Source: Bacillales bacterium UBA5578 (GTDB taxonomy: Bacteria > Bacillota_I > Bacilli_A > RF39 > UBA660). From it: a stretch of 56,994 bases of DNA. The DNA lies in NCBI GenBank assembly GCA_002425325.1, contig DIMA01000018.1, positions 74,259 through 131,252 of the forward strand. Reading direction: 5' to 3'. The first letter of the stretch is position 1; each line of letters opens with the position of its first letter. Below the pieces are notes generated by a model that saw only the letters and a program-made list of their open reading frames with translations, was not told where the DNA came from and searched no databases. Below, one piece after another: positions 1 through 56,994 of this stretch. The translations under genes were made by a program, and so were the position numbers.

Positions 1-2
1 AT

Positions 3-329
3 AATGAGATATTAACAGATGATGATGAAAGTGCTGATACTGATGAATTTAATTATCATGAAAGCGCTACTTACGCTTTAGCATTTCCACTATCAATTAT
101 ATTAGCTCGTAGATTATTAATGGATGACGAATATAAAAAAATATTTATGTATGTACTACGTAATATTAATATGTATGATATTCCAACAATATTTGATAAA
201 TTAGGAATAAAAGAATATATAGAAAATGATGATAAATTATTTGAACTAATGAATTTTATAAATAAATATTTAACAAAAAAATTTACTAATCAAAAAATAA
301 ATATAAAAGATAATAAAGAATTATGGTGA
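3..329 (+). CDS. 3' end of a hypothetical protein truncated by the window edge
   Basis: Frame 3 is open from base 3 (NEILTDDDESAD...ARRLL) straight into the listed 120..329 ORF, so ATG 120 is probably internal; no recognisable motif. Confidence 0.7.
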   Translation, partial: NEILTDDDESADTDEFNYHESATYALAFPLSIILARRLLMDDEYKKIFMYVLRNINMYDIPTIFDKLGIKEYIENDDKLFELMNFINKYLTKKFTNQKINIKDNKELW

Positions 330-333
330 TAAT

Positions 334-1221
334 ATGATTATTGTAATAGCAGGTCCTACAGGTGTAGGTAAAACAAAGATGAGTATTGAATTAGCTAAAT
401 TATATAATGGTGAAATAATTAATGCTGATAGTACTCAAGTGTATAAAGAAATGAATATTGGTACTGCGAAAGTAACTGATGAAGAAAAAGAAGATATAGT
501 ACATCATTTATTAGATATAAAAGATGTAACAGAAGATTATACTGTATATGATTATCAAAAAGATTGTAGACAAGTAATCGAAGATATTTTATCCAGAGGA
601 AAAACACCAATATTAGTTGGTGGTACAGGTTTATATATTAAAGCAGCTTTATATAATTATACATTTGAAGAAGAAAATAATATTAGTAGAGATTATAGTG
701 AATTTACAAATGAAGAATTATATAATAAATTACTAGATATTGATAAAGATACTGATATTCATATGAATAATAGAAAAAGAGTTATTAGAGCCTTAAATTA
801 TTACAATAATCATAATAAATCTATTTCTAATAATAAAGATGGAAATACTTTATTATATGAAGATGTATTCTTTATTGGTTTAACAACTGATAGAGATTTA
901 TTATATAAAAGAATAAATGATAGAGTAGATATAATGATAAATAATGGATTAATTGAAGAAGCTAAATATTTTTATGATAAAAAAATAAATAGTAAAGCAA
1001 TTATGACACCAATTTGTTATAAAGAATTGTTTGAATATTTTAATAATAATTGTGATTTAGAAACAGCAATAGAATTAATAAAACAAAGAAGTAGAAGATA
1101 TGCTAAAAGACAATATACATTCTTTAATCATCAATTACCAGTTAAATGGTTTGATGTTGATTTTAATGATTTTAATAATACTGTTAATGAAGTATATAAT
1201 TATATAAAAAAAGCTGATTAA
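334..1221 (+). CDS. miaA: tRNA dimethylallyltransferase
   Basis: GPTGVGKT P-loop, INADSTQVYKEMNIGTAK, ILVGGTGLY, SRRYAKRQYTF. Confidence 0.97.
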   Translation: MIIVIAGPTGVGKTKMSIELAKLYNGEIINADSTQVYKEMNIGTAKVTDEEKEDIVHHLLDIKDVTEDYTVYDYQKDCRQVIEDILSRGKTPILVGGTGLYIKAALYNYTFEEENNISRDYSEFTNEELYNKLLDIDKDTDIHMNNRKRVIRALNYYNNHNKSISNNKDGNTLLYEDVFFIGLTTDRDLLYKRINDRVDIMINNGLIEEAKYFYDKKINSKAIMTPICYKELFEYFNNNCDLETAIELIKQRSRRYAKRQYTFFNHQLPVKWFDVDFNDFNNTVNEVYNYIKKAD

Positions 1222-1233
1222 TTCAGCTTTTTT
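1207..1233. terminator. Bidirectional intrinsic terminator between miaA and the CPBP gene
   Basis: aaaaaagctga-ttaat-tcagctttttt; the miaA stop TAA lies in the loop. Confidence 0.85.
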
Positions 1234-1234
1234 A

Positions 1235-1924
1235 TTATAATATTATTGATACTAATTGTATTATAAATGAGAATGTATTATTTATCATATGTAGACTTAT
1301 TGGAACACATATATTATCTGATTTATATAATGTATAAGCTAATATACAACCAGGTGCTCCATAAGGAATAATATAAATCCATTCTACTAAACTTTGAGCA
1401 CTACCAATTAAATGCATTGATCCAAATATTAATCCAGATAATGCTATAAATACAATTGGATATTTTTTTAATATTTTATAGAAAGATAATCTAAATACTA
1501 ATTCTTCTAATACTGGTGCTATAAAGCAGACAAATGCACATGATATAAAAGGAGAAGATTTAATTAGATCTCTTATTGATTGCTCGTTAGCGGCTATTTC
1601 TAATCCTACTATTTTCATGATTAATGCATTAGAAATATACATTACCATTAACATTAAGCCATAATATTTAATATATTCACCTAAGTATTTTAATGGTTTA
1701 GAAAACCATTCTTTAGTATCTTTAATTACTTTTTTATGCAATATTAATAAAAATAATAATAATTGAATAAACTCATAACCTATAGTTAAAATATTTTTTG
1801 CGATTTCTGACCACGTAGAATAATCAAATGGCAATAAATTTAATATCAATCCAGCAAATGTAGTTGTTAAAAAATATAAAGCTATTACTGATATACCTTG
1901 AATTGTATCTTTAACTTTATTCAT
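1235..1924 (-). CDS. CPBP/Abi (CAAX protease-like) intramembrane metalloprotease
   Basis: Multi-TM protein with APVLEELVFR, FGSMH and ISLHMINN motifs. Confidence 0.9.
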   Translation of the reverse strand: MNKVKDTIQGISVIALYFLTTTFAGLILNLLPFDYSTWSEIAKNILTIGYEFIQLLLFLLILHKKVIKDTKEWFSKPLKYLGEYIKYYGLMLMVMYISNALIMKIVGLEIAANEQSIRDLIKSSPFISCAFVCFIAPVLEELVFRLSFYKILKKYPIVFIALSGLIFGSMHLIGSAQSLVEWIYIIPYGAPGCILAYTLYKSDNICVPISLHMINNTFSFIIQLVSIIL

Positions 1925-2000
1925 TAAATCACATCCTATTATTAATTATAGCAAATAAATGAAAAAAAATAATAAAAAAGTATTAAAAATATTAAAAGTG

Positions 2001-2009
2001 TGATATAAT
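2001..2009 (+). promoter_or_regulatory. Extended -10 sigA promoter element of the rimP-nusA operon
   Basis: TGaTATAAT about 60 nt upstream of the rimP ATG. Confidence 0.65.
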
Positions 2010-2027
2010 ACAAGCAGTTCTACAGCG

Positions 2028-2060
2028 AAGAGTGGGTTTCCCACTCTTTAATATTTATTT
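2028..2060 (+). promoter_or_regulatory. rimP leader hairpin, probable NusA-dependent attenuator
   Basis: aagagtggg-ttt-cccactctt followed by an interrupted U tract, lying between the promoter and the RBS. Confidence 0.65.
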
Positions 2061-2069
2061 GGAGGTTAT

Positions 2070-2324
2070 ATGAATATAGTTGAAGAAGTAACTAAATTAA
2101 TTAAAGAACCAGTTACATCTGCTGGTTATGATATTGATGAAATATTATATGTAAAAGAAGATGGTAATCAATTTTTAAGAGTAGTAATCACTAAAAATGG
2201 AATAATAGATGTTGAAGATTGTGTAGTTGTAAGTAACATAATTAATCCATTATTAGATGAAGCAAATTTAATTGAAGAACAATATATTTTAGATGTATGT
2301 TCAAAAGAGAAAGGTTGTGAATAA
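2070..2324 (+). CDS. rimP: Ribosome maturation factor RimP, N-terminal domain only (84 aa)
   Basis: FLRVVITKNGIIDVEDCVVVSNIINPLLDE..YILDVCS; first gene of the nusA operon; no room for the C-terminal domain. Confidence 0.85.
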   Translation: MNIVEEVTKLIKEPVTSAGYDIDEILYVKEDGNQFLRVVITKNGIIDVEDCVVVSNIINPLLDEANLIEEQYILDVCSKEKGCE

Positions 2325-2325
2325 A

Positions 2326-3516
2326 ATGGATAGTAAAGAATTTAAAAAAGCATTAGATTTATTAGTTAAAGAAAAAGATATTTCAGAAGATTATATAATT
2401 GAATCAATGACATTAGCTTTAACTAGTGCATATAAGAAAAATTATCATTCTTTATCAAATGTTAGAGTTGATATTAATAAAGAAAGTGGAGAAATTAAAG
2501 TGTTTTCATTTAAAACAGTTGTTTTAGATAAAGAACATAAAGTATCATTAGATGAAAATGATTATGAAGATGATTCATTAGAAGGTATTACTTCATTTGC
2601 TGATTTAGAAAATATGGAATTTGATGATGAGGAAGAAGAAGTTTATGAACCATTTATTTACGATGAAAGAATTCATATTACTTTAGAAGAAGCTCAAAAA
2701 ATAGTTCCAGGTATTCAAGTTGGAGAAACAATTGAAGAAGAAGTTACTCCACGTGATTTTGGTAGAGTTAGTGCTGCTACAGCTAAACAAGTGATAGTTC
2801 AAAAAGTTCGTGAAGCTGAAAGAAATAATATAGCTAAAGAATTTGAAGAAAAAGAAAATGAAATGGTTACTGGTATTGTTGAAATGGAAGATGAAAGTAA
2901 TTACTTTATTGATTTAGGAAAAACTCAAGGTTTATTACCAAAATCTGAAATTATTCCAGGTGAAGAAATTAAAATGGGATCTAATATAAAAGCTTATATT
3001 AATAAAGTTAATATTAATTCTAAAGGTGCTTTAATATTATTAACTCGTAAACATTATGGATTTGTTAAGAGATTATTCGAATTAGAAATACCAGAAATAA
3101 ATGAAGGTGTAGTATTAATTTATAGTATTGCACGTGATCCAGGAAATAGAACTAAGATAGCTGTATATTCAGAAAATAGTAATGTTGATCCAATAGGAGC
3201 ATGTATTGGTGAACGTGGAAGTAGAATTAATGCTATTATCAAAGAATTAAATGGTGAAAAAATTGATGTAATTGCATACAATAAATCACAAGAAGAATTT
3301 ATTGCTAATGCTTTAAGTCCTGCTAAAGATGTAAGAGTATTTATTATTGATGAAAAAAATAAAGAAGCTTTAGTAGTTGTTGATGATGAAAATTTATCAT
3401 TAGCAATTGGTAAAAAAGGATTAAACGTTCGTTTAGCATCTCGTTTAACTCATTATAAGTTAGATGTTAAAACAGTAGATCAAGTTAAGGAGTCTGGAAT
3501 TAATATTCTAGAATAA
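2326..3516 (+). CDS. nusA: Transcription factor NusA (start moved to ATG 2326)
   Basis: VTPRDFGRVSAATAKQVI, ARDPGNRTKIAV, GACIGERGSRI, AIGKKGLNVRLASRLT. Confidence 0.97.
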   Translation: MDSKEFKKALDLLVKEKDISEDYIIESMTLALTSAYKKNYHSLSNVRVDINKESGEIKVFSFKTVVLDKEHKVSLDENDYEDDSLEGITSFADLENMEFDDEEEEVYEPFIYDERIHITLEEAQKIVPGIQVGETIEEEVTPRDFGRVSAATAKQVIVQKVREAERNNIAKEFEEKENEMVTGIVEMEDESNYFIDLGKTQGLLPKSEIIPGEEIKMGSNIKAYINKVNINSKGALILLTRKHYGFVKRLFELEIPEINEGVVLIYSIARDPGNRTKIAVYSENSNVDPIGACIGERGSRINAIIKELNGEKIDVIAYNKSQEEFIANALSPAKDVRVFIIDEKNKEALVVVDDENLSLAIGKKGLNVRLASRLTHYKLDVKTVDQVKESGINILE

Positions 3517-3520
3517 TAAT

Positions 3521-3775
3521 ATGAAAAAGATTCCAATGAGAACATGTGTTATTACACGTGAAAAATTAGAAAAAAAAGATTTAATTAGGGTAGTTAGAAC
3601 TCCTGAAGGTAGTGTAGTAATAGATGAGACTGGTAAAATGAACGGACGAGGAGCTTATTTAAAAAAAGATATAGAAGTAATAATTAAAGCTCAAAAAAGT
3701 AAAGTATTAGAGAGAGTTTTAGAAACAAGTATTAATGATGAATTATATGATAATTTAAGAAATAATGTTGAATAG
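3521..3775 (+). CDS. ylxR: YlxR/RnpM family RNA-binding protein
   Basis: KKIPMRTCVITRE..KKDLIRVV, GRGAYL; conserved position after nusA. Confidence 0.92.
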   Translation: MKKIPMRTCVITREKLEKKDLIRVVRTPEGSVVIDETGKMNGRGAYLKKDIEVIIKAQKSKVLERVLETSINDELYDNLRNNVE

Positions 3776-3792
3776 AAAGAAGGTGCTTGCTC

Positions 3793-5901
3793 ATGATGAG
3801 TGTACTAGAATATGCTTTAGATGTTAATAAGTCTGTAGATGAGATTTTAGCTTTATGTAAAAAATTAAATATCGAAGCTTCAAATGAAGATGATGAATTA
3901 GATGAAGAAGCCATTACAGAATTAGATAATGTTATTGCTAATGAAGAAATTGAAGAAGAAAACATCAATGATGAAATTGAAGATGAATTAATAGAAAAAG
4001 AAAAAAATAAAATTGAAGACATTGTAAGTGGCGGAAAAAATAAAAAGAATTTATCTAATAAAATAAACAAAACTTCAAAAAAAGAATTAGCAAAAAAGAA
4101 AAAAGAAATGTATAAGAGTAAGGAAAAACTAATCAGTAATGCACCAGTAGAAAATAAAAATGATGTCATTTATAAAGATGGAATGACAATTGGTGGTTTA
4201 GCTAAAGAATTAAATGTAGATGCTGCTGAATTAATTAAAAAGTTATTTATGTTAGGAACTTTAGCTACAATTAATAATGTTATAGATTTTGAGAATGCTT
4301 CTCTTTTAGCTATGGATTATGGAAAAGAATTAAAATATGAAGAAAAATTAGATGAAGCTAAATTTGAAGATTTTGTAATAGTTGATAATGAAGAAGATTT
4401 AGTTAAAAGACCTCCAGTTGTAACTATTATGGGTCATGTTGACCATGGTAAAACAACTTTATTAGATACTATTAGAAAAACAAGTGTTGCATTAGGAGAA
4501 GCTGGTGGTATTACACAAGCAATTAGTGCATATCAAGTAAAATGTAATGGTGAAACAATTACATTTATAGATACTCCAGGGCATGCTGCATTTACTGAAA
4601 TGCGTGCTAGAGGAGCTAGTATAACTGATATTGTTATTATTATCGTTGCTGCTGATGATGGAGTTATGCCTCAAACTAAAGAAGCTATTGATCATGCTAA
4701 AGCTGCAGGGGTACCAATATTAGTTGCTGTAAATAAAATTGATAAGCCAGCTGCTAATGTAGAAAGAGTAATGACTGAATTATCTGAATATGGTTTAACA
4801 CCAGACGCATGGGGTGGAGATACTATATTTACAAATATTAGTGCTAAACAAGGTACTGGTATTGATACATTACTTGAAAATATTCTATTAGTTGCTGAAA
4901 TGGAAAACTATAAAGCAAATCCAAATAGATATGCTAGTGGTAGTGTAGTAGAATCTAAATTAGATAAGCAAGTTGGTTCTATTGTTACAGTATTAGTTCA
5001 AAATGGTACATTAAGATTAGGTGATCCAATTGTAGTTGGAAGTGCTTATGGAAAAGTAAGAACATTAAGAAATGATAAAGGTGAAGAAATTACTTATGCC
5101 TTACCATCACAACCAGTTGAAATAACAGGATTAAACAAAACACCAAAAGCTGGAGATAAATTCATGGCTTTTGAAACAGAAAAACAAGCTAGAAGTATTG
5201 GCTTAACTAGAGAAGAAGAAGAAAGATTAAATCAAAATAAAGCAAATAGTATGTCTTTAGAAGATATATTTGCAAAAATCCAAGATGGTGTTAAAGAAGT
5301 AAATGTAATTATTAAAGCTGATGTTAACGGAAGTGCAGAAGCAGTTAAAGGTTCATTAGAAAAAATTGAAGTAGATGGTGTTAGAGTAAAAGTAATTAGA
5401 AGTAGTGTAGGAGCTATAACAGAAAGTGATATAGTTTTAGCAGGAGCTTCAAATGCTATTATCATTGGATTTAATATTAGACCAAATAATGCTATAAAAG
5501 ATACAGCTAAAGAAAATGGTGTAGAAATTCGTTTATATGATATTATCTATAAAGCTGTTGAAGAAATGGAAGCTGCAATGAAAGGTATGTTAGATCCAGA
5601 ATATGAAGAAGTAGTATTAGGTTCAGCTGAAGTAAGACAATTATTTAAATTCTCTAAAGTTGGAACTATAGCTGGTTCTTATGTCTTAGATGGTGTTATT
5701 AAAAATAATGGTAAAGTACGTATTATAAGAGATAGTGTTGTTATATATGATGGTACTATTGGATCTATTCAAAGAGAAAAAGATCAAGTAAAAGAAGTTA
5801 AAAAAGGATTTGAATGCGGAATTACTATTAATGGATATAATGACATTAAAGAAGGCGATATCTTAGAAGTATACGCAATGGTAGAAAAATCTAGAGATTA
5901 A
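3793..5901 (+). CDS. infB: Translation initiation factor IF-2
   Basis: [32 protein letters not shown]; RBS aaggtg favours ATG 3793. Confidence 0.98.
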
Positions 5902-5914
5902 TTTAGGTGATAAT

Positions 5915-6259
5915 ATGAATTTAAAGATTGAAAGATTAAATAATACGTTAATGCGTGAAATTAGTATGATATTAATGCAAGAAGTAAAAGATCCTAATTG
6001 TAAATTTGTTACTATAACAGCAGTTAGAACAACTTCTGATTTAAGTTATACTAAAATTTATGTTACTACTTTAAAAGATGAGTTTAGAAAAGAAACCATG
6101 AAAGCATTAAAAAATGCTAGTGGTTTTATTAGAAGAGAATTAGCTAATCGTATTGAAGTAAGACATATACCTCAATTAGAATTTGTTTATGATGAATCTA
6201 TTGAATATGGTAAGAAGATAGAAGATAAAATTAGAGAGATACATAATGAAGATAAATAG
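5915..6259 (+). CDS. rbfA: 30S ribosome-binding factor A
   Basis: VTITAVRTTSDLSYTKIY, ASGFIRREL, RHIPQLEFVYDESIEYG. Confidence 0.96.
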   Translation: MNLKIERLNNTLMREISMILMQEVKDPNCKFVTITAVRTTSDLSYTKIYVTTLKDEFRKETMKALKNASGFIRRELANRIEVRHIPQLEFVYDESIEYGKKIEDKIREIHNEDK

Positions 6260-6284
6260 TTTTTTACTATTTATCTTTTTTTTT
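6250..6284 (+). terminator. Intrinsic terminator of the rimP-rbfA operon
   Basis: agataaatagt-ttttt-actatttatct plus T run; stop TAG in the 5' arm. Confidence 0.85.
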
Positions 6285-6314
6285 GATATAATAATATAGA
6301 TAGGAGGAATAAAA

Positions 6315-7220
6315 ATGGATGGAAATCAAAATGTTTATAATGTAGAACAACCAATGTATAATCAACCAGAGCCAAAGAAAAAATCTTCATTACCTATAAT
6401 ATTATTAGTTGTTGTATTAATAGGTGCTGGATTAGCAGGAGGATATTTTTTAGGAAGTAAAAATAAAGAAGATAAAACAACTAAGAAAGATGAAAAAAAG
6501 ATAGAAGTATCTAAAGAAAAATTAGACGAATTATTAGATAATAGTTATTATTCTTCTTTAACAGGTCATGATATTGTTGAAAGAGGATTAAATGAGAACT
6601 CTAAATTTGCTTTAGTTTTTCATAAATTAGAACAAGATGAAACAAAATTAAATAAAATTGAAATAGCATCATTATATGGTAAAGATGCAAATGTAAAAGT
6701 AGAAACGTTTGAAGGCGAAAAAGAATATATTTTTGATATTACAATTGATGGAGATGAGTATTATATTGATGATGCATCATATTATTCGTATGAAGATGTA
6801 AATAAAATATATAAAACATTATTTAATGAGGAAGCACCAAAAAAATCTAATAGTGGAGATGCTACATATTATTATTGTAGTGCTGTAGATGGTTATATTA
6901 AACCATCATTAGGAATTGGGGCTTTATTTAATCCTATACCAATTCATGCAGTAAAAGATTATAGTGTTGATGGTAATAAATTAACTATTAATGTATATCA
7001 TGCAACTTATGATTTTGAAACATCAGTTGATGATAGCGATAATGTTACTATTACAATGGATAATGATAATTCAATAAAATATACATTAACTAATGATGAA
7101 AATGTATATAAAACAATTACAGATGATATGTTAAAAAATCATAAAGATAAATTAGATATAGTTAAGTTTATTTATACTATAGACGGAGATAACTATTATT
7201 TAACAGAAATAAAAAAGTAG
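6315..7220 (+). CDS. Hypothetical single-pass membrane-anchored extracellular protein
   Basis: N/Q/P-rich N-terminus, KKK, one hydrophobic helix, then an acidic soluble domain; RBS aggagg. Confidence 0.75.
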   Translation: MDGNQNVYNVEQPMYNQPEPKKKSSLPIILLVVVLIGAGLAGGYFLGSKNKEDKTTKKDEKKIEVSKEKLDELLDNSYYSSLTGHDIVERGLNENSKFALVFHKLEQDETKLNKIEIASLYGKDANVKVETFEGEKEYIFDITIDGDEYYIDDASYYSYEDVNKIYKTLFNEEAPKKSNSGDATYYYCSAVDGYIKPSLGIGALFNPIPIHAVKDYSVDGNKLTINVYHATYDFETSVDDSDNVTITMDNDNSIKYTLTNDENVYKTITDDMLKNHKDKLDIVKFIYTIDGDNYYLTEIKK

Positions 7221-7237
7221 ATTTATAATCTACTTTT
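7213..7237. terminator. Bidirectional terminator overlapping both convergent stop codons
   Basis: aaaagtagatt-tat-aatctactttt. Confidence 0.8.
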
Positions 7238-8186
7238 AATTTGCTTCTTTATAGAACTCTTTATTATAATTATGTTCGATTGTATCTAATTTTAATAATC
7301 TTTCACTATCAATTAAGAAGTAATCTCTTAGAAGTATTTGACTACCTGTGCTAGTAACTGGATCATCCCATGTAGCATCTAAGTGTAACCATTTATCTTC
7401 TAATCTTATTAAATTCCAAACATGTTTATCAGCAGATATTCTTATATTTGGAATACTTAATCTATGAATATATATTGCCATAATATCACTATAACCACCA
7501 CATAAAGAAACATGATTTTTTAATAATCCTTTAGCGGTATGACTTTCACTATCTTTATACTTATCACTATTCATATTATTAGCTCTTGCTTTATCATAAA
7601 CAGTAGTTTTTATAATATAATCATGAAATGTTTGTATTTTTAATTTAGGTGTCATATCTTCTGTTATTATAGCTTTATTAATCTTATCTATTTCTTGATT
7701 TATATATTTTATATCTTCAATAGAATATTGTTTATTTACTTTAATAATAACTTTACCATAATTATTCATTACAACAGTTAATTTTTTGTATGAATTAAAT
7801 GGGTGTACTAAATTATTTATATCTGATAATACATCATATTCAATATCATTATTATCACTAGGTATTAATTTATCTATATCTTCAGTACATGTTTTATATT
7901 TATCTGAACAATAGAAATAAAATTCTTCTTGTCCACTATCTAATATAGTATAAATAATATTTAATAAGTGTTGATAGTCTCTAGCAACAAAATCACTAGT
8001 TATTTGTACATATTTATAATCTCTATTAAGAGAATATTCATTCTTGTCTATTTCTATAGTAGCATTTTTATTGTATATATAATTGTTTACAATGTATGTT
8101 GTAATCTTTTCATTATATACAGCTACTAGAATAACTAGAATAGTAAATAATATATTTATAATTGTACGACTCTTGATTTTCCTCAT
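7236..8186 (-). CDS. Membrane-anchored transglutaminase-like (Cys-His-Asp) domain protein
   Basis: N-terminal TM; SLCGGYS, KHVWNLI, WLHLDATWDD triad. Confidence 0.85.
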   Translation of the reverse strand: MRKIKSRTIINILFTILVILVAVYNEKITTYIVNNYIYNKNATIEIDKNEYSLNRDYKYVQITSDFVARDYQHLLNIIYTILDSGQEEFYFYCSDKYKTCTEDIDKLIPSDNNDIEYDVLSDINNLVHPFNSYKKLTVVMNNYGKVIIKVNKQYSIEDIKYINQEIDKINKAIITEDMTPKLKIQTFHDYIIKTTVYDKARANNMNSDKYKDSESHTAKGLLKNHVSLCGGYSDIMAIYIHRLSIPNIRISADKHVWNLIRLEDKWLHLDATWDDPVTSTGSQILLRDYFLIDSERLLKLDTIEHNYNKEFYKEAN

Positions 8187-8238
8187 ATACTATCACCAAT
8201 TTTATTGTATCATAGATAAATAAAAAAATGGAGTAATT

Positions 8239-8502
8239 TTACTCCATTTCATTAATTTTTTTTGTTAATCTAGATTTGTTACGAGCGCAAGTATTTTTGC
8301 TAATAACACCATTTTTTACAGCTTTATCAATATTTTTAATAGCAACTTTTAAGCAATCTGTTGCTTCTTTTTTATCATTATTTGCTACAGCTTTTTCAAC
8401 TTTCTTAATAGAATTTTTCATAGTAGCAGCATATTGGTTATTAATAACTTCTTTTTTAGCGTTAACTAAAATTCTTTTTTCAGCATTCTTCATGTTTGCC
8501 AT
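8239..8502 (-). CDS. rpsT: 30S ribosomal protein S20 (start moved to 8502)
   Basis: MANMKNAEKR..., IDKAVKNGVISKNTCARNKSRL; RBS gaggtg on the minus strand. Confidence 0.95.
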   Translation of the reverse strand: MANMKNAEKRILVNAKKEVINNQYAATMKNSIKKVEKAVANNDKKEATDCLKVAIKNIDKAVKNGVISKNTCARNKSRLTKKINEME

Positions 8503-8602
8503 AATATTCACCTCCGCCTCACATACATACATATTTTAGCAAATATTAATTAAAAAAGCAAATAAAATAAGACATTTTGTGAAAAATATTAATGGTGATT
8601 AA

Positions 8603-9484
8603 ATGAAACATGAAGTAGATTTACAAAAATATTCTATTTATACTGATTTAGCATTAGAGTCTATTAAAATAAACAAAATAAATAAATATGATAAAAAAAG
8701 TATAAAATATAAAGATGTTAATGTAACAAAATTATTTGTTGATAAAAAATTAAGCAAAAAAATAAATAAAAAAGAGGGAAACTATACAACGATAGAATTT
8801 AACGATATTACTGATTCACTTAATCAAAATAGATTAATTAAAGTATTAAAAAATGAGTTAAGTAAATTTATAAATGTAAGTAAAAAGGATTTAATATTAA
8901 TTGTTGGTTTAGGTAACGAACAATCAACACCAGATTCATTAGGACCTAAATGTATTGATAATATTATATCTACTAATCAATTATATGATTTAAATATATT
9001 AGATAATAATCATTATAGAGTAGCTACATTTAAGCCAAGTGTATATGGTAGAACAGGTATAGAAACATCAGATATAATTATAAGTATTTGTAAGAAAATA
9101 AAACCTAGTTTAGTAATTATTATTGATTCATTAGCTAGTGGTTCTATTGATAGATTAAATAAGACAATTCAAATAACTGATACTGGAATATCACCTGGTA
9201 GTGGTATTGGAAATAAAAGAAAAGAAATATCTAACAAATCATTAAATACTAATGTATTAGCACTAGGAGTTCCTACAGTAGTATCTGAATATAATATTTT
9301 ATATGAAATATTAGTTAATAATGATTTAGATACTAATAGTATATTAGATTATGTTATAAATAATGACAAATATAATTTAGTTGTTACACCTACAGAAATA
9401 GATTTTATAATAGATTGTTTAAGTAAAGTTATTTATACATCATTAAATGAATTATTTAGTGATAAAATAAGTAAATCTAAATAA
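8603..9484 (+). CDS. gpr: GPR endopeptidase (spore germination protease)
   Basis: YTDLALE, LIVGLGNEQSTPDSLGP, GRTGIET, IIIDSLAS, IQITDTGISPGSGIGNKR; divergent from rpsT as in Bacillus. Confidence 0.92.
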   Translation: MKHEVDLQKYSIYTDLALESIKINKINKYDKKSIKYKDVNVTKLFVDKKLSKKINKKEGNYTTIEFNDITDSLNQNRLIKVLKNELSKFINVSKKDLILIVGLGNEQSTPDSLGPKCIDNIISTNQLYDLNILDNNHYRVATFKPSVYGRTGIETSDIIISICKKIKPSLVIIIDSLASGSIDRLNKTIQITDTGISPGSGIGNKRKEISNKSLNTNVLALGVPTVVSEYNILYEILVNNDLDTNSILDYVINNDKYNLVVTPTEIDFIIDCLSKVIYTSLNELFSDKISKSK

Positions 9485-9547
9485 CTTTTATCTATGAAAA
9501 TAAAGGGATTCATGATATAATATGCACTAGAGAAAGGGGCAGATATT

Positions 9548-10858
9548 ATGAAAAAACCCGTAGTAGCGCTTTTAGGTAGACCAAATGTTGGAAAAAGTAC
9601 AATTTTTAATAGATTAGTAGGTAGTAAAATATCTATTATAGAAGATACTCCAGGTATTACTAGAGATAGAATTTATGGTTCAGTAGATTATAAGGATTAT
9701 AAATTTCATTTAATTGATACAGGTGGTATAGACTTAGAAGAAGCTAGTTTTAATGATGAAATAAAAGTACAAGCTGAATTAGCAATAGATGAAGCTGATG
9801 TTATAGTATTTGTTGTAGATGGAAAAGAAGGATTAACTAGTAATGACTTTGCTGTTAGAGATATGTTAATGAGATCTAATACAAGAGTTATTGTTGCTAT
9901 AAACAAGTGTGATAGTAAACTAGTAGAAGAAACAGAATATGAATTCTATGAATTAGGTTTTGATAAATATTTAAAAATAAGTGGAGAACACAATATAGGT
10001 ATATCTGAATTATTAGATGAAATAGTTGATGGATTTAGTCCTATTGAAGAAGAGTATGCTGATATAGTTAAATTCTCAATTATTGGAAGACCAAATGTAG
10101 GTAAAAGTAGTTTAGTAAATGCTTTATTAAATGAAGATAGAGTTATTGTTAGTAATATAGCAGGAACAACAAGAGATGCTGTAGATACACCTTTTACATA
10201 TCATGGTAAAGATTATGTAGTTATTGATACAGCAGGTATGCGTAAAAAAGGTAAAGTATATGAAAATGTAGAAAGATATAGTTTACTTAGAAGTATGAAA
10301 GCAATAGATAGATCTGATGTATGTTGTATAGTTATAAATGCTGAAGAAGGAATTATTGAACATGATAAACATATTGCAGGATATGCTATAGATGCAGGAA
10401 AAGCAGTAGTTTTAGTTGTAAATAAATGGGATGTAATTGAAGATAAAGATGCAGCTATGAGAAAATGGAAAAAAGAATTAGAAGTTAATTTTCAATTTAT
10501 GACTTATGCACCAATTGTATTCTTAAGTGCTAAAACAAAGAAAAGAATTCATACCTTAATGCCAGAAGTATTAAGAGCGTATGAAAATAGTAAAAAAGAA
10601 GTTAAGACAAGTTTATTAAATGAAGTAATAACAGATGCATATTCACTTAACTTACCTCCAAGTTATAAAGGTAAGAGATTAAAAATATATTTTTCAACTC
10701 AAGTTAGTACTAATCCTCCTACATTTAATATTCAAGTTAATAGTAAGAGTTTAGTTCATTTCTCATATGAAAGATATTTAGAAAATAAAATTAGAGAATC
10801 ATTTGATTTTACAGGTACTCCAATTATTATTCAATTTAAAAATAAAGGAGAACAATAA
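9548..10858 (+). CDS. der: Ribosome biogenesis GTPase Der (EngA)
   Basis: Two GRPNVGKS P-loops, DTGG/DTAG, NKCD/NKWD, C-terminal KH-like domain. Confidence 0.98.
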   Translation: MKKPVVALLGRPNVGKSTIFNRLVGSKISIIEDTPGITRDRIYGSVDYKDYKFHLIDTGGIDLEEASFNDEIKVQAELAIDEADVIVFVVDGKEGLTSNDFAVRDMLMRSNTRVIVAINKCDSKLVEETEYEFYELGFDKYLKISGEHNIGISELLDEIVDGFSPIEEEYADIVKFSIIGRPNVGKSSLVNALLNEDRVIVSNIAGTTRDAVDTPFTYHGKDYVVIDTAGMRKKGKVYENVERYSLLRSMKAIDRSDVCCIVINAEEGIIEHDKHIAGYAIDAGKAVVLVVNKWDVIEDKDAAMRKWKKELEVNFQFMTYAPIVFLSAKTKKRIHTLMPEVLRAYENSKKEVKTSLLNEVITDAYSLNLPPSYKGKRLKIYFSTQVSTNPPTFNIQVNSKSLVHFSYERYLENKIRESFDFTGTPIIIQFKNKGEQ

Positions 10859-10885
10859 AGAAAGTTTTACTTTCTTTTTTTTTTA

Positions 10886-10913
10886 ACATTTTATAAATAA
10901 TATTCATATTATA
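10886..10913 (+). promoter_or_regulatory. Putative sigK-dependent promoter of spoVIF
   Basis: AC (10886-87), 17 nt, CATATTATA (10905-13); matches the B. subtilis sigK consensus AC-N16/18-CATAnnnTA; no TATAAT element here. Confidence 0.55.
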
Positions 10914-10928
10914 TATTAGGAGGTAATT

Positions 10929-11171
10929 ATGTCATTTAGTGATAATTTTTTCAATAGAGTAGAAAAGAAGACTAAAGTAGATAAAAATATGATTTTAGAA
11001 TTAGCAAAAGAACTACAAGAAAATAACTTAAAAAATGAAAATACATTAAAGAGTGTTATTCATAAATTAAGTGCTGCTACAGGTAAAAAAGTAAGTGAAG
11101 AACAAGAGAAAAAAATAATAAATGCTGTAATTAATGATAAGGTTCCTAAGGATATAAATAATATGTTTTAA
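10929..11171 (+). CDS. spoVIF: Stage VI sporulation protein F family
   Basis: NFFNRVEKKTKVD..LAKELQENNLKNENTLKSVIHKLS..GKKVSEEQEKKIINAV resembles Bacillus SpoVIF/YjcC along its length; RBS aggagg. Confidence 0.85.
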   Translation: MSFSDNFFNRVEKKTKVDKNMILELAKELQENNLKNENTLKSVIHKLSAATGKKVSEEQEKKIINAVINDKVPKDINNMF

Positions 11172-11246
11172 ACACCTTTGGTGTTTTTTTATTTGATATA
11201 ATAGTTCAAATAATGTATAATTGTTTTAATTGGTAGGAGGTACAAA

Positions 11247-12878
11247 ATGATAGTATTAAAAGATATATATTGGGAAAGAGTTAATCTTCATTTAGTATTT
11301 GATACTAGTTTAGAAGGTTTAAATATAATTTTAGCAAACAATACAAATAAGATGTTAAAATTAAAATCAGATACAAATGAAATAGTAATAAATGTAACTA
11401 ATACACCAGAAGGTGAAATGTTTGATAGTGGTAAATGGAATTTAATTATTAGTGATACAATGGACTTTAATAATCATAAAGAGTTTATTAAATATGATAA
11501 TAAAAGATTAGAAACTAATAAATATGAGACATTCTTTAAAATAGATGAAGAATTATTAAGTAAGTTAGATGAAAAATCTAAAATATTTAATTATAGAGGA
11601 AGAAAATGCGCTTATATAGTAGATTTTTATTTAGATCCAAATTTACAATTCTATGTATGTTCTAATTTTATGATTGAAAATAGATCATGGAAGAAATTTT
11701 TAACATATAATGAAAGTGAAACATTAGTAAAAAAATTAATAACATTTGCTAGAAAAAGATATTTAAATTTTATAAAAGCATATTATTGGCTTTGTAGAAT
11801 GTTTAAATTTAATAAAAAGAAAAGAGTATTATTCTTAACAGAAAATAGTAATGAATTAATAGGTAATTTAAAAGCATTATATGACTATTTAGATACAGAT
11901 AAAGTTAAGTGTACTAAAAAAGTATGTGCTTATGATATATATGATAAAAAGAATTTAAATATATTAAGAAGATGTAAAATATTCTTAAAAGAAATATTTT
12001 TATTAGCGCAAAGTGATGTTGTTTTTGTAGATAACTATACTCCAAAATTAACACATTTAGAATTATCTAAAAAATGTAAGTTAGTACAATTATGGCATGC
12101 TGGAATTGGATTTAAATCAGTTGGATATGCTAGATTTGGAATTGATGGTTCACCACATCCAGCTAGATCTTGTCATAGAACTTATACTGATGCAGTCGTA
12201 GATCAAGAATCACTAGTAGAAGTATACAAAGAAGTATATGGTAATAAAGAATCTAATTTTAAATCTTTTGGTATTCCAAGATTAGATGGATATTTAGATA
12301 GAGAAACTATCGAAAATAAAGTAAAAGAAATGGAAAAAATTAATCCATTATTTACAAGTAAAAAAGTTATACTATTCTCACCAACATATAGAGGTAATGG
12401 AAGTAGTGATGCTTACTATGATTATTCTTTAATTGATTTAGAAAGAATATATAAATACTGTAAAGAAAATAATTTTATATTTGTAGTAAAAATGCATCCA
12501 TTTATTAAAGAACAAATTAATATACCAGAAGAATATAAAGATTTAATTTTAGAATATTCTAGTTTAGATATTAATGATTTAATATATGTTAGTGATATTA
12601 TGATTACTGATTATTCATCATGTGCATATGAATTTTCATTATTTAACAGATTATTAATTTTCTATAGATTTGATAAGAGTTTATATGAATATTTAAGACC
12701 AATGCATACAGTAAAATGTTTTACTAAAAATCAAGCAGAAGTTAAAAAATTTGATGAATTAATGCAAGTTTTAGAAGATAATAAAGATATAGATATTAAT
12801 GAAAGATATAGTAATTTAAGAAAACTATCTAATTCAAATAGTTGTGAAAAGATCATTAATGAATATATAGTAAAATAA
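11247..12878 (+). CDS. CDP-polyol phosphate polymerase (TagF superfamily), TarL/TarK-like teichoic acid ribitol-phosphate polymerase
   Basis: DIYWERVNL N-terminus as in staphylococcal TarK/L; QLWHAGIGFKSVG, GIPRLD, VILFSPTYRG, VKMHPF, ITDYSS. Confidence 0.85.
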   Translation: MIVLKDIYWERVNLHLVFDTSLEGLNIILANNTNKMLKLKSDTNEIVINVTNTPEGEMFDSGKWNLIISDTMDFNNHKEFIKYDNKRLETNKYETFFKIDEELLSKLDEKSKIFNYRGRKCAYIVDFYLDPNLQFYVCSNFMIENRSWKKFLTYNESETLVKKLITFARKRYLNFIKAYYWLCRMFKFNKKKRVLFLTENSNELIGNLKALYDYLDTDKVKCTKKVCAYDIYDKKNLNILRRCKIFLKEIFLLAQSDVVFVDNYTPKLTHLELSKKCKLVQLWHAGIGFKSVGYARFGIDGSPHPARSCHRTYTDAVVDQESLVEVYKEVYGNKESNFKSFGIPRLDGYLDRETIENKVKEMEKINPLFTSKKVILFSPTYRGNGSSDAYYDYSLIDLERIYKYCKENNFIFVVKMHPFIKEQINIPEEYKDLILEYSSLDINDLIYVSDIMITDYSSCAYEFSLFNRLLIFYRFDKSLYEYLRPMHTVKCFTKNQAEVKKFDELMQVLEDNKDIDINERYSNLRKLSNSNSCEKIINEYIVK

Positions 12879-12968
12879 AATACTGAAATAATTCAGTATT
12901 TTTTTTATTATTATTGAATTCACTTTTTAATTATGATACACTGACTATAGTTAGGGTGGGTAAAGGTT

Positions 12969-14102
12969 ATGAATAAAGAGAGAAATTCAAGTTTTGAACT
13001 GCTAAGAATAATTAGTATGTTAGCAATTATATTTTTACATGTTATAGTTCATGGACAAGTAAATTTACATACTAGTGGAGTTACATTAAATATAATTAAT
13101 TATTTATTAATATTTGCGTATACATTAGTTAATACTTTTGTTTTAATTACAGGCTATTTTCAATGTGAAAAGACTATTAAATTAAAGAATATATTTAAGT
13201 TGAATAATGCGATGTGGTTTTACAGTGCTGTAATATGTACAGTTATGTTTATATTTGATTTAAGTGTAAACCCTATATCAAAACTTAATTTAGTTCAATC
13301 ATATTTACCAATTCAATTTGGTGGATATTGGTTTACTAAGATGTATTTAGTTTTGTATATATTATCACCATTTTTAAATTGTGCATTAAATAATTCATCA
13401 CAAAAGAAACATTTTTCTTATATAGTAATAGGTATAATTTTATTTTCAATATTACCTATGTGTACAAATAATTTATTTTATGATAATGGTACAGGCTTTA
13501 CATTAGAAAATTTTATTTTACTATATATAATTGGTGCTTATTTTAAAAAGTACCCAATTAATAAATCTAGATTATTAGGTGTATATAGTAAATCTAAAAT
13601 TAATGCAATATTATTGTTTACAACTATATTCTTATTAACATTTAATTTCCTATTATATAAATTAGGCGTATCATTACCAACAGGTAGAGGTGCTTTAGGA
13701 TTTATGCATAATGTATTTAGTAAATTCTTTACAGCATATTGCAATCCATTTATTATAATAGGAAGTACATGTATATTCTTAATATTTAGCCAAATTAATA
13801 TTAAGTCTAAATTTATTAATAAGTTGGGTGGACTTATGTTTGGTGTATATTTAATACATGAGTTTACTTATATGAATGATGTATTATATTCTTGGTTTGG
13901 ATTTGCTAATATAAAAGGAATTGGTTATATTGCGGAAACAAATTTATTAGTTTTTGTAAGAATTATAATAGTTACGTTAATAATATTTATAGGATGTACA
14001 TTAATTGAATTTATTAGACAATTAGTTTTTAAATTTATATATAATAGAAAAATATCAGAAAAATGTAGAAATAAATTTTATGATTATATAAAAAATTTTT
14101 AA
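12969..14102 (+). CDS. Acyltransferase family 3 (OafA-like) membrane O-acyltransferase
   Basis: ERNSSFELLRIISMLAIIFLH, FVLITGYF, YWFTKMY, FGVYLIH; about 10 TM segments. Confidence 0.9.
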   Translation: MNKERNSSFELLRIISMLAIIFLHVIVHGQVNLHTSGVTLNIINYLLIFAYTLVNTFVLITGYFQCEKTIKLKNIFKLNNAMWFYSAVICTVMFIFDLSVNPISKLNLVQSYLPIQFGGYWFTKMYLVLYILSPFLNCALNNSSQKKHFSYIVIGIILFSILPMCTNNLFYDNGTGFTLENFILLYIIGAYFKKYPINKSRLLGVYSKSKINAILLFTTIFLLTFNFLLYKLGVSLPTGRGALGFMHNVFSKFFTAYCNPFIIIGSTCIFLIFSQINIKSKFINKLGGLMFGVYLIHEFTYMNDVLYSWFGFANIKGIGYIAETNLLVFVRIIIVTLIIFIGCTLIEFIRQLVFKFIYNRKISEKCRNKFYDYIKNF

Positions 14103-14114
14103 TAGGAGAATAAT

Positions 14115-15521
14115 ATGAAAGAAAGATTTTTTGTAGAGAATAAAAATAAATTTGTAGAAAAAAATCAAAAACATAAATATTTACTTGAAGGTGAAGTTAC
14201 CTATAAGGAAATAGAAAAAGGTATAATTTTACCTGCTAAAAAGAAAGAAAGTAATGCTTATCAAGGTACTTTTAAAGGTGGAGTAGTAGATAAAAAATTT
14301 AAATTCATATCTGGACATAAAAGAAGTGTTGAAGAAATGAATATGAGTATTGAAGAAGGATATAAAGTTAGAAAAAAAGAAATAAAATATTGCGATGAAA
14401 CAGTTGTTTATGGTGGTATTTTATTAATGTCTAGTTTTGGTCACCTAGTATTAGAATCTTTATCAAGACTTTGGTATTATGTAGATAATCCTAATTGTAA
14501 TTATAAAGTAGCATTCTTAAAAATAAGAAATTTACCAGATTATAGTTATGGATTTTTAGAAATACTAGGTATACCAAAAGAAAGGGTAATTATTATAGAA
14601 GAACCTACACAATTTAAAAATGTAATTGTACCAGATGAAACAATTCATGCATGGTTAGGTTATAAAAATAGATATATTGATATATATGACGCTATTAGAA
14701 AAAATGTTAAACCAGCTCCATATAAAAAAGTATATTTAACTAGAACTAAATTAAAAGATATTTTCGATGTTAATGAAAAATTCTTTGAAGATTTCTATAG
14801 AAGAAGAGGATTTGAAATTGTTTCTACTGAAACACTATCTATAAGAGATTAAGTTAGTATTATGGCTGGGGCAGAAGAAGTAGTTACTACATGTGGAACT
14901 TTATCTCATATGGTACTTTTTTCTAAAAAGAATGTTAAGTTAACTATTTTAAATAGAAATAAAAATGATATATCTGTACCACAAGCAATAGTAAATGAAG
15001 CAAGAAAAGTAGATTATTATTTTGTAGATGCATTATTAGATGTATTACCATCTAGACATATTAATGGATGTGTATGTTTATATCCAACTAAATACTTTGA
15101 AGAATATTTAAAAAGTACTAAAGTAGATTATAATAAATCTGAGTTAGAATGTAATAAAGAAAAAGTGGTATATGAATACTTAGAAGCATGGACTAATAAT
15201 TATTCTATGCCTAATAGATATCAAACTATTCAAGAAATGGATATATATTGTGTGTTAGAAGGTTTAAATAAATTTTTATTTAATAATGATATAAATAGAA
15301 AAGATTATGATAAAAAAGCAATTGGAAGTATATCAAAATCCGAATATATTAAATTTAAAGAAAATTTAATTGAAAATCCTAAAAATATTAAAAAGTTATA
15401 TAAAGAAACAAAAAGAAAAGTAAGAAGAAAAAAGATTAAAAATACGTTAAAATCTATTATTACTTATTTAGGGTTAAAACCTTATGCTAAAAAAGTTTAT
15501 AATAAATTAAGAGGAAGATAA
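14115..15521 (+). pseudogene. Glycosyltransferase family 61 (DUF563) gene interrupted by one in-frame TAA at 14850-14852
   Basis: ORFs 14115..14852 and 14862..15521 are in the same frame: ...LSIRD*VSIMAGAEEVV...; GT61-like motifs FGHLVLESLSRLW and KKVYLTR lie before the stop, GTLSH after it. Confidence 0.75.
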
Positions 15522-15536
15522 TACTTCCTCTTTTAT
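15511..15536 (+). terminator. Intrinsic terminator with stop codon in the loop
   Basis: gaggaag-ataata-cttcctc-ttttattt. Confidence 0.8.
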
Positions 15537-15586
15537 TTGTAAAAACAAATGATATAATGTATAATTTTATTTACGAGGTGTTGAAT

Positions 15587-16576
15587 ATGTGGAAAATTGG
15601 AAATGTAGAAATACAAAATAAAGTTGTTTTAGCACCTATGGCAGGTATATGTAATAATGCCTATAGAAAAATAATTAAAGAAATGGGTTGCGGTTTAATT
15701 GTAGCAGAAATGGTTAGTGATAAAGCATTGATGTATGATAGTAAAAAAACAAAAGATATGCTTTATATGACAGAAGAAGAAAGACCATTATCACAACAAA
15801 TATTTGGAAGTGATGTAGAGAGTTTTGTATATTCTGCAAAATATATAGAAGAAAATATGCGCCCTGATATTATAGATATAAATATGGGATGTCCTGTTCC
15901 TAAAGTAGCTTTAAGAGCACAAGCAGGAAGTGCCTTATTAAAAAATCCAGATAAAGTATATGAAATTGTTAGTGCAGTTGTAAAAAGTGTTAATACTCCT
16001 GTTACTGTAAAAATAAGAAGTGGTTGGGATGAAAATAGTATTAATGCAGTTGAGATAGCTAAAATAATTGAAAAAGCAGGTGCATCTGCTATTGCAGTTC
16101 ATCCTAGAACTAGAAGTCAAGGATATAGTGGTAAAGCTAATTGGGATATAATTAAACAAGTTAAAGAAAGTGTTAATATTCCTGTAATAGGGAATGGTGA
16201 TATATTATCTTGTTATGATGCAAAGAAAATGATGGATGAAACTGGTTGTGACGCAGTTATGATTGGTAGAGGAGTTCTAGGTAATCCTTGGTTAATAAAA
16301 GAATGTATTGATTACTTAGAAGATGGTAAAGAACCAGATTTTATTTCACCAAAAGAAAAAATAGATATGATTAAATATCATTTAAGTAATCTTTTAGATA
16401 CTAAACCTTATAAAGTAGCAATCTTAGAAATTAGAACACATGCAGCATATTATTTAAAAGGTTTACCACAATCTAAAGAATTAAAAACAGAAATATTCAA
16501 ATGTACAACAAAAGAAGAACTATTTAAATTGTTAGATGATTATATGGAGGATTTAAATGAGATGGAAAAGAACTAA
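15587..16576 (+). CDS. dusB: tRNA dihydrouridine synthase DusB (start moved to 15587)
   Basis: LAPMAG, IDINMGCPVPKV, VTVKIRSGW, VHPRTRSQGY, IGNGDI, VMIGRG. Confidence 0.93.
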   Translation: MWKIGNVEIQNKVVLAPMAGICNNAYRKIIKEMGCGLIVAEMVSDKALMYDSKKTKDMLYMTEEERPLSQQIFGSDVESFVYSAKYIEENMRPDIIDINMGCPVPKVALRAQAGSALLKNPDKVYEIVSAVVKSVNTPVTVKIRSGWDENSINAVEIAKIIEKAGASAIAVHPRTRSQGYSGKANWDIIKQVKESVNIPVIGNGDILSCYDAKKMMDETGCDAVMIGRGVLGNPWLIKECIDYLEDGKEPDFISPKEKIDMIKYHLSNLLDTKPYKVAILEIRTHAAYYLKGLPQSKELKTEIFKCTTKEELFKLLDDYMEDLNEMEKN

Positions 16577-17138
16577 AGCTTTTATTATAGACTTTATAAT
16601 TTTATTTATTGTATTTAATATTTTAAACTTAGTTATACCAAAAGATTATAATGTAAAAGATTTAGAAGCAAGACAAAATGAATTAATAGAAAAATATACA
16701 AATCATGAAATTCTCTTCAAAGAATATTATAAAGAATATAGTATTACTTATTATGAATTAATGGATAAGCAAAAAATATTAAATATTAGTTATTTATTAT
16801 TCATACTTATTTATTTTATATTACTACCTTTTTTATGGAAAGGAAGAACATTTGGTTGCTTCTTAAATAATATTCAAGTTGAAAGATTTGATAAAGGTAA
16901 ATTAATGATACATCAATTATTAATTAGAAATATATTTGTTATTGGTTTATTATATTTAATAGTATTAAATATAGGAATATTTTGTATACCAAGTACTCAT
17001 TATTTCTTAATTGTTTCTATAGTAGGAATACTACAAATGGTATTAGCAATTTTTTGTTTTAATATGGTATTCTTTACTAAAGCGAAAAGAGGACTTCAAG
17101 ATATATTAAGTAATACAGAAATGGTTAAAATTATTTAG
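16557..17138 (+). CDS. RDD family membrane protein
   Basis: WKRTKAFIIDF, GRTFG, LLIRN, KRGLQDILSNT. Confidence 0.8.
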   Translation: MRWKRTKAFIIDFIILFIVFNILNLVIPKDYNVKDLEARQNELIEKYTNHEILFKEYYKEYSITYYELMDKQKILNISYLLFILIYFILLPFLWKGRTFGCFLNNIQVERFDKGKLMIHQLLIRNIFVIGLLYLIVLNIGIFCIPSTHYFLIVSIVGILQMVLAIFCFNMVFFTKAKRGLQDILSNTEMVKII

Positions 17139-17227
17139 AGTATAATTCAATAAAATGCTAGTATTTGTAGCATTTTTTTGATATTATAGAAGAGTAAAAC
17201 GCATTTATAAAAAAAGGAAGTGATATC

Positions 17228-18712
17228 ATGCGTGAATTTACAGATCAAGAAATCGTTAGAAGAGAAAAAGCTGCTAAGATAAAAGAATTAGGTCTTGATC
17301 CATATGGACAAAGATTTGATAGAACAGATTTTGCTAGTGATATTAAAGAAAAATTTCAAGATATTCCACATGATGATTTTGAAAATAGAAATGATATAGT
17401 TACTATTGCTGGTAGAATTATGTTTATTAGAAAGATGGGAAAAGCATCATTCTTCTCAATTCAAGATAAAACAGGTAAGATGCAAGTATATATATCAATT
17501 AATGATGTTGGTGAAGATGTTTATACATTATTTAAATCAGCGGATATTGGTGATATAGTTGGTGTAACTGGAAAAATTATGAAAACACAAACAGGTGAAA
17601 TTACAGTTAAATGCCAAGAATATACACATTTAGTTAAAGCATTAAGACCACTTCCAGAAAAATTTCATGGATTAACAGATATTGAAGAAAGATATAGAAG
17701 AAGATATGTTGACTTAATCATGAATGAAGAATCAAAACGTGTAGCATTCATGAGACCTAAAATTATTAGATGTATCCAAAATTATTTAGATGGTTTAGGA
17801 TTTACTGAAGTAGAAACACCTATATTAACAACATTACTTACAGGTGCTAGTGCTAGACCATTTATTACACATCACAATACACAAGATATAGATATGTATT
17901 TACGTATTGCTTTAGAGTTAAATTTAAAGAGATTATTAGTTGGTGGTATGGAAGCCGTTTATGAAATCGGTAGAACTTTTAGAAATGAAGGTATGGATCC
18001 ACAACATAATCCAGAATTCACTTTAATGGAAGCTTATTTAGCTTATTCTGATTTAGAAGGAATGATGGATTTAACAGAAAATATGTATCAAAAAATTGCT
18101 AATGATGTATGTGGTAAAACTACATTTAAATATTTAGGATATGATATTGATTTAAGTGGAAAATGGAAAAGAATTTCTATGGTAGATGCTATTAAAGAGG
18201 TAACAGGAATTGATTTTAAACAAGAAATGAGTGTTGAAGATGCTATAGCTTTAGCAAATGAACATCACATTGAAGTTCAAGATCATGAACATACTGTTGG
18301 ACATATTATTAATTTATTCTTTGAAAAATATGTAGAAGAAACATTAATTCAACCAACATTCTTATATGGTCACCCTGTTGAAATTTCTCCATTAACTAAG
18401 AAAAATCCAGAAGATCCAAGATTTGTTGATAGATTTGAATTATTTATTGCAGGTAAAGAATGTGCTAACGCATATACAGAACTAAATGATCCAATTGATC
18501 AATTAGAAAGATTTGAAGCTCAATTAAAAGAAAAAGATTTAGGAAATGAAGAAGCTAATGATATAGATTACGACTTCGTAGAAGCTTTAGAATATGGTAT
18601 GCCTCCAGCTGGTGGTATAGGTTATGGTATTGATAGATTAGTAATGTTATTTACTGAAAGTGAATCAATACGTGACGTATTATTATTCCCAACTATGAAG
18701 GAAAAAAATTAA
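17228..18712 (+). CDS. lysS: Lysine--tRNA ligase (class II)
   Basis: OB-fold [43 protein letters not shown]. Confidence 0.98.
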
Positions 18713-18713
18713 A

Positions 18714-19247
18714 ATGATTTTATATGTTGTAAGACATGGTAAAACAGCATGGAATTTAGAACATAGATGTCAAGGTATATCTGATATACCATTAATTGAA
18801 GAAGGTAGAGAAAAAGCAAAAGAACTATCTTCTTTGGTTAAAACATTAGATATTGATGTAGTTATATCATCTCCTCTAAAAAGAGCTTTAGAGACTGCTA
18901 AAATATTAACTAATAATGAAATGCCTATAAATATTGATGATCGTCTTATAGAAAGAGATTGGGGTATGAATGAAGGTATGGTTGTTGATAGTTTAGATCA
19001 AATAGATTGTTGGGATGTTATATTAAATACTAATGTTCAAAATATTGAAAGAGTACAAGATTTTATGAAAAGAGTTTCAGAATTTTTAGAAGATACTAAA
19101 AATAAGTATCCAGATAAAAATGTTCTTGTAGTTTCTCATAGTGCTGTTTTAAGAGTAATACATTATCTTTTAGGTGATATACCTGAAGATGGTGATTTAA
19201 CTAAGATTAATATTCCTAATTTAAGGATTATTGAATATGAAATATAG
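18714..19247 (+). CDS. Histidine phosphatase (phosphoglycerate mutase) family
   Basis: VRHGKT, SSPLKRALETA, LVVSHSAV. Confidence 0.9.
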   Translation: MILYVVRHGKTAWNLEHRCQGISDIPLIEEGREKAKELSSLVKTLDIDVVISSPLKRALETAKILTNNEMPINIDDRLIERDWGMNEGMVVDSLDQIDCWDVILNTNVQNIERVQDFMKRVSEFLEDTKNKYPDKNVLVVSHSAVLRVIHYLLGDIPEDGDLTKINIPNLRIIEYEI

Positions 19248-19281
19248 TATAATATAATTATTATTTAGAAAGAAGGATTTT

Positions 19282-20475
19282 ATGAAAATATTATGTGTAA
19301 ATGCTGGAAGTTCATCACTAAAATTCCAATTAGTAGAAATGCCAGAAGAAAAAACAATTATTAGTGGTTATATTGAAAAGATTGGTGCAGAAGATAGTTT
19401 TTGGAATACAAAAGTAGATGGAAAAAAGATAAAAGGTGAGAAATATCTTAAAAATCATACTGAAGCAGTAGAAGTATTAATAGATGAATTAATTAAATAT
19501 AATGCTGTTGAAAGTATGGATGAAATTGCTGCTGTTGGACATAGAGTTGTTCATGGTGGAGAAAAATATGCTGATTCAGTTATTATTACTGAAGAAGTAA
19601 TTAAAGATATTGAGAGTAATACAAAATTTGCTAAATTACATCATCCTGGAAATTTAGCAGGTATTAGAGCAATGCAAGAGGTATTACCTAGTGTTCCTAT
19701 GGTTGCTGTATTTGATACTGCATTCCACCAAACAATGCCAAAACAAAATTATTTATTCCCAGTTCCAATGGAATGGTATACTAAATATGGTGTAAGAAAA
19801 TATGGATTCCATGGTACTAGTCATAAATATATTACTTGTACAATGCAAGAAAGATTAGGTAAAGAAGACGTTAATTTAATTATTTGTCACGTAGGTAGTG
19901 GTGCAAGTATAAGTTGTATAAAAGCAGGAAAATGTTATGATACAACTATGGGTTTAACTCCTGTAGATGGATTAATGATGGGTACTCGTTGTGGTGCTAT
20001 AGATCCTTCAATCATTGAATATATGAATGAAGAAGGCGGATTATCAATTGCAGAAATATCTAATGCTTTAAATAAAAAGAGTGGTTTATTAGGTGTTTGT
20101 GGATTTAACGATAATAGAGATGTTGAAAAAGCAATAGCTGAAGGTAATGAAGATGCTATGTTAGCTTTAGAAATGTATAATGATAGAATAGCTGAATATA
20201 TTGCTGATTATTTCTTAGAATTAGAAGGAAAAGTAGATGCTATAGTATTTACAGCAGGTGTTTTAGAAAATGGTTCTGAAACAAGAGCTTCTATTATGAG
20301 ACGTTTAGCTCCATTAGGTGTTAAAGTAAACGATGAAGTAAATGATAAAATTGCTGGATGGAAAGATATCAGTGAAGGTATTATATCTGCAGATGATTCA
20401 AGTATAAGAGTAGAAGTAATACCAACAAATGAAGAAATAATGATTATAAGAGATACTTATGAATTAACAAAATAA
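19282..20475 (+). CDS. ackA: Acetate kinase
   Basis: VNAGSSSLKF, GHRVVHGG, AVFDTAFH, RKYGFHGTSH, PTNEEIMI. Confidence 0.97.
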   Translation: MKILCVNAGSSSLKFQLVEMPEEKTIISGYIEKIGAEDSFWNTKVDGKKIKGEKYLKNHTEAVEVLIDELIKYNAVESMDEIAAVGHRVVHGGEKYADSVIITEEVIKDIESNTKFAKLHHPGNLAGIRAMQEVLPSVPMVAVFDTAFHQTMPKQNYLFPVPMEWYTKYGVRKYGFHGTSHKYITCTMQERLGKEDVNLIICHVGSGASISCIKAGKCYDTTMGLTPVDGLMMGTRCGAIDPSIIEYMNEEGGLSIAEISNALNKKSGLLGVCGFNDNRDVEKAIAEGNEDAMLALEMYNDRIAEYIADYFLELEGKVDAIVFTAGVLENGSETRASIMRRLAPLGVKVNDEVNDKIAGWKDISEGIISADDSSIRVEVIPTNEEIMIIRDTYELTK

Positions 20476-20538
20476 AAATACGATTATTCGTATTTTTTAT
20501 TTTATATTTATAGTATAATTATAGTAGGTGATTTAATC

Positions 20539-21333
20539 ATGAAAATAATGTGTATAAATTGTCAAAATAATAAAGTAAATAAACATGGTGGAATATCATC
20601 AGATGGTATAAATAATGCTAAAGCATTAGCGCAATATATTATAAAAAATAATTATGATTTAGTTGGTACACAAGAAATGTCAGTTTATTTTACTGATAAT
20701 TTAAAAAAGTATTTACCTAATTTTAATTTACCAGGTAAATATAGAAATGATTTTCCAATAATTAATAAAATAATTCCTAAATTAAAAGAATATAAAGAAA
20801 ATAATAAGATAATAACTAAGTATAAAGTAATATATGAAAGAACAATAAAATTACCTTGGTTTCCAAGAAAATTTAAAGAATTAAAATATTCATTAAAAAG
20901 AAAATCATTAATGAGACGTATTGCTTCATCAGCTTTATTAGAAACTGAATATGGAAAAATATATATGATTAATACACATTTAGATTATGCTATTAAAGAT
21001 ATACAAAAGAAACAATTAAATAAAATTTATAAACATATTTATATAGTATCAAAAAAATATCCCATTATATTAACTGGTGATTTTAATATGGAATATAATA
21101 CAGATATATTTAAAGAATTTATAGATAAGTTAAATAAAATAAATATAAGAAGAATAGAGATTAATGATAAAACTAATAGTCTAAAACATAAAAATAAAAC
21201 AGCTATAGATCATATATTTATTTCTAATAAATTTGATATAGTTAATTATGGAGTAATAGATGATAAAGATTTAGTTAATATGACGGATCATAAACCTATA
21301 TATGTAGAAGTAACTAATTCTAGTAATAATTAA
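20539..21333 (+). CDS. Endonuclease/exonuclease/phosphatase (EEP) family protein
   Basis: LVGTQE, INTHL, LTGDFN, IDHIF, TDHKPI. Confidence 0.9.
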   Translation: MKIMCINCQNNKVNKHGGISSDGINNAKALAQYIIKNNYDLVGTQEMSVYFTDNLKKYLPNFNLPGKYRNDFPIINKIIPKLKEYKENNKIITKYKVIYERTIKLPWFPRKFKELKYSLKRKSLMRRIASSALLETEYGKIYMINTHLDYAIKDIQKKQLNKIYKHIYIVSKKYPIILTGDFNMEYNTDIFKEFIDKLNKINIRRIEINDKTNSLKHKNKTAIDHIFISNKFDIVNYGVIDDKDLVNMTDHKPIYVEVTNSSNN

Positions 21334-21373
21334 AAATATATGATAAAATTTAGATATAGAAAGGGTGATATAA

Positions 21374-22336
21374 ATGAATATATATCGCCAAATATATAAA
21401 AAAATAAAAAAATATAATAATATATTTCTTGCTCATCATATTGGGCCAGATCCAGATGCTTTAGGAAGTACTTTTGGACTTAAAGAAGTTATATTAAATA
21501 CATTTCCTAAGAAAAATGTATATGTAGTAGGTGCAAGTCCTTATAAATTTCATTATATAGGATTAAATGATAAATATGATGAAGAAATAATGAAGGATTC
21601 TTTACTTATTATATGTGATACCCCTGATAAAAAAAGAGTAGATGGTGTAGATTATACTATATTTAAAGAAACTATAAAAATTGATCATCATCCTTTTGTA
21701 GAAAAATTTTGTAATATTGAATGGATTGATGATACAGCATCTTCAGCTTCTCAAATGATAATTGAATTAGTATATAAAACTAGATTAAAAATGAATAAGA
21801 AAGCAGCATCAAAATTATTTACTGGACTTATATCAGATACAGAAAGATTTTTATATGATTATACAACACCAAAAACATTTGAGTTAACAGCAAAATTAAT
21901 AAAAGATACTAAACTAGAATTTACAAAATTATATTTACCTTTATATTTGAGACCAAGAAAAGATTTATTATTTCAAAGTTATATTATGACTAATTTAACA
22001 ATAACTGAGAATGGTTTTGGTTATATTAAATTGACAGATGAAACATTAAAAGAATTTGAAGTTGATGTAGGTACTGCTGGTAATCTTATAAATAACTTTA
22101 ATTATATGAATGAAATGATAGCTTGGGGATTCTTCTCAGAAGATAAGAATAATAATCAAATAAGAGGTTCAATTAGATCAAGGGGACCTGTTATTAATGA
22201 GGTATTAGCGCCATTTGGTGGAGGAGGACATGCTCTTGCTAGTGGTGTAAGACCTAAAGATTTTGAAGAAACAGATAAAGTAATAAAAGAACTTGATGAA
22301 GTTTGTAGAAAATATAACGAAGAAAATACTAATTAA
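21374..22336 (+). CDS. nrnA: DHH/DHHA1 phosphoesterase, NrnA-like oligoribonuclease/pAp phosphatase
   Basis: HIGPDPDALGS, ICDT, IDHH, GLISDT, SIRS, GGGGHALASG. Confidence 0.85.
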   Translation: MNIYRQIYKKIKKYNNIFLAHHIGPDPDALGSTFGLKEVILNTFPKKNVYVVGASPYKFHYIGLNDKYDEEIMKDSLLIICDTPDKKRVDGVDYTIFKETIKIDHHPFVEKFCNIEWIDDTASSASQMIIELVYKTRLKMNKKAASKLFTGLISDTERFLYDYTTPKTFELTAKLIKDTKLEFTKLYLPLYLRPRKDLLFQSYIMTNLTITENGFGYIKLTDETLKEFEVDVGTAGNLINNFNYMNEMIAWGFFSEDKNNNQIRGSIRSRGPVINEVLAPFGGGGHALASGVRPKDFEETDKVIKELDEVCRKYNEENTN

Positions 22337-22394
22337 GACACTAAATAGTGTCTTTTTTATTGTAAATTTGATAAAATATATAAGAGGTGATAAT

Positions 22395-25300
22395 ATGAAC
22401 GACAATTTTAAAAAGTTAATAAACAATATACAACTAGAAGATGAATATTATCAATACTTTGAAGAGGGTAAATTATTAAAAATAATTACAAATAGTGAAA
22501 AAACAGATTATACTTTTATAATTGAAATTAAAGATACTTTACCAACTGAAGTTTATGATTATTTTTATAATAGATTAAAAGAAACATATAAAGATGTAAA
22601 TAAAGTATATGTTGTATTTAAACCTATAGATATAAATATAAATTTATTAAAAGACTATTATCAATATATAATGATAAATTATAGTAAAAAGTGTCCAGTA
22701 TTAGAAACATTTATAGATAATAATATAGAGTTAAATGAAGAAACTATTTCTATTGAAGTTAGTAATATAGCTGAACAAAATAAACTATTAAGTATGGAAA
22801 AAAATATTATATTAGATTTAAGAAGAGCAGGATATAATGTATCTACTTTATTAGTAAAAATAGTTGAATGCGATTCTATTATTGACACACCAACTACTAT
22901 TGAAGTTCCGGCCTATAGATTAGAAAAGAAAGAAGAAGTAGTAGAAGATAAAAAAGAATTTTTTAAGAAAAATTTTACTCCTAAAAAAATAGAAACAGAT
23001 GAACATCCAGATGCAGTATTAGGTAGAATAATTGATACATTTCCGGTAAGATTAGATTCAATTACTGGGCCTACTAATGGTGTTACTATTGAAGGTGAGT
23101 TATTCGGTATAGATATAAGAGAAACTAAAACAGATTTAGTTATATATACTTTAAAAATAACTGATTATACTGATAGTATATATGGAAAGATATTTGTTAA
23201 TGGTGCTGAAGAATCTCAAAGGATATCTAAATTATTAAAGAGTGGAAACTGGTATAAATTTAGAGGTAATATAAAAGAAGATAAATATTCTAATGAAGAA
23301 GTATTAAGTTTATTAGATATTAATAAAATGGAAAAGAAAGAAAAAGAAAAAATAATAGATGATGCCCCAGTAAAAAGAGTAGAATTACATGCCCATACAA
23401 TGATGAGTCAAATGGACGGATTAACTAAATTAGATTTAGGAAAACATACATGTGAACTAGTATCTAGATGTATGGATATGGGATATAGAGGAGTTGCTAT
23501 AACTGATCATAGTGGTTGTCAAGCTTTCCCAATAGCCTTTGGAATAATAGATGGTTATAATAAAGGTATTAGAAAAGGTCTTAAAAGTAAAAAAGAAGAG
23601 ATAGAAAATAAATTAGCTGATGATAATTGTGAAGAATCAAAAGAAGATTTACAAAAAGAATTAGATAATGTAAATGAACAAATAAAAAATCCTCCTATAT
23701 TTAAGGGGTTATATGGTACAGAATTAGTATTAGTAGATGATACTGTAAATATAGTTGTTAGACCTAGACCATTTAATTTAAAAGAATCTACATATGTTGT
23801 ATTCGATACCGAAACAACAGGGTTTAATGCAGCAGGTGGAGATCAAATGATTGAAATTGGTGCTGTTAAAATATGTGAAGGTAATATCATTGATCGATTT
23901 GATGAATTTATTAATCCTCATCGTCATATACCTGATAAAATTACTGAATTAACATGTATAACAGATGATATGGTAAAAGATGCTGATGATGAAGAAACTG
24001 TTACTAAAAGGTTCTTAGAATGGATAGGAGATTTACCTATGGTAGCGCATAATGCTAAATTCGATATTTCATTTATCGAAATGGCTATGCATAAATATAA
24101 TTTAGGTGAATTTACTAGTACTGTTATAGATACATTAGAATTATCTAGAACATTAGATCAAGGATTTGCAAGACATAGTTTATCAGCATTAGTAAAAAGA
24201 TATAATGTACCATGGGAAGAAGATGCACACCATAGAGCTGATTACGATGCTGAAGGTACAGCATTAGTATTCCATAAAATGGTTCAAAAATTAATATCTC
24301 AAAATTTTGAAAAAGTTGATGACTTAGATAAATTAATTTCAAAAGATGAAATATATAAATTTGGTAGAACATTCCATTTTAATGCAATAGCATTAAATAA
24401 GACTGGATTAAAAAATTTATTTAAAATTATTTCATTAGCCAACACAGTTTATTTATATAAGACACCTAGAATATTAAGAAGTAAATTAAATGAATTAAGA
24501 GAAGGTTTATTAATTGGTAGTGGATGTTATGAATCAGAAGTATTTATAGAAGCTAGAAGTAAAGAAGGACAAGAACTTACTAATATAATTAATTTTTATG
24601 ATTATGTAGAAGTTCAACCTCCAGAAGTATATGGTCATTTACTACAAACTGGTGATTTTAGTAATGAAGTTGAATTAAAAAATCATATAAAGAAAGTAAT
24701 TGATTCAGTAAAAGAATCTGGTAAGATTATAGTTGCTACAGGTGATGTTCATCACTTTGAACGTGGTGATAAGATTTATAGAGAAATAATTGTAAATCAA
24801 AAAGTACCTGGTGGTGGAAGACATCCTTTAGCACGTAATAATATTACTGAAATACCATCTCAACATTTTAGAACAACAAGAGAAATGCTAGAAGATTTTA
24901 ATTTTATAGATGAAGATTTAGCATATGAAATAATTGTTACTAATACTAATAAAGTATTAGATATGGTAGAAGAGATAGAAGTAATTATTGATACTGGTGG
25001 AATACCATTTTCGCCTAGAGTAAAGAGTGATGATGGTAGTGAATACTTAGATTGTCCTAGAGTTGTTACTGACCTAGTATATGATAAAGCTGCTGAATGG
25101 TATGGAGAAAATTTACCATATAATATAGAAGAACGTATAGCTAAAGAATTATATGGTGATATTGTATATAAATGTTGGAACAATAAAATAAAAAAAGAAC
25201 ATCCAGATTATGATGATGATAAATTAACAGAAGAAACTTTTAAAAACTTACATAAAACAGTTGTAACTGGATTTGATGAAGTTAAATCTTTCTTAGGTGA

Positions 25301-27167
25301 ATGTTTCAAAGAAGAATGGTCAGAAGATGATGGAGAACTTACAGAAGAAGCATTACAAAAGAAAATCAAGAAAGAACTTGGAGGTATTATAGGTGGAGGA
25401 TTCGATCCAATATATTTAATATCTCAAAGATTAGTTAAACACTCTAATGATGATGGATATTTAGTTGGTTCACGTGGATCTGTTGGATCAAGTTTCGTTG
25501 CAACTATGATGGGAATAACAGAAGTTAATCCTTTACCAGCACATTATCGTTGTTTAAAATGTCAAACAAGTATATTTAAAGATGAAGAAGGTAATGAATT
25601 AGGTGCTACATATTCTAGTGGATTTGACTTACCTGATAAAGAATGCCCAAATTGTGGTGAAAGATTATATAAAGATGGTCAAGACATGCCATTCGCCACA
25701 TTCTTAGGATTTAATGCAGATAAGGTACCTGATATAGACCTTAACTTTTCAGATTTAAATCAAGCTAGTGCACATGAATATACAAAAGTATTATTTGGTG
25801 TTGATAATGTATATAGAGCAGGCACTATTGGTACTGTAGCAGAAAAAACAGCATTTGGTTTTGTTAAAGGTTATTGTGAAGATCACAATAAAGTTATGCG
25901 TACAGCTGAAATTGAAAGATTGGCAGCAGGATGTACAGGTGTAAAAAGAACTACTGGTCAACATCCAGGAGGTATAGTAGTAGTACCTGATTATATGGAT
26001 GTATCTGACTTTACACCATTCCAATTCCCAGCAGAAGATGTTACAAGTGCATGGAGAACAACACATTTTGATTATCACGCAATTGATCAAGATTTATTAA
26101 AACTTGATATATTAGGACATTCAGATCCTACTCAATTACGTATGATTCAAGATTTAACTGGAATGGATATATTAACAGTTCCACTTGATGATAAAGATAC
26201 AATGAGCATATTTACAGATACACATGCTTTAGGTGTAACTGAAGAGCAAATTATGTGTAAAACAGGAACTTTAGGAATACCTGAATTTGGAACTCCATTT
26301 ACAATAGGAATGGTTGAAGAAACTAAACCTAAAACATTTGCTGAATTAATTAAAATATCTGGTCTATCACATGGTACAGACGTATGGTTAGGAAATGCTC
26401 AAGAATTAATTAAAAATAAAGTAGTTCCATTTAGTGAAGTTATCGGATGTCGTGATGATATAATGGTTTACTTAATGTATCATGGTGTAGAACCAATTAA
26501 AGCATTTAAAATAATGGAATTTGTTCGTAAAGGTCGAGCAAGTAAAGATCCTGAAACATGGGCTAAACATAAAGAAACAATGGAACAAGCTGGAATAGAA
26601 TCATGGTTTATAGATTCTTGTGGAAAAATAAAGTACATGTTCCCAAAAGCCCATGCGGCTGCTTATGTAATTAGTGCATTTAGAATTGCTTGGTATAAAG
26701 TTCATATGCCAGTATATTATTATGCATCATGGTTAACAAGTAAAGCTACAGATGTAGATGTAGAAACTATGATAAAAGGTTATGATGCAATTAGAGCAAA
26801 AATAATAGAGATACAAAACAAAGGTTATGAAGCTACAAATAAAGAGATGGGACAACTAGAAAGTTTAAAAGTATGTTTAGAAGCAACAGCTCGTGGAATT
26901 AAATTTTTACCAGTTGATCTTCAAAATAGTCCAGATGTTGTATGGGGAGTAAGAGATGAAACCTCTATTTATCCTCCATTTAATGCAGTAGATGGACTAG
27001 GAGATACAGTTGCTAAAAACATAGTAGCAGAAAGAGAAAAAGAACCTTTCTTAAGTATTGAAAATTGTCAAAAAAGAGCAAAAATTTCATCTACTTTAAT
27101 TGATAAAATGAAATCAATGGGAGTATTTGATGGAATGGATGAATCAAATCAATTAAGTTTATTTTAA
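22395..27167 (+). CDS. polC: DNA polymerase III PolC-type with embedded 3'-5' exonuclease (start moved to 22395)
   Basis: RVELHAHT..SQMD PHP, VVFDTETTG and HHRADYDA exonuclease, GSRGSVGSS, CLKC/CPNC zinc finger, PDIDLNF, YMFPKAHAAAY. Confidence 0.98.
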   Translation: MNDNFKKLINNIQLEDEYYQYFEEGKLLKIITNSEKTDYTFIIEIKDTLPTEVYDYFYNRLKETYKDVNKVYVVFKPIDININLLKDYYQYIMINYSKKCPVLETFIDNNIELNEETISIEVSNIAEQNKLLSMEKNIILDLRRAGYNVSTLLVKIVECDSIIDTPTTIEVPAYRLEKKEEVVEDKKEFFKKNFTPKKIETDEHPDAVLGRIIDTFPVRLDSITGPTNGVTIEGELFGIDIRETKTDLVIYTLKITDYTDSIYGKIFVNGAEESQRISKLLKSGNWYKFRGNIKEDKYSNEEVLSLLDINKMEKKEKEKIIDDAPVKRVELHAHTMMSQMDGLTKLDLGKHTCELVSRCMDMGYRGVAITDHSGCQAFPIAFGIIDGYNKGIRKGLKSKKEEIENKLADDNCEESKEDLQKELDNVNEQIKNPPIFKGLYGTELVLVDDTVNIVVRPRPFNLKESTYVVFDTETTGFNAAGGDQMIEIGAVKICEGNIIDRFDEFINPHRHIPDKITELTCITDDMVKDADDEETVTKRFLEWIGDLPMVAHNAKFDISFIEMAMHKYNLGEFTSTVIDTLELSRTLDQGFARHSLSALVKRYNVPWEEDAHHRADYDAEGTALVFHKMVQKLISQNFEKVDDLDKLISKDEIYKFGRTFHFNAIALNKTGLKNLFKIISLANTVYLYKTPRILRSKLNELREGLLIGSGCYESEVFIEARSKEGQELTNIINFYDYVEVQPPEVYGHLLQTGDFSNEVELKNHIKKVIDSVKESGKIIVATGDVHHFERGDKIYREIIVNQKVPGGGRHPLARNNITEIPSQHFRTTREMLEDFNFIDEDLAYEIIVTNTNKVLDMVEEIEVIIDTGGIPFSPRVKSDDGSEYLDCPRVVTDLVYDKAAEWYGENLPYNIEERIAKELYGDIVYKCWNNKIKKEHPDYDDDKLTEETFKNLHKTVVTGFDEVKSFLGECFKEEWSEDDGELTEEALQKKIKKELGGIIGGGFDPIYLISQRLVKHSNDDGYLVGSRGSVGSSFVATMMGITEVNPLPAHYRCLKCQTSIFKDEEGNELGATYSSGFDLPDKECPNCGERLYKDGQDMPFATFLGFNADKVPDIDLNFSDLNQASAHEYTKVLFGVDNVYRAGTIGTVAEKTAFGFVKGYCEDHNKVMRTAEIERLAAGCTGVKRTTGQHPGGIVVVPDYMDVSDFTPFQFPAEDVTSAWRTTHFDYHAIDQDLLKLDILGHSDPTQLRMIQDLTGMDILTVPLDDKDTMSIFTDTHALGVTEEQIMCKTGTLGIPEFGTPFTIGMVEETKPKTFAELIKISGLSHGTDVWLGNAQELIKNKVVPFSEVIGCRDDIMVYLMYHGVEPIKAFKIMEFVRKGRASKDPETWAKHKETMEQAGIESWFIDSCGKIKYMFPKAHAAAYVISAFRIAWYKVHMPVYYYASWLTSKATDVDVETMIKGYDAIRAKIIEIQNKGYEATNKEMGQLESLKVCLEATARGIKFLPVDLQNSPDVVWGVRDETSIYPPFNAVDGLGDTVAKNIVAEREKEPFLSIENCQKRAKISSTLIDKMKSMGVFDGMDESNQLSLF

Positions 27168-27255
27168 AAATGTACATTAGTACATTTTTTTTATTATATA
27201 TAGTATTAATTAAAAATAAGATGTATAATTAATTTATGATAGTAGGGTGTATACA

Positions 27256-28716
27256 ATGAAGAAAGTATTAGTAATTATAGGAATTATAATAGAATTAGCG
27301 ATAATAGGTGGAGTTATATTCTATTTTGCAACATATAAAGAAAAATATAGAGTTAGATTTATTACTAATGGTGGTAATAAAATTGAATATATAGAAATAA
27401 AAGAAAATGCAATATTCGAACTACCAGAAACACCTAAAAAAGAAGGGTATGTATTTGCATATTGGACTTTAAAAGATGTAGAACCAGTATTATCAGGGTT
27501 TCCTGTAAAAAATAATACAACGTTATATGCAAAATGGATAAAGGAAGATGCAGAAATAGTTAATATTGTATTTGATACAAGAGGAGGTACTAAGATTAAT
27601 TCTCTTACTATAGAAAAGGGAACTAAATTAGTATTACCTAAAAATCCTGAAAAGAAAAATTATGTATTTAAGGGATGGAAAGATAAAGAAGGTAATTCTT
27701 ATAATAATGATGATGTTATTGATAAAGAAGGGGAATTAGTATTATTAGCTGAATGGGAAGAAGAAAAGAAAGAATCAAATAAGCAAAATAAACCAAATTC
27801 TAATAAACCATCTACTAATAAAGATAATAATACATCTAATAATAATAATAACTCTAATAACAATTCAAATAATAACAATAATTCAAATAATAGTGGTAAT
27901 ACTACAACACCACAACCAAACACTCCAACAGTACCAAATAATCCAGAACCACAAGTAGTTTTACCTACAGGTATTCAGTTAAATGTTTCTACTGTTAATA
28001 TGATAATATTTGATTCACATAAATTAAATGCAACTGTATTGCCAACTAATGCAACAAATAAAACTCTTACATGGTCTAGTAGTAATCCTGATATAGTAAG
28101 TGTTGATGCTAGTGGAAGAATAACAGCTAATAAAATAGGATCAGCAATTATAACTGTAAAAACAAGTAATGGAATACAAAAACAAGTAATGGTTTATAGT
28201 GATGTTAATAGTATTATATTTAATATTTCTAATGCAACAATATCGCAATATGGTATTACTGAAACTACAATTACTGCAACAGTTTCACCAAATATAGATT
28301 ATAATTTAAATAGCTCTATGATAAATTATTCTGTATCGAATAATTATATTGGATTAGAAAAGAATAAATTTAAAACAATAGCTTATGTAAAAAAAAGTCC
28401 TAGTTCATATGCAAAATCAGTGGTAACATTAACGATAGGAAGAAAAAAAGCTACTATACCTGTATATATTGAACCAAGATTATCAATTAACGGAATTTAT
28501 AATAATGGAGAAGTGTTTTACTTAAGTGGTGGTTCAGATAGTATCATATTAAATACTAATATTCCAGTTGAATGGAAAACATCGGGTAGTTGTAAAAATT
28601 ATAAAGGTGAATCCACTCTTGAAGTTTATTGCCTGATATTAGGGACTGGCTCTAAAATAATTGCTATATCTGAAGCAAAACAAGAATTAAATGTAAATTT
28701 TATTAGACAAAGATAG
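27256..28716 (+). CDS. Surface protein: N-terminal anchor, two InlB B-repeats, N/P-rich linker, Ig-like (Big_2) domains
   Basis: VRFITNGG..PETPKKEGYVFAYW and IVFDTRGG..PEKKNYVFKGW repeats; LTWSSSNPDIVSVDASGRITA; RBS favours ATG 27256. Confidence 0.85.
   Translation: MKKVLVIIGIIIELAIIGGVIFYFATYKEKYRVRFITNGGNKIEYIEIKENAIFELPETPKKEGYVFAYWTLKDVEPVLSGFPVKNNTTLYAKWIKEDAEIVNIVFDTRGGTKINSLTIEKGTKLVLPKNPEKKNYVFKGWKDKEGNSYNNDDVIDKEGELVLLAEWEEEKKESNKQNKPNSNKPSTNKDNNTSNNNNNSNNNSNNNNNSNNSGNTTTPQPNTPTVPNNPEPQVVLPTGIQLNVSTVNMIIFDSHKLNATVLPTNATNKTLTWSSSNPDIVSVDASGRITANKIGSAIITVKTSNGIQKQVMVYSDVNSIIFNISNATISQYGITETTITATVSPNIDYNLNSSMINYSVSNNYIGLEKNKFKTIAYVKKSPSSYAKSVVTLTIGRKKATIPVYIEPRLSINGIYNNGEVFYLSGGSDSIILNTNIPVEWKTSGSCKNYKGESTLEVYCLILGTGSKIIAISEAKQELNVNFIRQR
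27820..27950 (+). repeat. Low-complexity Asn-rich then Pro/Thr-rich linker built from AAT/AAC and aattcaaataat units
   Basis: Encodes DNNTSNNNNNSNNNSNNNNNSNNSGNTTTPQPNTPTVP. Confidence 0.7.
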
Positions 28717-28827
28717 TAATTAATACTATCTTTTTTGTGTACAATTTGCACAAATTAGTGTAAACCATAAAAAAATAAATTGACTAAATATAAACTATGT
28801 TATAAAGTGATAATAGGAGATGGTTCT

Positions 28828-29061
28828 ATGAAAGATACATTAGTTGTAAAAGGTCTTGATGGAAATGATATTACATTATTTGTAATAGATATAATTGAAG
28901 ATACTATGACAAATAAACAATATATGTATTATACAATTGATGGAAATGATGATGTTTTTGTTTCAGGTTTAGTTGAAAATAATGGTACTTATTCTTTAGA
29001 ACAAGTATCAGAAGAAGAAAAAAATATTCTAATTGAAGCTTTAAAAGATGGAAGAAATTAG
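28828..29061 (+). CDS. Small acidic protein, DUF1292-like (start moved to 28828)
   Basis: RBS aggaga before ATG 28828; LVVKGLDGNDITLFVIDII..KQYMYY pattern. Confidence 0.6.
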   Translation: MKDTLVVKGLDGNDITLFVIDIIEDTMTNKQYMYYTIDGNDDVFVSGLVENNGTYSLEQVSEEEKNILIEALKDGRN

Positions 29062-30691
29062 TAATTTAAATGAGGTATTTAGATATTTATCTAATGATAA
29101 TATATTAGAAAGAATATCTAAAATAACTAATGATAGTGACATTGATGTTAAAGAAATGTCATCTAGATTATTAAAAGAACTAACTGAAAGAAAAAAACAA
29201 TTAGAAAATATTAAAGAAAAAATAATATCTGTAAACAAAGCATTAAAAGATTCAACATCAGGAGAACTACTCGCAAAAATAGATGATGAGATAAGTTCAA
29301 TAGATAAAATAAGTGATTCTCTTAATAGTATGATAAACGGGGATATACCATTTAGTCAAAGTAATTTATTACAAACAGGCGAAGAAGTAAATAAACTATT
29401 CGATTTAGAAGCAAGTTTACAAAATACTGTTGAATCTTCTACTAATGAGTATAAAGATTATATTACTAAAATGGTAGAAAATGATCCTTCTAAATTAGAA
29501 GAATTAAGAGATTTAGCTAATCGACAACAAGTAGATGACCAATTAGAAGAAGATATTGAAGATACTATTGAAGCAGTAGAAGAATCTAAAGATGATAATG
29601 TAGTAGAAATAAGCGAAGAAGAGGTAGTTGTAACTGATACTCAATCAGATGGTGCTACTGATATTGAAGCTGAAGAAGAATTTATAGTAGTAGATGAAAC
29701 ACCTAATTCTGAAGGAAATAATGATACTACTGAAGATACTACAGATGCTGATGAACAAGTTGAAGAAGATTTAGAAGAAGAAATAATAATAGATAATGCT
29801 AATAATGAGCAAATTGATGTTATAGAAAATCGCGAAAATGGAGTAGAGGAAAATACTGAAAATCTTGCAAAAGATAATGCCGGACAACAAGTTCGACAAC
29901 CAATTAGTACTGAGCAAAATTCCATGAAGAATAAAAAGGGTAAAAATAATTTAAGTTATAGCGAAAGAGTTAGAAACATCAATTATAGACAAGGCATGAA
30001 CTATAGTGAAGAAGTTCACAAAATAAGAGTTGAATATGAAATAGAATTAATAGAATCAAGATTAAATCTTGTAAATAAAGAAATTAAGAAATTAAAAGAC
30101 TCTAATAAAAAAGTTCCTTTTAAATTAGCTGTTCAACAACAACAATTATTAAATCAAATTAACGAATTAAAGAATGAAACTCAGTTAATTGAGTTGAATC
30201 GTAAAGAGAATAAGAGAGAAGAAAAACTTTCTAAAACTCAAGCAAAAATCGATCAACAAGTTGGAAAATTAACAGATGAGATGATTATTCAAAATGAAGT
30301 TAAAAGTAAATTATTTAAAGGCATGTCTTTAAGACGTGAGAAAAAAATAAGAGAAAAACTTGTAGAGTTAAATGGTAAAATGAATGTTGTTAAACAAGAA
30401 CAAATTACTTCTACTGAAATGAAATTCGATATAAGAAATAAAAAATTAATTAAATTAGCTAAAAAGAATGCTAAAAAGCAAGTAATGCAACAAAAAATTG
30501 AAGAACTTAAATCATATAGAGATAAATTAGTTGAAGAAGCTATGGCTTTAGGACATGATATTTCAAGATTTGTAAGCAAATCAGAACTAATACAAAAATT
30601 AAAACAATCTACTGTTCAATTTACTGGTAATCCTGTTATTATCGATATGCCAGAGGAAGAGTTAGAAACATCTATGGTAAGAGCTGCATAA
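29048..30691 (+). CDS. Hypothetical 547-aa protein with acidic low-complexity core and basic coiled-coil C-terminus
   Basis: Long ORF with genome-typical codon usage; no TM or catalytic motif; own terminator. Confidence 0.75.
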   Translation: MEEISNLNEVFRYLSNDNILERISKITNDSDIDVKEMSSRLLKELTERKKQLENIKEKIISVNKALKDSTSGELLAKIDDEISSIDKISDSLNSMINGDIPFSQSNLLQTGEEVNKLFDLEASLQNTVESSTNEYKDYITKMVENDPSKLEELRDLANRQQVDDQLEEDIEDTIEAVEESKDDNVVEISEEEVVVTDTQSDGATDIEAEEEFIVVDETPNSEGNNDTTEDTTDADEQVEEDLEEEIIIDNANNEQIDVIENRENGVEENTENLAKDNAGQQVRQPISTEQNSMKNKKGKNNLSYSERVRNINYRQGMNYSEEVHKIRVEYEIELIESRLNLVNKEIKKLKDSNKKVPFKLAVQQQQLLNQINELKNETQLIELNRKENKREEKLSKTQAKIDQQVGKLTDEMIIQNEVKSKLFKGMSLRREKKIREKLVELNGKMNVVKQEQITSTEMKFDIRNKKLIKLAKKNAKKQVMQQKIEELKSYRDKLVEEAMALGHDISRFVSKSELIQKLKQSTVQFTGNPVIIDMPEEELETSMVRAA

Positions 30692-30736
30692 GCTCTTTTT
30701 TTGCGCAAAAAAAAATCATTAACTTGTAATGATTTA

Positions 30737-30919
30737 TTAAGCAGCTTTTCTATCAAGCTTTGTTAATGTTCTTTTTTCTCTAGCACTTGTACGAATCTTA
30801 GTTCCATCTGCTAATGTAACATTTACCATATTAACTTTTTGTAAATGTCTAGTAGCTCTACAAGAATGTGATCTTCTATTTCCAGCTAGTGGTTTTTTAC
30901 TAGTAATTTTAGTTGCCAT
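30737..30919 (-). CDS. rpmB: 50S ribosomal protein L28, divergent (start moved to 30919)
   Basis: KKPLAGNRRSHS..T..LQKVN..SAR; RBS ggaggt. Confidence 0.85.
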   Translation of the reverse strand: MATKITSKKPLAGNRRSHSCRATRHLQKVNMVNVTLADGTKIRTSAREKRTLTKLDRKAA

Positions 30920-30965
30920 ATTATACCTCCATTCAAAGTTTAGTTTTTTCTCCCTATGCCTATTG

Positions 30966-30994
30966 ATTTTAACATAAATGAATACCTTTGTCAA
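30966..30994 (-). promoter_or_regulatory. sigA promoter of rpmB
   Basis: Minus strand TTGACA-17 nt-TAAAAT with extended TG. Confidence 0.8.
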
Positions 30995-31065
30995 ATGTTT
31001 TCTTTAATAATCTTCTATTTAAAAATCTTATAAAATATAGTAAAATACTAGTAGGAGGGGTACCT

Positions 31066-33987
31066 ATGAAATATGTTCCACTTTATATAAAGACAGACAA
31101 TTCATTACAAGAGTCTATGATTAAGATTGAAAACTTAATTAATAAAGCTTTAACATATAATATTGATGCCCTAAGTATCACTGATAATAATATGTATGGA
31201 GTGATGGATTTTTATAAACTTTGTAAGAAAAATAATATAAAACCTATTATTGGTTTGGAAATGTTATATAAGGATAATAAGTTTTTATTATATTGTATAA
31301 ATTATAACGGTTATAAAAATTTAATTAAGTTATCAACTATTAAGTCAGAAAGAGATATAAATTTAAAAGACTTAAATGAATATTCAAAAGATATATTATG
31401 TATAGTACCATATAATTCTATTAGTATATATGATGAAATAAAAGGTTTTTATCAATATATATATAAAGGATATAGAAATATAGAAGAAAAAAATAATTTA
31501 GATGGAGATTTAATATATATAAATGAAACTATTTATTTAGATAAAGAAGATTCTAATTATATAAATTATTTAATTGCTGTAAGTCAAGGAAAAAAAGTAA
31601 ATGAAATTAATACTGATAAGTTAACTAACTATTTAATGACTTATGAAGATGTAAAAGAATTATTGAATGATAATAATGAATTTGTATATGATTTATGTAA
31701 TATAGAAATACCATTTAATCAAGAATTAATGCCAATTTATAATAATGAAGATGGAGTAGATAGTTATACTTATTTAAAGAAAAAATGTATAGAGGGATTA
31801 AAAAATAAATTTGGTAATTCTATTAATAGTAAATATCAAGAAAGATTAAAATATGAATTGGATACAATTAATAAAATGGGGTTCTGCGATTATTTCTTGA
31901 TTGTATATGATTATATTAAATATGCTAAAGATAATAATATTATAGTAGGCCCTGGAAGAGGTAGTGCTGTTGGTTCATTAGTAGCGTATGTACTTAATAT
32001 TACAGATATAGATCCATTAAAATATGATTTATTATTTGAAAGATTTTTAAATATTGAACGTATAAGTATGCCCGATATAGATGTAGACTTTGAACATAAT
32101 AAAAGAGAAGCAATGATTAATTATTGTATTAATAAATATGGTGATAAGTCAGTTGCACCTATTATTACATTTGGAACGATGGCTTCTAAACAAGCTATAA
32201 GAGATGTTGGAAGAGCTATGGGAGTAGATTTACCATTAGTAGATGGTTTATGTAAATTAATTGATTCTAATTTATCTTTAAAGGAAAATTTAAATAATAG
32301 TAAAGTAGCTAGTTATATAGAAAGATATGATAATTTTGATAAATTATATAAAATAGCATCCAAGTTAGAAGGATTAAAAAGACATAGTAGTATACATGCT
32401 GCAGGAGTAGTAATGTCTAGATATCCTTTAGATGAAATTATTCCATTAGATAAAGGACATAATAGTTTTTATACTAGTGGATATGATATGAAGTATTTAG
32501 AAGAAATTGGTTTATTAAAAATGGACTTTTTAGCTATTAAATATTTAACTATTATTCATGAAATAATAGATGATATTAATAAGAAATATAAGACAAATAT
32601 AACATTTGATAATATTCCATTTAATGATCCTTTAGCGCTTAATATATTTAAAAATGCTAATACATTAGGTATATTTCAATTTGAATCAGATGGTATGATA
32701 TCTTTTATGCAAAGATTAAAAGCATCTAATTTTGATGATATATGTGCAGCAATAGCGTTATATAGACCAGGGCCAATGCAAAATATTTCAACATATATAA
32801 AAAGAAAAAATAATCAAGAAAAAATTGATTATATGGATGATAGTTTAATTCCGATACTAAAATCTACTTATGGAATAATAATATATCAAGAACAAATTAT
32901 GCAAATAGCTAATGTATTAGCAGATTATTCATTAGGAGAAGCTGATATATTAAGAAAAGCTATGAGTAAGAAAAAGAAAGATTTATTATTACAAGAAGAA
33001 AAAAGATTTAAAAGTAGAGGTTTGAAGAAAGGGTATAGTGAACAATTATTAGATAAAGTTTATGCTATGATGCTTAAGTTTGCTGAATATGGATTTAATA
33101 AATCTCATTCAGTAGGTTATTCTTTAGTATCTTATCGTATGGCTTATTTAAAAGCTCATTATCCTAAAATATTTATTTCTAATTTATTATCTACTGAAAT
33201 GAATGATGATAGTAAATGTAAGAAATATATATATGAATGTAAGAAAAATAATATTAATATTTTAAAACCAGATATTAATTATAGTTATAGTAAATATATA
33301 GAAGAAGAACAAGGAATTAGATATCCTTTAAGTAATATAAAAGGAATTGGTTCAAGTGCATCTAATTATATATTAGAAGAAAGAGAAAAAGGATTATATA
33401 AAGATATATTTGATTTTATTAAGAGATGTTATGGTAAAACAATTAATAAAGGAATATTAGAAAATTTAATATATGCTGGAGTATTTGATAATTTAGGATT
33501 TAATAAAAATACATTAATTACTAATTTAGATGCAATTATTAATTATGGTGAATTAATTAAAGATTTAGATGAAGAATTTGCATTAAAACCTGAAATTAAT
33601 ATTGTAGATGAATTTGATGAAAAATTTTTAATGGAAAAAGAATTATCTTTATTTGGATTATACTTATCTAATCATCCAGTTACTAAATATAAATCTAAAT
33701 TTAATAATATTATTGATTTAAATAATGTAGATAAATATTTTGATAAAGTAATTGATACTATTATATATGTAGATAGAATAAAAGAAATAACAACAAAGAG
33801 TAATTCGAAAATGGCTTTCATTACAGGAAGTGATGAGATATCTACAATAGACTTAACTATGTTTCCTAAAATATTAGAAGAATATCCAAATATAAAAGAT
33901 GGAGATATATTACTAATAAAAGGAAAAGTAGAGAAGAGATATGATAAATATCAAATAATAATAAATAAGATAAAAGAGTTACAATAG
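31066..33987 (+). CDS. dnaE: DNA polymerase III alpha subunit DnaE, short type accompanying PolC (start moved to 31066)
   Basis: ITDNNMYG, GPGRGSAVGS, MPDIDVDF, HAAGVV, GIFQFES, YGFNKSHS, C-terminal OB fold; RBS aggagg. Confidence 0.97.
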   Translation: MKYVPLYIKTDNSLQESMIKIENLINKALTYNIDALSITDNNMYGVMDFYKLCKKNNIKPIIGLEMLYKDNKFLLYCINYNGYKNLIKLSTIKSERDINLKDLNEYSKDILCIVPYNSISIYDEIKGFYQYIYKGYRNIEEKNNLDGDLIYINETIYLDKEDSNYINYLIAVSQGKKVNEINTDKLTNYLMTYEDVKELLNDNNEFVYDLCNIEIPFNQELMPIYNNEDGVDSYTYLKKKCIEGLKNKFGNSINSKYQERLKYELDTINKMGFCDYFLIVYDYIKYAKDNNIIVGPGRGSAVGSLVAYVLNITDIDPLKYDLLFERFLNIERISMPDIDVDFEHNKREAMINYCINKYGDKSVAPIITFGTMASKQAIRDVGRAMGVDLPLVDGLCKLIDSNLSLKENLNNSKVASYIERYDNFDKLYKIASKLEGLKRHSSIHAAGVVMSRYPLDEIIPLDKGHNSFYTSGYDMKYLEEIGLLKMDFLAIKYLTIIHEIIDDINKKYKTNITFDNIPFNDPLALNIFKNANTLGIFQFESDGMISFMQRLKASNFDDICAAIALYRPGPMQNISTYIKRKNNQEKIDYMDDSLIPILKSTYGIIIYQEQIMQIANVLADYSLGEADILRKAMSKKKKDLLLQEEKRFKSRGLKKGYSEQLLDKVYAMMLKFAEYGFNKSHSVGYSLVSYRMAYLKAHYPKIFISNLLSTEMNDDSKCKKYIYECKKNNINILKPDINYSYSKYIEEEQGIRYPLSNIKGIGSSASNYILEEREKGLYKDIFDFIKRCYGKTINKGILENLIYAGVFDNLGFNKNTLITNLDAIINYGELIKDLDEEFALKPEINIVDEFDEKFLMEKELSLFGLYLSNHPVTKYKSKFNNIIDLNNVDKYFDKVIDTIIYVDRIKEITTKSNSKMAFITGSDEISTIDLTMFPKILEEYPNIKDGDILLIKGKVEKRYDKYQIIINKIKELQ

Positions 33988-34090
33988 TAATTCTTTTTTT
34001 TTGTCGTATTTTGGTTATAAATAAATACTTTATTTTTTATTATAAATATGTTAAAATTGTAGTAGATTTATGCTAAGGAGGATAGCAATT

Positions 34091-34519
34091 ATGGGATTAA
34101 TGAATAAACTATTTGATGGAAATGAAGAAAAAGATATTTTTGAAGATAATGGAAAACAATTTGAGGATCAATATTATGAATCTTCAAAAGATTTAAAAGC
34201 AGATGATATTAATGGTAAAGATGGATCTAAAATGATTTTATTAGAGCCACGTGCATTTTCAGAAGCTCAACAAATTACAGATCAATTAAAAAGAAGAAAT
34301 ACTGTAGTTATTAATTTAAAAAGAGTAACTTCTGAACAAGCAAAAAGAATTATTGACTTTGCTTCAGGATCAACATATGCCTTAAAAGGAAAAATTGAAA
34401 AAATTGGTAGTGGAATTTTCTTATGTACTCCAAATAATATCAATATTCAAGGTAAAATATCTAGTGATAAAGATGATAATGATACTTATGATAATGATGA
34501 TATAGAAATTGATATTTAA
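34091..34519 (+). CDS. sepF: Cell division protein SepF (start moved to 34091)
   Basis: LLEPRAFSEAQQITDQLK, VVINL, RIIDFASGSTYALKGKIEKIG..FLCTPNNI. Confidence 0.93.
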   Translation: MGLMNKLFDGNEEKDIFEDNGKQFEDQYYESSKDLKADDINGKDGSKMILLEPRAFSEAQQITDQLKRRNTVVINLKRVTSEQAKRIIDFASGSTYALKGKIEKIGSGIFLCTPNNINIQGKISSDKDDNDTYDNDDIEIDI

Positions 34520-34576
34520 AAGTATTGTATTAAAAAAATATTTATGCTAGAATAAATGACATATGCGAGGTGAATT

Positions 34577-34999
34577 ATGGAAAAGTTTACTACAACACTT
34601 CGTGGTTATGATAAAGAAGAAGTAAATGAATTTATTGATAAAATTATTGCTCGTATTGAATCAATGGTAACAGAAATTGATGATAAAGATAAAGAAATAT
34701 CTAATCTAAAAAATAAAATAGATGAATTAGAAAAGTACGTTGAAAAATTAAAAAATCAAAGTATGAATGATATGGAAATATCTCAAGATATTATTAAGAA
34801 AGCTAAAGATGAAAGCGAAAAAATAATTAAAGATGCAAATTTAAATGCAGATATTATAATTAACGAATGTCTTATGAAAGCTAAAAAGTATGAGATTAAA
34901 GTTAATAAATATAAAAATGATTTAAAGTTATTAAAGCAGAAGAAGGAGACGTTACTTAGCGGAACTAATAGAGAGTCTATGGTTGGTGGAAATAGATAG
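34577..34999 (+). CDS. divIVA: DivIVA domain protein
   Basis: FTTTLRGYDKEEVNEFIDKI plus coiled coil; sepF-divIVA-ileS synteny. Confidence 0.88.
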   Translation: MEKFTTTLRGYDKEEVNEFIDKIIARIESMVTEIDDKDKEISNLKNKIDELEKYVEKLKNQSMNDMEISQDIIKKAKDESEKIIKDANLNADIIINECLMKAKKYEIKVNKYKNDLKLLKQKKETLLSGTNRESMVGGNR

Positions 35000-35127
35000 G
35001 GAAACTTAGTAAGAATCACTCTGGATGTGTTATTACCGGTTACGCGTTATAGTATTAAGTGCATAATAGTATTATGAATTAGGGTGGTACCGCGATTATT
35101 CGTCCCTAAAACATAATACTTTTTTTA
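34936..35127 (+). ncRNA. T-box riboswitch leader (Ile, specifier AUC) of ileS
   Basis: AGAGAG bulge, tctat/ataga stem with GGTG loop, specifier ATC at 35015-17, Stem III, T-box aattAGGGTGGTACCGCG (35077-94), antiterminator 3' strand CGTCCCT. Confidence 0.92.
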
Positions 35128-35147
35128 TTTATTAGAGGAGGTTTATT

Positions 35148-38100
35148 ATGAAATTTGAAGAATTAGATAAAGAACAAGTAAGTAAAGTTGAACGTAAGAT
35201 ATTAGATAAATGGTTAAAAGATGATATCTTAAATAAAACTATTGAAAATAGAAATGGTAAAGATAACTTTGTTTTCTATGATGGACCAGCAACAGCAAAT
35301 GGAATGCCTGGATTACATCATATGTTAGCAAAATTTTTAAAAGATTCATTCTGTAAATATCAAACTATGAAGGGTAGTAGAGTTCTTAGAAAAATAGGAT
35401 GGGATACTCATGGGTTACCAGTAGAAGTTAATGTAGAAAAGAAATTAGGTTTCTCAGGTAAAAGTGATATTGAAAAATATGGAATTAAAGAATTTAATGC
35501 TTTATGTAAAGAAACAGTTTGGGATAATGAAAATGCTTTTAGAAAATTAACAGAAGAAATGGGACAATTTATCGACTTAGATAATAGATATATTACATAT
35601 GATAATGATTATATTGAAACTGAGTGGTGGATATTAAAGAAATTCTTTGATGAAGGTTTATTCTATGAAGGAGTTAAGATATTACCATGGTGTCCTAGAT
35701 GTGGAACAGGATTAGCTTCACATGAAGTAGCTCAAGGTTATAAAGAAATAGATGCTAATACTGTTACAGTTCCATTTAAGAAGAAAGATGAGGATGTTTA
35801 TTTCTTAGTATGGACAACTACACCTTGGACATTAATTAGTAATGTTGCATTATGTGTTAACCCTAAAGAAACTTATGTTAAAGTTGAATCTAAAGGATAT
35901 AAATTTATCTTAGCTGAAGCATTAGCGCAAGCTAATTTAGGTGAAGAATATGAAGTATTAGAAACATATAAAGGTATTGATCTAGAAAATATGGAATATG
36001 AACAATTAATTCCATCATTAAAAGTAGATAAAAAAGCTTTTATTGTTACTTGTGATGATTATGTTACTATGTCAGATGGTACTGGTATTGTTCATATCGC
36101 ACCTGCATTTGGTGAAGATGATGCTAAGGTAGGTAGAAAATATAATTTACCATATTTAAATCCTGTAAATGAAGATGCTACATATAATGATGGATTATGG
36201 AAAGGCATGAATATCTTTGATGCAGATTTAGAAGTAATTAAATATTTAAAAGAAAATGATAAATTATTTAAAAAGCAAAAAGTTAAACATGATTATCCAC
36301 ATTGTTGGAGATGTAATTCACCATTAGTATATTATTCAAGACCTTCATATTATTTAGAAGTTACTAAGTTACAAGATAAAATAATAGAAGAAAATAAAAA
36401 AGTAAATTGGTTCCCATCATACGTTGGAGAAAAGAGATTTGGAAATTGGTTAGAAAATATGAATGATTGGGCTATTTCTCGTAATAGATATTGGGGAACA
36501 CCACTTCCATTATGGAGATGTTCTTGTGGACATATGGAAATGATTGGTTCTAGAGAAGAATTAAAAGAAAAAGCAATAGAAGAAGTAGATCCTGCAACAA
36601 TAGATTTACATAGACCATTTGTTGATGATGTACATATTGAATGTCCACATTGTAAAGAAAAAATGACAAGAGTACCAGAAGTAATCGATTGTTGGTTTGA
36701 TAGTGGAGCTATGCCATTTGCTCAATACCATTATCCATTTGAAAATAAAGAGTTATGGGAAGAACAATATCCTGCTGACTTTATAGCAGAAGGAATTGAC
36801 CAAACTAGAGGATGGTTCTATTCATTAATAGTAATTGGTGTATTCTTAACTGGTAAGAGCCCATATAAAAATGTATTAGTTAATGAATTATTATTAGATA
36901 AATATGGTCATAAAATGCATAAGAGTAAAGGAAATGCTATTGAACCATTTACTACTATGGAAAAATATGGAGCTGATACAATAAGATTCTATTTAGCTTA
37001 TGTATCACCAACATGGACACCATTAAAATTTGATGAAGAAGGATTAAAAGAAGTTCATTCTAAATTCTTTAATCCATTAAAGAATACTTATTCTTTCTTC
37101 CAAACATATGCAAATATCGATAATATTGATATAAAAGAATGTATGGTAAAAGAAAGTGATAGAGAAGAAATAGATAGATGGTTATTAAGTAAATACAATA
37201 AATTAATTGATAATTGTACTAAAGCATATGACAAATATGATTTAAATGAAGTAGTTAAATTAGCTACAACATTTGTATCAGATGATTTATCAAATTGGTA
37301 TATTAGAAGAAATAGAAATAGATTCTGGTCATCAGAGTTAGATAATTCTAAGAAGAGTGTATATATAACTACATATGAAGTATTAGAAGGAATTTGTAGA
37401 TTAATTGCGCCAATTGTACCATTTGTAACAGAAGAAATATATACTAAATTAACAGGAAATGAATCAGTTCATTTAGCTGATTTCCCTGTAGTAAATAGCG
37501 AATTAATTAATGAAGATATAGAAGTTCGTATGGACTTAGTAAGAGATTTAATTAGTTTAGGAAGAAATATTCGTGAAGAAGTTAAAATTAAGGTTAGACA
37601 ACCAATTAGTGAATGTTTAATTGATGGTAAAAATGAATCTATTATTAGTGATTTAACTCCATTAATTGAAGAAGAATTAAATGTTAAAACAGTTACATTT
37701 ATAAGTGAATTAGAACAATATATGAATTTAACTGTTAAACCAAACTTCAAAGAAGTTGGACGAGTATTTGGACCAAAGATTAAAGTATTCCAAGAAAATT
37801 TATTAGCTTTACCAATGAGTGATATTAAAACATTACAAAATAGTGGTTCTATAAAAATGGATATTGATGGTGAAGAATATGAAGTTACATCTTCAATGGT
37901 TGAAATTAAAACAAGTTCAAAAGAAGGATTTGACGTTGCTACAGATACAACAAACTTCGTTATATTAAAAACTGAATTAACAGAAGAATTAATATTAGAA
38001 GGTATTGCTCGTGAAGTAGTAAGTAAAGTTCAAAATTTAAGAAAGACTAGTGGTTTTGAAATAGCTGATAGAATAAATTTATACTATAGAGCTGATGAAT

Positions 38101-38243
38101 TAGCTACTAAAGCAATAAATGAATATAAAGAATTTATTATGAATGAAACTTTAACTGTTAATTTAGAAGAAAGTGATAAAGCAACAGAAGAAGTTGATTT
38201 AAATGGACATGAAGGATTCTTTACAGTAGAAAAAGCAAATTAA
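35148..38243 (+). CDS. ileS: Isoleucine--tRNA ligase, type 2 (IleRS2) with GLHH motif
   Basis: 1031 aa; YDGPATANGMPGLHH, GWDTHGLPVE, WTTTPWTL, DQTRGWF, KMHKS; type 2 C-terminus EGIAREVVSKVQNLRK. Confidence 0.97.
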   Translation: MKFEELDKEQVSKVERKILDKWLKDDILNKTIENRNGKDNFVFYDGPATANGMPGLHHMLAKFLKDSFCKYQTMKGSRVLRKIGWDTHGLPVEVNVEKKLGFSGKSDIEKYGIKEFNALCKETVWDNENAFRKLTEEMGQFIDLDNRYITYDNDYIETEWWILKKFFDEGLFYEGVKILPWCPRCGTGLASHEVAQGYKEIDANTVTVPFKKKDEDVYFLVWTTTPWTLISNVALCVNPKETYVKVESKGYKFILAEALAQANLGEEYEVLETYKGIDLENMEYEQLIPSLKVDKKAFIVTCDDYVTMSDGTGIVHIAPAFGEDDAKVGRKYNLPYLNPVNEDATYNDGLWKGMNIFDADLEVIKYLKENDKLFKKQKVKHDYPHCWRCNSPLVYYSRPSYYLEVTKLQDKIIEENKKVNWFPSYVGEKRFGNWLENMNDWAISRNRYWGTPLPLWRCSCGHMEMIGSREELKEKAIEEVDPATIDLHRPFVDDVHIECPHCKEKMTRVPEVIDCWFDSGAMPFAQYHYPFENKELWEEQYPADFIAEGIDQTRGWFYSLIVIGVFLTGKSPYKNVLVNELLLDKYGHKMHKSKGNAIEPFTTMEKYGADTIRFYLAYVSPTWTPLKFDEEGLKEVHSKFFNPLKNTYSFFQTYANIDNIDIKECMVKESDREEIDRWLLSKYNKLIDNCTKAYDKYDLNEVVKLATTFVSDDLSNWYIRRNRNRFWSSELDNSKKSVYITTYEVLEGICRLIAPIVPFVTEEIYTKLTGNESVHLADFPVVNSELINEDIEVRMDLVRDLISLGRNIREEVKIKVRQPISECLIDGKNESIISDLTPLIEEELNVKTVTFISELEQYMNLTVKPNFKEVGRVFGPKIKVFQENLLALPMSDIKTLQNSGSIKMDIDGEEYEVTSSMVEIKTSSKEGFDVATDTTNFVILKTELTEELILEGIAREVVSKVQNLRKTSGFEIADRINLYYRADELATKAINEYKEFIMNETLTVNLEESDKATEEVDLNGHEGFFTVEKAN

Positions 38244-38258
38244 TAAATTTGCTTTTTT
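38231..38258 (+). terminator. ileS terminator with stop codon in the loop
   Basis: aaaagcaaat-taataa-atttgctttt-ttt. Confidence 0.85.
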
Positions 38259-38307
38259 TATATACTTTTGGTAATATATACACTTAATGAAAAAGGGGGA
38301 TTTTATA

Positions 38308-39438
38308 ATGGAGAAAGAGAGAACAAAATTACCTTTATTAGTTGATGATAAACCATTATATGTAATTGGTGATGATATAAAAGCAAAAAGTGAAGAATTA
38401 GAACAATTTTTAGAGGGAATGCCTTATATGAATAGTAAGATGTTTTCAAAAAATGTATTATATTCTCACGAAATACAAGCAAATAATAACATTGAAGGTT
38501 ATAGTGATGATGTAGATTTAATTGATAGTATTATTTTAAGAAAGAAAAATATATCTGATGAAGCTAGAAGATTAAGAATTATTAACTTATATAATGGATA
38601 TAGATATATATTAAATAATAAAGAAATAAATAAAGATAATTTAAAAGAATTATATAGATTATTATCTGATGGATTATTAGATGAAGAAGATAAAGTTAAT
38701 ATGGGTGAATATTATAGAAATGAACCTGTTTATATATTCTTTTCTGATAGATTAGATGTTGAACCTGATAAAGGTGTAGATCCAGAACGTGTAGAAGAAT
38801 ATATGAATATATTATTTGATTATATTAATTCAGATAATGAAAATTTAAGTGCTACTGAAAAGTTTATAAAATCTCAAATTATGCATTTTTACTTTGTATA
38901 TATACATCCATATTTTGATATAAATGGACGTACAAGTAGAACTACAGCTATGTGGTATTTATTAAATCAAAAAGATTATCCTTTTATTATATTTAATAGA
39001 GCTATTCAAATGCATAAAAATGAATATTATAAAGTAATAAGAGATGTTAAAAAATTTAAAAATGTAAGTTTCTTTTTAAACTATATGTTAAATAATGTTC
39101 ATTTTGAATTAGAAAAAGAACATTTTATGGAAGTTATTAATCAAAATACACCAGAAGTATTAACAAGTACTGATTATCAAACAATGAGTTATATTTTATC
39201 AATGAGAAGTACTTTAACATATTCTGATTTTGCACAATTTTATAATTTAAGAAATGAAAAGAAAAATAAACTTACTATATATAATGAAATGTTATTACCT
39301 TTAGTAGAAAAAGGTATAATTATAGAAAAAGATTTTACTAGAAGAGGTTTTAGTGGAGTTCATCAAAATAGATTTTTTGAACTTAATAAAGCATTATATG
39401 ATGATGATCCTGCTAAAATCAAATTATTAAATATATAA
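38308..39438 (+). CDS. Fic family protein with N-terminal autoinhibitory-type motif (class II-like)
   Basis: HPYFDINGRTSR (variant of HxFxDGNGRxxR); NNNIEG motif near the N-terminus. Confidence 0.88.
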   Translation: MEKERTKLPLLVDDKPLYVIGDDIKAKSEELEQFLEGMPYMNSKMFSKNVLYSHEIQANNNIEGYSDDVDLIDSIILRKKNISDEARRLRIINLYNGYRYILNNKEINKDNLKELYRLLSDGLLDEEDKVNMGEYYRNEPVYIFFSDRLDVEPDKGVDPERVEEYMNILFDYINSDNENLSATEKFIKSQIMHFYFVYIHPYFDINGRTSRTTAMWYLLNQKDYPFIIFNRAIQMHKNEYYKVIRDVKKFKNVSFFLNYMLNNVHFELEKEHFMEVINQNTPEVLTSTDYQTMSYILSMRSTLTYSDFAQFYNLRNEKKNKLTIYNEMLLPLVEKGIIIEKDFTRRGFSGVHQNRFFELNKALYDDDPAKIKLLNI

Positions 39439-39439
39439 T

Positions 39440-39468
39440 AAAACAAAGACTAATTGTCTTTGTTTTTT
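39440..39468. terminator. Bidirectional terminator between fic and sigK
   Basis: aaaacaaagac-taatt-gtctttgtttt. Confidence 0.85.
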
Positions 39469-40142
39469 ATATACTCTTTTAACATTTTTGTAAGAGCTCT
39501 TTTTTCAATCCTAGAAACATAACTTCTTGATATTTTATAGTTTTTAGCAATCTCTTTTTGTGTTTTCTTTTTATTATTATTTAATCCATATCGTTCCATT
39601 ATTATTTGTTTTTCTCTAGTTGTTAATACATTAAAATATTTATCTAATAATTTAATATTATTTTCTTTATGAATATCTAAAGCATAATCTGGATTAGGTG
39701 TTTTTAATATATCTAATAAAGTAATTTCATTACCTTCTTTATCAAAACCAACAGATTCATTTAAACTAATATTTTTACTATTATGTTTATTAGTTCTATA
39801 AAACATAAGTATTTCATTTTCTATACATTTAGCGCAATATGTAGTAAGTTTTACATTTTTTTTATTACTATAACTATCAATTCCTTTTATTAAACCAATA
39901 GTACCGATACTAATTAAGTCATCAACGTCTTCTTTTTTATTATCATATTTTTTTACTATATGAGCAACTAACCTTAAATTATGTTCAATTAATTTATCTC
40001 TTGCATCTTTATCATTATTAAACATTTTTTCAATTAATATTTTTTCTTCTTCTTTAGATAATGGATCTGGAAATATATTATTTGAATATGCTGCACAAAA
40101 TAAATGAAAATCTTTAAATAACCATTTTATAAATTTAAACAT
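39450..40142 (-). CDS. sigK: RNA polymerase sporulation sigma factor pro-SigK, uninterrupted
   Basis: Hydrophobic pro-sequence then NNIFPDPLS, LIEHNLRLVAHIVKKY, DLISIGTIGLIKGI, CIENEILM, DKEGNEITLLDIL, TQKEIA..ISRSYVSRIEKRAL. Confidence 0.93.
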   Translation of the reverse strand: MFKFIKWLFKDFHLFCAAYSNNIFPDPLSKEEEKILIEKMFNNDKDARDKLIEHNLRLVAHIVKKYDNKKEDVDDLISIGTIGLIKGIDSYSNKKNVKLTTYCAKCIENEILMFYRTNKHNSKNISLNESVGFDKEGNEITLLDILKTPNPDYALDIHKENNIKLLDKYFNVLTTREKQIIMERYGLNNNKKKTQKEIAKNYKISRSYVSRIEKRALTKMLKEYIKNKDN

Positions 40143-40213
40143 AAATCACTTCCAATATAATTATATGTTAGGATTTATCTATTAATACATGTTATAATTA
40201 ATTAGGTGATAAA

Positions 40214-42439
40214 ATGGAAAATTATATAATGGGTAATTTTAGACAAGTAATATTTGAGTCAGATAAAGGATATATAATTGGTCTATTTAAAGTAAAAAAA
40301 ACAGATATTGAAAGTATGAAGGATTATGTAAATAAAACTATTACTTTTACTGGTTATTTTCATGAATTAACAATTAATGAAAATTATTATTTTAAAGGTG
40401 AAGAGAGTTTTCATCAAAAATATGGTTTTCAATTTAATGTTAAAGAATATGAAAGAGTAAAACCTGATGATAAAGATGGTATAGTTGAATTTTTATCTAG
40501 TGATTTATTTAAAGGAGTAGGAGAAAAATTAGCGATTAAAATAGTAGAAACTTTAGGTGAACAAGCCCTTGAATTAATATTAGAGGATAAAAGTAATTTA
40601 CTTTTAGTACCTAAGATGACACAAAAGAAAGCTGATAGTATTTTTGATACATTAAGTAAATATGAGGAAAGTCATAAAACAATTGTATATTTAACAGATT
40701 TAGGTTTTGTAATGCGAGATGCTTTATTAATTTTTAATAAATATAAAAATAATACACTTAGTGTAATAGAACATAATATATATACAATTATAGATGATAT
40801 TGAAGAAATTAATTTTAAAAAACTAGATAGTATAGCTATTAAGATGGATAATACATATGATTCTATTGAAAGAATTAAAGCATGTACTTACTATATTATG
40901 GGGGATTTAACATTTAAAACAGGAGATACATATTTATATAGAGAAGATATCTATGATGCTTTAATTAAGTATTTAAGATTTGAAATAGATTATGATTATT
41001 TTAACGAGATATTAGAAGAATTAGCTGCAGAAAATAAAATAAATATAAGTGATGATAAATATTATTTATCTGATATATACGAGGGTACTGATAATATAAT
41101 AAATAAAATTAATTATTTAAATAATAAGAGTCATAAAAAATATACTAATATAAATTCATATATAGCAGAATTAGAAGAATATAATGGTATAAAATATAAT
41201 GATAAACAAATTATGGCAATAAAAAAAGCTCTAGAAAATAATATATTAATAATAACTGGAGGACCTGGTACAGGTAAAACAATGATTATTAAAGCTATTG
41301 TGGAATTATATAGAAAACTTAATAAATTTAATGAAAAAGAATTAATAAGTGCAGTAGCTTTATTAGCGCCTACAGGTAGAGCGAGTAAAAGATTAAGTGA
41401 ATCTACTAATTTACCAGCTAGTACAATACATAGATTTTTAAAATGGAATAGAGAGTCAAATACATTTAATGTAAATGAGTATAATCCAGATTTTAGTAAT
41501 TTAATTATTGTAGATGAAGTTAGTATGATAGATATAGAACTTATGAATAATTTATTAAAAGGTTTAACTAATAATATAAAGCTAATATTAGTAGGGGATT
41601 ATAATCAATTACCTAGTGTAGGACCTGGAATGTTACTTAAAGATTTAATTGATAGTGAAGTAGTGGATACAGTTAAATTAGATATATTATATAGACAAAA
41701 AGAAAATAGTTATATTCCTATATTAGCAGATGAAATTAGAAGCGATAATTTAGGTGATTTTTTATCTACAAAAGATGATTATACTTTTTTAACTTGCAAT
41801 AGTGCTAGTATAATTAGTAATTTAAAGAAAATATGTAAACAAACAATAGATAAAGGATATGATTATAAAAGAGAACAAATAATGGCTCCAATGTATGCTG
41901 GCGTTAATGGTATTGATAATTTAAACAAAGAATTACAATCTATATTTAATCCGGCTAGTAAAGATAAAAAAGAAGTAAAATACGGAGATGTTATTTATCG
42001 TGAAGGAGATAAAGTATTACAATTAGTAAATGATCCAGATAATAATGTTTTTAATGGTGATATTGGTATAATATATAGCATAAAAAGTAACAATCAAAGT
42101 AAGAGTGGTAAAGTAGAAGTATATATAGATTTTGATGGTAATATGGTTATTTATCAAGTAAAAGATTTAGCTAATATTAAACATGGTTTTATAATAAGTA
42201 TTCATAAAGCGCAAGGTAGTGAATTTGATTTAGTAATAATACCAATATGTCGAAGTTATTATAGAATGTTATATAAAAAGTTAATATATACAGGTATTAC
42301 TAGAGCAAAGAATAAATTGATAATAATAGGTGAACCAGATGCATTTGTTCAAAGTGTAAATAGTAATAATGAACAAATTAGAAAAAGTGATATGGTTGAA
42401 AAGTTAAGAAAAGTATGTATAGAATCAAATAATATGTAA
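40214..42439 (+). CDS. recD2: ATP-dependent RecD-like helicase RecD2
   Basis: FLSSDLFKGVG, ITGGPGTGKT, LAPTGRASKRL, IVDEVSM, VGDYNQLPSVGPG, SIHKAQGSEF, YTGITRAK. Confidence 0.95.
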   Translation: MENYIMGNFRQVIFESDKGYIIGLFKVKKTDIESMKDYVNKTITFTGYFHELTINENYYFKGEESFHQKYGFQFNVKEYERVKPDDKDGIVEFLSSDLFKGVGEKLAIKIVETLGEQALELILEDKSNLLLVPKMTQKKADSIFDTLSKYEESHKTIVYLTDLGFVMRDALLIFNKYKNNTLSVIEHNIYTIIDDIEEINFKKLDSIAIKMDNTYDSIERIKACTYYIMGDLTFKTGDTYLYREDIYDALIKYLRFEIDYDYFNEILEELAAENKINISDDKYYLSDIYEGTDNIINKINYLNNKSHKKYTNINSYIAELEEYNGIKYNDKQIMAIKKALENNILIITGGPGTGKTMIIKAIVELYRKLNKFNEKELISAVALLAPTGRASKRLSESTNLPASTIHRFLKWNRESNTFNVNEYNPDFSNLIIVDEVSMIDIELMNNLLKGLTNNIKLILVGDYNQLPSVGPGMLLKDLIDSEVVDTVKLDILYRQKENSYIPILADEIRSDNLGDFLSTKDDYTFLTCNSASIISNLKKICKQTIDKGYDYKREQIMAPMYAGVNGIDNLNKELQSIFNPASKDKKEVKYGDVIYREGDKVLQLVNDPDNNVFNGDIGIIYSIKSNNQSKSGKVEVYIDFDGNMVIYQVKDLANIKHGFIISIHKAQGSEFDLVIIPICRSYYRMLYKKLIYTGITRAKNKLIIIGEPDAFVQSVNSNNEQIRKSDMVEKLRKVCIESNNM

Positions 42440-42488
42440 ATACTATTTATGTATATAAGTTAATATATACAAGATAGAGGTGATTGTT

Positions 42489-42638
42489 ATTAAAACAAGA
42501 GATGTCGCAATGATTATGTTAGGTGTTGTTGGATGTCTAGCTTATCAAAAATATAATAAGCCAGTAAGGGAATGCGTATCAGAAATGGTTGAAATGGAAA
42601 TTGATAAAGCTAATAACATGATCAAAAAAATGAAATAG
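42489..42638 (+). CDS. Unlisted small membrane protein (about 49 aa; ATT start at 42489 or GTG at 42480)
   Basis: Open frame ..KTRDVAMIMLGVVGCLAYQKYNKPVRECVSEMVEMEIDKANNMIKKMK; RBS gaggtg upstream; terminator atagaaag/ctttctat over the stop. Confidence 0.7.
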   Translation: MKTRDVAMIMLGVVGCLAYQKYNKPVRECVSEMVEMEIDKANNMIKKMK

Positions 42639-42663
42639 AAAGTGTAATGCTTTCTATTTTAAT

Positions 42664-42692
42664 TTGACAAAATATATAATAATTAATATAAT
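42664..42692 (+). promoter_or_regulatory. Consensus sigA promoter
   Basis: TTGACA-17 nt-TATAAT upstream of the 42717 ORF. Confidence 0.85.
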
Positions 42693-42716
42693 ACGTAGAG
42701 TTTGTGAGGTTATTAT

Positions 42717-43199
42717 ATGAAAAAGATAAAATTCGTAGGATTTAAGAAAATAAAAGTAATTGGACCTAAATATAAATTAATATTTAATAATAGTCATAGT
42801 GTTAGAACTAAAAAAGGAACAATTAGAAATATATCAAATTATTTTAAACATTTAAAAAATGGTATTAAGCCTTTAGATAAATCAAAAAAACAATTAGCAT
42901 TAGTTAGATTAATAGATTGTTATGATTATTCATATTCTAAAGCATTTTTTAAAAGAAATATACCTACAATTATAGATTCAACACTATTAGATTGTGAAGA
43001 GTTTAATTTATGGTTAAAGAATATTACTCCATCATTAAATAAATATGGTGTAAATATTAAATATATAACAGATGATTTACATTTATTGTATACAAGTAAT
43101 GTAGTATTAGTAGATGAAATGAATAAAAAAGAAACAAAACCAAAACATAAAGCAAAAATTTATAATTTTTCAGATTATAGTAGACTTAAGAATTCTTAA
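42717..43199 (+). CDS. Hypothetical basic protein
   Basis: RBS gaggt, own promoter and palindromic end; no motif recognised. Confidence 0.7.
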   Translation: MKKIKFVGFKKIKVIGPKYKLIFNNSHSVRTKKGTIRNISNYFKHLKNGIKPLDKSKKQLALVRLIDCYDYSYSKAFFKRNIPTIIDSTLLDCEEFNLWLKNITPSLNKYGVNIKYITDDLHLLYTSNVVLVDEMNKKETKPKHKAKIYNFSDYSRLKNS

Positions 43200-43246
43200 G
43201 TCTATTTATTATATTTAGAAAGTGGTATAATATAATAGGTGATTAA

Positions 43247-43735
43247 ATGAAAAAGAAAATTATTATTATTAGTTTTATACTAATTATGATAGATCAAATT
43301 ATAAAAGTAGTTATTAGTAATTTAATACCATTAAATAGTAATATAAAAATAATTCCTAATTTCTTTTATATAGCTAATGTACATAATGAAGGAGCTGCTT
43401 TTAGCATATTAAGTGGTAATAGATTTATATTATTACTTATATCATTTGTAGCGTTATTTATTATTTATAAATTCTTTATAAAAGATAAAGATTTAACAAA
43501 ATATGATATGATAATGATTAGTATGTTATATGGGGGAATTATAGGTAATTTTATAGATAGAATTATATATGGATATGTAATCGATTATTTAGAATTTATT
43601 ATTATAAATTATAATTATCCAATATTTAATTTTGCAGATATTTGTATAGTAGTATCTGTAATAGGTATAGTAATTAAAAGTATATGGGAGGATGTATGCA
43701 AGAGTTCAAAATCGAAGAAGAAACAGGACGCTTAG
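43247..43735 (+). CDS. lspA: Lipoprotein signal peptidase II
   Basis: DQIIK, NEGAAFS, GNFIDR, VIDYL, FNFADI. Confidence 0.96.
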   Translation: MKKKIIIISFILIMIDQIIKVVISNLIPLNSNIKIIPNFFYIANVHNEGAAFSILSGNRFILLLISFVALFIIYKFFIKDKDLTKYDMIMISMLYGGIIGNFIDRIIYGYVIDYLEFIIINYNYPIFNFADICIVVSVIGIVIKSIWEDVCKSSKSKKKQDA

Positions 43736-44595
43736 ATGCTTATTTAGCTAATAAACTAGAATATAGTAGAAGTAAAATAGTTAAAATGATTAAAGAAGAA
43801 TATATAAAAGTAAATGGTGTGCCTGCAAAAAATAGTTATCAAATTCATAATGGTGATGTTATTACAGTTTTAGAATATGAAGAAGAACAAATGAATGATG
43901 AACCAGAAGATATGAATTTAGATATCGTATATGAAGATAATGATGTTATAGTTGTTAATAAAGCTAATGGAATTGTAGTACATCCTGCAGTTGGAAATAC
44001 TAAAGGAACATTAGTAAATGGATTATTATATCATTCAGATAGTTTAAGTGATGTAAACGGTGAATTTAGACCAGGTATAGTACATAGAATTGATGCTTAT
44101 ACTACTGGATTAATTATGGTAGCAAAAAATAATGAAGCACATAATAAATTAGCTTTAGAATTATCTATGAAAAAGACAACCAGAAAATATTGGGCATTAG
44201 TATGGGGCGTAATTAATCATGATACAGGAACAATAGATGCTCCAATAGGTAGAGATAGTACTGATAGAAAGAAAATGGCAGTAACTGCTACTAATAGTAA
44301 AGAAGCAATTACACATTTTAAAGTATTGAAAAGATTTAAAGATGCTACTTTAATTGAGCTAAGTCTTGAAACAGGTAGAACACATCAAATTAGAGTTCAT
44401 ATGAATTATATTGGATATCCAGTAGTAAATGATCCAGTATATGGTAAACGTAGATTAATAGATGAAACAGGACAATGTTTACATGCTAAAACATTAGGTT
44501 TTAATCATCCTACAACAGGTGAATATATGGAATTTGATAGTGAATTACCTGAGTGCTTTACAAATATAATGGATATGTTTGAAAATCAAGAATAA
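43696..44595 (+). CDS. rluD: RluA-family 23S rRNA pseudouridine synthase (RluD-like)
   Basis: S4 domain, NKANGIVVHP, RPGIVHRID, LETGRTHQIRVH; lspA-rluD synteny. Confidence 0.9.
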   Translation: MQEFKIEEETGRLDAYLANKLEYSRSKIVKMIKEEYIKVNGVPAKNSYQIHNGDVITVLEYEEEQMNDEPEDMNLDIVYEDNDVIVVNKANGIVVHPAVGNTKGTLVNGLLYHSDSLSDVNGEFRPGIVHRIDAYTTGLIMVAKNNEAHNKLALELSMKKTTRKYWALVWGVINHDTGTIDAPIGRDSTDRKKMAVTATNSKEAITHFKVLKRFKDATLIELSLETGRTHQIRVHMNYIGYPVVNDPVYGKRRLIDETGQCLHAKTLGFNHPTTGEYMEFDSELPECFTNIMDMFENQE

Positions 44596-44607
44596 GGACG
44601 TGATATA

Positions 44608-45774
44608 GTGAATATTACTTTAGATAAAAATGATGAAATAGTTATGAAATTATTACATTATTTTATTACAGAACAAGGTTATAATCCTGTAATATTACAT
44701 GGTGCTAAAGATGAAATATGGTTAGAAAATACTGATGGTGAATATCAAATAATTAGAATAGTAACTAACTATATTCATAATGATGAACAATTCGATTATG
44801 ATATATTTAAAACTAAACAAATAATGAAAACAATAAAGAAAAAGACTTTATCATTTAAGATGAATGCTTTAAGTATATTTATAAATTTAGGTGAAAATGT
44901 TCATTTAAAAGATGATATTAGTAATATAGATTGTATTAAATTAACTGAAGTAAATGATATAAATAAATATGATTTTATAGTAGAAAAATATCCTTCAATT
45001 AGTAAATTAGATAAAGTTACTGAACAAGGATTAGAATTATTTATGAAATTAACTGAAGAAATTAATTTAAAAAATCAAGAAGACGCTATGAAAGCAGAAG
45101 ATGTATTTAGTAAAAAAAGACCAATTATTACTTATGCATTAATATTTAGTAATATAATTATGTATATTTTATCTGCTTTATTAGGTGGTAACTTCTTTGA
45201 TGTAGATCCTCAAATATTAGGAGAATTTGGAGGACTATTAAATTATAATACATTAAATAATAATCCAATTGAATTATATAGATTAATAACTAGTATGTTC
45301 TTACATAGTGGAATAATTCATATATTATTTAATATATATGCATTATATATTTTAGGACCTCAAATAGAGAGTTTCTTTGGTAAGTGGAAATATTTACTTA
45401 TATATTTAATTAGTGGAATATTAGGTGGATTATTATCTATGTTATTCTTACCAGATAATACTGTAGGAGTAGGAGCAAGTGGAGCAATATTTGGTCTTAT
45501 TGGTGCATTTATATTCTTTGGATATTATTACAGAGTATATTTAGGCACAGTTATTAAATCACAAATAGTTCCATTATTACTACTGAATTTTGCTATAGGT
45601 TTATTCTCATCTGGAATAAGTTTATCAGCACATATTGGTGGTTTTGTAGGTGGAATATTAAGTGCTAAAATAGTTGGTGTTAAATATAAAACAGAGTTAA
45701 GTGATTCAATTAATGGTATTATTATGACATTAATATTTACTATATTCTTAATATATTTAGGAGGAATTATTTAA
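44608..45774 (+). CDS. gluP: Rhomboid serine protease, GluP/YqgP-like
   Basis: DEIWLE N-terminal domain as in YqgP; RLITSMFLH, GASG, AHIGG; GTG start. Confidence 0.8.
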   Translation: MNITLDKNDEIVMKLLHYFITEQGYNPVILHGAKDEIWLENTDGEYQIIRIVTNYIHNDEQFDYDIFKTKQIMKTIKKKTLSFKMNALSIFINLGENVHLKDDISNIDCIKLTEVNDINKYDFIVEKYPSISKLDKVTEQGLELFMKLTEEINLKNQEDAMKAEDVFSKKRPIITYALIFSNIIMYILSALLGGNFFDVDPQILGEFGGLLNYNTLNNNPIELYRLITSMFLHSGIIHILFNIYALYILGPQIESFFGKWKYLLIYLISGILGGLLSMLFLPDNTVGVGASGAIFGLIGAFIFFGYYYRVYLGTVIKSQIVPLLLLNFAIGLFSSGISLSAHIGGFVGGILSAKIVGVKYKTELSDSINGIIMTLIFTIFLIYLGGII

Positions 45775-46118
45775 TGAAAAAATTAGTTTTAATTTTAACT
45801 TTAGTATTTGTTTTATCAGGATGTAAAGAAAAAGAAATAACAAATAAAATGGAAATTAACTGTAATTCCGATATTACTATTATAGACTTAAAAAAAGGTG
45901 ATGAAATAAGTTGTAAATTATTAAATACTGACTACATATTTAAAGTAAAATCATCTACAGAAAGTAGTATTAAATTAGAAGTAAATGATTATGGACTTAA
46001 TGATGAATCTAGTTTAGTTGATAAAAAGAAAGAATTTATCATAAAGAAGGGTGAAGATAAGGCCATAAAAACACAATCAACAGATTATCAACAAAGTATA
46101 ATATTTAGCTGGAAGTAA
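45774..46118 (+). CDS. Hypothetical lipoprotein
   Basis: MKK, hydrophobic core, VLSGC lipobox. Confidence 0.8.
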   Translation: MKKLVLILTLVFVLSGCKEKEITNKMEINCNSDITIIDLKKGDEISCKLLNTDYIFKVKSSTESSIKLEVNDYGLNDESSLVDKKKEFIIKKGEDKAIKTQSTDYQQSIIFSWK

Positions 46119-46219
46119 AATTCTAGCTTTTTTTGTGTAAAGTAAAGTAAAAAAAGACAAATAACACTTTTATTTTTAATATATTATGTTAAAATGAAAT
46201 TAATAATAGGAGTGATACT

Positions 46220-47125
46220 ATGAGTAAAGAAAAGGATAAAAAACAACAACAATCTAAAACTGATGAACAAAAGAAAAAAGAATTAGCTGAAGCTTTTGGT
46301 ATTGATTTAAAAGATATTGAACATGTAGTTTTAGATAATGGTAGAGAATATTTTAAATTTGTTAATCCTGCAGATAAATCTGTTAGAATGATTGAGAATA
46401 TTAATTATAATAATGGTATGGATATGCAATTTAAAAGTATTCAACATGAATTAGCTTTTACTCAAGGTCAAAATAAAAAAGAAAATGCTCAAGATATATT
46501 TGAACATAATTCACAATATAAAAATACTGAATTAAAATTAATATCAGTTACAGAATTAAAGAGTAATAGATTTACATACAATAGGGAAATTAATAGATTA
46601 AATGCAGTTAATAAAAAGAAATTAAAAGCATTATTAAAATGTAGTACTCAATTACGATTAAAATTAATTAATATTGAAAATGCTATTGGTATAAATCAAA
46701 ATAATGAAGTAATTGATGTAGCATTTGATTATGTTAATAATAAAGCACATATTAAAAGAAGTAATACAATTTCTTATACTAATACAAATGAAATGACTGA
46801 TAATATCAAAGCAGTTATGGATATTCCAAACGAAACATTTGATCAATTAATAAGTGGAATAGATGTTGTTGATGATCAAATAGTTGTTAGTGATAGCAAA
46901 GATATTGTTGTAAATGGAGAAACAATTACAACTTCTGATTTAGTAAATTGTTATAATATGCCAGAAATAATGGAAAAATCAAATATGAATAGTAATAAGA
47001 AATCTATAATGCAAGGTTTATTAAGTGCTATTCAAAGAAAGCAACAAGTTAAACAAAATACTATGACTAAACAAAAACAAAAAGTATTAGTAAAAAAGGC
47101 TAATAGAAATAATAAAGCAGCATAA
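46220..47125 (+). CDS. Hypothetical cytoplasmic protein
   Basis: RBS aggagt, own terminator; no motif recognised. Confidence 0.7.
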   Translation: MSKEKDKKQQQSKTDEQKKKELAEAFGIDLKDIEHVVLDNGREYFKFVNPADKSVRMIENINYNNGMDMQFKSIQHELAFTQGQNKKENAQDIFEHNSQYKNTELKLISVTELKSNRFTYNREINRLNAVNKKKLKALLKCSTQLRLKLINIENAIGINQNNEVIDVAFDYVNNKAHIKRSNTISYTNTNEMTDNIKAVMDIPNETFDQLISGIDVVDDQIVVSDSKDIVVNGETITTSDLVNCYNMPEIMEKSNMNSNKKSIMQGLLSAIQRKQQVKQNTMTKQKQKVLVKKANRNNKAA

Positions 47126-47178
47126 AAGAACTTATATAAGTTCTTTTATTTTTATGATATAATATCTTTGGTGGTTTT

Positions 47179-48978
47179 ATGAAACAAGAAAACATTAGAA
47201 ATTTTTCTATAATAGCGCATATAGATCATGGTAAAAGTACTTTAGCTGATCGTATATTAGAAGAAACCGGTGCTGTTACAGAAAGAGAACGTAAAGATCA
47301 ATTATTAGACAATATGGATATCGAAAGAGAACGTGGAATAACTATAAAATTAAATGCAGTTCAATTAAATTATAATTATAAAAATGAAGATTATGTATTA
47401 CATTTAATTGATACTCCAGGACACGTAGACTTTACATATGAAGTATCAAGATCTCTAGCAGCGTGTGAAGGTGCATTACTTGTAGTTGATGCTGCGCAAG
47501 GAATAGAAGCACAAACTTTAGCAAACTTATATCAAGCATTAGATAATAATTTAAAAATAATACCAGTTATTAATAAAATAGATTTACCTAATGCAGATAT
47601 TGAAAAAGTAAAAAATGAACTTATCAATACTGTAGGTTTTGATGAAGATGAAATAATTTTATGTAGTGCTAAAACAGGAGTAGGTATTAAGGAATTAATA
47701 GAAGCAATTATAGAAAGAATTCCTGCACCAAAAGGTAATGAAAATGAACCATTACAGGCATTAATTTTTGATAGTTATTTTGATTCTTATCGTGGAATAG
47801 TAACTTTACTTAGAATAGTTAATGGTAAAGTTAAAGTAGGAGATAAGATTAAAATGTTAGCTACTAATTGTGTTTACGATGTAGTAGAATTAGGAATAAA
47901 TAATCCAGAAGAAAAGAAAGTAAAAGAATTAACAACAGGTGAAGTAGGATATTTATGTGCTAGTATTAAAAGTATTAATGATGTAAAAGTAGGAGATACA
48001 ATTACATTAGCTAATAGACCTTGTAAAGAACCTTTAGCTGGTTATAAACCTATGAAACCAATGGTATTCTGTGGATTATTTCCTGTAGAATCAAGTAAAT
48101 TTCCTGAATTAAGAGAAGCATTAGAAAAATTAAAACTAAATGATGCATCATTAGAATTTGAACCAGAAACTTCCCAAGCTTTAGGGTTTGGATTTAGATG
48201 TGGTTTTTTAGGATTATTACATATGGAAATAATTGAAGAACGTATTGAAAGAGAATTTAATATTGATTTAATAGCGACTTCTCCATCTGTAGTATATGAA
48301 GTAGAATTAACTGATAAATCAATTGTTATGGTTGATAGCCCAGTTAAAATGCCTGATAGACAACGTATTCAAGATATTAAAGAACCATATATTAGAACAA
48401 ATATATTTGTACCTAGTAATTATATCGGTCCTATAATGGAGTTATGTCAAAATAAAAGAGGTAATTATGTATCAATGGAATATATTGATACTACAAGAGT
48501 AAATATTCATTATGAAATTCCACTATCAGAAATAGTATATGATTTCTTTGATAAATTAAAAAGTTATACAAAGGGATATGCTTCATTTGATTATGAATTA
48601 ATTGGATATAAATCAAGTAATTTAGTAAAAATGGATATATTATTAAACGGAGAAATTGTAGATGCATTAAGTTTAATTGTACATAAAGATTTTGCATATA
48701 CAAGAGGTAAAGCTATTGTTGAAAATTTAAGAAAACTAATACCAAGACAACAATTTGAAATACCTGTCCAAGCAGTAATTGGAACAAAAGCAATAGCACG
48801 TTCTGATATTAAAGCAGTACGTAAAAATGTATTAGCAAAATGCTATGGTGGAGACGTTTCACGTAAAAGAAAATTATTAGAAAAACAAAAAGAAGGTAAG
48901 AAAAGAATGAAGATGGTAGGTAGTGTAGAAGTACCACAAGAAGCTTTCTTATCAGTATTATCAATGGATGAGGAATAA
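47179..48978 (+). CDS. lepA: Elongation factor 4 (LepA)
   Basis: [56 protein letters not shown]. Confidence 0.98.
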
Positions 48979-48979
48979 T

Positions 48980-50137
48980 ATGGCTAGTAATGAACAAATA
49001 ATAAATGAAACTAAAACATTTATAAATATAGAAACAAATATTTGTAAATCAATATATGTTCATATTCCTTTTTGCACTAATATTTGTTCATATTGTGATT
49101 TTTGTAAATATTTTTACAATGAAAAAATGGTTGATGATTATTTAAATGCATTAGAAAAAGAAATTAATGCAAAATATAAAAATGAAGTTATAGAAACTAT
49201 ATATGTAGGTGGTGGGACACCAACATCTTTAAGTTATGCACAACTATCTCGTCTTTTAGATATATTAAAAAAGATAAATGTGGATAACTTAGAGTATACA
49301 GTTGAGATAAATGTGGAAAACATTGATGAAGATAAAATAAAATTATTAAGTTCATATGGTGTTAATAGAATAAGTATTGGTGTTCAAACATTTAATGAAA
49401 AGTATTTAAAATTATTAAATAGAAAACATAATAAAGAACAAGTTATAACTGCTATTAACATGATAAAAAAATATATAAGTAATATTAATATAGATTTAAT
49501 ATATGCTTTGCCTGGACAAACTCTAGAAGAATTAAATAAGGATATAGATGAATTTATAGCATTGGATATACCTCATATATCAACATATTCCTTAATAATA
49601 GAAGAACATACTATTTTAAATAATAATAATGTTGAAAATATTGATGAAGAGTTAGATTATGAAATGTATAAACTAATATGCAAAAGATTAAAAGAATATG
49701 ATCATTATGAAATAAGTAATTTTGGAAAGATAAAATCTAGACATAATTTAACATATTGGAATAATGAACATTATTATGGATTTGGATTAGGTGCATCTGG
49801 ATATATTGATAATATTAGATATACTAATACTAGAAGTTTAAATAATTATATTAATGGTAAATATATTATTGAAGAAGAAGAATTAGATTTTAATGAAACA
49901 ATAGAAAATTTATTTATATTAGGTTTTAGAAAAACTAATGGTATAAATATTGATGATACTTTAAATAAATATCATATTAATATATTAGATATTGATATTG
50001 TAAAAGAATTAATTAAAGAAAAAAAGTTATTAGTAGAAAATAATAATTTAAAAATAAATAAAGATTATATATATACTAGTAATGATATATTAACTAATTT
50101 TTTAGGAGGTAATTATGAAAGATATATTCAAGAGTGA
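48980..50137 (+). CDS. hemW: Radical SAM heme chaperone HemW (HemN-like)
   Basis: YVHIPFCTNICSYCDF, GGGTPT, HYEISNF, HNLTYW; lepA-hemW synteny. Confidence 0.9.
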   Translation: MASNEQIINETKTFINIETNICKSIYVHIPFCTNICSYCDFCKYFYNEKMVDDYLNALEKEINAKYKNEVIETIYVGGGTPTSLSYAQLSRLLDILKKINVDNLEYTVEINVENIDEDKIKLLSSYGVNRISIGVQTFNEKYLKLLNRKHNKEQVITAINMIKKYISNINIDLIYALPGQTLEELNKDIDEFIALDIPHISTYSLIIEEHTILNNNNVENIDEELDYEMYKLICKRLKEYDHYEISNFGKIKSRHNLTYWNNEHYYGFGLGASGYIDNIRYTNTRSLNNYINGKYIIEEEELDFNETIENLFILGFRKTNGINIDDTLNKYHINILDIDIVKELIKEKKLLVENNNLKINKDYIYTSNDILTNFLGGNYERYIQE

Positions 50138-50687
50138 ATTAAACTATATAATGGATAAGAGAGTAAGAGAAGCAGCAGGAGAATTAATAGATATGCTACC
50201 AGAGTATTTCTTTAGAGTACCTGCATCTTCTACAGGAAAATATCATCCTAAATGTTCAAATGTAGAAGGTGGATTAGTTAATCATACTAAAATAGCAGTA
50301 AGATATGCTAAAGAATTAATGAGTAATGATATATTATTTAATAATTTTAGTAAACATGATCAAGATATGATTATATTAGCACTTATATTACATGATGGAT
50401 TTAAGCATGGATTAGAGGAAGAAAAATATGTTCGATTTGATCATCCTATGATATCTGCTAACTTTGTAAAAGAAGAAGGGGAGAGCGTAGGATTAACAAA
50501 AGAAGAATGTGATACTTTATATGAATTAATATCTTCACATATGGGAATTTTTAATACAAGTACATATAGTGATGTAGTGTTACCTTTACCTAAAAATAGC
50601 ATGCAAAAATTTGTGCATATGTGTGATGATTTAGCTAGTAAAAAGTTTATAAATGTAGAATTTGTAAACAATAATATCGTTGAATAA
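50115..50687 (+). CDS. Stand-alone HD-domain phosphohydrolase
   Basis: PASSTGKYH..GGLVNHT, LILHDG, HP, SHMG, VHMCDDLAS. Confidence 0.85.
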   Translation: MKDIFKSELNYIMDKRVREAAGELIDMLPEYFFRVPASSTGKYHPKCSNVEGGLVNHTKIAVRYAKELMSNDILFNNFSKHDQDMIILALILHDGFKHGLEEEKYVRFDHPMISANFVKEEGESVGLTKEECDTLYELISSHMGIFNTSTYSDVVLPLPKNSMQKFVHMCDDLASKKFINVEFVNNNIVE

Positions 50688-50716
50688 AGAACTATGTAAA
50701 TAGTTCTTTTTTTATA

Positions 50717-50745
50717 TTGACAAGCGTATATAATACGCTTATAAT
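50717..50745 (+). promoter_or_regulatory. Consensus sigA promoter of thyX-tmk with a palindromic spacer
   Basis: TTGACA-17 nt-TATAAT; AAGCGTAT-ata-ATACGCTT at 50722-50740. Confidence 0.85.
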
Positions 50746-50769
50746 GTTAATAGAAGGTTGAGGTTGGAT

Positions 50770-52152
50770 ATGAAAATAGAATTATTAAATAATCAAAATA
50801 TAGAAGATAGAATAAGGGTAATAGCAGCAGCAGGGAAGTTATCAAGAACAAAGGGTGATGTTTTTGATGTATTAGAATCATGTGATGTTTATGAAAAAAA
50901 TCTTGGTTTAGTTAAAAGAATATTAGAGATGGGACATAAAACAATTATTGAACATGATTATTATGTATTTGCACTTGCAAATGTATCACCAATAATTGAA
51001 CAAACATTAATAAGTCATAGATTTACAAGTTTTACCATTAAATCTGCTCGAATGGTAGATTTTAGAAATGTTGGATATTACACACCATCATTTAAAGATA
51101 AAAATTACAAATTAGTACCTAATCAAGATAGTTTAGTTAAAGATTATCATTCACATATGCAAACATTATTTAAAGAATACGGATATTTTGTTGATAAAGG
51201 TGTAAAAGAAGAAGATGCTAGATTTGTCTTACCATATTCATTTAATACAAATATAATAATGGGGTTAGATGCTAGAGAATTAGAATTAATGCTTAATGAA
51301 TTTTTGTATGGTAAATTAAGTAATATAGATGAAATAAAAGAGTTAGGGACTAAATTATTAGATATAGTTAAATCTGATATTTCATATTTAGAAGAATATG
51401 TAAATGGTGAACAACATACAAAAGATGACTGGTATGATAAATATCGAATTGGAAATGATATAGTTACATACGATAAAGCTAGATTAGTAGATTATACACC
51501 AAATGTAGATGAAAATATTATTATTACTACTATAATGTATCATGAACAAGTTACACGAGAAAAAGCGTATGAATTGTTAAATGATATGTTAAAAAATAAT
51601 CCAAATATAATTGATGATATTATGCAAGATATCGTTAAATCAAAACAACAAAGAGAATTAGAATCAGTTAGTTTTAAATTTGAAGTACCTATATCTTTAA
51701 TTATATTAAAACATTTTACAAGACATAGAACACAATCATTATTAGTACCTGATTTTGTTCCAATGTGGAATTTAGAAAACTATCAAACACCTCCATCTAT
51801 TAAAAGATTAGATGAAGAAAGATATAAAGAAATATTTAAATTAAATAATGAAACATATAAGAAATTTAGAGATTTAGGTGTAAGAGATGAAGATTTAATA
51901 TATTTCTATTTATGTGGTAATTTTGCTAATGTAACTACAATAATGGATGGTAGAACATTAGAATGGATTAGTAGAATGAGATGTTGTACTAAAGCACAGT
52001 GGGAGATTAGAAATTTATTAAATGATATGGTTAGTCAAGTTAGAGAAATAGCACCTTCATATGGTAAATTACTAGGAGCTACATGTGATGTATATGGATA
52101 TTGTCCTGAGGGAAAAGAAAGTTGTGGGAAAGTTAAATGCAAGGAAAAATAA
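50770..52152 (+). CDS. thyX: FAD-dependent thymidylate synthase with two tandem ThyX domains
   Basis: Domain 1: GHKTIIEH, SHRFTSFTIKSAR, EDARFVLP. Domain 2: RHRTQS, RMRCCTKAQWEIR. About twice normal ThyX length. Confidence 0.88.
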   Translation: MKIELLNNQNIEDRIRVIAAAGKLSRTKGDVFDVLESCDVYEKNLGLVKRILEMGHKTIIEHDYYVFALANVSPIIEQTLISHRFTSFTIKSARMVDFRNVGYYTPSFKDKNYKLVPNQDSLVKDYHSHMQTLFKEYGYFVDKGVKEEDARFVLPYSFNTNIIMGLDARELELMLNEFLYGKLSNIDEIKELGTKLLDIVKSDISYLEEYVNGEQHTKDDWYDKYRIGNDIVTYDKARLVDYTPNVDENIIITTIMYHEQVTREKAYELLNDMLKNNPNIIDDIMQDIVKSKQQRELESVSFKFEVPISLIILKHFTRHRTQSLLVPDFVPMWNLENYQTPPSIKRLDEERYKEIFKLNNETYKKFRDLGVRDEDLIYFYLCGNFANVTTIMDGRTLEWISRMRCCTKAQWEIRNLLNDMVSQVREIAPSYGKLLGATCDVYGYCPEGKESCGKVKCKEK

Positions 52153-52811
52153 TATTAATAGAAGGAACTGATTGTTCTGGTAAAGAAACACAAGCTAATT
52201 TATTATTAGATTATTTAAATAATAGAGGAATTAAAACAATTAAAATTGGATTTCCTAATTATAATTGTCCAACTGGTAAAATAGTAGGTGGACCATATTT
52301 AGGAAAAGAATATATATGTGAAGGATGGTTCCCTGAAAACGCTACAAATGTTAATCCAAAAGTATCAGCACTATATTATGGAGCAGATTTCTTATATAAT
52401 TTACCAGATATGAAAAAAGAATTAGAAAAAGGAACATACATAATTTTAGATAGATATTTTTATTCAACATTTGCACATCAAGGTGGTAAAGAAAAAAGTA
52501 AAAAGAAAAGACAAGAAATATATGAATGGTTTGGTAAATTATTTATAGATTTACTTGAATTACCAGATCCTGATATAAAAATATTTTTACATATGCCATT
52601 TGAGTGTGGAAAAATATTAAGAGCGCAAAGAGAAGAAAAATTAGATCAAAATGAACAAGATGATGATCATTTAAAAAATGCTGAAAAAGCATATTTAGAA
52701 ATTGCTCAATTATATAAATTTAATAAAATAGAGTGTGGAAATAAAAAAAGAATCAAAAATATTGAAGAAATACATAATGATTTAATAAAAGTTATTGAAG
52801 ATTTTCTATAA
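52137..52811 (+). CDS. tmk: Thymidylate kinase
   Basis: IEGTDCSGKETQ, ILDRYFYS, PDPDIKIFL; overlaps the thyX end. Confidence 0.92.
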   Translation: MQGKIILIEGTDCSGKETQANLLLDYLNNRGIKTIKIGFPNYNCPTGKIVGGPYLGKEYICEGWFPENATNVNPKVSALYYGADFLYNLPDMKKELEKGTYIILDRYFYSTFAHQGGKEKSKKKRQEIYEWFGKLFIDLLELPDPDIKIFLHMPFECGKILRAQREEKLDQNEQDDDHLKNAEKAYLEIAQLYKFNKIECGNKKRIKNIEEIHNDLIKVIEDFL

Positions 52812-52850
52812 TATGTTACAATATATGTGAGAAAATAGGCGGCGATAAGA

Positions 52851-53270
52851 ATGACAAAAGAACAATTTATAAGTGAGTGTTATAAAGTATTAGATAAATT
52901 TGTTAATAATTTTAAAAATGGTTGTATGGATGAAAGGGATATTTGTCTATATGGATTTTTAAAAGAAATTATAGTTGTTGAAGAGTCAACTATTTCAAGA
53001 GATATATTATTTGAACAATTAAAAGGAAATTATTTTCAAACAGATTTAGCTACATCATTATTTATTATGAAGTTATATACAAAAAAAGAAGATACTATAT
53101 TTGAATATTTTGATATTTATTTAGAACAAAATTTAGAAAATAGTGTTGATGTAGATGATATGGATAAAAATAATGCTGAAATGAGAAATTTCTTAGTAAG
53201 ATATTTTCCTAATTTAATAGAAGAGTTCGATAATAAAGCTGCTAAATATAATACAGAATATAAAGCTTAA
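52851..53270 (+). CDS. Hypothetical acidic protein
   Basis: ORF with own terminator; no motif recognised. Confidence 0.65.
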   Translation: MTKEQFISECYKVLDKFVNNFKNGCMDERDICLYGFLKEIIVVEESTISRDILFEQLKGNYFQTDLATSLFIMKLYTKKEDTIFEYFDIYLEQNLENSVDVDDMDKNNAEMRNFLVRYFPNLIEEFDNKAAKYNTEYKA

Positions 53271-53320
53271 AGAGTTTACTTTTTAAAGCTTTTTTTTTAT
53301 AATTATAATAGGTGATACTA

Positions 53321-54601
53321 GTGAAGGATTTCTTAAAAAGTTTAAATAGTAGATTATATTTTTTGAATAAAGAAGAAAAAAGTAAGATATTAGAAGAATA
53401 TAGAAATAAAATAGAAAATGATTATAAAGTGACACATAATATGAAAGAGGCAATTAATAAATTAGGGGATATGGATTCTATTGTTAATGATATATGTGAT
53501 AGATATAATTTAAGTAGATCGTTAAGTGTAAGAAATAATAAATTTGATAAAGATGTAACAGCTTGTTCAAAAATGTTAGGTAATTTTATAAGAGATATTA
53601 TGAAAATAGTTAGAAAAACAAGATTACAGCATAATTTACAATCATTTTTAGAAGCAAGTGTTAAGTTAATATATTTAGTAATAGTATTTACATTAATTAA
53701 ATTACCATTTATCCTATTTGAAAAAATATTGTATTCAATAAATAATTTCTTATTTTATCCATATGAAGATACATTTAATGTATGTTCAGATTCTATATTA
53801 TCAATTGTTTATTTTATTATTTGTATAATAATAACATTAAGAACATTTGGGGATTATAGAATTAAGAATAAAAAAATAGTTGATGAAGAAAAAGTCAATA
53901 ACATAGATAAGGAATATAATTGGTTAGATTTAATAATTAGATTGATTATATATGTAATAATACTAGTACCAATTGGTATATTAACTATATTATCTATAGC
54001 TCTAGCTTGTTTATTATTATATTTATTTACAACAGGAATTAATATTATTGGATTACCAATTATGTTATTTGGTTTAAGTGGATTATTAATTGGATTATTT
54101 ATGATAATATTAGATGCTTTAAAACAAAAAGATAGATCTTATAGTATATTAGTATTATTATCTATGTTTGTATTTATAATAGGTTTTGTTATATCTATTT
54201 CAAATTATAATAGTTTTAAAAAGACTAGTGATATATCGAAAAGTGTTGTTGAAATGACAACTGAAGAAGTAAATATTACCTTAAAAGATGAAATAAAACA
54301 TATTATTGTAGAACAAGGTAATTATGAATTATTAGAAGATGAATCTTTATCAGATAATGATATAAGAGTAAAAGTAACTTATTGTGATGATTATTATGAC
54401 GTCAAATATGATCAAGTAATATCAGATGGTTATAATTACATTTATTTTAAACCTGTATTAGATAATGATTTTAATAATGGGAAATTTATTAATAATGTTT
54501 TAACAGATTTAAGAAAAAATTATTTAATTGATTATACTGATGTTAAAGAAATAAATATTAAAATATATGCTAATAAACATACAATAAACAAAATAAAATA
54601 A
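53321..54601 (+). CDS. DUF1700/HAAS-type N-terminal domain membrane protein
   Basis: FLKSLNSRLYFLNKEEKSKILEEY..EAINKLGD; several TM helices; GTG start after RBS aggtga. Confidence 0.75.
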   Translation: MKDFLKSLNSRLYFLNKEEKSKILEEYRNKIENDYKVTHNMKEAINKLGDMDSIVNDICDRYNLSRSLSVRNNKFDKDVTACSKMLGNFIRDIMKIVRKTRLQHNLQSFLEASVKLIYLVIVFTLIKLPFILFEKILYSINNFLFYPYEDTFNVCSDSILSIVYFIICIIITLRTFGDYRIKNKKIVDEEKVNNIDKEYNWLDLIIRLIIYVIILVPIGILTILSIALACLLLYLFTTGINIIGLPIMLFGLSGLLIGLFMIILDALKQKDRSYSILVLLSMFVFIIGFVISISNYNSFKKTSDISKSVVEMTTEEVNITLKDEIKHIIVEQGNYELLEDESLSDNDIRVKVTYCDDYYDVKYDQVISDGYNYIYFKPVLDNDFNNGKFINNVLTDLRKNYLIDYTDVKEINIKIYANKHTINKIK

Positions 54602-54659
54602 AGAGATTATTCCTCTTTATTTTTTTTTATGATATACTTATATATAATAGAGGTGTAGT

Positions 54660-56075
54660 ATGAAACATAGATTATTATATTTTATATTATTTATTTGTAC
54701 ATTTTTATTTAATATAAATGTATTTGCATTAAGAGATGATAGTTTTCAAAATGGTATACTACTAGATGTAGGTCGTAGATATTATACAGTAGAAGAAATA
54801 AAAAAATATATCGATGAATTAGCTAAAGAAGATAATCCATTCTTACAATTACATTTAACAGATGATGAAAGTGTAGGAATAGAAAATACTTATTTAGATC
54901 AAACTAAAGAAAATGCTATAGTAAAAGATGGAAATATATATGTTAATCCTAAAACTAATAGAGCTTTTTTAACATATGATCAAATAACAGAAATAATGGA
55001 TTATTGTAAAAGTAAAAATGTAGAATTTATACCAGAAATAGATGTTCCAGCACATATGACAGGTTTTTTTACATTAGCTAGATTAAAATTTGGTGATGAA
55101 TTTGTAAATAAATTTGCTAAAGGTACTGGTGAAGAAGCAGGTAATATAGATATAGTAGCTCCAGAAGGAGATGCATTTATTTTTAAGATATTTGATGAAT
55201 ATTCTGCTTTTTTTAAAGATTGTAAATATATGCATATTGGATTTGATGAATATACATATCGTATAGATGAAAAAGCTGATTATATTAATAAATTATTTAA
55301 TTATTTAGATAAAAAAGGTTTTATTGTTAGAATGTGGAACGATCCATTAACAAAGAGTAATATTGAAAAAATAAGTAATAAAATAGAAGTTACTTATTGG
55401 GATTATTATGGAGCTGATTATGCTACTGTTGACGACTTAGAAGAAAAAGGATTTAAAGTAATTATGACAAATTCATATTATTTATTCTTTGTTCCATCAG
55501 TTGCTAATACAAATAAAGCTGATTTAGAATATACTGTAAATGATATTTTAAATAATTGGGATATTAATAAATGGGATAGAAATGTTGATTCAAAATTAAA
55601 TAGTGTTGACAATGTTATAGGTAACTTCGTTTGTTTATGGAGTGAAAATTCAGCTGGTGTTGAAGATGAAGTAATTAGAAATCAAGTTATCGCGATGTTT
55701 AAAGCTATGATTAGAAAAACTAAACATATTAGACCAACTAAATACAATATTAAAGATAATGAAGATATTGTTATTCAAGAAAAAGAATATTACTTGAAAG
55801 ATGATGTAGTTGAATTTACAGTTAAAGAAAAAGATGGATATGAAATAGAATCAGTTAAAATTAATAATGAAAAAGTTTCTTATACATTAGAAGATGGTAA
55901 ATATAAATTTAATATGCCTAATTCAGATGTAGAAATAATAGTAGAATATAAGAAAAATGTTGGAACTATAATTCCACCAAATACAATTGATTATATATAT
56001 ACTTATTATTTAGTATCTATAATATCTACATTATTATTAATATTTGGATATAGAAAGTTAAAATATAATAAATAG
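54660..56075 (+). CDS. Secreted GH20 beta-N-acetylhexosaminidase, dispersin B-like, with C-terminal repeat domain and membrane anchor
   Basis: Signal peptide; GILLDVGRRYY, LQLHLTDDE, FIPEIDVPAHM, HIGFDE, WND, NSYYLF, WSEN; C-terminal PPNT-TM-basic tail. Confidence 0.88.
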   Translation: MKHRLLYFILFICTFLFNINVFALRDDSFQNGILLDVGRRYYTVEEIKKYIDELAKEDNPFLQLHLTDDESVGIENTYLDQTKENAIVKDGNIYVNPKTNRAFLTYDQITEIMDYCKSKNVEFIPEIDVPAHMTGFFTLARLKFGDEFVNKFAKGTGEEAGNIDIVAPEGDAFIFKIFDEYSAFFKDCKYMHIGFDEYTYRIDEKADYINKLFNYLDKKGFIVRMWNDPLTKSNIEKISNKIEVTYWDYYGADYATVDDLEEKGFKVIMTNSYYLFFVPSVANTNKADLEYTVNDILNNWDINKWDRNVDSKLNSVDNVIGNFVCLWSENSAGVEDEVIRNQVIAMFKAMIRKTKHIRPTKYNIKDNEDIVIQEKEYYLKDDVVEFTVKEKDGYEIESVKINNEKVSYTLEDGKYKFNMPNSDVEIIVEYKKNVGTIIPPNTIDYIYTYYLVSIISTLLLIFGYRKLKYNK

Positions 56076-56082
56076 CCTTAAT

Positions 56083-56111
56083 TTGCTTAAATTTAATATA
56101 TATGTTATATT
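56083..56111 (+). promoter_or_regulatory. sigA-type promoter of a small stand-alone transcript
   Basis: TTGCTT-17 nt-TATATT with extended TG. Confidence 0.6.
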
Positions 56112-56135
56112 AATGCAGTGAGAGAGGGGATAAAC

Positions 56136-56201
56136 ATGTTAACAATTCTTTGTTTATCAATTAGATTTTTTAAATTAAGAAATCAAAAAAGTAATATATA
56201 A
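56136..56201 (+). CDS. Unlisted 21-aa peptide MLTILCLSIRFFKLRNQKSNI
   Basis: Purine-rich RBS upstream; flanked by its own promoter and terminator. Confidence 0.5.
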   Translation: MLTILCLSIRFFKLRNQKSNI

Positions 56202-56204
56202 AAT

Positions 56205-56229
56205 AAAGAACTACTAAGTAGTTCTTTTT
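56205..56229 (+). terminator. Terminator of the small transcript
   Basis: aaagaactac-taa-gtagttcttt-tt. Confidence 0.8.
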
Positions 56230-56236
56230 CAATGAA

Positions 56237-56260
56237 AAAAGAATTCTTACGAATTCTTTT
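56237..56260 (-). terminator. Terminator downstream of tRNA-Cys
   Basis: aaaagaattc-ttac-gaattctttt; A run gives a U tract on the minus strand. Confidence 0.75.
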
Positions 56261-56270
56261 AATTATTAAA

Positions 56271-56344
56271 TGGAGGGCCTAGTCGGATTTGAACCAACGA
56301 TCAGGGAGTTGCAGTCCCACGCCTTACCACTTGGCTATAGACCC
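56271..56344 (-). tRNA. tRNA-Cys (GCA) with encoded CCA
   Basis: GGGTCTATAGCCAAGTGGTAAGGCGTGGGACTGCAACTCCCTGATCGTTGGTTCAAATCCGACTAGGCCCTCCA; cloverleaf, U73 discriminator. Confidence 0.97.
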
Positions 56345-56361
56345 ATTCAAACAACAATATT

Positions 56362-56390
56362 ATTGTAATATAAATTAATTATCTTGTCAA
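56362..56390 (-). promoter_or_regulatory. sigA promoter of tRNA-Cys
   Basis: Minus strand TTGACA-17 nt-TACAAT. Confidence 0.8.
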
Positions 56391-56459
56391 TTATTTACAT
56401 AATAATATGTTAAAAAAAATTAAAATATGATATATTTATATTGTAAAATAGGTGATAGT

Positions 56460-56948
56460 ATGAAAAAGAAGAAAAAAGAAATCATCCATATAGATATTGA
56501 AGATATGGATGATGTTTATAATTGTTTTAATAAAAATGATTTAAGTGAAGAATTACAATTTTATATTGAAGACCAATGTTGTAGAACAAATAGTAATGAG
56601 GTAATATTTAGAATAACTACAAGAGAAGAATTACCTGAAGAAGAAAAAAAACGATTAGTTGATACAATTAGAAGACATTATGGTCTAGATGTGAGACATT
56701 GTGAATTACAGATAAAAAAGAATAGAATAATTAATATATTATTTTTTGTAATAGGTGTTTTATTATTATTTTTATTACATAATGTTCAAGATTTAGATTT
56801 TATACCAGAAGTTTTAGATATTGTTGTTTGTTTAGTGATATGGGAAAGTATATATAATTTAATATTTAAAGATTTTCAAATTGATTTAGAAGTTGGTTTG
56901 TCAAAAAAAATATATACTAGTAGAATTGAATTTAAAAAGAGAAGTTAA
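56460..56948 (+). CDS. Hypothetical protein with two C-terminal TM helices (start moved to 56460)
   Basis: RBS aggtga; INILFFVIGVLLLFLL and VLDIVVCLVIWESIY helices. Confidence 0.75.
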   Translation: MKKKKKEIIHIDIEDMDDVYNCFNKNDLSEELQFYIEDQCCRTNSNEVIFRITTREELPEEEKKRLVDTIRRHYGLDVRHCELQIKKNRIINILFFVIGVLLLFLLHNVQDLDFIPEVLDIVVCLVIWESIYNLIFKDFQIDLEVGLSKKIYTSRIEFKKRS

Positions 56949-56994
56949 TTGATATGAACCCCGTTTCTTAAGCAACAGTCCATACGGGTTCATT

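Follow-up and report, generated by a model that had tools for sequence, protein, structure and literature searches.

The ileS locus and its T-box leader

The window (the whole 56,994-nucleotide stretch of DNA that was analysed) comes from an uncultured gut bacterium and contains an ileS gene preceded by an RNA leader whose 5′ part overlaps the end of divIVA (Table 1). Rfam model RF00230 matched the leader in cmscan with 102.9 bits (gathering cut-off 93, E = 1.2e-21), and all model positions (1-219) were covered. The specifier codon was assigned by reading the sequence. AUC-A (35015-18) fits the downstream gene, and AUC conforms to the rule of a C at the third specifier position (PMC7583486). 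The element is a genuine isoleucine (AUC) T-box ahead of a type-2 ileS; the initial annotation had recognised an Ile T-box from the letters of the sequence.

The sensor parts of the leader are complete. Stem I is full length, with AGAGAG and GGUUGGUGG falling on the conserved platform positions of the RF00230 alignment, and it has both motifs of the tRNA-elbow platform (the AG bulge AGAGA and the distal loop GGUUGGUG). Furthermore, all elements of the discriminator motif 5′-RRRxG-Stem III-AA-3′, in which AA is the conserved 3′ flank (PMC7583486), are present, and the AA linker is invariant in the 57 leaders that share the wiring described below. The 3′ end of the tRNA cannot be bound without Stem III, whose positioning is upset by charged tRNA (PMC7583486; PMC10907184). 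In the leader alignment, Stem III pairs in 79% of cells, and four of its six pairs are altered on both sides; folded by itself, the hairpin has just -0.6 kcal/mol. Helix A1 pairs in 97.9% of cells and A2, which has a G35092-U35103 wobble at its base, in 92.2%, while the columns of the T-box bulge are invariant in 48 leaders. For the promoter, a consensus scan gave fewer matches than shuffled sequences, and conservation in an alignment of the upstream region with relatives reflected divIVA coding only.

Table 1 Coordinates of the ileS T-box leader, its predicted terminator and the flanking genes
Feature	Position	Strand	Description	Basis
divIVA	34577..34999	+	Final 69 nt double as 5′ part of T-box Stem I	Pfam DivIVA; overlap measured
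T-box leader	34931..35110	+	RF00230, Stem I to antiterminator	cmscan
Specifier codon	35015..35017	+	AUC (Ile), loop GAAUCA, followed by purine A35018	Rfam alignment and sequence
Purine string	35057..35061	+	AAGUG, 5′ flank of Stem III (RRRxG motif)	Sequence; motif defined in PMC7583486
Stem III	35062..35076	+	CAUAAU 35062-67, loop AGU 35068-70, AUUAUG 35071-76	Rfam alignment
Predicted terminator, 5′ strand	35068..35076	+	AGUAUUAUG, Stem III loop and 3′ strand	MFE fold, comparison
AA linker	35077..35078	+	Between Stem III and helix A1; faces AA 35110-11 in the terminator fold	Sequence, comparison
Antiterminator	35079..35109	+	A1 UUAGGG 35079-84/CCCUAA 35104-09; A2 GCGA 35092-95/UCGU 35100-03	Sequence, Rfam, fold
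T-box bulge	35085..35091	+	UGGUACC, seven nt between A1 and A2	Sequence, fold
Predicted terminator, 3′ strand	35112..35120	+	CAUAAUACU, near copy of the Stem III 5′ strand, 3 nt longer	Sequence, MFE fold
U-tract	35120..35126	+	U7 directly after the stem, 21 nt ahead of the ileS ATG	Sequence
Shine-Dalgarno	35135..35141	+	GAGGAGG of ileS	Sequence
ileS	35148..38243	+	Type-2 isoleucyl-tRNA synthetase, 1031 aa	Pfam tRNA-synt_1, Anticodon_1, DUF5915

A predicted terminator built on a Stem III strand

The initial annotation had located an intact antiterminator, the strands agtattatg (35068-76) and cataatact (35112-20) and a T run behind them, and all of these positions agree with the sequence. The two strands are perfect complements, and the stem ends at 35119/35120. 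They close the hairpin found in the MFE fold of the leader, which contains no other terminator helix. The lower stem is AU-rich and lies beneath a 2x2 internal loop; its duplex (AGUAUUAUG/CAUAAUACU) amounts to -7.5 kcal/mol, and the folds of the core reach -18.4 kcal/mol in the OFF state versus -10.9 kcal/mol in the ON state.

The canonical geometry, in contrast, was absent, again in line with the initial annotation. The 5′ strand of the predicted terminator is made not of the A1 and A2 3′ strands but of the loop and 3′ strand of Stem III. There is no AGGGACG-like strand downstream, nothing there pairs with the 3′ strands of A1 and A2, and a generic terminator scan of the ileS leader returned no match. 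We also considered that a canonical terminator had been overlooked, and rejected this because none appeared in the generic scan, the MFE fold or the ensemble. Across leaders of the Stem III type, the duplex between the A1/A2 3′ strand and the strand before the U-tract averages -2.2 kcal/mol, versus -10.6 kcal/mol in canonical leaders.

Taken singly, the fold of this leader beats chance only mildly (z = -2.18; 7 of 200 shuffled sequences folded equally well). The evidence that the hairpin exceeds chance comes from comparison between leaders.

Covariation and recurrence of the wiring

The initial annotation had suggested aligning orthologous leaders to RF00230 and looking for covariation as a check on the hairpin. 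In an alignment of 48 leaders, the lower stem is conserved and pairs in 93.4% of cells, compared with 37-54% in slid controls, and six of its eight pairs are altered on both sides. Examples of such compensatory changes are AUUAUG/CAUAAU, UUCAUA/UAUGGA, CUCAUG/CAUGAG, UCUAUG/CAUAGA and CUUAAG/CUUAAG. In relatives, the corresponding stem is followed by runs of 5-9 U. In a swap control, native duplexes between the Stem III side and the strand before the U-tract averaged -5.65 kcal/mol, versus -2.01 kcal/mol for swapped partners. The 48 leaders had been picked by MFE class, a selection bias that is mitigated by a swap test on 108 unselected leaders, of which 32, against 5 expected, attained the 5th percentile of the swapped pairs. 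The comparative data thus strongly support the prediction, first made in the initial annotation, that a strand-exchange terminator involving Stem III is encoded in this leader.

The wiring is not the ileS peculiarity that it was initially taken for. It occurs in 8 of the 11 T-boxes of this genome, several of them ahead of essential aminoacyl-tRNA synthetase (aaRS) genes, and it is the dominant arrangement there, with homogenisation of the module. It recurs across several families of low-GC gut Bacilli and was found in 57 of the 108 distinct leaders examined. By source, it was present in 19 of 26 leaders classified among ileS relatives from the genome search and in 36 of 77 ileS leaders of named MAGs. 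Orthologous ileS leaders display three terminator geometries, using the Stem III strand, the T-box 5′ strand or the canonical strands, and the IleRS tree shows at least 16 switches between them. The energetics are comparable within the clade, with an OFF-minus-ON drive of -6.3 kcal/mol in Stem III-type leaders versus -6.4 kcal/mol in canonical ones. Stem III itself is weaker in the former (-1.9 versus -3.8 kcal/mol), where the lower stem outnumbers it by 3.3 pairs on average.

Proposed mechanism of the switch

These data establish that the leader is a T-box, that it has no canonical terminator, that its lower stem is conserved, covaries and is followed by a U-run, and that the energetics are comparable. 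Building on them, we regard the leader as probably a class I transcriptional isoleucine T-box with a rewired expression platform, in which Stem III and the terminator form the switch; dependence on tRNA and a role for Stem III docking are most likely parts of it. The terminator would be a long interrupted hairpin, with the lower stem (35068-76/35112-20) running into U7 and an upper part consisting of unchanged A1, bulge and A2. Since its 5′ strand is the loop and 3′ strand of Stem III, the antiterminator is nested within the terminator; and since A1 and A2 are kept in the terminator, the mutually exclusive pair is Stem III and the lower stem rather than antiterminator and terminator.

In the proposed ON state, the anticodon of uncharged tRNA-Ile would bind the specifier, and the 3′ end of the same tRNA would bind the UGGU bulge. 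Docking of the purine latch RRRxG-Stem III-AA would follow, holding Stem III in the compact discriminator fold, and docked Stem III would persist until RNA polymerase clears the U-tract, giving readthrough. If tRNA is missing or charged, Stem III, a weak helix of six pairs, would stay undocked. The emerging CAUAAUACU, kept near by the already formed A1, could displace the 5′ strand of Stem III from the base upward, and the three additional pairs made by the invading strand in the former Stem III loop would complete the terminator.

Several points count against this mechanism, among them the AU-rich lower stem under its internal loop, the absence of a tRNA-Ile(GAU) gene from the assembly and the failure to identify a promoter. 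In addition, because the antiterminator lies inside the terminator, stabilisation of A1 and A2 by tRNA could in principle favour termination, and the docking of Stem III must dominate over this effect. Furthermore, the invading strand emerges only about 2-11 nt after A1 is complete.

An alternative, which we consider rather unlikely, is that the terminator is real and antitermination does not proceed through Stem III: tRNA bound at the bulge might bend or unstack the hairpin, or the hairpin might be a largely constitutive attenuator or stability element beside a decayed T-box. Such a reading would fit a leader that lacks the classical exclusion logic, the antiterminator being part of the terminator hairpin. 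It would also fit the failure to find the gene of the cognate tRNA-Ile(GAU), whose discriminator base A73 would pair with the U of UGGU, among the 28 tRNAs that ARAGORN reported from this 91%-complete MAG; the tRNAs of rRNA operons commonly go unassembled. Against this alternative stand tRNA-contacting motifs that are all intact and conserved (specifier, platform, UGGN bulge, RRRxG and, in 57 of 57 leaders, AA), and the same wiring ahead of several essential aaRS genes in one genome. Some 17 nt of stem, moreover, separate the bulge from the lower pairs that would drive termination. Nor would an irrelevant Stem III explain why the invading strand is always aimed at its 3′ strand, with compensatory change.

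Pairing around the Shine-Dalgarno sequence

Additional translational control in this leader also appears unlikely. In such a scheme, nucleotides 35112-26, or the freed 5′ strand of Stem III, would pair with the Shine-Dalgarno sequence and with UAUUAUG (35144-50) around the start codon in the read-through RNA. For this one leader the signal is significant. The hairpin at 35112-35150 has -9.8 kcal/mol, against -3.4 +/- 1.7 kcal/mol for shuffled sequences (1 of 300), the pairing of the terminator 3′ strand and U-tract with the Shine-Dalgarno/AUG region ranks 18 among 1034 gene starts of the genome, and in the full leader the predicted pairing of the Shine-Dalgarno sequence is 98%. Nevertheless, the same pairing has a median rank of 0.32 across 25 orthologous Stem III-type leaders, only three of which fall below 0.05, and it ranks 0.32 in the closest relative as well. 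Pairing of a U-tract with purines is generic and depends on G-U pairs (a probe of the U-tract only ranks 111 of 1034), and part of the match follows trivially from CAU facing AUG. We rejected this sequestration as a conserved feature.

The purely translational switch that the initial annotation offered as its second option, in which the A1 3′ strand UCCCUAA (35103-09) would hide the Shine-Dalgarno sequence by pairing with UUAGAGGA unless uncharged tRNA held the antiterminator, is very improbable and was rejected: the pairing with TTAGAGGA (35132-39) does exist (seven pairs, one bulged A, duplex -7.8 kcal/mol), but it ranks only 210 of 1034 Shine-Dalgarno regions of the same genome with the same probe, has a predicted pair probability of 0 in the read-through leader, requires opening A1, a helix stable in both of the other folds, and is at odds with the hairpin and U7 between antiterminator and Shine-Dalgarno sequence and with a long Stem I carrying AGAGA and GGUUGGUG, unlike the translational class.

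Implications of the wiring

The textbook T-box senses tRNA through stabilisation of an antiterminator, one strand of which also belongs to the terminator. In most T-boxes of this genome, such sharing is absent and Stem III alone is contested. In the T-box literature searched, we found no description of a terminator that takes a strand from Stem III; older comparative surveys may mention such terminators. On balance we lean towards a general view in which three strands can couple the discriminator to the terminator, namely the 3′ strand of Stem III, the T-box 5′ strand with the bulge, and the A1/A2 3′ strands. Where Stem III is used, the antiterminator helices would be constitutive and even nucleate the terminator, and the docking of Stem III in response to tRNA would be the sole readout of the decision. 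Wiring of this kind would dominate AT-rich lineages with small genomes and would have been exchanged with the other geometries repeatedly among ileS orthologs, as the switches on the IleRS tree suggest.

If this view is right, these leaders would provide a natural separation-of-function case, in which tRNA-dependent docking of Stem III is sufficient for the transcriptional outcome. It would also account for the OFF state being overlooked in AT-rich genomes by standard terminator finders and T-box annotation pipelines. Further, it would mean rapid turnover of the expression platform under a conserved sensor, and would give the engineering of tRNA-responsive switches a compact, AU-rich design rule.

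Comparison with known systems

The leader resembles class I T-boxes such as those of Bacillus subtilis tyrS and glyQS in its long Stem I, specifier loop and elbow platform motifs, in the series RRRxG-Stem III-AA, A1, UGGN-ACC bulge and A2, in the U-tract terminator before an aaRS gene and in a comparable OFF-minus-ON energy gap. The described class I mechanism builds the terminator 5′ strand from the A1 and A2 3′ strands (PMC7583486; PMC10907184), whereas in this leader those 3′ strands remain paired in the predicted terminator fold.

With the translational ileS T-boxes of Mycobacterium tuberculosis, M. smegmatis and Nocardia farcinica, it shares the regulated gene and the discriminator core. 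A further likeness is that in those systems a pre-formed antisequestrator/antiterminator helix persists and the decision is taken elsewhere in the discriminator (PMC10907184). In the actinobacterial ileS T-boxes, Stem I is short or ultrashort, a U-tract terminator is lacking, and a sequestrator pairs the A1/A2 3′ strand over the Shine-Dalgarno sequence; the present leader, unlike them, has a long Stem I, a U7 terminator and Shine-Dalgarno pairing that does not exceed background.

A parallel in logic lies with ligand-gated strand-displacement platforms such as the ZTP riboswitch (cited in PMC13001445): a downstream strand copying one strand of an aptamer helix starts from a nucleation point and invades that helix unless ligand locks it. 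In the present leader, the ligand would be a tRNA, and the invaded helix would be a peripheral discriminator stem instead of the helix that pairs with the ligand. The arrangement also recalls four-segment attenuators, with the 1:2 pairing (Stem III) and the 2:3 pairing (terminator) as the alternating structures.

Setting and anatomy of the ileS leader

The host genome is a MAG of 1.2 Mb (24.4% G+C, 91% complete). Relatives of its ileS belong to gut Bacilli that are uncultured and were sampled from rumen, rabbit, Hadza and chicken. All leader elements of the ileS T-box in the window (see table) match the discriminator anatomy in the structural literature (PMC7583486). The divIVA frame extends 69 nt into Stem I (34931-34999; likewise in locus L017), and in nearly all relatives (L002-L027) the divIVA stop codon touches or overlaps the first T-box bases, leaving no intergenic room for a promoter; no conserved promoter was visible at the divIVA/T-box junction in the window or these relatives. 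Some related genomes have a gap of ~560-615 nt from the U-run to ileS, and there a gene for a 180-aa CYTH-domain protein (Pfam PF01928, E = 1e-8) separates the Ile T-box from ileS; judging from this position, it would be under Ile-tRNA control.

Features of the ileS locus and related T-box loci (window positions unless a contig or locus is named)
Feature	Position	Evidence or remark
sepF	34070-34519	Gene order sepF-divIVA-ileS
divIVA	34577-34999	Between sepF and ileS
T-box leader, full length	34931-35110	Rfam 102.9 bits (gathering score 93)
Stem I platform motifs AGAGA and GGUUGGUG		Rfam alignment and sequence reading
Specifier AUC, then A	35015-18	Rfam alignment and sequence reading
Purine string AAGUG	35057-61	Alignment and sequence reading
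Stem III CAUAAU / loop AGU / AUUAUG	35062-76	Alignment and sequence reading
AA linker	35077-78	Alignment and sequence reading
Helix A1 UUAGGG/CCCUAA	35079-84 / 35104-09	Alignment and sequence reading
Bulge UGGUACC	35085-91	Alignment and sequence reading
Helix A2 GCGA/UCGU		Alignment and sequence reading; G-U pair adjoins the bulge
Lower stem	35068-76 / 35112-20	Predicted fold
ileS	35148-38243	Type-2 isoleucyl-tRNA synthetase, 1031 aa
Asn T-box/tRNA locus	Contig C27 (L033), tRNA 1403-1478, minus strand	Same genome
Asn T-box/tRNA locus	L156, 1762-1916	Genome G008
Gap from U-run to ileS	L003-L007, L011, L019, L022, L024 and others	~560-615 nt

Predicted terminator competing with Stem III

The initial annotation, whose coordinates were all correct against the window sequence, had stated that the canonical terminator is absent. 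This was borne out, as no downstream strand is complementary to the A1/A2 3' strands and a consensus terminator scan gave 0 matches. The first of its two proposed geometries, a terminator that competes with Stem III, is the minimum-energy fold of 35040-35160, in which GUAUUAUG pairs with CAUAAUAC to enclose the intact antiterminator, followed by U7. Taken as a single sequence, this fold stands out only mildly (z = -2.18), so the case for this geometry rests on comparison.

We fetched ileS loci from 29 relatives; 26 were scanned with Rfam, and a T-box was found in every one. When 3' ends were compared, most family members carried a pre-U-run strand that is complementary to the 3' side of Stem III and co-varies with it (gcattcataa/TTATGGATGC, acttaagt/GCTTAAGT, atctatg/CATAGAT, and agttcataaa/TTTATGAACT). 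Leaders were then sorted automatically according to which strand the last 8 nt ahead of the U-run pair with. That strand was the Stem III side in 19 of 26 leaders classified at these loci and the T-box 5' strand in one, the others being canonical and including distant class members. A further 77 ileS leaders from named MAGs comprised 36 of the Stem III type, 22 of the T-box-5'-strand type, and 19 canonical ones.

In a MAFFT alignment of 48 distinct Stem III-type RF00230 leaders, chosen by MFE class, standard pairs filled 93.4% of the cells of the eight lower-stem pairs, and six of the eight had changed on both sides. With the partner slid by 1-3 columns, pairing fell to 37-54% overall; the helix of Stem III was paired in 79% of cells. 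Because of the selection by MFE class, alignment-independent controls were added. The duplex between the Stem III side and the pre-U segment averaged -5.65 kcal/mol for native and -2.01 kcal/mol for swapped partners, and 32 of 108 unselected leaders reached the 5th percentile of swapped pairs (approximately 5 expected). Furthermore, the strand preferred by the pre-U segment separated the three leader classes cleanly. The first proposed geometry is supported.

In the third geometry, carried by L008, by L040 (contig C8 of the same genome), and by the 22 loci among L042-L121, the T-box 5' strand (e.g., GGUGGUACCG) pairs with a downstream CGGUAUCAUC right before the U-run (mean duplex energy -11.3 kcal/mol). 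This predicted pairing would sequester the tRNA-binding bulge and place the A1 3' strand in the loop.

Distribution and evolution of the expression platform

Stem III wiring is not confined to ileS. The 11 T-boxes of the host genome comprised eight of the Stem III type, two canonical, and one of the T-box-5'-strand type; the corresponding numbers in a congener were 4, 4, and 1. The Stem III type made up 2/10 and 3-4/10 T-boxes in genomes of two other families. A class-wide sample that took the best T-box of each genome comprised 28, of which 21 were canonical and one was clearly of the Stem III type. The three geometries require at least 16 changes on a FastTree phylogeny of IleRS covering 91 classified leaders, compared with 30-36 in the five listed of 200 label shuffles, so the platform is clustered but labile. 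Four T-boxes of the host genome (L031, L032, L034, and L035) share 90-99% identity in their 3' modules, from Stem III to the U-run, and 57-70% in their 5' parts, a sequence pattern suggesting that the expression platform was duplicated, copied, or homogenised.

At two loci, a T-box with an Asn specifier (AAC) and a canonical terminator has one or two tRNA-Asn(GUU) genes immediately downstream in place of a protein gene; these look like T-boxes controlling tRNA genes. The host tRNA-Asn(GUU) is followed by a hairpin of its own. The host genome yielded only 28 tRNA genes, three with CAU and none for tRNA-Ile(GAU); rRNA operons left out of the 91%-complete assembly are the probable reason.

Energetics and proposed switch

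The window core was computed at -10.9 kcal/mol when folded as Stem III with A1/A2 (ON) and at -18.4 kcal/mol as lower stem with A1/A2 (OFF). Across leaders, the OFF-minus-ON gap was -6.3 kcal/mol in the Stem III type, -6.4 in the canonical type, and -7.7 in the T-box-5'-strand type; in thermodynamic terms, the rewired switch is therefore driven as strongly as the classical one. Canonical leaders have a stronger Stem III than leaders of the Stem III type (-3.8 versus -1.9 kcal/mol), and in the latter the lower stem exceeds Stem III by approximately 3 pairs, mainly through extension into the former loop.

The tRNA 3' end cannot be bound without Stem III and the purines flanking it, and charged tRNA upsets the positioning of Stem III; the classical switch then builds its terminator from the A1/A2 3' strands thus released (PMC7583486, PMC10907184). 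In the modelled folds of the window, A1/A2 are present in both states, and the strand under contest is the 3' strand of Stem III. We infer, as the most economical reading, that uncharged tRNA-Ile locks Stem III into the compact discriminator. Without that lock, newly transcribed CAUAAUACU, which nearly duplicates the Stem III 5' strand and is kept nearby by A1 over a 2x2 AA/AA loop, would displace that strand and complete a hairpin of approximately 19 pairs at the U-tract.

Translational control was also considered. A pairing absent from the initial annotation joins 35112-26 (terminator 3' strand plus U-tract) to 35134-50 (SD plus start-codon UAUUAUG) at -9.8 kcal/mol, matched in only 1 of 300 shuffles and ranking 18 among 1034 gene starts. 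It is not conserved among 25 orthologous leaders (median rank 0.32; closest relative 0.32), and we treat it, from these sequence comparisons, as a window-specific coincidence or minor embellishment. The second geometry proposed initially, sequestration of the SD by the A1 3' strand through UCCCUAA:UUAGAGGA, forms a duplex of -7.8 kcal/mol but is not supported: among the 1034 start regions of this genome, compared against the same probe, it ranks only 210th, and the predicted fold of the read-through leader gives it zero probability.

Comparison with known T-boxes

Full-text literature searches and a reading of TBDB, the principal reviews, and recent papers on mechanism turned up the canonical geometry only; earlier mention in older comparative papers is possible. 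The window leader has every sensor feature of the T-box family, but its predicted terminator lacks the overlap with the antiterminator strands that characterises the classical T-box. It is a T-box family member by its sensor features and a variant in terminator geometry.

Follow-up and report, generated by a model that had tools for sequence, protein, structure and literature searches.

The window analysed here, a stretch of 56,994 nucleotides, comes from a MAG (1.2 Mb, 33 contigs, 91% estimated completeness) of a gut bacterium of the class Bacilli that is uncultured and has a reduced genome. Its ileS gene, which encodes a type 2 isoleucyl-tRNA synthetase (IleRS2) whose close relatives include proteins of 'Candidatus Aphodocola' MAGs, lies in a neighbourhood of polC, dnaE, sepF, divIVA, fic, a sigma factor gene, recD2, lspA, and rluD. 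The features of the locus are as follows.

34070..34519, + strand: sepF, upstream synteny anchor (Pfam SepF, E = 8e-28)
34577..34999, + strand: divIVA, upstream synteny anchor (Pfam DivIVA, E = 1.5e-18)
34931..35110, + strand: T-box leader, a tRNA-Ile-sensing riboswitch (match to the full model, 1-219, of Rfam RF00230; 102.9 bits, gathering score 93; E = 2.5e-22)
35015..35017, + strand: Ile specifier codon AUC; an A and the closing helix come next (sequence reading)
35134..35141, + strand: Shine-Dalgarno sequence AGAGGAGG, 6 nt 5' of the ATG (sequence reading)
35148..38243, + strand: ileS2 coding sequence, 1031 aa, the sole ileS found in the genome (TIGR00392, 932 bits; best PDB matches to Priestia megaterium IleRS2)
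35310..35321, + strand: GLHH (G55-L-H-H58), a swapped class I signature motif replacing HxGH (aligned with GVHH/HVGH of P. megaterium IleRS2)
36912..36926, + strand: KMHKS (K589-M-H-K-S593), a variant of the KMSKS loop in which His, encoded by CAT, replaces Ser at position 3
37662..38234, + strand: type 2 C-terminal domain DUF5915, residues 839-1029 (Pfam PF19302, E = 2.3e-52)
43247..44595, + strand: lspA-rluD, downstream anchors of the ancestral ileS locus (Pfam Peptidase_A8 and PseudoU_synth_2)

The encoded protein scored 932.2 bits with the isoleucine--tRNA ligase model TIGR00392 (equivalog cut-off 621.4). Its ranking against PDB chains was headed by the GVHH mutant of P. megaterium IleRS2 (8c8w, 942 bits), followed by the wild-type enzyme (8c8u, 937 bits), Thermus thermophilus IleRS (1ile, 792 bits), and eukaryotic enzymes, while IleRS1 structures stood far lower (397 bits for P. 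megaterium IleRS1 and 380 bits for that of Staphylococcus aureus). The DUF5915 domain, absent from the IleRS1 proteins of the same family, bears out the type 2 C-terminus claimed in an earlier note made from the sequence, and the comparison with IleRS1 and IleRS2 references that the note had proposed set the protein apart from IleRS1 with 100% support. The models for the mupirocin resistance proteins MupA and MupB also aligned with it over the full length (900.9 and 877 bits, respectively), consistent with a type 2 enzyme; identity with either was rejected because both scores are below half of the 1900-bit NCBIfam cut-offs.

Both catalytic signature motifs depart from the class I consensus, exactly at the coordinates that had been reported. 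Residues 46-59 of the protein read GPATANGMPGLHHM, of which TANGMPGLHHM is encoded by 35292-35324, and GLHH was aligned by HMMER column for column with GVHH of the 8c8w mutant and HVGH of wild-type 8c8u, indicating a true positional swap and no alignment shift. G[LI]HH and KMHKS were found together in 120/120 of the closest database proteins (>=77% identical), and the pair is therefore not due to chance. The editing-domain and zinc-knuckle motifs of IleRS are intact on reading of the sequence.

The T-box leader noted previously in front of ileS was confirmed by the Rfam score and by its AUC specifier, and the AUC-A sequence was found at the same position in the 16 ileS1 and ileS2 leaders compared. 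The 3' end of divIVA overlaps Stem I of this leader. A terminator scan detected no canonical intrinsic terminator 3' of the T-box, nor do leaders of the same genus have one; in the fold, a long-range helix encloses the antiterminator and U7 comes after it, a U-run that may pair with the Shine-Dalgarno sequence. The leader would place ileS2 expression under isoleucine-specific control, in which case uncharged tRNA-Ile is expected to promote read-through. Among the loci compared, similarity between leaders tracks the species and not the type of the coding sequence behind them.

The order sepF-divIVA-[T-box]-ileS...lspA-rluD is the usual and ancestral ileS neighbourhood of Bacilli. It also matches the order divIVA-ileS-lspA-rluD, which we take to be that of Bacillus subtilis. 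In nearly all loci of the family sepF lies upstream of ileS, and the divIVA-ileS order is kept with ileS of either type. While fic, the sigma factor gene, and recD2 separate ileS from lspA-rluD in the window, lspA-rluD directly follows ileS2 in one family genome (G030, with the order sepF-divIVA-ileS2-lspA-rluD) and ileS1 at another locus (L038). Pfam searches of the neighbouring genes found no mobile, plasmid, or transposon genes near ileS, and the GC content shows a smooth rise over the conserved coding sequence, from 20-25% to 28-29%. The native divIVA-ileS position without mobile flanks, as described in the earlier note, is thus upheld by the housekeeping neighbours and by the lack of a compositional jump, and the same observations leave a recent horizontal arrival of ileS2 unsupported. 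The note had further proposed that IleRS2 displaced IleRS1 in situ; this is supported and can be sharpened, as the identical sepF-divIVA slot holds ileS1 in other genera of the family (G041, G122, G176, G239, and G316).

Judging from these data, we hold with a probability of about 0.85 that the gene encodes a housekeeping type 2 IleRS, led by a T-box, which is predicted to be hyper-resistant to mupirocin and which supplanted a type 1 gene at this locus. The replacement would have taken place deep in the lineage, probably by recombination, and from then on family members would have traded the gene in this slot repeatedly, ileS1 for ileS2 or the reverse as well as one ileS2 allele for another, with the T-box leader staying in place throughout.

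Two other histories of the locus were weighed against this reading. An accessory resistance paralogue, with the housekeeping ileS1 hidden in the unassembled ~9% of the genome, is conceivable for a MAG of 33 contigs and 91% completeness, and both types do occur together in some larger Bacilli genomes of our class survey (G110 and G146). However, the search for a second ileS that had been suggested found a single gene in the 91%-complete MAG, the other matches being ValRS, LeuRS, and MetRS; two ileS genes were present in no genome of the order (41-genome survey) and in 0/36 family genomes (within the 300-genome class survey). Moreover, ileS2 occupies the native slot behind an Ile T-box, whereas in the dual carrier G110 it is ileS1 that keeps the slot and the type 2 copy lies elsewhere. 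We therefore rejected the paralogue, to which we give hardly any credence. More weight is due to an ancestor with both genes, for instance in tandem in the slot, followed by differential loss and not by repeated replacement through transfer. For homeoalleles, loss alone is the alternative classically put forward (PMC3191353), and the IleRS1 and IleRS2 of the family are each monophyletic, with IleRS1 next to those of families f8 and f9, as vertical descent predicts. Yet none of the sampled genomes of the order or family retains both genes, and on the species trees, which are those of two single proteins, RpoB and PolC, type 1 and type 2 genomes are interspersed: a single type 1 clade was rejected by AU tests (p = 1e-27 and p = 3e-55), and at least 5-7 changes of ileS type are needed. 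The within-type trees also conflict with the species trees. The IleRS2 proteins of genus g1 fall in two distant clades (AU p = 1.5e-9), as do those of genus g33 (p = 1e-64), and two genomes (G267 and G316) are sisters in the IleRS1 tree (100/100) but lie apart on both PolC and RpoB. Differential loss is accordingly unlikely in our view, though it is the strongest of the competing explanations. Sliding-window nucleotide identity resolved no recombination breakpoints between congeners, and it is uninformative on this point because these genomes are only about 65-75% identical throughout. A copy of the same IleRS2 clade was also observed elsewhere in the genome of a relative outside the family (G100).

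The type 2 enzyme with GxHH has already been described, and the swap is by no means peculiar to this genome. Brkic et al. (2023; PMC10485003) found G/AXHH in 86/163 sampled IleRS2, about half of those known, and showed that it lifts the Ki for mupirocin up to about 1000-fold, while IleRS1 is intolerant of it. In our diverse set of IleRS2-like sequences (n = 151, i.e., 150 library representatives and the window's own protein), G/AXHH occupied the signature motif column in 68/151, and the swapped motif is present in all IleRS2 that were examined from the family and from two families neighbouring it. A FastTree phylogeny of the diverse set indicated that the swap arose inside a Bacilli clade that is otherwise canonical, with an HxGH sister group. 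KMHKS is far less common: His at position 3 of KMSKS was found in 3/151, with intact KMHKS solely in the window's own protein, yet the variant recurs in about four clades of the family. A single clade of KMHKS enzymes was rejected by the AU test at p = 0.008, a value to be read with the group having been defined after the tree was seen. A general coupling of this His with the swapped motif was not supported, as two swapped cases and one canonical case occurred among the 151 sequences. A literature search on KMHKS in synthetases returned no match.

With both class I signature motifs off consensus, and the KMSKS-loop His so rare among diverse sequences, one might suspect a catalytically impaired enzyme or one changed in function. 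This is very improbable: the gene is the only ileS found in the genome, the motif pair is kept in all of its closest database relatives, the editing and zinc-knuckle motifs read intact, and natural G/AXHH enzymes have normal kcat/KM (PMC10485003). A more serious doubt is that GLHH is a neutral lineage marker, with mupirocin affinity as in HxGH enzymes and resistance at the ordinary IleRS2 level. The structural basis of hyper-resistance was modelled and not observed, no simple determinant for accommodation of the motif in IleRS2 was found (PMC10485003), and mupirocin is not something that a gut anaerobe would obviously meet. Against this, motif exchanges in both directions in three IleRS2 enzymes shifted the Ki by about 175- to 820-fold (PMC10485003), and among the three is P. 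megaterium IleRS2, the nearest relative of the present protein with a solved structure; we consider a neutral marker improbable, if less so than impairment.

We thus return to hyper-resistance as the preferred reading of GLHH. By homology to the enzymes of Brkic et al. (2023), very high mupirocin tolerance is predicted from the swapped motif: the third-position His of GLHH would take the catalytic role of the first His, as in their analysis, and its bulk would clash with mupirocin, so that the Ki is predicted to lie two to three orders of magnitude above that of canonical IleRS2. The size of the effect in a GLHH enzyme is uncertain, given the 175- to 820-fold spread and the cost of up to 10-fold in kcat and KM that engineered swaps incurred (PMC10485003). 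Because the motif lies in a housekeeping ileS2, resistance would be intrinsic and chromosomal.

If this is true, the housekeeping enzyme makes a whole family of uncultured gut Bacilli, known from ruminants, rabbits, mice, chickens, and humans, intrinsically insensitive to IleRS inhibitors of the mupirocin type. Clinical relevance is low, since the gene is chromosomal and without mobile flanks. More unusual is that one and the same chromosomal slot holds a type 1 gene in some related genera and a type 2 gene in others, in contrast with Bacillaceae, in which ileS2 is reported never to stand alone (bioRxiv 10.1101/2022.02.09.479832). This shared slot, the swap inside a canonical clade, and the recurrent KMHKS go beyond the earlier reading of the sequence. 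Sister genera differ in which type follows the shared T-box leader, and the family is therefore a clean test in nature of the trade-off that has been proposed, in which IleRS1 is fast but sensitive and IleRS2 is resistant but slower. The enzyme corresponds in nature to the GVHH mutant engineered from P. megaterium IleRS2, and it could therefore show how nature avoids the ~10-fold catalytic cost recorded for that mutant. More speculatively, the slot might have been polymorphic for a long time, with IleRS1, several IleRS2 alleles, and recurrent KMHKS kept circulating by exchange among relatives under fluctuating selection from natural IleRS inhibitors in the gut. The KMSKS-loop His would then be an adaptive second-site change, situated between the two signature motifs in the cleft that takes up the tail of mupirocin in IleRS2, and it would either restore catalytic efficiency lost with GxHH or widen inhibitor exclusion. 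We offer this as a tentative idea that is rather doubtful as a whole.

Among known systems, the IleRS2 enzymes of Deinococcus radiodurans (ALHH) and Streptomyces griseus (PMC10485003) are likewise type 2 housekeeping enzymes with motif positions 1 and 3 swapped. The millimolar Ki for mupirocin belongs to those enzymes, that of the window's enzyme being predicted by homology, and the latter differs in its lineage, in a separate origin of the swap on the FastTree phylogeny, in KMHKS, and in its T-box regulation. The closest solved relatives, P. megaterium IleRS2 (8c8u) and its engineered GVHH mutant (8c8w), align with the window's protein over its full length and share the domain layout including the C-terminal domain. 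However, IleRS2 of P. megaterium is a stress-induced accessory beside a mandatory IleRS1 and has the natural motif HVGH, whereas the window's IleRS2 is the sole copy found, lies in the ileS1 slot, and is swapped by nature. The plasmid-borne staphylococcal MupA and MupB (NCBIfam NF000257 and NF000258) have the same type 2 architecture, while the window's ileS2 is chromosomal, at its native locus, and free of mobile flanks. T-box-led ileS1 loci of Bacilli, preceded by ylmH, a DivIVA-like gene, or ftsZ and followed by lspA-rluD, share with the window the neighbourhood and the type of leader with its AUC specifier; they differ from it in that a type 2 coding sequence lies behind the window's leader and that the canonical terminator was not found in its genus.

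A further parallel is provided by the homeoalleles of TyrRS, ThrRS, SerRS, and LeuRS (Andam, Gogarten et al., PMC3191353, PMC3436685), i.e., two divergent, isofunctional forms that are spread over a set of relatives with one per genome. The scatter of IleRS1 and IleRS2 over the RpoB and PolC trees in the same slot is a homeoallele pattern: the two forms are ~30% identical, share their synteny, and have a distribution and within-type trees that run against the species tree. Our literature search found no paper describing IleRS1/IleRS2 homeoalleles in this gut Bacilli family. Compared with the homeoalleles described so far, the present case differs in the pair involved, IleRS1 and IleRS2, in its occurrence in an uncultured family of gut Bacilli, in the predicted difference in drug resistance between the two forms, and in the T-box leader that they share.

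The swapped signature motif reported by the earlier note in the isoleucyl-tRNA synthetase (IleRS) of the window is confirmed, and the interpretation placed on it is, overall, supported. The features concerned are the following.

34931-35110, + strand: T-box leader (Rfam, complete, 102.9 bits)
35015-35017, + strand: specifier AUC, the triplet immediately 5' of the purine ahead of the helix that closes the specifier loop
35134-35141, + strand: Shine-Dalgarno sequence AGAGGAGG, 5' of ileS2
35148-38243, + strand: ileS2 ORF, 1031 aa
36912-36926, + strand: KMHKS, K589-M-H-K-S593 (translation)
35310-35321, + strand: GLHH, G55-L-H-H58 (translation)

Residues 46-59 of the protein read GPATANGMPGLHHM and positions 35292-35324 translate to TANGMPGLHHM; GLHH, previously placed within this interval, and KMHKS, previously placed at 36912-36926, are both present. 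GLHH matched column for column with GVHH of an engineered mutant and HVGH of the wild type in solved structures of Priestia megaterium IleRS2 (HMMER), indicating that positions one and three of the class I motif HxGH are truly exchanged. Sequencing error or a private mutation was ruled out as the source of both motifs, because G[LI]HH and KMHKS occur together in 120/120 of the closest database proteins (77-100% identical). The translation keeps intact the editing motif VWTTTPWT, rich in threonine, as well as the GTGIVHIAPAFGEDD block and the paired cysteines of the zinc knuckles.

The ileS2 protein scored 932 bits against the ileS equivalog TIGR00392 (cut-off 621). Its Pfam domains are class I catalytic, anticodon-binding, and DUF5915 (residues 839-1029), the last bearing out the type 2 C-terminus noticed previously; the type 1 enzymes (IleRS1) of related genomes have no DUF5915. 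The PDB ranking was headed by the P. megaterium IleRS2 GVHH mutant (8c8w, 942 bits) and the wild type (8c8u, 937 bits), followed by Thermus thermophilus IleRS (792 bits), eukaryotic cytoplasmic IleRS (574-674 bits), the IleRS1 of P. megaterium (397 bits) and S. aureus (380 bits), and 8wnf, a further bacterial IleRS chain (283 bits). A phylogeny, the check proposed earlier, placed the protein in the Bacilli IleRS2 clade. The MupA and MupB models aligned over the full length with 901 and 877 bits, far under their 1900-bit cut-offs, so the protein is neither MupA nor MupB.

Housekeeping IleRS2 enzymes with the swapped motif are already known and are common: exactly this G/AXHH variant was described by Brkic et al. 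(2023; PMC10485003) in 86 of 163 sampled IleRS2 and in no IleRS1, and we found G/AxHH in 68 of 151 diverse IleRS2 sequences (150 representatives and the window's own protein). The natural ALHH IleRS2 of D. radiodurans has a mupirocin Ki of 6.6 mM, which fell 823-fold on reversion to HVGH, while GVHH put into the T. thermophilus and P. megaterium enzymes raised Ki ~175-fold and ~430-fold, respectively, at a cost of up to 10-fold in kcat and KM (PMC10485003). G[LIV]HH was present in every IleRS2 examined from the window genome's own family of gut Bacilli (hereafter the family), a second family of the order (G025), and a neighboring family (G030). In a FastTree phylogeny of the diverse IleRS2, the window's clade was sister (96%, a local support value) to the canonical HxGH IleRS2 of other Bacilli, indicating that the swap arose separately in the window's clade. 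The named relatives are gut MAGs labeled Bacilli, Tenericutes, Mollicutes, Erysipelotrichaceae, and similar, including 'Candidatus Aphodocola excrementigallinarum', from ruminants, rabbits, mice, humans, and chickens. In another Bacilli family (G248; locus L049, about 5944-9054), a divergent IleRS2-like protein at 36% identity has GMHH, and SRFSKT where KMSKS is expected; its gene adjoins a Fic-like gene and is the sole ileS-like match in that genome at E <= 1e-55.

Histidine at the third KMSKS position occurred in only 3 of the 151 sequences, the window's protein being the sole one with the rest of the motif intact, and a literature search found no account of KMHKS in synthetases. Within the family, KMHKS occurs in four separate IleRS2 clades (that of genus g1 holding the window, G246 with G139, G260 with G169, and G183) and needs a minimum of four changes on the IleRS2 tree; a single KMHKS clade had an AU p of 0.008, for a group defined after the tree was seen. 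Turning AGT or TCN into CAY takes two substitutions each time, and residues intermediate between the two states did not turn up, which hints at selection or small-scale gene conversion. In IleRS2, closure brings the KMSKS loop towards the HXGH helix, and the cleft left between loop and helix is where mupirocin is forced to place its nonanoic tail (Brkic et al., PMC10485003). A histidine in this loop could plausibly affect catalysis and inhibitor binding.

The T-box noted earlier is borne out by the Rfam match and the AUC specifier, and AUC-A recurs at the corresponding place in 16 leaders of related ileS genes, ahead of either type. A pattern scan past the T-box (35060-35145) found no canonical terminator; the minimum-energy fold has a long-range helix around the antiterminator (35071-35076 with 35112-35117), then a U7 run (35120-35126) that can also pair with the Shine-Dalgarno sequence. 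Several congeners (loci L017, L011, L015, and L014) share this geometry, and leaders of more distant relatives have ordinary terminators. Stem I (34931-34999) overlaps the final ~70 nt of the divIVA frame, whose tail ...SGTNRESMVGGNR is conserved T-box sequence translated; the leader promoter would therefore lie within divIVA, or the leader would be read through from divIVA. In several species of the window's genus (L011, 954-1496; also L025, L015, and L014) a CYTH-domain gene (PF01928, E = 8e-9) lies between the T-box and ileS2, so that the T-box controls an extra gene there; L020 has an acetyltransferase-like ORF and L031 a 330-aa membrane protein in this place.

The gene order is polC, a surface protein gene, an unknown ORF, dnaE, sepF, divIVA, ileS2, fic, a sigma factor gene (minus strand), recD2, an unknown ORF, lspA, and rluD. 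No integrase, transposase, or plasmid genes were found among the Pfam-annotated neighbors, in agreement with the earlier statement that mobile flanks are absent. GC across the conserved coding sequence climbs only from ~22% to ~29%. The Fic/DOC-domain gene (38287-39438) starts 43 nt past the ileS2 stop codon, and a Fic/DOC gene (52-60% identity) directly follows ileS2 in at least seven congeners. The ORFs at 29048-30688 (547 aa) and 42717-43196 (160 aa) had no Pfam match at E <= 0.01. The second ileS that the earlier note wished to have searched for was not found: the assembly (1.2 Mb, 33 contigs, 91% complete) contains one, the other matches being ValRS, LeuRS, and MetRS, and there was none in any genome of the order in a 41-genome survey or in 36 family genomes of a 300-genome class survey.

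Seven family genomes of six genera (G041, G122, G239, G176, G267, G295, and G316) have IleRS1 alone in the class survey. In five of the six loci compared (all except that of G295), ileS1 lies in the same slot behind sepF-divIVA; neither gene was found nearby at the sixth, that of G267. The same sigma factor gene follows ileS1 in G176 and G239, and G030 has the compact order sepF-divIVA-ileS2-lspA-rluD. T-box-led ileS1 genes of other surveyed Bacilli have ylmH and a DivIVA-like gene, or ftsZ, on the 5' side, with lspA-rluD directly 3' in L038. In trees of two marker proteins only, RpoB (46 genomes) and PolC (21 genomes, bootstrapped), the IleRS1 genera take several separate positions among IleRS2 genera, G267 (type 1) and G023 (type 2), for example, forming a sister pair (support 100/99), and AU tests rejected a single IleRS1 clade (p = 1e-27 and 3e-55, respectively). 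All genomes are MAGs and several trees were built by quick methods; PolC and ileS share a contig in several of these genomes, which argues against binning artefacts.

Is differential loss from an ancestor with both genes sufficient? Such a history is the less likely one, being disfavored by the fact that none of the order and family genomes surveyed has both types, and by conflicts between gene and species trees within each type. The family's IleRS1 is monophyletic, branching beside families f8 and f9 as the organismal tree predicts, and its IleRS2 is likewise monophyletic. On the IleRS1 tree, G267 and G316, apart in the marker trees, are sisters. The IleRS2 of genus g1 forms two distant clades, the KMHKS clade holding the window and a KMSKS/PAFANGFPGLHH clade that nests with genera g24 and g50 (p = 1.5e-9 when g1 monophyly was put to the AU test); genera g33 (AU p = 1e-64) and g43 are also split. 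T-box leader similarity tracks species rather than coding-sequence type: in G122, the ileS1 leader shares 72-75% identity with ileS2 leaders of the family and only 47-58% with ileS1 leaders outside it, and the G005 leader (KMHKS allele) shares 81-85% with the leaders of G001 and G002 (other allele). ileS1 first gave way to ileS2 long ago, and the slot has switched occupant at least five to seven times.

In G100, of family f6, the sole ileS (L044, 4977-8387) encodes an IleRS2 that has GIHH and belongs to the window's clade (59% identity); with its own T-box and a position outside the sepF-divIVA context, it looks as if it had left the family by transfer. In-frame stops in the accessory IleRS2 of G110 (L045; TGA), in ileS2 and rpoB of G025 (L032; several), and in polC of G008 and G021 may reflect assembly errors or mark pseudogenes.

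In a shortage of charged tRNA-Ile, the uncharged tRNA-Ile(GAU) would pair with the specifier AUC and with the T-box bulge, and expression of ileS2 would follow. The enzyme would then activate and transfer isoleucine with editing, as in any IleRS, His57 of GLHH presumably making the transition-state contact normally made by His1 of HIGH and also sterically excluding mupirocin. Mupirocin resistance would be a by-product of a housekeeping enzyme, not a mobile determinant.

The window's IleRS2 adds one case to the G/AXHH enzymes already described. Divergent isofunctional forms, one per genome (homeoalleles), are known for TyrRS, ThrRS, SerRS, and LeuRS, including replacement within conserved syntenic context (PMC3191353). 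The distribution of IleRS1 and IleRS2 in the family, their common slot, and the tree conflicts fit this pattern, and together with the species-tracking leaders support the displacement in situ that the earlier note had proposed.
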